Part shown: positions 1 through 12,926 of the stretch, one piece after another | How the letters are laid out: the number at the start of each line of letters is the position of its first letter | How positions within the stretch are numbered: the stretch's first letter is position 1 | Source of the DNA: Naegleria gruberi | Taxonomy: Eukaryota | Length of the DNA: 12,926 bases | Direction: 5' to 3' (one strand) | Assembly (NCBI GenBank): GCA_000004985.1 | Contig: GG738999.1 | Notes under the pieces: model-generated | The model's input: only the letters and a program-made list of their open reading frames with translations | Told to the model about the DNA's origin: nothing | Databases searched by the model: none | Made by a program: the position numbers and the translations under genes

Positions 1-1775
1 ATTTCCGAACAAACAGAGCTATTATATGAGGCAATTGAATAACAAGTAAAAAAATCTGTACAGTATTGACCAGACCATCCAGCATTACAGGAACAATTAT
101 CATAAGAAGTGCAGTTACCATATCCATTACACACATTTGGTTCGTTAAAGTGTATTTCGTTACAAGTTGGGAATTGACACTGATCACCAAAACCTGAACT
201 ACAAAGGCAACTGCCATCTTCTTGACATTGACCATGACCATTACAAACAGTCTCACTATTACTAGCAATTCCATAACAATAATTTGGATCTGTTAAATAA
301 GCAACGAATCCATTTGATGCTGTTGATACAGAAACATTCTTACCATCAAATTTTGGATTTAAGCCAAGGGTTCCAAAAATTGATATGAATTGATTATTAT
401 TATTCTTAACTCCATAAGAATAATCATCTTTTGAGCCTCCTTCTTTAATAGCCCAAACAGCATCTAAAGTAGTTCTTTTGAAAGCAGCAATCACAATATC
501 CCGTCCTCCAGTACTTGTCAACTTGGTGGAACCAATTTGAATTGTACCTGCAAAGTGACCAGAAACGATTATTTCTTGATCATTTTTGTTGGTATCTATT
601 CCTGTAAATACTACATCACCATCAATAACTAGATTTTTAGCTTCAGTAGGGGTGTTAGTACCATTCTTCAAGTAGAACATTAAAAATGATTTTCTTGATT
701 CAGTTGGTATGACCACAGAACCAACTATGTAGATTTCAACTTTTCCTTGAGCCGTAATTATTTTCATATCGTATACATCAACATCGTTTTGATAATTTGC
801 AATTGTAGTGGTGTGTTTTACTTTGAAAGGTTGGATATTGGTTGAGTTAATTTCATAATAACTAAAGAAGGGAGTTTGATGGATGGCCGATATTTGATCA
901 CCACCAAATGTAATTTCTCCATGAAAACTACCACATACCCAAAAGGAAGAAGCAGATGACTTGATAACCTTTTTTATGACTGAAGTTCCAGTCCCTCCTT
1001 GTTGTAGAACTTGCTTTTTTCCCAATGTCATTGAATCAAGAGAGACAGTGACAAGAGCAGCAAAAGGAGTCAAGTCACACTGAGTTGGAAGAGTCAACAC
1101 GGACTTATCTTCAAAGGTTAATATGTCAGGATTCTCCTGTGAGTTAGAGCATTCAGCGTAACCAACTACAATTAATGTATTTTCTATTTTCTGAATGTTG
1201 TCAGCTAAACTTGTTATACTACTCCATGCAACGAACTTGTCTGCGGAATGTACAACATAAACACCAATGGCTAGTTGTGCTGGATCTACGCATAATCTCA
1301 GAATGAATGATCCTGGTGGAAATGTTATCTTCTGTTCAAACTGAGTGATCTCTACCGAGCCTGCATTTCTAACAGTAACAAAAGGCCCGGTTACTGATGC
1401 AGTCGGTGAGAATATTTCTAATTGTTTTGATGAATAGATACATTCCTTTGCAATAATTTCATTTGGGGGACCATACCATGCATACCATACCAAACACACA
1501 AAGAAGGACGGATTCAACCCATCCAATTTGGTCTTTTCATTAAAGAAGATTGTTCCTGATTGAAAACCATTGAAAATACCCCAGTAACCGCTGTAACCAA
1601 AATAGTTTGGATAAGAATCAAACAAAGTCCTGAAATTATCTTCAGTTCCAACAGTAGATACAACTCCTATGACTGGCTTACTCGCCTCAATGCTGTGCTG
1701 AGTACATAAGCAATACCACAATACAATAATCATCAAGGATGCAATTGTTGCTGTCCTTCCCGGTACTATTGCCAT
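1..1775 (-). CDS. Partial CDS with a complete 5' end (ATG at 1775) and a 3' end beyond the left window edge. Secreted protein: signal peptide, then SBBP-like beta-propeller repeats, then C-terminal tenascin-type EGF-like cysteine repeats.
   Basis: Manual reverse-complement translation from ATG (complement of 1773-1775) down to position 1 gives 591 sense codons with no TAA, TAG or TGA. The nearest in-frame upstream stop is at 1869-1871 (tca on the + strand), so 1775 is the first ATG. A run of nine A sits directly 5' of the ATG on the coding strand. The N-terminus MAIVPGRTATIASLMIIVLWYCLCTQHSIEA has a basic n-region, a hydrophobic core and an AxA-like cleavage site. The central part has repeated V.G.F.G..FG and GGRDIVIAAFKR..LDAVWAIKEGGSKDDYSYGV motifs that resemble SBBP/beta-propeller repeats, and a KNNNNQF asparagine run. 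The last ~90 residues hold two full modules (CNGHGQCQEDGSCLCSSGFGDQC, CNGYGNCTSYDNCSCNAGWSGQYC) and the start of a third, matching the tenascin-type EGF spacing C-x-G-x-G-x-C-x4-C-x-C-x2-G-[FWY]-x-G-x2-C. GC is visibly higher than in the flanking repeat DNA. The ORF is probably missing from the supplied track because it has no stop inside the window. Confidence 0.85.
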   Translation of the reverse strand, partial: MAIVPGRTATIASLMIIVLWYCLCTQHSIEASKPVIGVVSTVGTEDNFRTLFDSYPNYFGYSGYWGIFNGFQSGTIFFNEKTKLDGLNPSFFVCLVWYAWYGPPNEIIAKECIYSSKQLEIFSPTASVTGPFVTVRNAGSVEITQFEQKITFPPGSFILRLCVDPAQLAIGVYVVHSADKFVAWSSITSLADNIQKIENTLIVVGYAECSNSQENPDILTFEDKSVLTLPTQCDLTPFAALVTVSLDSMTLGKKQVLQQGGTGTSVIKKVIKSSASSFWVCGSFHGEITFGGDQISAIHQTPFFSYYEINSTNIQPFKVKHTTTIANYQNDVDVYDMKIITAQGKVEIYIVGSVVIPTESRKSFLMFYLKNGTNTPTEAKNLVIDGDVVFTGIDTNKNDQEIIVSGHFAGTIQIGSTKLTSTGGRDIVIAAFKRTTLDAVWAIKEGGSKDDYSYGVKNNNNQFISIFGTLGLNPKFDGKNVSVSTASNGFVAYLTDPNYCYGIASNSETVCNGHGQCQEDGSCLCSSGFGDQCQFPTCNEIHFNEPNVCNGYGNCTSYDNCSCNAGWSGQYCTDFFTCYSIASYNSSVCSE

Positions 1776-1960
1776 TTTTTTTTTCTTCACAAAAGCTTCT
1801 TTGGGAAGTGATGTTGTTGTGAAAACTCTGAATGTGTGTGGGCACCTTAGTAAGAGGTGAAATTTAGTTCATACAATTTTTACACAGTATACCCAAATAA
1901 AGGGCGGCTTAACAGTGTGCTCGTTAAATTTGTAGTATTAATAAGGTCTATATTACCGAA
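1776..1960 (-). promoter_or_regulatory. 5' leader and proximal promoter of the minus-strand gene. It has an oligo(A) tract abutting the ATG and AT-rich TATA-like stretches (for example the reverse complement of 1930-1945, taatataga).
   Basis: Its position is immediately upstream of the first ATG. The coding strand reads gaagaaaaaaaaaATGG. There is no ATG between the in-frame stop at 1869-1871 and 1775. The TATA assignment is by eye only. Confidence 0.3.
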
Positions 1961-2503
1961 TCGTGCGGATGTATTTGCAAAGAAAGCAATGTATGTCGTT
2001 GTGTTTGACGACATATACTTGGGGTTTGGTTATCGTTTCGTACTCATTGGATCTTTATTATTACTGAAATACATAATCAAAGATATACATCATTAAATAG
2101 GTAACAATCTCAGCTATCCAGTGGGCTATAGATTGTGTATAGTTTCTTATCTAATTATTGAGATAATCAGCAATTCCTCACTCAATATATTGCGATTTTA
2201 CTATTCCTAGGGAAAGGTAAAAGAATGATCAGAAATTGATCAATAAAAAATATATGTCATACTAGAGATGATTTGCTATCGATTGGTGTTTCAACTTTTG
2301 GATTTTACTAAGTAATTATTGAATTATCACCGATTAAATATTTAATTATTCTTGTTGGAAATCCTTGCTGGTAATTAAAGAGAGTTGATTCATTCTGTCT
2401 TGGTTGTATGGAGGTGAGACTTGCGGACGCTCTTAAATTGTCGGTTGGAAAAGTAACATACAAAAAAAATGTTGTGATGTCTCCTCTCTCTTCCTCATTC
2501 AAT

Positions 2504-2569
2504 CATCTCATCATCATCTCATCATCATATCATCATCATATCATCAGCATATCATCAGCATATCATCAG
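2504..2569. repeat. 11-bp tandem minisatellite, six units: catctcatcat x2, catatcatcat x1, catatcatcag x3.
   Basis: Direct reading gives perfect 11-nt phasing from 2504 to 2569, with two point variants separating three unit types. Confidence 0.9.
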
Positions 2570-2723
2570 GAGTTGTTTCATAATAATTTTAAAAATATAT
2601 ATTGATTGGAATTATTTGGAAGATGATGTTTCGGAATTGGAATAATATTTATTTGGAAGTTATTATAATGGTGGAGGTGTGGTGCCTTTGGCACTCACTT
2701 CCACCAAGTTGCAAAATTAATTG

Positions 2724-2773
2724 NNNNNNNNNNNNNNNNNNNNNNNNNNNNNNNNNNNNNNNNNNNNNNNNNN
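2724..2773. other. Assembly gap of 50 N.
   Basis: Run of n characters. Confidence 1.
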
Positions 2774-3097
2774 ACTGGGGAGAAAATATTTTACAAACGT
2801 AACCAAGTGCAATTACATTTCCCATTATGTGGGTTTGGTTCTACGAACCTCGGATACCTCTTACTCCAATCTCTTATTGATTTAAGATTTTGAAATTGTT
2901 TATTGTTGATACGAATCAGAAGCTTCTTATTGTGACAACACTTGATAGAAGAATGGGAAAGTGGTTGCATTAATTCAACATATTGAAAGTGAACAAGGTT
3001 CTCATCTCAAGATTTGGAACTCTTCTTCATGAAGAGGAGGTTATTGGGTGGTGACTAGAGAGAAACATTTCCTTGTAGCTTTTCTACTAGTAAATGA

Positions 3098-3260
3098 TTA
3101 ATTGACCAAGATGTTGACCTATAATATGGAAACACAATAAAATTCAATAATACTGATAAATACAGTAGTGAATATGAATGGTAATCATAAATCACTGAAA
3201 AAATCATGATTGGATCCATTTTGAGACTTTTGGAAGTCAACTTGGATGGCAATAGGGGAG
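3098..3260 (+). repeat. Dispersed repeat, copy 1 (family also at 12174-12340).
   Basis: taattgaccaagatgttgacctataatatggaaacac...ggatccattttgagacttttggaagtcaacttggatgg aligns collinearly with 12174-12340 (taattgaccaagatattgagccatactatggaaacac...ggatccacattcatactgtgggaagtcaacttgtgtg). Identity by eye is roughly 70%, with indels. Confidence 0.6.
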
Positions 3261-3885
3261 CTTTTGATGTGGTTAACACTTTTAAAGGGATCTGAATATT
3301 TTATTAGATAATATATGTCATCGTTTTACTTTATCACTAAATGTTGAATATCATGATGTTATGACCTATATTTCCAATTTGCGAAATGTTGCAATGTCAA
3401 TGTTTAATTGAAATATTGCCATCATACCAATAATTGATTATATATTATAAAACTGATATTATACACTATAATTGATATATATATGAATATATAATTGAAA
3501 GATTTGGTTTTAGACATTTATTAATGACGTGGGTAGTTCACTAAGGTAGTAACTTTGTCATGTGACATCTATCTAAGATGATATTGAAATCATTCCAAAA
3601 TTGATTCGATGAGAGTATTTGATGATTATAACTTGGTAGTATTGAATTGGTGTTGATTATTACCATTCATGACATGTAAGAATGTTACCTTTTTGTCAAT
3701 TAGGACAGTAGCTTGACAGATAGTCCAATTATATAGATATTGATTTGTATCACTCAAATACGTTATGAACATCAATTATAAGAGTATTTGTATGATATTC
3801 TATCTTGTTGAACATCTTGATATTGACTTGTCATATATCATGAGTAGTTAGTGACATGGTTAAATGGCATGAATACTGAATGATG

Positions 3886-3935
3886 NNNNNNNNNNNNNNN
3901 NNNNNNNNNNNNNNNNNNNNNNNNNNNNNNNNNNN
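3886..3935. other. Assembly gap of 50 N (a single n also at 4012).
   Basis: Run of n characters. The gap abuts the start of a repeat copy. Confidence 1.
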
Positions 3936-4486
3936 GAATTCTATATCATTATATATCATCTACATCATGTTGGTAAAGTTTCAATAGGTGGTCCTTTTTC
4001 AAGATTTCATCNCTTTTCATCAAAGTAGACCATGTGTGATTGAGGGAAGAAATCTCTAAATATGAAAGTTAAAATAAATTTGATATTCGATGTATACTCA
4101 TCAAATGGAACATTTTCATATCAGGATTTAATATGTTTTGATGAGAAACTCAAAAGTTATTGTTGACCTATTGTACCTCACAACTTCCCTTTTTACTTGA
4201 TACTTTTATACCTACAGACTTGAACTTTTGAAATTTCATGTGAACCTAATGATGAATACTGTTAATGATGATATAAACTATATAATCTCATTAAAGGATT
4301 TTGAAATTATCATTCTTCCTATGGTTTCATTTATGAAATTTTAATCTGACATTATTTACAAAGTTAATATTTTATAAATTGAAAAACTAAATATACCACG
4401 TTATTCTACTCATCATTTCCAATCGAATGATATAAAATTTAATGATATTTGAATAAGTTTATAATTTTGGGCTAGGATTAGAGTTG
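3936..4486 (+). repeat. Satellite-family block S2, copy 1 (paralog at 6566-7010). Its left end is hidden by the gap.
   Basis: gaattctatatca...ggtaaagtttcaataggtggtccttt.tcaagatttc...gaccatgtgtg.ttgagggaagaaatctctaaatatg...ctcattaaaggattttgaaattatcattcttc.tatggtttcatt...tctgacattatttacaaagttaatattttataaattgaaaaactaaatata...tttgggctagg is collinear with 6566-7010 at about 85-90% identity. The one exception is an internal ~85-bp segment that is inverted between the copies. Confidence 0.8.
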
Positions 4487-4794
4487 TTTTGATTTGTTAC
4501 TTCGGTGGCACCATGGTCTTTATGATCTAATATAGAGTCTTTAAGTGAATCTTGGGCTTTTGGAAAGGTTTTTCAGTAAAGTTTTAAAAAAAGTATATAC
4601 TTTCTATCTAGATATCGAGATTTGGTGTATTTGTTGTTTGCGTTGTTATTTGGAAAGTGGTAAAGATTTCGATATTCTTGGATTCTTAGATTCGGTTTCC
4701 ATTCGAAATTGATTGAAGATTCGCTAAGATTCGAATCTTTTTCCGCAAATAAGAATCTTTACCGGTATGAGATTGAATATTCAATTAGCATAGG

Positions 4795-4830
4795 TTTTTA
4801 GGTTTAGATTCTTAGGTTTTCGGACAAATA
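4795..4830 (+). repeat. Weak, degenerate telomere-like tract (ggtttttaggtttagattcttaggtttt).
   Basis: TTTAGG/GGTTT-like units, G-rich on the + strand. It is homologous to part of the stronger tract at 6991-7104, and a ~300-bp insertion of gattc-rich DNA (about 4500-4790) lies in between. Confidence 0.3.
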
Positions 4831-4964
4831 AATTTAACACTACAAGAAAGACAAGTAAGAAAGCTGCTCTATTTTGGCGTATAATTTTTAAAATTACTTT
4901 TCAAAGTAAATCGATTTTATCTACGTTAAAATATTGTGTTCAATTATTATATGGATTGGTTGCA

Positions 4965-5852
4965 ACTTTAAGATATTGATCTATGAATATGAAACTGTTC
5001 CAGATTGTTATCCACATAAAGAGGAGTGTATTCATATTTTACACTAATATGATATTTTGCAAAATGAATGGGATGGAGTGTGATCTTTGTGATGAAAGCT
5101 GACTTTTTGGAAGAATGATATTATTATCATACTGAATATAATTCTAACAGACTGTAAATGATACCATATAATTAATAAAGTGATTTAATATATATGGTAA
5201 AGTTATATAATGATTGAACCTACTTTCATTGAGATAGAGAGTTCACTAGGATATAAATACTGTTGACATTGAACATGAACCGATTGGTTGAATGATAGTA
5301 TCATGAATTGTTTCTAAACTTGTTTATATATACTTAAATGATGTCTAGATTGTGTGATATCAATTTTAGATTTATTGCACGTAAATTGAGTGATTTGGAG
5401 TATAATCTATGATATCATGTCAAAAGTCCATAATAAAGTGATAGAGTTGACAACAGGACATTTACTTAACCGATATTCATGAAATTGATACCATATACTA
5501 ATTAGAGTGTCTACATATCATGATTTTAATTTCAGTGAAAATGGAGTTGTTTCTATCTTTCAGATTTCCATCCATTCCATTGAATTACCACCATGTACTA
5601 TCTACCGGATGTATTTCTTGAAATGAAAATATATAATTTGAAGAAAGTCCACTTTATTTGAGATGTTAAACATGATAGTATCATTTATTTTGAGATTGGT
5701 AACTTTCCCTATAGTGTAATCCTTAATTGTATTAATTGACTAAAAGAGGTCAAGGAGAGATTTCAAAACATAAAATAAATGATATTTTCGAGATGTACTA
5801 TCGATTTCCAATCGATTGATATGTATTTTGTTGATTGAGGATGTGGTTCTCT
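4965..5852 (+). repeat. Higher-order unit S1, copy 1 (about three ~300-bp monomers; paralog at 10640-11526).
   Basis: Collinear alignment with 10640-11526 over ~890 bp at roughly 85% identity, for example gaaactgttccagattgtt / gaaactttctcagattgtt, agtgtctacata.catgat, gaagaaagtccactttatttgagatgt, gactaaaagaggtcaaggagagatttcaaaacataaaataaat, tccaatcgattgatatgtattttgttgattgaggatgt.gttctct. Internally it splits into ~300-bp subunits that each begin with a tt(t)ca(g/t)tga.a...gga(g/t)...ttc motif near 5227, 5533 and 5831. Confidence 0.8.
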
Positions 5853-6565
5853 ATATTCAAGATTTCCTCCTTATCCTCCCAAGTCAACCTTGATAAATCA
5901 CTCTTTACCTTACTGAATTATGGAATATTTACCAAAATGTCTAAAAACTGAATCATATACATTATTAGAGATATGGAACATGATTATATGATTTAATTTG
6001 AGATTGGTAACTTGGCTGATTCACTTGTTCATTTGAGGGAGAGTTTACCACCATTTAGATATTAGAGATATTTCCAATTAGAATGAATGATATTTTCGAT
6101 GACTACTCATCATTTGCAACATTTTCATATGTGTTTTATTGACTGGAGTGATGTTTTTGATATCTTGATTTTCACCTTTCAATCCTTAAAGTCAACCTTA
6201 AGATATCAACCTTTACCTTACTATATTGTCAAATTACATTTTAAAACTCTAAAATTGAATTCTATTACATTATTTGAGTTGTTAAACATGATGGAAGTGT
6301 TTCATAGAGAGGTCATTTTCCAGATTTTCATCCATGTCCATAGTTGACTAGATGGTATGAAAGGGATGAAATCTTGATTATGAAAGTTAAAATAAACTTG
6401 ATATTCAATCTCTACACATCTAATGGAGCATGTACATGTGTAATTTGCTGATTGAAGTGATGTTTTTGATTGACTTGATCTGACTTGTCTTTCCTTTCAG
6501 TCAACTTTGTAAAATCAACATTTACTTTCCTATGGTACCATTTCTGATTCTTATGATATGAAATT
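5853..6565 (+). repeat. Degenerate tandem monomers of the same ~300-bp satellite family, linking S1 copy 1 to S2 copy 2.
   Basis: Monomer-start motifs ttgattgaggatgtggttctct (5831), ttgactggagtgatgtttttgat (6129) and ttgctgattgaagtgatgtttttgat (6445) give spacings of 298 and 316 bp. Shared internal motifs include caagatttcc.cc, agtcaacctt, gaaattgaattctat, tttgag.tgttaaacatgat and gagattggtaactt. Confidence 0.55.
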
Positions 6566-7010
6566 GAATTCTATATCACTATAGATCATATAAATCATTT
6601 TGGTAAAGTTTCAATAGGTGGTCCTTTATCAAGATTTCCACCTTTTCATCATAGTTGACCATGTGTGGTTGAGGGAAGAAATCTCTAAATATGGATGTGA
6701 AAATAAACTTTCTCATCAAAGCATATTATATCCTGATATGAAAATGTTCCATTTGATGAGTAAACATCGAATATCAAATTTATTTTGACATTTATATTAA
6801 TGTTGTTAGGGAAGATATATACTATATAATCTCATTAAAGGATTTTGAAATTATCATTCTTCGTATGGTTTCATTTTATAGTTTTTAATCTGACATTATT
6901 TACAAAGTTAATATTTTATAAATTGAAAAACTAAATATAATACATTGTTCTACTCATCATTTACAATCGAATGATATAATATTCAATAATTTGGGCTAGG
7001 GTTTGAACTT
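6566..7010 (+). repeat. Satellite-family block S2, copy 2.
   Basis: See 3936-4486. A third partial match to the variable segment lies at 6378-6440. Confidence 0.8.
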
Positions 7011-7104
7011 TGAAACATTGGGTCTGGTATTTCAACTTTAGGTTCAAAGGTTTAGATTTTTAGGCTTGGGTTTTTAGGCTTTGGGTTGGTGGGGTTTGGG
7101 TGAG
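6991..7104 (+). repeat. Degenerate interstitial telomere-like tract (tagggttt, ggtttag, tttttaggc, gggtttttaggc, tttgggttggtggggtttgggtgag).
   Basis: Clustered G3T2-3 and TTTAGG-like units, G-rich on the + strand. The tract ends exactly where duplicated unit A begins. Confidence 0.5.
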
Positions 7105-8558
7105 TTTTATACACTTTCATACAATAGAGTGATATTGAAATGTACCCTTTGATATTTCTGGATGGGTAGCATGATTTAGTGATGATTCCGACAATAAAAA
7201 TCATGTATTGTTCATATAATTATCAAGATATTGTATAATTTATTAAATATAAAGTGGGTAATATTGAATATTCTTTGTAGGAGCGGAAGCACTTACTCTT
7301 GTCAGTTGGAGTCAGTACTGTATTAAGGTTCATTTAAGGAATCTTAAAAAAATACAATAACAACTCACCTACATCAATATCATCAAGTTATCATCTATAT
7401 TGAATATGGAGCAACAGCAAGAATGTATGGAGTTGATTCAACATGATTATTGGATTGGAGAGATGGCAAAAATATTGCTATCATTGTATTTGTCAAGTTG
7501 GAAGTACCCTCAGGATCATCAGCAAGGTTTCCTCTTCTCTTCTTGTTTGAGAGAGGTTTTTCATCAACAAGATGGTCATCTTCTTCATTGGAATGGTTGC
7601 TTTATTATTAAGGACTGAGAGTAGCGTTTTTAGATTTATTTTGATGAAATAAATCACAATTTATTACGCACAAAACATCAAGAACAACAAGAACAATGAT
7701 ACACCATCATCAATCAGTGAATTGGCCATCATCATTATTGTATAATTTCTTGGAATTTATTGGATTAATAGTAATTTATGGATTATTTGGTGGAATTACT
7801 ATCCTATTGAAGATGGAACATCAGCAACATCATCAAGATGATCTTCAATTTGGATAGTATTGTTTTCGGAGTGGTTTCACTCTTTTTGTGGGCTCTTTCA
7901 ACATACCATCATCCATCATCAGAATGGTCATCATCTTGTTGAGGGGAATATGTTCAACCTTGTTTTGGAAGGTAGAATATCGTACCACCACTCTACTCTC
8001 CTATTTTGATTAGATTGGTGGAGGTGCCACCACCTATTCATACTCTACATCAGTTGAATCTTCCCTCCATCATTTGGTGAGGGACCAACTTCTCCCTTCC
8101 ATATTGTTTAATAAATTATTGTTATTATCATATAATGATACAATTCTTGTTGTTGTTTGTTGTTAATTGTTGTTGTTAATAGTAACCGACAATTCCCCCT
8201 TAATAGTCATACAACCACTTGGTTATTCATATAAAGCATTTCTAGAAATTAAAAGCTATAGCACTGTTGGTTCAGTGGTTGTATGTTGGAGCGTCAATTA
8301 AGGGACTAGTGATCGATTCAAGGTGATTTTACTAACTTATTCATTTTTACCACCTTATTTTTTTAGATCTTCCTTAATACTTGACAATTTTAAAAGATAT
8401 TGATATCACATATACAATACTACATATAAACAACTCTATGTCAATTTCAATTGATTTAGTCAAGTATTCATTGAGAAAGAGTATGATCTGTGACATGATG
8501 TATTGACAACTTTACAAATATTGATTTAAACAATATGGTTATCTAGAAGAGTCTTATA
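7076..8558 (+). repeat. Duplicated ~1.5 kb unit, copy A (right end lost in the gap at 8559).
   Basis: About 99% identical to 9058-10553. The offset is 1982 bp at the left and grows to 1995 through a +3 (CTT) indel at 7537/9519, a +9 indel in the CAA run at 7690/9672, and a +1 indel at 7866/9848. Substitutions include gattagattgg vs gattggattgg and ggtgccaccacctattc vs ggtgtcaccacctgttc. Confidence 0.9.
8261..8332 (+). pseudogene. tRNA-like fragment (degenerate; possibly a tRNA-derived or SINE-like head) inside unit A.
   Basis: gcactgttggttcagtggttgtatg resembles the 5' acceptor and D-arm of eukaryotic tRNA-Gly(GCC), GCATTGGTGGTTCAGTGGTAGAAT. The downstream gatcgattcaagg resembles a T-loop (GGTTCGATTCC). 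No complementary 3' acceptor strand or convincing anticodon stem is present, so it is not an intact tRNA. Confidence 0.3.
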
Positions 8559-8608
8559 NNNNNNNNNNNNNNNNNNNNNNNNNNNNNNNNNNNNNNNNNN
8601 NNNNNNNN
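8559..8608. other. Assembly gap of 50 N.
   Basis: Run of n characters. It truncates copy A of the duplicated unit. Confidence 1.
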
Positions 8609-9054
8609 GACAGTCACATGGTTTTGGTGATTTTATCCACCTCTTTCTAGACAATTAAATTTAAAAATATCAAATGTTCTATTTATTATATAATAATTAT
8701 CTACATAATTAGTTTTGACTGAATCGGTCTAGAAAAAAAGTTATGTTTAAAAAACTATTTCAACTTTAATATTTATTTTCTCTTTCATTTTTAAGAATTT
8801 TTAATTTTTGATACCCTAGAAAAATTCTAATTTAAAAATACTATATTTCATATATTTTTTTAAAAAAATAAGGTTGGGTTTGGAAATACATACTCTTTGA
8901 TTATTCAATGAAAAACTACTTAACCATTCATTATGATATCTTACAAACTTGTTCTATACATTTAGGAGGAGCTACCCTGAAAGGATGACATCTTTAAATC
9001 AAATATTCATCGAACTATAAGGCACAGGTTTGAAAGACAAATATTGAAAGTTAG

Positions 9055-9087
9055 AAAAGGGTTTGGGTTGGTGGGGTTTGGGTGAGT
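9055..9087 (+). repeat. Telomere-like G-rich head of duplicated unit B (aaagggtttgggttggtggggtttgggtgag).
   Basis: GGGTTT, GGGTT and GGGGTTT units, G-rich on the + strand. The same sequence heads unit A. Confidence 0.55.
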
Positions 9088-10553
9088 TTTATACACTTTC
9101 ATACAATAGAGTGATATTGAAATGTACCCTTTGATATTTCTGGATGGGTAGCATGATTTAGTGATGATTCCGACAATAAAAATCATGTATTGTTCATATA
9201 ATTATCAAGATATTGTATAATTTATTAAATATAAAGTGGGTAATATTGAATATTCTTTGTAGGAGCGGAAGCACTTACTCTTGTCAGTTGGAGTCAGTAC
9301 TGTATTAAGGTTCATTTAAGGAATCTTAAAAAAATACAATAACAACTCACCTACATCAATATCATCAAGTTATCATCTATATTGAATATGGAGCAACAGC
9401 AAGAATGTATGGAGTTGATTCAACATGATTATTGGATTGGAGAGATGGCAAAAATATTGCTATCATTGTATTTGTCAAGTTGGAAGTACCCTCAGGATCA
9501 TCAGCAAGGTTTCCTCTTCTTCTCTTCTTGTTTGAGAGAGGTTTTTCATCAACAAGATGGTCATCTTCTTCATTGGAATGGTTGCTTTATTATTAAGGAC
9601 TGAGAGTAGCGTTTTTAGATTTATTTTGATGAAATAAATCACAATTTATTACGCACAAAACATCAAGAACAACAAGAACAACAACAATGCTGATACACCA
9701 TCATCAATCAGTGAATTGGCCATCATCATTATTGTATAATTTCTTGGAATTTATTGGATTAATAGTAATTTATGGATTATTTGGTGGAATTACTATCCTA
9801 TTGAAGATGGAACATCAGCAACATCATCAAGATGATCTTCAATTTGGATAGTATTGTTTTCAGGAGTGGTTTCACTCTTTTTGTGGGCTCTTTCAACATA
9901 CCATCATCCATCATCAGAATGGTCATCATCTTGTTGAGGGGAATATGTTCAACCTTGTTTTGGAAGGTAGAATATCGTACCACCACTCTACTCTCCTATT
10001 TTGATTGGATTGGTGGAGGTGTCACCACCTGTTCATACTCTACATCAGTTGAATCTTCCCTCCATCATTTGGTGAGGGACCAACTTCTCCCTTCCATATT
10101 GTTTAATAAATTATTGTTATTATCATATAATGATACAATTCTTGTTGTTGTTTGTTGTTAATTGTTGTTGTTAATAGTAACCGACAATTCCCCCTTAATA
10201 GTCATACAACCACTTGGTTATTCATATAAAGCATTTCTAGAAATTAAAAGCTATAGCACTGTTGGTTCAGTGGTTGTATGTTGGAGCGTCAATTAAGGGA
10301 CTAGTGATCGATTCAAGGTGATTTTACTAACTTATTCATTTTTACCACCTTATTTTTTTAGATCTTCCTTAATACTTGACAATTTTAAAAGATATTGATA
10401 TCACATATACAATACTACATATAAACAACTCTATGTCAATTTCAATTGATTTAGTCAAGTATTCATTGAGAAAGAGTATGATCTGTGACATGATGTATTG
10501 ACAACTTTACAAATATTGATTTAAACAATATGGTTATCTAGAAGAGTCTTATT
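9058..10553 (+). repeat. Duplicated ~1.5 kb unit, copy B.
   Basis: See copy A. Downstream of 10553 copy B runs into DNA unrelated to the sequence that follows A's gap (8609-9058), so the pair is not a simple head-to-tail tandem. Confidence 0.9.
10256..10327 (+). pseudogene. tRNA-like fragment, copy in unit B.
   Basis: Identical to 8261-8332 at an offset of 1995. Confidence 0.3.
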
Positions 10554-10639
10554 AATTTGTAATAAATATACTATATTTCAATTTTCAATTGTTGACTTGA
10601 TGTACTTAATTGACTTGTCTATTCTAAGGTTACTTAGTT

Positions 10640-11526
10640 GACTTGAAGATACTGAGCCATGAATTTGAAACTTTCTCAGATTGTTCTCCTCATCAAGAGG
10701 AGTGTATTCGTATTTGATACTAGTATGATATTTTGTAAACTGACTGAGATGGAGTGTAATCTCTTTTTTGAAATGTGATATTTTGAAAGATTGTTATTAT
10801 TATCATATTGAATTCAATTCTAAAACTATGAAATTGATACCAGATGTATAATAGTGTGACTAAACGTATTGGGTAAAGTTACAGAATGAATGGAATAACT
10901 TTCACTGAGATGGAGTGTTCACTAGGATATATATAATGTTGATATTGAACATTTACTGATTAATTTTATGAAAATAGTTTGAAATGTTTCTTAACTATTG
11001 TAGATGTATTTAATTGATATATAGACTATGTGGTATCAATTCTAGACTTGTTATATGTAAAATGAGTGATTTGGAGTATAATCTATGATATCATGTCAAA
11101 TATCTATAGTAAATTGATAGAGTTGACACCTCGACATCTACTGAACCAATATTTATGAAATTGATACCACATACTAATTAGAGTGTCTACATACCATGAT
11201 ATCAATTTCAGTGAAATTGGAGTTGTTTCTGGACCCTTCAGATTTCCATTCTCCTGACAAATCAGCATGTACTATCTACTGGATGTATTTCTTGAAATGA
11301 AAACATATAATTTGAAGAAAGTCCACTTTATTTGAGATGTAGGACACGATATTATCATTTATTATGAGATTGGTAACTTTTCCTATAGTGTCATCCTTAA
11401 TTGTCTTAATTGACTAAAAGAGGTCAAGGAGAGATTTCAAAACATAAAATAAATTATATTTTCGAGATTTACTATTGATTTCCAATCGATTGATATGTAT
11501 TTTGTTGATTGAGGATGTTGTTCTCT
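10640..11526 (+). repeat. Higher-order unit S1, copy 2.
   Basis: See 4965-5852. After ttgattgaggatgttgttctct the homology with copy 1 stops abruptly, and a G-rich telomere-like tract follows. Confidence 0.8.
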
Positions 11527-11564
11527 GGGGTTGGGGGTTGGGGTTGGGTTTGGGTTTGGGTATG
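11527..11564 (+). repeat. Interstitial telomere-like tract: ggggtt gggggtt ggggtt gggttt gggttt gggtatgg.
   Basis: Five to six consecutive G3-5T2-3 units are read directly from the sequence. The tract sits exactly at the breakpoint where S1 copy 2 diverges from S1 copy 1 (5852/11526). Confidence 0.7.
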
Positions 11565-12173
11565 GCGAAAACCTATTCTCATAAAATGAACCACTAATAT
11601 TGGCTATCCAGTTCTTATATATGTATTACTATATAAAATAATCTATCTATTCTGTAATACAGGTGAAAAAACTCCCCGTAGTTATTGAGATAATCAAAAA
11701 TGGTCAACTCAAAAATTCCTAGTATATCTATTATCTCTGCGACGAGAACGTTCCGGGTTATGATTCACTCAAATATCAATCTATATGAGTATTGGAAGAA
11801 ATGATAGAAAATACTAATTTTTTTAATTCGCCGTTCCCGAGATAATTGAGTCCTAAAGTGACCCCATGGGTTGAACCAACCTTGGGTCTGACAAAGTTGA
11901 AAATTTCAAAGTTGGGCCAGAATGAAACTTTTGATATATTGTAGATATATTTATGAATAGATGATATTATGAATTAATCTAGTTGAATCGGTGTATTTAA
12001 TAAATTACAACATGTCTTAAAATAAACTTTTCAACATTTATTGTACTATTATATGAATGTTATTAGAATCATCACCAATCTCATATATATGATGTATAAT
12101 GATGATATCTACCTTATAGAATTGTTGGAAATATAATATATGATATCCTTAGTATACTGTACTCATTCTACCT

Positions 12174-12340
12174 TAATTGACCAAGATATTGAGCCATACT
12201 ATGGAAACACTATACCAATTTATTAAACTTGTTAATATTGTAGTAAATATCAATTATAATCATATATAATTGAAATAATCATTATTGGATCCACATTCAT
12301 ACTGTGGGAAGTCAACTTGTGTGAAATTGACAATACTGGT
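12174..12340 (+). repeat. Dispersed repeat, copy 2 (see 3098-3260).
   Basis: Collinear similarity to 3098-3260. Confidence 0.6.
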
Positions 12341-12464
12341 AATTGAAGGATGAATATCTTACATGACTTAATTCCACTCATTCATACATGTCTAACTATC
12401 ATGGTTTATAATATCTAATTGAAATAATTGAAATTAATCATGTACATAAGGATATAATCAATTA

Positions 12465-12926
12465 GGGTGAATCCTTCCAATCCTGCTGTGGGAATGTAAT
12501 GGAATACTGAAGTCAATGGAAACATCACCAATTCATATGAAATTGATACAGAATACATAATAATATGTTAGAAATCGATTGGTGTTGAAAGAATTCAAAT
12601 CTGTTCAGTAGTTGTTGAGATCTGTATAAACCTACGGTACTATGGGACGAATGTAGGGCTGAGATGACCATATATGAAAGTATCGCTTCACTCAATAAAT
12701 TATATATCAAAATGTTGATGACGATGAGTACAGTTGATTGATATAGTTTTTGGTGACTGGAAGTGTCTAGAAGTATCACTATGTTGTCAATTGACCATTC
12801 CTTAATGAGTTGCCTTGGAACTTTTCCAATCATTGTGAAATTGATACATAATATATTATTTGATATTTGCAATGTATTGGAGTTGAAATAATTCAAATCC
12901 ACTCAGTAGAAATGGAGATATCATCA
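12465..12926 (+). repeat. Tandem array of ~300-350 bp satellite-like monomers (one full unit plus a partial second, truncated by the window end).
   Basis: ccttccaatc...catatgaaattgatacagaatacataataatatgttagaaatcgattggtgttgaaagaattcaaatctgttcagtagttgttgagatc (12473-12625) recurs as cttttccaatcattgtgaaattgatacataatatattatttgatatttgcaatgtattggagttgaaataattcaaatccactcagtagaaatggagatatc (12821-12922). The atgaaattgatac(c)a core also occurs at 5473, 10829 and 11157 inside S1 monomers. Confidence 0.6.

What the first reader, a model, noticed from the sequence alone, without database searches (positions are those of the whole stretch)
1..1775. Long minus-strand ORF absent from the ORF track: a secreted SBBP-like/tenascin-EGF protein bordering a satellite block
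The supplied track has no ORF in 1-1775. Reading the minus strand from ATG 1775 gives 591 codons with no stop, running off the window edge. Composition shifts sharply at ~1776-2100 from coding-like DNA to ~30% GC repeat DNA. The product has the layout of a surface or secreted adhesion-type protein: a signal peptide, a low-cysteine beta-propeller-like region (V.G.F.G..FG, GGRD.V.AAF...W....GGS.DDYSYGV), an N4 run, then tandem tenascin-type EGF modules. Cysteine-repeat secreted proteins next to subtelomeric or satellite DNA are often members of rapidly evolving families.
Basis: seen in the sequence. Interest (0 to 1): 0.6.

Follow-up and report, generated by a model that had tools for sequence, protein, structure and literature searches.

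The report
Truncated Naegleria surface-protein gene (propeller + EGF)
The open reading frame is real: it is the first 591 codons of an already-deposited Naegleria gruberi gene for a likely cell-surface glycoprotein (signal peptide, bacterial-type SBBP-like beta-propeller, EGF repeats), cut off by the end of a small repeat-rich scaffold, so the finding is sound but ordinary.

Summary
The minus strand from ATG 1775 is open for 591 codons to the window edge; shuffled sequence gives a mean of 83 codons and a maximum of 187. It was missing from the ORF track only because edge-open ORFs are not listed. The window is a complete 12,926-bp Naegleria gruberi scaffold, and the ORF is already in NCBI as 'predicted protein, partial' (587 aa, 100% identical).

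A complete paralogue, NAEGRDRAFT_48114 (1854 aa, 63% identical), continues with many more EGF-like modules, a PKD/REJ region, one transmembrane helix and a short tail. This gene therefore probably encodes a type I surface receptor or adhesin. That function is inferred, not shown.

The neighbouring DNA is gap-ridden and rich in dispersed and low-copy tandem repeats. It is not a true satellite, and nothing shows that it is subtelomeric.

The parts
1..1775 (-). 5' part (591 codons) of a protein-coding gene, open at the scaffold end. It equals NCBI 'predicted protein, partial [Naegleria gruberi]' (P0001, 587 aa).
1869..1871 (-). In-frame stop codon 31 codons upstream of the start. There is no ATG between it and ATG 1773-1775.
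   Evidence: The start is shared with paralogue P0002.
1683..1775 (-). aa 1-31: signal-peptide-like N-terminus (MAIVPGRTATIASLMIIVLWYCLCTQHSIEA|S). The first 45 residues are 83% identical to the paralogue.
   Evidence: Hydropathy scan: this is the only strongly hydrophobic segment of the protein, with small residues at -1 and +1 of the putative cleavage site. SignalP was not available.
1002..1682 (-). aa 32-258: N. gruberi-specific region of unresolved fold. It could be two or three degenerate propeller blades or a separate domain.
   Evidence: Only P0002 and P0003 match it among 1.84e9 representatives. hhalign against an SBBP blade profile is not significant. AF2 pLDDT is below 50 up to aa ~178.
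279..1001 (-). aa 259-499: SBBP-like beta-propeller blades. Clear blades lie at aa 260-305, 385-444 and 446-506, with a degenerate one between.
3..278 (-). aa 500-591: two complete six-cysteine EGF modules (C500-C533, C538-C572) and the start of a third (C578, C589), cut by the scaffold end.
   Evidence: Pfam EGF_Teneurin and EGF_2 above threshold. Cysteine positions. The first two modules are ~90% identical to the paralogue's.
1776..12926 (.). Non-coding, repeat-rich remainder of the scaffold at 30% GC, with N gaps at 2724-2773, 3886-3935, 4012 and 8559-8608. It is not part of the gene apart from its immediate 5' flank.
   Evidence: The ORFs there have no Pfam hits and there are no Rfam hits.

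Best explanation
Positions 1-1775 (minus strand) hold the 5' portion of a Naegleria gruberi gene for a secretory-pathway glycoprotein. It is truncated by the end of a small unplaced scaffold, not by biology.

Shown: the product starts with a signal-peptide-like segment. An N. gruberi-specific region follows (aa 32-258), then several blades of an SBBP-type beta-propeller (aa ~259-505), then tandem tenascin/teneurin-type EGF modules.

Inferred from the complete paralogue NAEGRDRAFT_48114, which has the same start, the same propeller and the same first EGFs: the missing 3' part probably encodes many more EGF modules, a PKD/REJ region, one transmembrane helix and a short cytoplasmic tail.

Inferred mechanism: a type I cell-surface receptor or adhesin in which a ligand-binding propeller is held away from the membrane on a rigid disulphide-bonded EGF stalk. 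The likely ligands are extracellular (substrate, prey bacteria or other cells). The variable blades would provide specificity.
For: - Real ORF. Identical to a deposited N. gruberi gene model on a 12,926-bp contig.
- EGF modules above the Pfam thresholds.
- The exhaustive phmmer search gave 2841 hits. Those outside Naegleria match aa ~391-501 many times per target. They are bacterial SBBP-repeat, T9SS-sorted surface proteins: 40 of the 49 that were aligned carry PF06739.
- A blade HMM built only from the bacterial proteins finds blades at aa 260-305, 385-444 and 446-506.
- Paralogue architecture: EGF_Teneurin in 10 matched stretches, REJ E 1.6e-24, a PKD-like domain, and a C-terminal hydrophobic helix with a short tail.
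- Six N-glycosylation sequons, and no other hydrophobic segment in the 591 aa.
Against: - Pfam's own SBBP model does not hit the protein.
- aa 32-258 shows no significant similarity to blades and was not modelled with confidence. A closed seven-blade propeller is therefore not demonstrated.
- The AF2 alignment was dominated by bacterial seven-blade proteins forced onto the query by MAFFT. The propeller geometry is therefore not fully independent evidence.
- The 3' part of the gene is absent, so the membrane anchor and REJ region are extrapolated from a paralogue that is only 63% identical. After EGF2 the two sequences stop being collinear.
- There are no expression or localisation data, and no signal-peptide predictor was run.
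Confidence: 0.7

Rival explanations
1. The copy on this scaffold is a truncated or decaying duplicate (pseudogene or gene fragment) embedded in repeat DNA, not a functional full-length receptor gene.
For: It sits on a 12.9-kb unplaced scaffold that is 60% intra-scaffold repeats with several gaps. A third family member, P0003, is annotated as only 240 aa and diverges abruptly where the others continue, so fragmentary copies may exist. After EGF2 the sequence loses collinearity with the paralogue.
Against: 591 codons remain open in AT-rich DNA where chance gives about 83. The start codon, signal peptide, cysteine framework and blade motifs are all intact. GC3 (0.26) differs from GC1 and GC2 (0.41, 0.42) as expected for coding sequence.
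Confidence: 0.15
2. It encodes a soluble secreted protein (propeller plus a few EGFs) with no membrane anchor. It would be an extracellular matrix or cyst-wall component, or a lectin-like factor.
For: No transmembrane segment occurs in the 591 aa available. The third EGF aligns with a much later EGF of the paralogue, which hints at a shorter EGF array. The bacterial SBBP relatives are secreted or surface cargo, not integral membrane proteins.
Against: The only full-length relative is a type I membrane protein. The region that would carry the anchor is simply missing here.
Confidence: 0.12
3. The propeller is catalytic, like CylK or streptogramin lyase Vgb, and the protein is an extracellular enzyme.
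For: The closest solved structure is the enzyme CylK. PMC8916777 notes that propellers can be catalytic.
Against: According to PMC8916777, CylK's active site lies at the interface with its N-terminal Ca-binding domain, and the profile match covers only CylK's propeller domain, residues 249-667. Identity to CylK is 14%. The EGF/REJ/TM context of the paralogue is typical of receptors and adhesins.
Confidence: 0.03

Closest known systems
Naegleria gruberi NAEGRDRAFT_48114 (XP_002678477.1, UniProt D2VB48; P0002), uncharacterised predicted protein, 1854 aa
   Same: It has the same start and signal peptide (83% identity over aa 1-45) and a collinear N-terminal domain (63% overall, ~90% over aa 391-555). 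It also has the same NNNN run and the same first two EGF modules.
   Different: The middle of the domain (aa 46-390) is only 40-60% identical. After EGF2 the sequences are no longer collinear. The paralogue's further EGFs, PKD/REJ region, TM helix and tail cannot be checked here because the scaffold ends.
Bacterial SBBP-repeat surface proteins (Pfam PF06739), often T9SS cargo of Bacteroidota such as Rufibacter, Pontibacter and Hymenobacter
   Same: The ~60-aa blade motif GGxxxDxGxxIxxDxxGNxYVTGxFxGTxxFGxxxLTSxGxxDxFVAKxxxxGxxxWA is recognisable in aa 260-305, 385-444 and 446-506. Identity to individual bacterial blades is 30-40%.
   Different: The Naegleria protein does not reach the Pfam SBBP threshold. 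Only 2-3 blades are clearly SBBP-like, and the N-terminal 227 aa are not. It is fused to eukaryote-type EGF modules instead of a Por_Secre_tail.
CylK C-terminal seven-bladed beta-propeller (PDB 7RON/7FH6; PMC8916777)
   Different: CylK is a cyanobacterial alkylating enzyme whose active site needs an N-terminal Ca-binding beta-roll domain, according to PMC8916777; the profile match covers only its propeller. Identity is 14%. No catalytic inference is justified.
Metazoan propeller + EGF surface proteins (teneurins, LDL-receptor family) and REJ/polycystin-1-like receptors
   Same: EGF modules of the teneurin/tenascin type. The general logic is a ligand-binding propeller combined with EGF spacers on a single-pass membrane protein. 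The paralogue has a REJ domain.
   Different: The propeller type differs: SBBP-like rather than NHL or YWTD. The domain order also differs, with the propeller N-terminal and the EGFs after it. No GPS domain is detected by Pfam in the paralogue. This is an analogy of architecture from general knowledge, not homology of the whole protein.

Membership tests
Pfam SBBP beta-propeller repeat (PF06739) | Scores above the Pfam gathering threshold for PF06739 | tested here: not met
   There is no SBBP hit even at E <= 10 for the 591-aa protein, and none for aa 32-505 (member 1).
Pfam SBBP beta-propeller repeat (PF06739) | Significant sequence similarity of its repeats to genuine SBBP proteins | tested here: met
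   phmmer E 1e-38 to 1e-14 to proteins of which 40 of 49 carry PF06739. A blade HMM built only from those proteins hits aa 385-444 at 1.8e-14, and hits 260-305 and 446-506 at about 1e-6. hhalign gives 97% for blade 6.
Pfam SBBP beta-propeller repeat (PF06739) | Closed multi-blade (seven-blade) propeller fold | tested here: inconclusive
Tenascin/teneurin-type EGF (Pfam EGF_2 PF07974, EGF_Teneurin PF23106) | Six-cysteine module scoring above the Pfam gathering threshold | tested here: met
   EGF_Teneurin 29.1 bits against a cutoff of 24.3. EGF_2 27.9 bits against 22.1. Cysteines at 500/511/517/523/525/533 and 538/549/555/561/563/572.
N. gruberi NAEGRDRAFT_48114-like family | Collinear similarity across the signal peptide, N-terminal domain and first EGFs | tested here: met
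   E 2e-163 and 63% identity over query positions 3-474 of the 474-residue query (aa 34-505 of the protein). Alignment A1.
N. gruberi NAEGRDRAFT_48114-like family | C-terminal PKD/REJ region, a single TM helix and a short tail | not testable with these tools
   The scaffold ends after 591 codons. The N. gruberi genome is not in the contig collections that could be queried.
Secreted or surface proteins (classical secretory pathway) | Cleavable N-terminal signal peptide | tested here: inconclusive
   A basic residue (R7) is followed by a hydrophobic core at aa 8-24 and then IEA|S, and it is conserved in the paralogue. No dedicated predictor (SignalP) was available, and a signal anchor is not excluded.
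Satellite DNA (for the flanking block 1776-12926) | Long head-to-tail array of many copies of one unit | tested here: not met
   TRF finds only microsatellites of 67 bp or less. Self-BLAST shows a ~309-bp unit in about 3.5 degenerate copies (66% identity), a 1.99-kb unit in 1.75 copies, and dispersed two-copy repeats.
Subtelomeric region | A terminal telomere-repeat array, or known placement near a chromosome end | not testable with these tools
   There is only an internal 39-bp GGGGTT/GGGTTT tract at 11527-11565. A 2013 survey states that no information was available on N. gruberi telomeres (PMC3622300). The scaffold is unplaced.

The most novel reading that the evidence does not exclude
The propeller of this small N. 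gruberi-specific family may derive from a bacterial SBBP surface protein. It could have been acquired from Bacteroidota-like prey and fused to eukaryotic EGF-REJ-TM modules, creating a lineage-specific receptor. The mosaic conservation between paralogues (blades 6-7 plus EGF1-2 ~90% identical, the preceding ~345 residues of the N-terminal domain, aa 46-390, 40-60%) could reflect diversifying selection on a ligand-binding face, or gene conversion of the stalk-proximal part. The family might then be a variable prey- or self-recognition system.
Probability: 0.2. Interest if true: 0.45.

Novelty: new member of a known kind. Interest (0 to 1): 0.2.

Why it matters
The significance is modest.

The work attaches a domain interpretation (an SBBP-like propeller) to an unannotated N. 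gruberi 'predicted protein' and its full-length paralogue, which Pfam leaves blank over the first ~500 residues.

It also shows a bacterial-type surface propeller joined to eukaryote-type EGF/REJ receptor modules in a free-living heterolobosean amoeba. That could bear on how Naegleria recognises substrates or prey, and on bacterial-to-eukaryote domain transfer.

For the genome scan, the practical lessons are simple. ORFs open at a window edge are missed by the ORF track. Small repeat-rich scaffolds carry truncated genes.

Tried and rejected
- Pfam and NCBIfam scans of the whole product found EGF families only. There was no propeller family and no NCBIfam hit.
- phmmer of the product against PDB sequences gave only EGF-region matches (tubular mastigoneme protein, Delta-like, reelin). 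Nothing matched the N-terminal domain.
- The word-indexed homologue search found only the self-hit. With a three-sequence profile it found only the self-hit plus P0003. It missed both P0002 and all the SBBP proteins that the exhaustive search found.
- Single-sequence AF2 was useless, at pLDDT 35.
- The afdb50 fold library was unavailable.
- The look-up of encoding contigs had no record for P0001, P0002 or P0003. No paralogue DNA could be obtained, so there was no dN/dS or gene-conversion test.
- hhalign of aa 32-258 against an SBBP blade profile was not significant. I therefore do not claim that those residues are blades.
- A GPS-like motif I thought I saw before the paralogue's TM helix (CECSSLGYNLVILEY) is not supported by Pfam even at E <= 10. 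I dropped it.
- The three longest ORFs of the repeat region were scanned against Pfam and gave nothing meaningful. The Rfam scan of the whole window gave nothing.
- Literature searches for Naegleria with SBBP, and for Naegleria telomere repeats, turned up nothing relevant to this protein or to the G-rich tract.

Full report
**1. Observation**

The reverse complement of window 1-1775 translates into 591 codons without a stop. In 1000 shuffles of the same bases, the longest open stretch in any frame averaged 83 codons (sd 17, maximum 187). The rest of the window (1776-12926) has nothing longer than 125 codons. ATG 1773-1775 is the first ATG after an in-frame stop 31 codons upstream.

The ORF lister omits ORFs that run off an end of the source. 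That is why the track was empty here. GC3 (0.26) is far below GC1 and GC2 (0.41, 0.42), as expected for coding sequence in an AT-rich genome.

**2. Provenance**

The product is 100% identical to an NCBI entry, 'predicted protein, partial [Naegleria gruberi]'. That entry is 587 aa and its only contig is 12,926 bp long, which is exactly the window length. The window is therefore a whole small scaffold of the N. gruberi draft genome. The gene model already exists and is truncated by the scaffold end, so it cannot be extended leftwards in this assembly. The contig look-up tool held no N. gruberi records.

**3. Anatomy of the product**

- *aa 1-31.* A basic residue (R7) is followed by the only strongly hydrophobic segment of the protein (aa 8-24) and then IEA|S. 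This has the layout of a signal peptide, and the first 45 residues are 83% identical to the paralogue's. No dedicated predictor was available.
- *aa 500-591.* There are two complete six-cysteine modules and the start of a third. Pfam calls EGF_Teneurin (E 1e-6, 29.1 bits, cutoff 24.3) and EGF_2 (E 3e-6, 27.9 bits, cutoff 22.1). The tenascin/teneurin-type EGF claim holds.
- *aa 32-505.* Pfam and NCBIfam call nothing here, even at E <= 10.

**4. Homology of the N-terminal domain**

An exhaustive phmmer search of aa 32-505 against 1.84 billion representatives gave 2841 hits at E <= 1e-3.

Only two hits cover the N-terminal half, and both are from N. gruberi:
- P0002 = NAEGRDRAFT_48114, 1854 aa, 63% identity, E 2e-163.
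- P0003 = NAEGRDRAFT_65614, 240 aa, 62% identity.

All the other listed hits match only aa ~391-501, and they match it 4-16 times per target. A few alignments reach back to aa ~259.

These targets are bacterial SBBP-repeat proteins:
- 40 of the 49 that I aligned carry Pfam SBBP, and 14 carry the T9SS sorting tail.
- Every named one is bacterial: Rufibacter, Pontibacter, Hymenobacter, Kapabacteria, Cloacimonadota, Synechococcus.

A 61-position blade HMM built only from the bacterial sequences has this consensus: [61 protein letters not shown]. In the Naegleria protein it finds blades at aa 260-305 (9e-7), 385-444 (1.8e-14) and 446-506 (3.6e-6). Those E-values are for a one-sequence search space.

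Profile-profile comparison (hhalign) confirms blade 6 (97%) and, more weakly, blade 7 (47%). It gives no significant signal for aa 32-258 (probability 0.5%).

In short, 'SBBP-like' is right for aa ~259-505. The first ~227 mature residues are unassigned and, so far, specific to N. gruberi.

**5. Fold**

Single-sequence AF2 failed, with pLDDT 35. A second run used a 51-row alignment: the query, P0003 and 49 bacterial SBBP proteins (A3). The model reached pTM 0.75, with aa 179-499 at pLDDT 70-96 and aa 32-178 below 50.

- Foldseek against the PDB returns propellers only, led by CylK (E 2.5e-7).
- The A3 profile hits the CylK propeller domain (residues 249-667) at E 7e-68.
- The CylK paper describes that domain as seven-bladed (PMC8916777).

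Caveat: the alignment was dominated by bacterial seven-blade proteins laid over the query by MAFFT. The model's geometry is therefore not independent of the hypothesis. Whether aa 32-258 closes a seven-blade ring remains open.

**6. What the missing part probably looks like**

The complete paralogue P0002 continues as follows:
- an EGF-rich region: EGF_Teneurin in 10 matched stretches, EGF_TEN and EGF_2, over aa ~505-1050, plus one more EGF near aa 1470;
- a PKD-like plus REJ region: REJ E 1.6e-24, aa 1122-1445;
- a hydrophobic helix, LMWLLLLLVLIPLTALLIAVIVWFVV;
- a tail of about 30 residues.

No Pfam GPS domain is detected. By inference, the window's gene encodes a similar type I surface glycoprotein. 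The inference is weakened because the two proteins stop being collinear after EGF2. The third EGF here aligns best with a much later EGF of P0002.

**7. Mechanism (inferred)**

The proposed mechanism is a ligand-binding propeller displayed on an EGF stalk at the cell surface, acting in adhesion or recognition. It rests on three things:
- the secretory signal;
- the six N-glycosylation sequons;
- the architecture of the paralogue, and the surface or secreted nature of the bacterial relatives.

Nothing here tests function directly.

Identity to the paralogue is mosaic: 83% for aa 1-45, 40-60% for aa 46-390, about 90% for aa 391-555, and 47% beyond aa 556. This could reflect gene conversion or differential selection. 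It could not be resolved without paralogue DNA.

**8. The neighbourhood**

GC declines gradually from 0.33-0.40 in the ORF to 0.23-0.33 further right. The scaffold contains 50-N gaps at 2724-2773, 3886-3935 and 8559-8608, and a single N at 4012.

Self-comparison shows:
- a 1.49-kb segment repeated at 98.9% identity with a 1.98-1.99-kb period (7076-8557 and 9058-10552). The first copy ends at a gap.
- a 0.89-kb repeat at 84% identity (4965-5852 and 10641-11526).
- a ~309-bp unit in about 3.5 degenerate copies (5651-6710, 66% identity), with relatives at 3936-4148 and 11325-11496.
- smaller repeat pairs.

About 60% of 1776-12926 is covered by such repeats. TRF finds only short microsatellites. 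This is repeat-rich, poorly assembled DNA. It is not a satellite array in the strict sense, and nothing places it near a telomere. The ORFs there have no family hits, and there are no Rfam matches.

**9. Verdict**

The finding is real but ordinary. It is a known, unannotated N. gruberi gene fragment. The genomic-context reading (satellite, subtelomeric, rapidly evolving) is unsupported.

The most interesting residue is the combination of a bacterial-type SBBP propeller with eukaryotic EGF/REJ/TM modules in a family seen only in N. gruberi, together with the mosaic paralogue conservation.

Noticed in passing
window 7076-8557 and 9058-10552: A near-identical (98.9%) 1.49-kb direct duplication with a 1982-1995-bp period, that is, about 1.75 copies of a 1.99-kb tandem unit. 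The first copy ends exactly at the 50-N gap 8559-8608, so an assembly artefact cannot be excluded. A 109-aa ORF (9832-10161) is open only in the second copy and has no family hits.
   Followed up: partly
window 2724-2773, 3886-3935, 4012, 8559-8608: Three 50-N scaffold gaps and one single N. Repeat boundaries abut two of the gaps (3936 and 8557). This is typical of a small unplaced scaffold stitched from repeat-ended contigs. The contig that carries the ORF spans only 1-2723.
   Followed up: yes
window 5651-6710 (relatives at 3936-4148, 6078-6130, 11325-11496; inverted pair 4059-4148 / 6709-6798): A degenerate tandem repeat of ~308-311 bp in about 3.5 copies (66% identity between neighbouring copies). 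Better-conserved fragments lie elsewhere on the scaffold, including a 90-nt inverted pair at 93% complementarity.
   Followed up: partly
window 4965-5852 and 10641-11526: A dispersed 0.89-kb direct repeat, 84% identical and 5.67 kb apart. No coding potential was detected.
   Followed up: no
window 11527-11565: A G-rich tract, (GGGGTT)n(GGGTTT)n, of about 39 bp that resembles a telomere repeat. It begins immediately after the end of the 0.89-kb repeat copy and lies 1.36 kb from the scaffold end. The GGGTTTGGGTTT pattern occurs 4 times against 0.03 expected. A 2013 survey states that no information was available on N. gruberi telomeres (PMC3622300), so its meaning is unknown.
   Followed up: partly
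window 2502-2568: An 11-bp microsatellite, (ATCATATCATC)x6, at 96% match. It lies about 730 bp upstream of the gene's start codon on the opposite strand.
   Followed up: no
window 8400-8900: An extremely AT-rich stretch (GC 17-23%) between the two copies of the 1.99-kb repeat.
   Followed up: no
window 1-1775 (-), protein aa 1-591 compared with P0002: Mosaic identity to the paralogue: 83% for aa 1-45, 40-60% for aa 46-390, about 90% for aa 391-555, and 47% beyond aa 556, where EGF3 aligns with a much later EGF of the paralogue. This suggests gene conversion or strongly uneven constraint. It could not be tested without paralogue DNA.
   Followed up: partly
P0003 (N. gruberi NAEGRDRAFT_65614, 240 aa): The third family member is annotated as only 240 aa. 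It lacks the signal peptide, and it diverges abruptly (…SSFWIGVRGIRGSYFQTII) where the other two continue into blade 4. It is probably a mis-modelled or truncated copy.
   Followed up: no
window 3-150 (-), protein aa 542-583: The EGF region gives a weak sequence hit (E 1.7e-4) to a solved 'tubular mastigoneme protein' (PDB 9ufe). This is most likely generic EGF similarity.
   Followed up: no

Follow-up and report, generated by a model that had tools for sequence, protein, structure and literature searches.

Telomere-like tracts at the boundaries of repeated blocks in an unplaced Naegleria gruberi scaffold

The window analysed here is a whole unplaced scaffold of Naegleria gruberi with a length of 12,926 bp. 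It contains two strong telomere-like tracts, which are placed exactly at homology breakpoints of repeated blocks. In our best explanation, to which we give about even chances, the strong tracts represent interstitial telomeric sequences, i.e. relics of former chromosome ends at block junctions, and the surrounding gene-free, satellite-rich region would plausibly be subtelomeric. The position of the tracts at the block junctions is stronger evidence for this explanation than their common polarity.

A scaffold with a single detected gene

1–1775, − strand: 5′ part of an intronless gene (XP_002668614.1 / EFC35870.1, partial), truncated by the left scaffold end
2724–2773, 3886–3935, 4012 and 8559–8608: assembly gaps, three of which consist of 50 N each

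The minus-strand ORF links the scaffold to the organism: its product matches XP_002668614.1 of N. gruberi with 100% identity, and this protein combines a signal-peptide-like N-terminus with a repeat-containing body and EGF domains. A ciliate origin had been prompted by a mixture of TTGGGG and TTTGGG units (see below), and was rejected on the basis of this identity and of the 591-codon ORF, which is open in the standard code. A full HMMER search revealed N. gruberi paralogues of the gene product with 64% identity (on a 507-kb scaffold) and 62% identity (on a 782-kb scaffold). In word-index homologue searches the gene product itself was the sole match, and exact-match scans of JGI metagenome contigs yielded no matches for a 29-mer of the gene or for the junction of block B (see below).

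The 11 kb that follow the gene on its right side were found to contain no long ORF, Pfam domain or protein homologue. Six-frame translation of this non-genic region yielded 46–111 stop codons per frame, showing that it is strongly non-coding. The window was found to contain no tRNA genes, and the Rfam search gave no credible match, the sole candidate being a sub-threshold mir-172 (E 0.39). No significant Pfam domain was present in 10 non-genic ORFs outside of block B, and two sub-threshold Pfam matches across B and the other ORFs were taken as noise. These results agree with an earlier note on this DNA, which had described the gene as the last centromere-proximal one, transcribed away from the right end: the minus strand was confirmed, and 11 kb follow rightward without a further detected gene. 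The satellite monomers, segmental duplication and assembly gaps to which the note had referred are all real. The base composition of the + strand is skewed, with G>C and T>A across most of 2000–7500 and 10500–12000.

Telomere-like tracts and their polarity

The sole published candidate for the telomere repeat of N. gruberi is TTTGGG, a bioinformatic candidate derived from scaffold-end repeats of genome assemblies (PMC3622300). The following telomere-like tracts were considered:

11527–11564, + strand: best interstitial telomere-type tract, 38 bp, GGGGTTGGGGGTTGGGGTTGGGTTTGGGTTTGGGTATG, which can be divided into (GGGGTT)(GGGGGTT)(GGGGTT)(GGGTTT)(GGGTTT)GGGTATG(G)
6990–7104, + strand: composite telomere-like tract with a degenerate leader (6990–7056) and a near-canonical part (7057–7104)
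9055–9087, + strand: non-independent copy of 7073–7104, left edge of block B2
4462–4490, + strand: degenerate homologue of 6988–7015, TTTTGGGCTAGGATTAGAG…, a weak relic, not independent
4795–4830, + strand: T/AGG-rich stretch (TRF score 32, 66% matches), background level
8866–8882, + strand: GGTTGGGTTTGG in unique DNA of 20% GC, background level
2019–2031, + strand: mini-tract TTGGGGTTTGGTT, absent from the list of the earlier note

Judged by their sequences, the first two tracts are non-random and clearly telomere-derived, with the G-rich strand as the + strand. Strict T2-4G3-5 units form a run nowhere in the window except at 11527–11564, and local alignment of this tract with a perfect array gave a value of 30/40, compared with a minus-strand background maximum of 10. 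It includes (GGGTTT)2GGG at 11546–11560, matching the candidate repeat, while units 1–3 are of the TTGGGG type and not TTTGGG. The telomeres of Paramecium, which belongs to an unrelated lineage, are a mix of the same two hexamers. In the scaffold this mix is seen only in the one 38-bp internal relic, where it could reflect later mutation.

The leader of the composite tract reads TTTGGGCTAGGGTTTGAAC…TTTAGG…, and the near-canonical part ends in …GGCTTTGGGTTGGTGGGGTTTGGGTGAG. The perfect-array alignment score climbs from 12 to 21 from left to right across 6966–7105, a grading that was found at this locus only. The near-canonical part and the leader together contain at least three relaxed units in a row, while 0.05 runs of this type are expected from block-wise dinucleotide shuffles. 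The sequence GGGTTTGGG, which fits the candidate repeat, is found at 7092–7100 and twice in the copy (9059–9067 and 9074–9082), and the irregularities TTGGTGGGG and TGAG are common to 7073–7104 and 9055–9087.

For the window as a whole, GGGTT(T)GGG was found eight times on the + strand versus 0.2 times expected from shuffles, runs of at least three units were found twice versus 0.05 expected, and the top perfect-array scores were 30 and 21 versus a background maximum of 10. The remaining tracts are much weaker. Among background segments of the same length, 2.4% score at least as high as 4795–4830 and 3.0% at least as high as 8866–8882, and neither of the two tracts is among the top windows of the perfect-array alignment. 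For 4462–4490, which is located in a direct repeat (3936–4469 and 6566–7012), the fraction is 0.27%. The mini-tract lies 245 bp upstream of the ATG of the gene, immediately to the right of an 8-bp hairpin; shuffles expect 1.5–2 two-unit runs on the + strand, and the match could be due to chance or mark the innermost relic.

The earlier note had listed six tracts as telomere-like and G-rich on the + strand, and had regarded their uniform polarity over 7 kb as indicative of a chromosome end to the right. The description applies to 11527–11564 and 6990–7104, whereas 4795–4830 and 8866–8882 are at background level. As 9055–9087 is a copy of 7073–7104 and 4466–4485 a degenerate homologue of 6990–7009, two to three independent tracts remain as separate evidence. 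No tract of opposite polarity, i.e. C-rich on the + strand, is present in the whole window, but shuffles expect fewer than one on the minus strand (0.03–0.8). If orientation were random, uniform polarity of two to three independent events would have a P of about 0.25–0.5, so that uniform polarity alone is weak evidence. In addition, the G/T skew of the + strand favors weak G-rich matches on that strand. Scars of telomere fusions are head-to-head (PMC2323237), and such a scar was rejected because the + strand is devoid of C-rich tracts throughout the window.

Could the tracts be chance G/T-rich low-complexity sequences on a skewed strand, or an assembly artefact that joined telomere reads to unrelated DNA? 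The background level of two of the six listed tracts and the skew would be compatible with the former. The latter has to be considered in view of the three 50-N gaps and of a 98.9% identical tandem duplicate that spans one of them, which together leave room for mis-scaffolding. However, the two strong tracts are far beyond the shuffle and genomic backgrounds and are situated in contiguous sequence, hundreds of bp away from any gap. Their base-exact coincidence with homology breakpoints is also not expected by chance, and we regard chance or artefact as most unlikely.

Repeated blocks and the position of the tracts

4882–5852, + strand: block C1, diverged units of ~325 bp leading into a 308-bp satellite, with firm homology to C2 from about 4960
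5572–6792, + strand: four tandem monomers of the diverged 308-bp satellite, with ~64% identity between neighbors
7076–8558, + strand: block B1, a 1.5-kb duplicated element without detectable coding capacity, running into the gap at 8559–8608
9058–10552, + strand: block B2, 98.9% identical to B1, adjoining block C2
10553–11526, + strand: block C2, 82% identical to C1, ending in a satellite monomer truncated at 282/308
11565–12926, + strand: sequence distal to the 11527 tract, with two blocks collinear with 2152–2205 and 3098–3244, plus satellite-like pieces

A partial fifth copy of the satellite is present at 3936–4144. Only the first iteration of the satellite HMM was used, as a later iteration drifted into the coding region.

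The homology of C1 and C2 amounts to ~95% over the final 70 bp and ends exactly at 11526|11527, so that the satellite monomer to the left of the tract is cut at model position 282/308. C1 passes into the next satellite monomer (5853 onward), and the sequence from 11565 onward is unrelated to this continuation. The tract is not preceded by a G/T-rich seed, and its edges are precise. These features, together with the length of just 38 bp, would also be expected if telomerase had inserted the tract at an internal double-strand break (“short ITS”), with no chromosome end involved. Insertions of this kind are documented for primates and rodents (Nergadze et al. 2007, PMC2246262). The short ITS resemble the Naegleria tracts in being short, sharply bounded and joined directly to non-telomeric sequence. 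The difference lies in the flanks. After an insertion at an internal break, an empty site should show both flanks side by side; C1, as the paralogous “empty” copy, instead continues as satellite, and the distal flank is foreign. A simultaneous deletion could account for this, but the graded 115-bp tract at 6990–7104 would be left unexplained, and we consider insertion at an internal break decidedly unlikely.

The second breakpoint concerns block B. The homology of B1 and B2 begins at 7073 and 9055, respectively, i.e. at the left edge of a telomere-like tract, and the last ~30 nt of the tract at 6990–7104 represent the left edge of B1. Both copies share the irregularities of the tract, indicating that B1 and B2 are DNA duplicates and not separate attachments, and that the tract was copied together with B. 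The number of copies is two, and the gap at 8559–8608 conceals their far (5′) ends. A comparison of all six frames of B with Pfam identified no reverse transcriptase, gag or other domain, conceptual B peptides had no protein homologue at E ≤ 10, and B has neither a poly(A) tail nor terminal repeats nor a target-site duplication. The more protein-like reading-frame fragments of B are acidic and belong to the minus strand, so oriented that the 3′ end faces the tract.

An alternative would be that B, and perhaps also an “A” element distal to the 11527 tract, are telomere-associated mobile elements or non-autonomous retroelements, whose minus-strand 3′ ends bear telomere-complementary repeats and become attached to G-overhangs; the tracts would then be parts of the elements. 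In B1 as well as in B2, the left edge of the block coincides exactly with the tract, and the protein-like fragments have the orientation expected for priming from a G-overhang; elements reported by Gladyshev and Arkhipova in 2007 are said to be primed in this way, with the 3′ end toward the tract. However, none of the hallmarks searched for at B, such as the reverse transcriptase or gag of telomere-specific retroelements (Penelope-like/terminon, HeT-A/TART, SART/TRAS), was found, and the shared irregularities point to DNA duplication instead of two attachments. The existence of a common A element, headed by the tracts at 2019 and 11527, is only suggestive, its basis being the two collinear blocks; the ~115 bp distal to the two tracts (A1 and A2) show no significant similarity (z = 1.0). 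Taken together, a retroelement origin of the blocks seems very unlikely.

With relic telomeres as the preferred explanation, the following history can be proposed. A break within the 308-bp satellite monomer at 11526 would have been capped by telomerase, which would have added TTGGGG and TTTGGG units onto the 3′ end of the + strand. The healed end would then have gained the sequence from 11565 onward from another chromosome end, via recombination or break-induced copying, and the telomere would thereby have been internalized. The tract at 6990–7104 would be a relic of this kind too, but of greater age, with a degenerate proximal and a canonical distal part followed by block B, and its last ~30 nt would have been copied along with B to yield 9055–10552. 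Telomerase lengthens the G-strand 5′ to 3′ toward the terminus, and thus the retained centromere side should have been on the left, i.e. the gene side, when the tracts were formed.

Several features are those of relic telomeres: the candidate repeat of the species is matched, a tract is found at the boundary of a duplicated block, and one locus shows a degenerate-to-canonical grading. The features of a functional terminal telomere are different, as no tract is terminal or exceeds 115 bp, and the scaffold ends in the gene on the left and in satellite-like DNA without a telomere array on the right (…GAAATGGAGATATCATCA). The subtelomere proposed in the earlier note is thus supported by the repeat match, the single strand and the breakpoint positions, but by two to three tracts instead of six. 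The pattern is ordinary near chromosome ends, and a location near an end is plausible; a scaffold of this length does not suffice to establish a terminal location, and we infer the present nearness to an end, like the history of healing and recombination.

Telomere-derived tracts could also reside in internal heterochromatin, pericentromeric or other, and their polarity would then reflect old rearrangements and be silent about the present terminus. The satellite, the interstitial telomeric tracts, the lack of genes and the unplaced state of the scaffold are compatible with this, as is the fact that, to our knowledge, the centromeres of Naegleria have not been characterized. Interstitial telomeric sequences and satellite DNA also occur in the pericentromeric heterochromatin of other organisms, and the pericentromeres of vertebrates typically have large blocks of interstitial telomeric sequence (PMC6410037). 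However, the tracts are short, co-oriented and located at block boundaries, as in the subtelomeric class, whereas fusion scars or large heterochromatic blocks fit less well. Neighboring satellite monomers are only ~64% identical, unlike a homogenized centromeric array, and an apparently normal gene is present within 2 kb. We regard an internal location as rather unlikely.

Comparison with known chromosome ends

Human and yeast subtelomeres contain relic telomeres at block boundaries, which usually point to the terminus, and the proximal regions of telomeres carry variant repeats (PMC2323237). The (TTAGGG)n-like islands of human subtelomeres (Ambrosini et al. 2007, PMC2323237; Flint et al. 1997) share several features with the Naegleria tracts, i.e. 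degenerate tracts at the boundaries of duplicated blocks, a single orientation of the G-strand, variant repeats as in the proximal telomere, and satellite or low-copy repeats in the surroundings. They differ in length, mostly 150–200 bp versus 30–115 bp, and in motif, TTTGGG/TTGGGG in Naegleria. In addition, the human islands are subtelomeric, whereas a terminal location in Naegleria, a heterolobosean amoeba, is a plausible assumption.

The yeast arrangement is similar to the human relics at block boundaries (PMC6410037). At X-(TG1-3)-Y′ and Y′-Y′ junctions, a short tract flanks a repeated distal element on its centromere-proximal side and is copied with it, comparable to the tract and block B. 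In contrast to Y′, B contains no helicase-like or other detectable ORF, has just two copies, and is associated with no known equivalents of ARS or X elements. Telomere-attached retroelements, i.e. the Penelope-like Athena/terminon elements and HeT-A/TART of Drosophila, also adjoin a G-strand tract in constant orientation, but B lacks reverse transcriptase, gag, poly(A) and signs of independent insertions.

A further-reaching possibility, which is speculative and which we consider quite unlikely, is that Naegleria chromosome ends are built of modular units of “tract plus element” (B, and perhaps the sequence from 11565 onward), which would be added onto telomeres and copied between ends in a Y′-like or terminon-like manner, with a telomerase that lays down a Paramecium-like mix of TTGGGG and TTTGGG. 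If this were true, the scaffold would offer the first sequence-level glimpse of such an architecture in a deep-branching excavate.

Relic tracts at the boundaries of subtelomeric blocks are already well known from yeast and humans, and no general concept is altered. If confirmed, the relic-telomere explanation would yield the first description of the structure of a heterolobosean subtelomere, would support TTTGGG (with TTGGGG variants) as the telomere repeat of Naegleria, and would provide an anchor to place the orphan scaffold in the N. gruberi assembly.

Telomere-like tracts and their independence

In the whole window, GGGTT occurs 18 times on the + strand and once on the minus strand, and GGGTT(T)GGG eight times and never, respectively. 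Strict runs of T2-4G3-5 units are confined to 11531-11560, and relaxed runs of at least three units to 7057-7089 and 11531-11560; block-wise dinucleotide shuffles that leave the local skew of the strands intact gave expectations of 0.05 such relaxed runs for the + strand and 0.03 for the minus strand. When 40-nt windows were slid along the sequence and locally aligned to perfect arrays of (TTTGGG)n or (TTGGGG)n, the + strand peaked at 11526-11565 (30/40), at 7046-7105 (up to 21), and at 9046-9090 (19), with weaker peaks (12-13) at 4461-4505 and 6966-7030, while the top minus-strand window scored 10. Each tract was also compared with background segments of the same length on both strands. For 4795-4830 and 8866-8882, two of the six tracts listed in the earlier note, 2.4% and 3.0% of these segments, respectively, scored at least as well, and both are no better than background; for each of the remaining tracts the figure was 0.3% or less. 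The mini-tract at 2019-2031 was absent from that list, and has to be read against the 1.5-2 two-unit runs that the shuffles predict by chance on the + strand.

Two further tracts on the list are not independent. The tract at 9055-9087 repeats 7073-7104 exactly, down to the irregular TTGGTGGGG and the TGAG at its end, and each forms the left edge of one copy of the 1.5-kb block B. The tract at 4466-4485 is a degenerate homologue of 6990-7009, inside the direct repeat 3936-4469/6566-7012. What remains of the six tracts is two strong loci that are independent, 11527-11564 and 6990-7104, with one or two marginal tracts at most. Between the copies of this direct repeat, a 90-bp segment (4059-4148 versus 6709-6798) is 93% reverse-complementary, i.e. 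the repeat contains a small inversion.

The uniform polarity proposed earlier was observed, and no tract of opposite polarity is present in the window. However, chance alone would give fewer than one, and a skew towards G and T on the + strand extends over much of the region, so that the uniformity has little statistical weight. With so few independent tracts, the same orientation throughout has a probability of ~0.25-0.5 under random orientation, a weak statistic when taken alone.

Tracts at the junctions of duplicated blocks

The position of the tracts at junctions is more telling than their polarity. The relevant features are as follows.

Duplicated blocks, satellite, mini-tract, and gaps in the window
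2019-2031, + strand: mini-tract TTGGGGTTTGGTT
2724-2773, 3886-3935, 4012, 8559-8608: N gaps
3936-4144: partial monomer of the 308-bp satellite (profile)
4882-5852: block C1, 82% identical to C2, firm homology from ~4960
5572-6792: four tandem monomers of the 308-bp satellite (profile)
7076-8558: block B1, duplicated, 98.9% identity to B2
9058-10552: block B2, duplicated, 98.9% identity to B1
10553-11526: block C2, 82% identical to C1, firm homology from ~10640

The final 70 bp of C1 and C2 are ~95% identical, up to …GTTCTCT, after which C1 passes into the next satellite monomer and C2 into GGGGTTGGGGG…. The segment 11246-11526 fits the satellite profile at model positions 2-282 only, so the satellite monomer is interrupted precisely at the start of the 11527 tract, and the sequence from 11565 on bears no relation to what follows C1. 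These non-contiguous flanks contradict a telomerase-mediated insertion during the repair of an internal break, which we regard as quite improbable. B1 and B2 are alignable from within ~3 bp of the left edge of the tract, and their left flanks are unrelated. Across 6966-7105, the likeness to a perfect array climbs steadily from left to right, i.e. from degenerate-proximal to canonical-distal, as is expected of a telomere with its terminus to the right.

Chance or an assembly artefact accounts for the two weak tracts, but for the strong ones it is excluded by the shuffles, the genomic background, and the base-exact breakpoints; as an overall explanation we regard it as highly improbable. An internal or pericentromeric heterochromatic block bearing the tracts appears unlikely; tracts that are short, co-oriented, and located at boundaries fit it less well, as does the high divergence of the satellite.

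Two blocks beyond the right edge of the 11527 tract, 11679-11732 and 12173-12319, have collinear counterparts at 2152-2205 and 3098-3244, which follow the 2019 mini-tract on its right at similar distances. The ~115 bp next to one tract are not significantly similar to those next to the other (z = 1.0), and a common unit of tract plus following element is only suggestive.

The gene and its gene-poor surroundings

The only long ORF runs on the minus strand from 1775 to 1 and off the left end, so its transcription is directed away from the right end, in agreement with the earlier note. It is 100% identical to XP_002668614.1/EFC35870.1 (“predicted protein, partial [Naegleria gruberi]”). The single contig encoding this protein measures 12,926 bp; the window is therefore one entire small scaffold, unplaced, of the N. 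gruberi NEG-M draft assembly. The N-terminus is signal-peptide-like, and within the visible part EGF domains lie C-terminally, at its end. Residues ~390-500 match more than 100 database proteins in multiple stretches and form a recurring repeat motif. A word-index search found no homologue of the N-terminal 500 aa; a full HMMER search identified two N. gruberi paralogues, with 64% identity (1,854 aa, 507-kb scaffold) and 62% identity (240 aa, 782-kb scaffold). The gene is cut by the scaffold end, its full length probably being much greater. Upstream of it lies a clean 11-nt microsatellite, (ATCATATCATC)6 (2502-2568, 96% identity). At 1992-2031, ~220-245 bp upstream of the start codon, a perfect 8-bp hairpin, TATGTCGT-TGTGTTTG-ACGACATA, adjoins the left side of the mini-tract; conceivable readings are an element of the promoter region, a relic junction, and coincidence.

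No ORF of more than 125 codons lies to the right of the gene, ARAGORN detected no tRNA genes, and the frames, of 0.8-1.6 thousand codons, contain 46-111 stop codons each. The sole Rfam match, mir-172, is not credible (E = 0.39, 22.9 bits versus a gathering score of 70), and searches of six frames of block B and of the ten longest remaining ORFs gave no significant Pfam domain. In a gene-dense genome such as that of N. gruberi, a stretch of 11 kb in which no gene is detected is unusual.

Block B has a GC content of 33-35%, above that of its surroundings. On its minus strand (7400-8100 and 9380-10100) are acidic protein-like fragments in shifting frames (e.g. SNHSNEEDDHLVDEKPLSNKKRRGNLADDPEG, QIEDHLDDVADVPSSIG), and at 8250-8320 and 10245-10315 are words resembling tRNA D-arms and T-arms (GGTTCAGTGGT … GATCGATTC), for which ARAGORN and Rfam reported nothing. 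The block may be a decayed gene, but conceptual peptides had no protein homologue even at E ≤ 10. The orientation of the fragments would also fit an element that attaches to telomeres, yet block B has no reverse transcriptase, gag, or poly(A), and its two copies are DNA duplicates, so that we consider such an element highly improbable. From the gap that follows B1 to where B2 starts runs a unique 450-bp stretch (8609-9057) of only ~20% GC, richer in AT than any other part of the window; the gap hides its relation to the true right flank of B1.

Probable relic telomeres in Naegleria

The strong tracts are most likely interstitial telomeric sequences from former chromosome ends, and the tracts at the block junctions are very probably telomere-derived. 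The satellite would have been broken at 11526 and then healed by telomerase; as telomerase extends the 3′ end of the G-strand, the retained, centromere-bearing DNA would have been on the left. The healed end would later have gained distal DNA by recombination or by break-induced copying from another end. The 6990-7104 tract would be an older relic followed by block B, its last ~30 nt having been duplicated along with the block.

The best tract (11527-11564) mixes TTGGGG and TTTGGG units, recalling the telomeres of Paramecium, which are a mixture of the same two units. The mix could alternatively reflect mutation of the 38-bp relic after its insertion. TTTGGG is the candidate telomeric repeat of N. 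gruberi, in a survey (Fulneckova et al. 2013, PMC3622300) that judged candidates by where, and in which orientation, they occur at the ends of genome-assembly scaffolds, and its authors stress the need for experimental confirmation. In the literature searched, this is the only statement on a telomeric repeat, TTTGGG, or a subtelomere in Naegleria.

For the full earlier claim, a subtelomeric scaffold with its terminus to the right, we see an even chance: telomere-derived tracts at junctions favor it, but fewer independent tracts remain, and the right scaffold end at 12926 consists of satellite-like DNA, with no telomere array. Relic telomeres of this kind were not described for Naegleria in the literature searched, which is the sole novelty. 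Functionally and structurally, this is the ordinary relic-telomere pattern; the architecture proposed for the window is the same as that documented for human subtelomeres and for yeast (PMC6410037).

Follow-up and report, generated by a model that had tools for sequence, protein, structure and literature searches.

A near-identical, non-coding 1.5 kb duplication on an unplaced Naegleria gruberi scaffold looks like chromosome-end patchwork

Among the closest described counterparts of the locus presented here are the X and Y' subtelomeres of yeast, which contain internal TG1-3 tracts, and human subtelomeric duplicons, which carry (TTAGGG)n at their boundaries. A second group is formed by telomere-attached retroelements, which include the endonuclease-deficient Penelope-like Athena elements, TRAS and SART of Bombyx, GilT of Giardia and Zepp of Chlorella. 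Almost nothing has been published on the chromosome ends of Naegleria, and a literature search on this subject yielded only a candidate telomere repeat for N. gruberi, TTTGGG, which is a computational prediction (PMC3622300). Here, we describe two near-identical copies of a 1.5 kb unit on a complete, unplaced N. gruberi scaffold of 12.9 kb (the window), which is composed of four contigs joined across three placeholder gaps, each exactly 50 N long. With a probability of roughly 0.55, we read the unit as a non-coding subtelomere-type duplicon that is bounded by interstitial telomere repeats and was recently copied by recombination or break-induced replication; the duplication resembles the usual patchwork of chromosome ends (subtelomeres) rather than a mobile element of the SINE type. 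If the scaffold is truly subtelomeric, it would offer a first sketch of how Naegleria chromosome ends are constructed, namely from stacked blocks with co-oriented TTTGGG/TTGGGG tracts in between, with signs of breakage and healing and of sequence having been copied recently from one end to another. In addition, the locus points to a place at which the reference assembly should not be relied upon. Beyond this, the duplication is of a kind that chromosome-end recombination or draft assembly ordinarily generates.

Both copies lie on the plus strand and were recovered by a repeat search (find_repeats) and by self-BLAST at the positions given in the preliminary description. Copy A (7076-8558) spans 1483 nt and is truncated on the right where contig 3 ends, and copy B (9058-10553) has 1496 nt that are comparable with A, with a right end that could extend beyond 10553. 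In the self-BLAST of the window, 7076-8557 aligned with 9058-10552 over 1495 columns at 98.9% identity when gap columns are counted; at aligned bases the identity is 99.7-99.8%. According to the MAFFT alignment, the copies differ by four substitutions and 13 inserted bases (+3, +9, and +1), and all insertions are in B. The first is an additional TCT at 9515-9517 within a CTT-type run (9505-9530, plus strand; about 7523-7545 in A). The second, at 9682-9690, consists of CAACAA plus TGC and follows a CAA/GAA run, the whole occupying 9655-9690 on the plus strand (7670-7696 in A). The third is a single A at 9862, a site that is no microsatellite. The two microsatellite-associated length changes, the single-base indel and the handful of substitutions thus all appear as they had been described from the sequence, but the accompanying statement that length changes are confined to trinucleotide runs holds for the +3 and +9 insertions and not for the 1-nt indel at 9862. 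One substitution lies at the boundary of the unit (7079 C in A, 9061 G in B). The three internal ones (8012/10007 A>G, 8027/10022 C>T, and 8036/10031 A>G) all fall within 25 nt (8012-8036 on the plus strand, 10007-10031 in B), a clustering for which the chance is P ~8e-4.

On the left, the homology of the copies begins at 7076 and 9058, respectively, and the sequences upstream of these positions are unrelated to each other. Each copy starts with a telomere-like head on the plus strand: aGGCTTTGGGTTGGTGGGGTTTGGGTGAG in A (7076-7104), an irregular (TTTGGG)n tract that contains four G-runs, and aGGGTTTGGGTTGGTGGGGTTTGGGTGAG in B (9058-9086), which has the same irregular order of variants. The irregular stretch GGGTTGGTGGGGTTTGGGTGAG is identical in both heads. 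The shared head and the differing upstream contexts, both noted earlier, are therefore confirmed, and the identical variant order indicates that the tract was copied along with the unit. Upstream of A only, a decayed telomere-like tract on the plus strand (6990-7075) consists of TTTGGG- and TTTAGG-like pieces, and 12-mers that match the telomere repeat at 9-10 or more of 12 positions occur across 6989-7081. For the window as a whole, GGGTTTGGG with at most one mismatch was found 14 times, in each case on the plus strand (14/14), where 1.2 matches are expected. When telomere-like 12-mers with 10 or more matching positions out of 12 were counted, 74 lay on the plus strand and one on the minus strand, compared with about three per strand in shuffled sequences. 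Such co-orientation (14/14 of the GGGTTTGGG-like matches, 74/75 of the 12-mers) is what is expected of a duplicon bounded by interstitial telomere repeats. The 12-mers cluster at ~2018, ~2827, 6990-7093, 8871, 9057-9075, and 11524-11555; those at ~2018, ~2827, and 8871 each consist of one short match and could be due to chance, and the tracts at 7076-7104, 9058-9086, and 11527-11567 sit at homology boundaries. As the G-rich strand of all tracts is the plus strand, the chromosome end would lie to the right. The earlier suggestion that the unit might be telomere-associated is strengthened by these observations, since the unit opens with an irregular TTTGGG tract, a type of sequence that is overrepresented and co-oriented in the window.

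The only clear gene of the scaffold encodes an EGF-domain protein, is located on the minus strand at 1-1775 and runs off the left scaffold end; its ORF matches a predicted N. gruberi protein at NCBI with 100% identity, and it marks the gene-bearing (proximal) side. Further to the right, a degenerate satellite (S1) with a period of ~308 bp occupies 5651-6710 on the plus strand in ~3.4 copies, with ~66% identity between neighbours, and a further satellite piece is present at 3936-4148, directly after gap 2. Downstream of B, a block at 10641-11526 (plus strand) is 84% identical to 4965-5852 on the same strand, a paralogue that lies 1.2 kb upstream of A. According to the preliminary description, B is followed by the satellite; what follows B is 88 nt and then the 84% copy of the block at 4965-5852, of which only the last ~200 nt form the first satellite monomer. 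The homology of the two blocks stops abruptly at 11526, and exactly at this breakpoint a (GGGGTT)3(GGGTTT)3-like interstitial telomere tract begins (11527-11567, plus strand), beyond which lie 1.36 kb of different sequence. The two junctions are those expected of breakage followed by telomere healing, as the sequence at 5852 runs into the satellite and that at 11526 into (GGGGTT)3(GGGTTT)3.

In several respects this arrangement resembles the yeast and human subtelomeric duplicons. The scaffold has low-copy blocks stacked in one orientation, short and partly degenerate telomere tracts at junctions with the G-strand pointing distally, near-identical copies that imply recent exchange, and a truncated paralogous block that is capped by telomere repeats. 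Unlike Y', the unit has no helicase-type ORF, and in contrast to both yeast and human the telomere motif is TTTGGG/TTGGGG. Because the scaffold is unplaced and has no terminal telomere array at its end, its chromosome-end position, which is established for the yeast and human examples, is one that we infer from its anatomy: a normal gene on the left and a patchwork of low-copy blocks and 308-bp satellite on the right, where several block junctions carry short interstitial telomere-repeat tracts. In such a subtelomere, the 1.5 kb unit would be one non-coding block with an irregular TTTGGG tract as its left boundary, and its two copies would stem from a recent duplication at the DNA level. The likeliest route may be recombination or break-induced replication starting at the telomere-like tract, with other chromosome ends or sister or homologous chromatids as possible exchange partners. 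Afterwards, the copies would have diverged by microsatellite slippage and possibly by a short conversion patch. The unit would then be a passenger of chromosome-end dynamics and probably neither an autonomous nor a SINE-like mobile element.

The strongest competitor of this duplicon reading, to which we assign a clearly smaller though considerable chance, is an assembly or scaffolding artefact, in which A and B are both real but not neighbours on one chromosome. They could be heterozygous alleles that differ structurally on the left of the unit, or could belong to different chromosome ends, and mate pairs placed in repeats would have chained them into one scaffold. The locus shares several properties with the haplotype and repeat duplication artefacts of Sanger-era assemblies, namely the position of A at a contig end beside a placeholder gap, the small, repeat-rich scaffold and a divergence at the allelic level. 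Copy A stops exactly where contig 3 ends, at the 50-N gap (8559-8608) between contig 3 and contig 4, and the cis order of A and B hangs on the one scaffold join across this gap. The right end of A at 8558 is consequently set by the contig end, and the gap covers its true right end and right flank. The differing downstream contexts that had been claimed for A and B cannot be upheld for this reason, as the comparison reads across a placeholder. All three gaps are placeholders, the scaffold with its four contigs and 12.9 kb is a leftover, and the contig breaks coincide with repeats: contig 3 starts within a satellite monomer and ends within the unit. The A/B divergence of 0.2-0.3% fits the allelic range, and Naegleria has been described as mainly heterozygous diploid (PMC9928731). 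The cluster of three substitutions in 25 nt is what poor read quality at this site, or a patch acquired from a further copy, would leave behind. However, in contrast to typical artefacts of this kind, the left flanks of A and B are not related, and each left junction of flank and unit lies inside a contig, so that contiguous sequence supports two distinct junctions. In addition, the 13 nt of indels and four substitutions imply at least two distinct versions among the reads, and the window contains nothing that contradicts the scaffold order. Flanks common to both sides, as expected of haplotigs or collapsed repeats, were not seen on the left, and on the right that of A lies behind the 50-N gap.

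Considerably less probable is a direct tandem segmental duplication with a period far above 2 kb, in which the telomere-like head would sit at the junction by accident. The duplicated segment would comprise the unit, everything after B, unseen DNA and the sequence at 8609-9057, and the 50-N gap would in truth measure several kb. A two-copy direct duplication predicts differing left flanks, as seen here, and the very high identity and the hidden right flank of A are likewise compatible with it. For a simple tandem the evidence is already negative, in agreement with the preliminary description: the copies are spaced by 2.0 kb and form no simple head-to-tail array, and the sequence between them does not recur, as a tandem duplication with a period of ~2 kb would demand. 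The AT-rich spacer at 8609-9057, which forms the left flank of B and has a GC content of ~21-23%, is unique within the window; BLAST found no match to it elsewhere in the window and thus no recurrence before A or after B, and a sensitive BLAST of the spacer and the 3' flank of B against the rest of the window gave weak AT-rich matches only. The spacer is absent from the 2.4 kb after B, and with a longer period the gap would have to hide more than 2.4 kb. Moreover, a telomere-like tract coincides exactly with the left limit of homology, and another breakpoint of the scaffold is marked by a second telomere tract, which makes a coincidence unlikely.

A non-autonomous mobile element, either SINE-like or a telomere-targeting retroelement on the minus strand, is improbable, and slightly more so than the long-period duplication. 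It would agree with the presence of two near-identical copies with different left flanks, with the telomere tract that was copied as part of the unit at one terminus, and with the minus strand, which is the A-rich strand over 7800-8400 and, when read in three frames in search of an intron-split gene, yielded hydrophilic repeated motifs but no consistent frame. With tRNA-derived SINEs, the unit shares only its non-coding nature and the occurrence in more than one copy. The degenerate tRNA-like segment of the preliminary description (10250-10325 on the plus strand, 8255-8330 in A) proved unsupported as a tRNA or tRNA derivative: ARAGORN predicted no tRNA genes, and Rfam contained no tRNA match at E<=1 for the window or at E<=10 for a 221-nt slice (10180-10400). 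The single match in the whole-window Rfam search, MIR172, was at chance level (22.9 bits compared with a gathering score of 70). Moreover, the segment is located ~1.18 kb inside the unit of at least 1.48 kb and not at its 5' end, and no A-rich or simple-repeat tail and no flank repeat were seen at 10553, the comparable end of B, the right end of A lying in the gap. A tRNA-derived SINE was rejected as a candidate, as neither the 5' tRNA head with A and B boxes nor the length of ~80-500 bp was found; with at least 1483 nt, the unit is far beyond SINE size. The SINE-like interpretation offered earlier was therefore abandoned. No terminal inverted repeats, LTRs or poly(A) tail were detected in the unit, and, with the right end hidden, no target-site duplication is definable. 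Within the window the unit occurs twice. Two exact 22-24-mers of the unit had no match in JGI metagenome contigs or IMG/VR, and the PLSDB plasmids gave no match; N. gruberi genome sequence beyond this scaffold is not part of these collections.

The retroelement form of this idea would have a C-rich, (CCCAAA)-like 3' tail on the minus strand that is complementary to TTTGGG and primes on the G-rich overhangs of chromosome ends, comparable to the endonuclease-deficient Penelope-like elements of the Athena type. As in telomere-attached retroelements, a telomere tract is joined to the terminus of the unit in constant orientation, a property that is equally expected of a duplicon and is therefore shared by both readings. 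Unlike these retroelements, the unit has neither a reverse-transcriptase ORF or remnant nor a homologue, and only two copies are visible. We consider such an element very improbable; if real, it would be the first of its kind in Heterolobosea. Less likely still, the C-rich stretch could serve as the template in a Naegleria telomerase RNA whose gene has yet to be discovered.

With regard to the coding capacity of the unit, no reverse transcriptase or other domain was found when ten ORFs were compared with Pfam at E<=1, apart from two sub-threshold matches at chance level. The concatenated six-frame ORFs had no match among 5.8 billion proteins, and the longest ORF, of 118 codons, had no homologue among 1.84 billion representative proteins; a coding element was rejected as a candidate on the basis of these searches. 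On the minus strand, the 1-nt indel shifts the reading frame between A and B. The unit had been described as having no long ORF, which needs qualification: the 118 codons, counted from stop to stop, correspond to an ORF of 109 aa in B, and in A the same ORF is disrupted by a stop and a frameshift.

The ~1.5 kb unit is present twice, and the duplicate is real. Copy A (7076-8557/8) and copy B (9058-10552/3) are found by repeat search and self-BLAST alike, and together with a MAFFT alignment these searches confirm, with corrections, the two near-identical copies claimed in the preliminary description. Identity is 99.7-99.8% at aligned bases. In the MAFFT listing, which covers every difference, B carries an additional TCT within a CTT-type run, 9 additional nt (CAACAA plus TGC) 3' of the CAA/GAA run and one added base (A at 9862), while the copies are further distinguished by a boundary mismatch (7079 C vs 9061 G) and three internal substitutions, all transitions, at 8012, 8027 and 8036 (10007-10031 in B). 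The internal substitutions span 25 nt (P ~8e-4 for three random ones), and this clustering suggests either that another copy donated a short conversion patch or that read quality was poor locally. They surround the near-palindrome GGTGGAGGTG(C/T)CACCACC.

The left limit of the A/B homology is a telomere-like tract (7076-7104 in A, 9058-9086 in B). The unit opens with 29 nt, a-GG(C/G)TTT-GGGTTGGTGGGGTTTGGGTGAG, of irregular TTTGGG repeat, which bears out the earlier reading of this head as telomere-like; in a survey of telomeres across eukaryotes, genome data yielded TTTGGG as the candidate for N. gruberi (PMC3622300), and the literature search turned up nothing later on the telomeres or subtelomeres of Naegleria. 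In the window, GGGTTTGGG (at most 1 mismatch) occurs 14 times versus 1.2 expected, each time on the plus strand. Telomere-like 12-mers (at least 10/12 matches) number 74 on the plus strand and 1 on the minus strand, compared to ~3 per strand in shuffled sequence, and cluster at ~2018, ~2827, 6990-7093, 8871, 9057-9075 and 11524-11555. The isolated short matches at 2018-2030, 2827-2839 and 8871-8884 (GGGGTTTGGTT, GTGGGTTTGGTT, GGTTGGGTTTGG), all on the plus strand, could singly be chance, and are oriented like the larger tracts. Since the G-rich telomere strand points 5' to 3' at the chromosome end, this uniform orientation fits a region with its distal side to the right and its sole gene at the proximal, left-hand side.

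The junction at 11526 is another, independent case of the same kind as the head. Downstream of B, 10641-11526 is 84% identical to 4965-5852, which lies upstream of A; the two stay parallel as far as ...GTTCTCT, past which the copy in contig 3 runs on into a ~308-bp satellite and the copy in contig 4 gives way to GGGGTTGGGGGTTGGGGTTGGGTTTGGGTTTGGGTATGG and then to 1.36 kb of unrelated DNA. The mixed interstitial telomere tract (GGGGTT)3(GGGTTT)3 at 11527-11567 lies where homology to the paralogue breaks off sharply (5852). This is the signature of a telomerase-capped break that gained distal DNA afterwards, a pattern known in yeast, human and other subtelomeres. The mixture of TTGGGG and TTTGGG in the tract is suggestive of a Naegleria telomerase product, or decay thereof, other than a pure TTTGGG array, and is relevant to defining the Naegleria telomere.

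The unusual variant order GGGTTGGTGGGGTTTGGGTGAG is the same in A and B, indicating that the head was copied along with the unit and not made twice by telomerase. Upstream of its tract, A has ~85 nt of decayed telomere-like sequence that is absent upstream of that of B, which fits A as the older context. We infer that the most economical account is one of break and copy, in which a break after ...GTTAGAAAA would have left an end, perhaps with a GGGTTT seed, that paired with the interstitial tract ahead of an existing unit, and the distal sequence would then have been copied via break-induced replication or unequal recombination. On this model, what lies downstream of A should match the sequence beyond B (10554 onward). 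The TTTGGG head, the enrichment of tracts and their single orientation favor the earlier candidate reading of a telomere-associated element, and the unit is most likely a subtelomere-type duplicon bounded by interstitial telomere repeats, from an organism with undescribed chromosome ends.

The foremost alternative, a serious though less likely one, is that alleles or different chromosome ends were mis-scaffolded. In the N. gruberi draft genome the window constitutes one small scaffold in full (GC ~30%). Its four contigs (1-2723, 2774-3885, 3936-8558 and 8609-12926) are separated by three gaps, each exactly 50 N long, which, being identical in length, are read as placeholders and not as measured distances. 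These placeholders, the truncation of A at a contig end and the allelic level of A/B divergence are consistent with mis-scaffolding, as is the description of Naegleria as a mainly heterozygous diploid (PMC9928731); against it, the left junctions of A and B are each contiguous inside a contig and are thus two distinct junctions. Position 8558 is the end of a contig and not of copy A, and the gap (8559-8608) covers whatever comes after A, so that the downstream contexts, previously described as different, set B's real flank against the start of the next contig. The spacer between this gap and B (8609-9057; 449 nt, AT-rich, GC ~21-23%) has no BLAST match within the window before A or after B. This excludes a simple array of ~2 kb period, and to that extent the earlier statement that the pair is not a simple tandem holds; it does not extend to a direct duplication of longer period. 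Since a two-copy direct duplication predicts unlike left flanks, such an arrangement, with the right part of A hidden in the gap, may still be entertained, with a low probability.

A mobile element is the least probable, since the shared terminal telomere tract is the only one of the tested hallmarks seen and all others fail, with no terminal inverted repeats or LTRs in the unit. The degenerate tRNA-like segment described earlier was not recovered: ARAGORN found no tRNA, an Rfam scan of the window gave no significant family, and a 221-nt slice around the supposed segment had no Rfam tRNA match even at E<=10. The longest ORF of the unit is found in B only (plus strand; 109 aa from ATG, 118 codons stop to stop), and in A a stop at 8012 and the 1-nt indel disrupt it; in its frame three of three substitutions are non-synonymous. 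A Pfam scan of this ORF was negative, as was a homologue search against 1.84 billion representative proteins, and the concatenated six-frame ORFs of the unit (at least 35 aa) gave zero matches among 5.8 billion proteins. The minus strand is A-rich with recurring acidic motifs, and no frame remains open. Around 9430-9590 stops are absent from four of six frames simultaneously, which points to a stop-poor, low-complexity composition rather than a gene. We conclude that the unit is non-coding, at most a decayed relic. A 24-nt motif (CATCAxCAAGATGGTCATCTTCTT) occurs three times with 75-83% identity (9547-9570, 9822-9845, 9909-9932 and the equivalents in A), hinting at an old internal repeat or decayed repetitive coding sequence.

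The sole long ORF in the window (1-1775, minus strand) is open at the left end of the scaffold, and its product is 100% identical to the NCBI entry "predicted protein, partial [Naegleria gruberi]". The protein matched itself alone among 5.8 billion clustered proteins (E<=0.001) and appears to be an orphan aside from two C-terminal repeats with EGF-type Pfam domains. The longest ORF of the repeat-rich part (12525-12902, minus strand; 125 aa) is without Pfam match and overlaps a ~298-bp repeat pair (12521-12621 / 12819-12919).

The ~308-bp satellite (3936-4148, 5651-6798) is degenerate, with ~66% identity between neighbors and GAATTC at monomer starts. Contig 3 opens exactly on a monomer start right after gap 2, which therefore probably hides further satellite. 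A 90-nt inverted repeat (4059-4148 vs 6709-6798; 93% complementary, arms 2.56 kb apart) adjoins a 195-nt direct repeat (4252-4446 vs 6796-6990; 89%), indicating that the satellite region was rearranged through inversion in addition to duplication. Another low-copy block common to distant parts of the scaffold is a 147-nt direct repeat of ~80% identity between contig 2 (3098-3244) and the far right of contig 4 (12173-12319). Shortly 5' of gap 1, an 11-nt sequence (ATCATATCATC) is repeated six times in tandem (2502-2568; 96% matches).

Follow-up and report, generated by a model that had tools for sequence, protein, structure and literature searches.

The G/T-rich tract at position 11526 of a small Naegleria gruberi scaffold (GenBank contig GG738999.1) is best explained, with moderate confidence, as an interstitial relic of an N. 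gruberi telomere within a patchwork built by recurrent truncation, capping and addition of DNA. At this position a copy of a satellite block is truncated, the sequence that takes over has telomere-type composition and orientation, and tracts of the same kind recur at the module boundaries of the scaffold. The window that we analysed, 12,926 nucleotides long, is the whole of this small scaffold of an amoeboflagellate. It has 50-N gaps at 2724-2773, 3886-3935 and 8559-8608, and position 4012 is an isolated N.

The satellite block, S1, is present twice on the plus strand. Copy 1 (4965-5852) is intact at the position homologous to the break in copy 2, and copy 2 (10641-11526) is truncated at 11526. 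Aligned pairwise, the two copies are 83.8% identical across 890 columns and about 90% identical across the final 490 nt, and a weaker similarity extends to 4882 in copy 1 and 10553 in copy 2. The 22-mers which the earlier note had quoted as the ends of the two copies, TTGATTGAGGATGTGGTTCTCT and TTGATTGAGGATGTTGTTCTCT, are indeed found at 5831-5852 and 11505-11526, respectively. Neither has a further match in the window at three or fewer mismatches, and by chance none is expected. Past the divergence point, which follows ...GTTCTCT, copy 1 continues into ATATTCAAGATTTCC and copy 2 into a pure G/T run. The collinearity of the copies ends at one nucleotide, 11526 in copy 2, and the alignment thus confirms the claim that they run together for about 890 bp and part at a single position.

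The part that is absent after copy 2 follows copy 1 as a satellite continuation (5853-6710, plus strand) made of monomers of about 308 bp, which are spaced 308-309 bp apart (families D11, D12 and D14). Adjacent monomers are about 62-66% identical and the 890-bp blocks are 84-93% identical, which makes "satellite higher-order unit" a fair label for S1. An alignment of 5521-6408 with 5817-6719 gives 64.6% identity. The window also contains a 90-nt inverted repeat (4059-4148 and 6709-6798), the arms of which are 93% complementary and 2.56 kb apart; it indicates that a piece of satellite is locally inverted at 6709-6798.

A further copy was found in contig VFQN01031297.1 (2,627 bp, hereafter L001), the sole contig obtained from a metagenome scan with a 30-nt S1 motif. 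DNA pattern scans of genome contigs (two patterns) and of viral contigs gave no match. The non-coding repeats of L001 are 92-95% identical to those of the window. L001 aligns with copy 2 over 11035-11526 at 92.3% identity, with the match ending exactly at 11526, and it stays collinear with the copy 1 side over 5359-6439. In the three-way alignment, copy 1 and L001 both read ATATTCAAGATTTCCTCCT where copy 2 turns to G/T, and copy 2 is 93.1% identical to L001 vs. 90.0% to copy 1. Because copy 1 and the independent L001 both read through the break, copy 2 is the truncated copy and the intact state is ancestral. At the sequence level the break is real, and it is a truncation of copy 2 rather than an insertion into copy 1.

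The tract that replaces the satellite (11526-11565, plus strand) is pure G/T over 11526-11561 (TGGGGTTGGGGGTTGGGGTTGGGTTTGGGTTTGGGT) and then continues as degenerate ATGG. It reads T GGGG TT GGGGG TT GGGG TT GGG TTT GGG TTT GGG T. Tandem Repeats Finder reports a period of 6 at 11528-11565, with 6.3 copies, 87% matches and the consensus GGGTTT. The length of telomere-type repeat buried after copy 2 is 36-39 nt, and this tract is the purest telomere-like tract of the window. The motif GGGTTTGGGTTTGGG, allowing three or fewer mismatches, has 8 matches in place of the 0.14 expected, a number reached in none of 200 shuffles; the G/T tract is therefore not a chance occurrence. Neither terminal inverted repeats nor a target-site duplication could be recognized convincingly in the flanks of the tract.

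Short G/T-rich simple repeats occur in AT-rich genomes, and the tract could in principle be an ordinary microsatellite grown by slippage and unconnected with telomeres. We regard this as extremely unlikely, because the tract starts exactly at the point where homology breaks, matches the candidate telomere unit, and is accompanied at other block boundaries by six relatives on the same strand, where 0.2 are expected.

For N. gruberi, the candidate telomere repeat is TTTGGG. This proposal comes from an in-silico survey of the position and orientation of repeats in the assembly, and its authors emphasize the need for experiments (Fulneckova et al. 2013, PMC3622300). The tract matches this in-silico candidate, and half of its units are TTGGGG-like. 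The earlier reading had depended on the telomere repeat of the species being related to G3-5T2-3, and the published in-silico candidate is so related. The searchable literature on Naegleria telomeres, subtelomeres and telomere-associated elements yielded nothing besides this motif. The two kinds of unit are ordered within the tract, of which the outer (right) portion is exact TTTGGG in two copies and the inner half is TTGGGG-like. Real telomeres usually carry variant repeats proximally. By analogy, the order in the tract would be the usual arrangement of a real telomere. Alternatively, the irregular units could reflect an enzyme which makes irregular repeats.

In mixing GGGGTT and GGGTTT the tract resembles telomeres of the Paramecium/Tetrahymena type (TTGGGG, or TTGGGG mixed with TTTGGG); Paramecium telomeres mix these same two units. 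The resemblance to ciliates is one of motif only. A ciliate origin, which the G4T2/G3T3 motif had suggested, was ruled out because the window contains a 591-codon reading frame which is open in the standard code, reads CAA and CAG as Gln, and matches an N. gruberi protein.

The direction of the tract and the sequence before it also bear on its origin. The G-rich strand points 5' to 3' away from the retained satellite, as that of a cap must. G and T make up 80% of the 30 nt that precede 11526, which is the 98th percentile of the window. In yeast, G/T-rich seeds favor de novo telomere addition. The stretch before 11526 is a seed of this type and is compatible with the action of telomerase. At the other telomere-like junctions in the scaffold the upstream seeds are not G/T-rich.

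The tract is now internal, with satellite to its left and 1.36 kb of other DNA to its right in one gap-free contig. It might accordingly be asked whether the site was ever a chromosome end. A double-strand break inside a chromosome could have been filled by telomerase, or from its RNA template, and closed with rearrangement or filler DNA. According to work cited in PMC6410037, short interstitial telomere repeats (ITSs) form in this way in mammals, and the tract is short. The flanks of the tract, however, are not collinear with the intact site, which disfavors an insertion by break repair: nothing of the S1 continuation (5853 onward) is present in the 1.36 kb to the right, where the satellite does not resume in its expected phase, so that only a longer insertion would be possible. 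In addition, recurrent tracts of one orientation at module boundaries fit terminal events better. We consider an internal repair scar quite unlikely.

The small size and repeat-rich nature of the scaffold, with its three 50-N gaps, raise another concern, namely that the junction is a chimera of assembly or cloning in which a read end containing satellite and telomere became fused with some unrelated repeat locus. An assembler could go astray among the paralogous repeats, which are 84-99% identical. A 36-nt tract, however, is too short to serve as a read-joining overlap. The junction lies within a gap-free contig of 4.3 kb (8609-12926), and an analogous junction is present in the separately assembled L001, where satellite, telomere tract and another unit follow each other. 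These two facts make a chimera very unlikely.

The tract at 11526 is not the only one of its kind. At least six additional telomere-like G/T tracts are present in the scaffold, all of them G-rich on the plus strand. The motif GGGTTTGG occurs 8 times at 6 sites, always on the plus strand, where 0.21 occurrences are expected; L001 contains two more, in the same relative orientation as those of the window. The tract at 2019-2031 (TTGGGGTTTGGTT) forms the junction between unique gene-upstream DNA and a repeat unit, C. Homology to L001 begins at 2022, within this tract, and to the left of it the window has gene-upstream DNA where L001 has satellite and telomere-like DNA. A second tract lies at 2828-2840 (TGTGGGTTTGGTT), and a weak one at 4465-4476 (TTTTGGGCTAGG) stands at the end of block 3936-4469, the homology of which to 6566-7012 and to L001 stops at 4469. 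A long degenerate tract (6990-7102, 76% G+T) contains two block boundaries, with L001 homology ending at 7059 and a unit termed B starting at 7076. The remaining tracts are at 8872-8883 (GGTTGGGTTTGG) and at 9059-9084 (GGGTTTGGGTTGGTGGGGTTTGGGTG), the latter at the start of the second copy of unit B.

Ends of the duplicated blocks coincide with these tracts. Block ends at 2022, 4469, 7059, 7076, 9058 and 11526, about 6 of the 14 that are not at gaps, fall inside telomere-like tracts, although such tracts cover less than 2% of the window. At 11526 the boundary is the point where the homology of copy 2 to both copy 1 and L001 ends. Some tracts are copies of one another, since 9059-9084 matches 7077-7102 and 4465-4476 matches 6990-7000. 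The number of independent events is thus about five and not seven, and the common orientation of the tracts is due in part to duplication of whole modules.

These observations change how the earlier reading should be understood. It had proposed de novo telomere addition at a break, followed by later internalization. The truncation is upheld by copy 1 and L001, and telomere-type capping by the match to TTTGGG, the orientation and the 80% G+T seed. What does not hold is the view of 11526 as a singular event at one notable breakpoint: about seven tracts of the same orientation mark module boundaries in the scaffold, and the tract at 11526 fits better as a single case of a process that recurs and is probably subtelomeric. 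The description of the breakpoint as ancient also lacks support, because no tract in the window is purer and the satellite copy that precedes it is 93% identical to L001.

Two further observations were made around these tracts. Degenerate motifs, TAGGTTTT in four copies and TTTTTAGGC(T)TGGG in two, including TTAGGC, occur at 4791-4820 and 7020-7090, where they adjoin telomere-like tracts or sit within them; they could derive from older telomere sequence that has since decayed, or they could be simple repeats of no relation to it. The break at 11526 and the junction between the D6 unit and telomere-like sequence at 6990 appeared by eye to share a monomer phase, about 20 nt apart. We do not take this similarity as evidence because its estimated chance probability is about 13%.

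The scaffold has a single gene (1-1775, minus strand), which is cut by the scaffold end and is predicted to encode a secreted protein with EGF-like domains. Its 591 codons are 100% identical to the NCBI entry "predicted protein, partial [Naegleria gruberi]". The product has a signal-peptide-like N-terminus and C-terminal EGF-type domains, and it is apparently an orphan, as the only match in a collection of 5.8 billion proteins is to itself. Between the gene and the first telomere-like tract there are 245 nt. The gene end of the scaffold is its unique and presumably centromere-side end and, given the 245-nt spacing, no other unique gene would stand between this one and the patchwork of repeats.

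Rightward of about 1,800 the scaffold is AT-rich repeat DNA throughout. Between 1800 and 12926 we found no open reading frame longer than 125 amino acids, no protein homologues, no Pfam match, no tRNA and no Rfam family. Likewise, 1000 amino acids of concatenated stop-to-stop frames from the junction, unit E, unit B and the satellite gave no protein match in the 5.8-billion-sequence collection. Sequences resembling tRNA boxes A and B were seen by eye at 8250-8330 and 10245-10325 and at 100-170 of L001 (GGTTCAGTGGTT ... GATCGATTC). The idea of a SINE to which they gave rise was dropped when ARAGORN and Rfam found no tRNA. Across 2001-12000 the GC skew is positive and the AT skew mostly negative in the non-coding part, and the plus strand is 53.8% G+T in the non-coding part vs. 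47.7% across the gene. The whole patchwork thus has the strand bias of the telomere tracts.

Several repeat units can be delimited in this DNA. Unit B is non-coding, 1.5 kb long and present in two plus-strand copies which are 98.9% identical and about 1.98 kb apart. Each copy begins within a telomere-like tract; copy 1 (7076-8557) ends at the N gap, and copy 2 (9058-10552) is followed by S1 copy 2. Unit C (2022-2723, plus strand) is 95.2% identical to positions 1513-2198 of the reverse complement of L001 and is broken by the gap at 2724-2773. It contains a (ATCATATCATC)n/ATC-rich microsatellite of different length in the window (2502-2568) and in L001 (about 590-640). In window orientation, L001 runs from S1 through the ~308-bp satellite, the D6 unit, a telomere-like tract, unit C and a region of about 360 nt to S1 again; the ~360-nt region is 69% identical to the 3' part of unit B. 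On the minus strand of L001, a 30-nt GC-rich segment (1121-1150, AACCTGGCGCCGGACGATTTTGTCCAAAAG) is flanked by two telomere-like tracts, GGTTTGGGTTTGGTT on one side and, on the other, the GGGTTTGG with which unit C begins. This segment has no counterpart in the window, and it looks like filler DNA at a junction.

The distal DNA beyond the tract (11566-12926, plus strand) is non-coding. It comprises about 600 nt without a clear relative, a 147-nt repeat (12173-12319) that matches 3098-3244 at 80%, and, from about 12400 and after about 850 nt of other DNA (E), a ~298-bp variant of the satellite in the same orientation. The earlier note had called the DNA past the tract unrelated. This is correct in relation to the expected satellite continuation, but the DNA belongs to the repeat families of the scaffold, as the 147-nt repeat and the ~298-bp variant show. 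A homology of the distal DNA to unit C was rejected as too weak, since it consisted of 15 shared nucleotides (TTATTGAGATAATCA) and a stretch of 55 nt that matches at 73% (E = 0.001).

From 9059 the order of the window is tract, B, truncated S1, tract (11527), E and the ~298-bp satellite variant. The region is thus a series of modules, each consisting of a tract, a variable element and a run of satellite that breaks off at a different point in each module before the following tract. The tract at 11526 is in the usual slot of such a module, and its peculiarity is that the preceding satellite run is only 890 bp long. The module pattern and the uniform orientation of the G strand suggest a subtelomeric scaffold whose telomere lies on the right.

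A telomeric relic at 11526 would then have formed as follows. The plus strand would point to the chromosome end. A chromosome end, or a broken end, would have arisen inside the ~308-bp satellite at 11526. We infer that telomerase capped it with T2-3G3-5 repeats, with canonical TTTGGG outside and TTGGGG-like units inside. The short cap would have been buried when further DNA joined beyond it, leaving the 36-39 nt that are seen today. Several rounds of such truncation, capping and distal addition would have given a non-coding patchwork of tract, unit B, C or E, and satellite modules. For the distal addition we favor two possible routes: a short telomere may have been joined end to end with another fragment, or break-induced replication may have started in the tract of another module.

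The DNA to the right of the tracts bears on this choice. It differs at each independent junction (B, C, E, 2841 onward, 8884 onward, and AACCTGGCGCC in L001), and unit C alone repeats its tract-adjoining end, with GGGTTTGG followed by TTATCG in both the window and L001. Such differing right-hand sequences fit end joining or break-induced replication, and they fit less well with a single family of elements with a fixed end.

Terminal retroelement arrays are known from Athena of bdelloid rotifers (endonuclease-deficient Penelope-like elements) and from HeT-A/TART of Drosophila. Like the scaffold, these arrays consist of stacked and variably truncated units with short telomere tracts of one orientation between them. 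The modules (B, C or E plus satellite) could be non-autonomous elements of this sort, read from the minus strand and carrying a (CCCAAA)n 3' tail. They would attach to telomeres by reverse transcription primed at the G overhang, would be variably truncated at the 5' end, and would be capped again by telomerase. By the logic of Athena and HeT-A, the tract at 11527 would cap a 5'-truncated module and would also have primed the module that follows. The region 9058-11565, with tract, B, right-truncated S1 and tract, is what is expected of a 5'-truncated minus-strand copy; the left end of unit C is constant in its two contexts, and the tracts all share one orientation. On the other hand, the repeats contain no reverse transcriptase, no other open reading frame and no Pfam match, and no ribozyme or other RNA family was detected. 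The sequences that adjoin the tracts on the right all differ, with no shared 3' end, and the searchable literature reports no telomere-associated Penelope-like element for Naegleria. The modules therefore differ from Athena and HeT-A/TART in having neither reverse transcriptase nor coding capacity and no conserved tract-adjoining end, and we hold the element explanation to be unlikely.

The proposal that 11526 is a buried telomere relic has consequences for the study of this organism. With only the in-silico motif TTTGGG offered for Naegleria telomeres in the searchable literature, the scaffold provides junctions, module boundaries and a ~308-bp satellite that is a candidate for telomere-adjacent DNA. 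These can be used as probes or PCR anchors for the true chromosome ends, the telomere motif and the turnover of subtelomeres between strains. Nanopore data for N. gruberi exist as R9 and R10 runs (PMC12695648). A wider view, which we consider doubtful, is that Naegleria chromosome ends are dynamic stacks of non-coding modules grown onto short telomeres, perhaps through undescribed telomere-primed, non-autonomous heterolobosean elements, and that the telomerase is perhaps natively irregular (T2-3G3-5), as in Paramecium. If this is true, the scaffold would offer a first look, at the level of sequence, at the biology of heterolobosean telomeres.

The junction at 11526 can be compared with chromosome healing. 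De novo telomere addition is known from the repeated-addition sites of yeast and from healed terminal deletions in humans and Plasmodium. Here too there is an abrupt, one-nucleotide switch to telomere repeats where intact homologues continue, with the G strand directed away from the retained DNA and 80% G/T in the upstream 30 nt. Unlike those cases, the putatively healed end is no longer terminal, 6 units survive, and telomerase would be the probable rather than the demonstrated agent.

Yeast and human subtelomeres are known to carry a class of ITSs at the boundaries between blocks (PMC6410037). In human subtelomeres, at yeast X/Y' junctions and as TG1-3 between Y' elements, degenerate telomere islands likewise lie at block borders and are oriented toward the telomere (PMC6410037). 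The copies of unit B (98.9%), each starting with a telomere tract, are similar to tandem Y' elements of yeast. The tract at 11526 is supported as a member of this class by its position, by the block boundary and by its motif, that of the candidate repeat; its subtelomeric location is probable from the module pattern. It differs from the yeast and human examples in that the blocks are 0.2-2.5 kb long and wholly non-coding, with no helicase frame of the Y' type, in that the truncated partner is a ~308-bp satellite of a heterolobosean host, and in that the terminal location is putative. The phenomenon itself is ordinary: telomere repeats are well known to lie buried between subtelomeric blocks in yeast, in humans and in many other eukaryotes. 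What is new is an example from a lineage with unstudied chromosome ends; as a genome scar it is of a known kind and involves no new mechanism.
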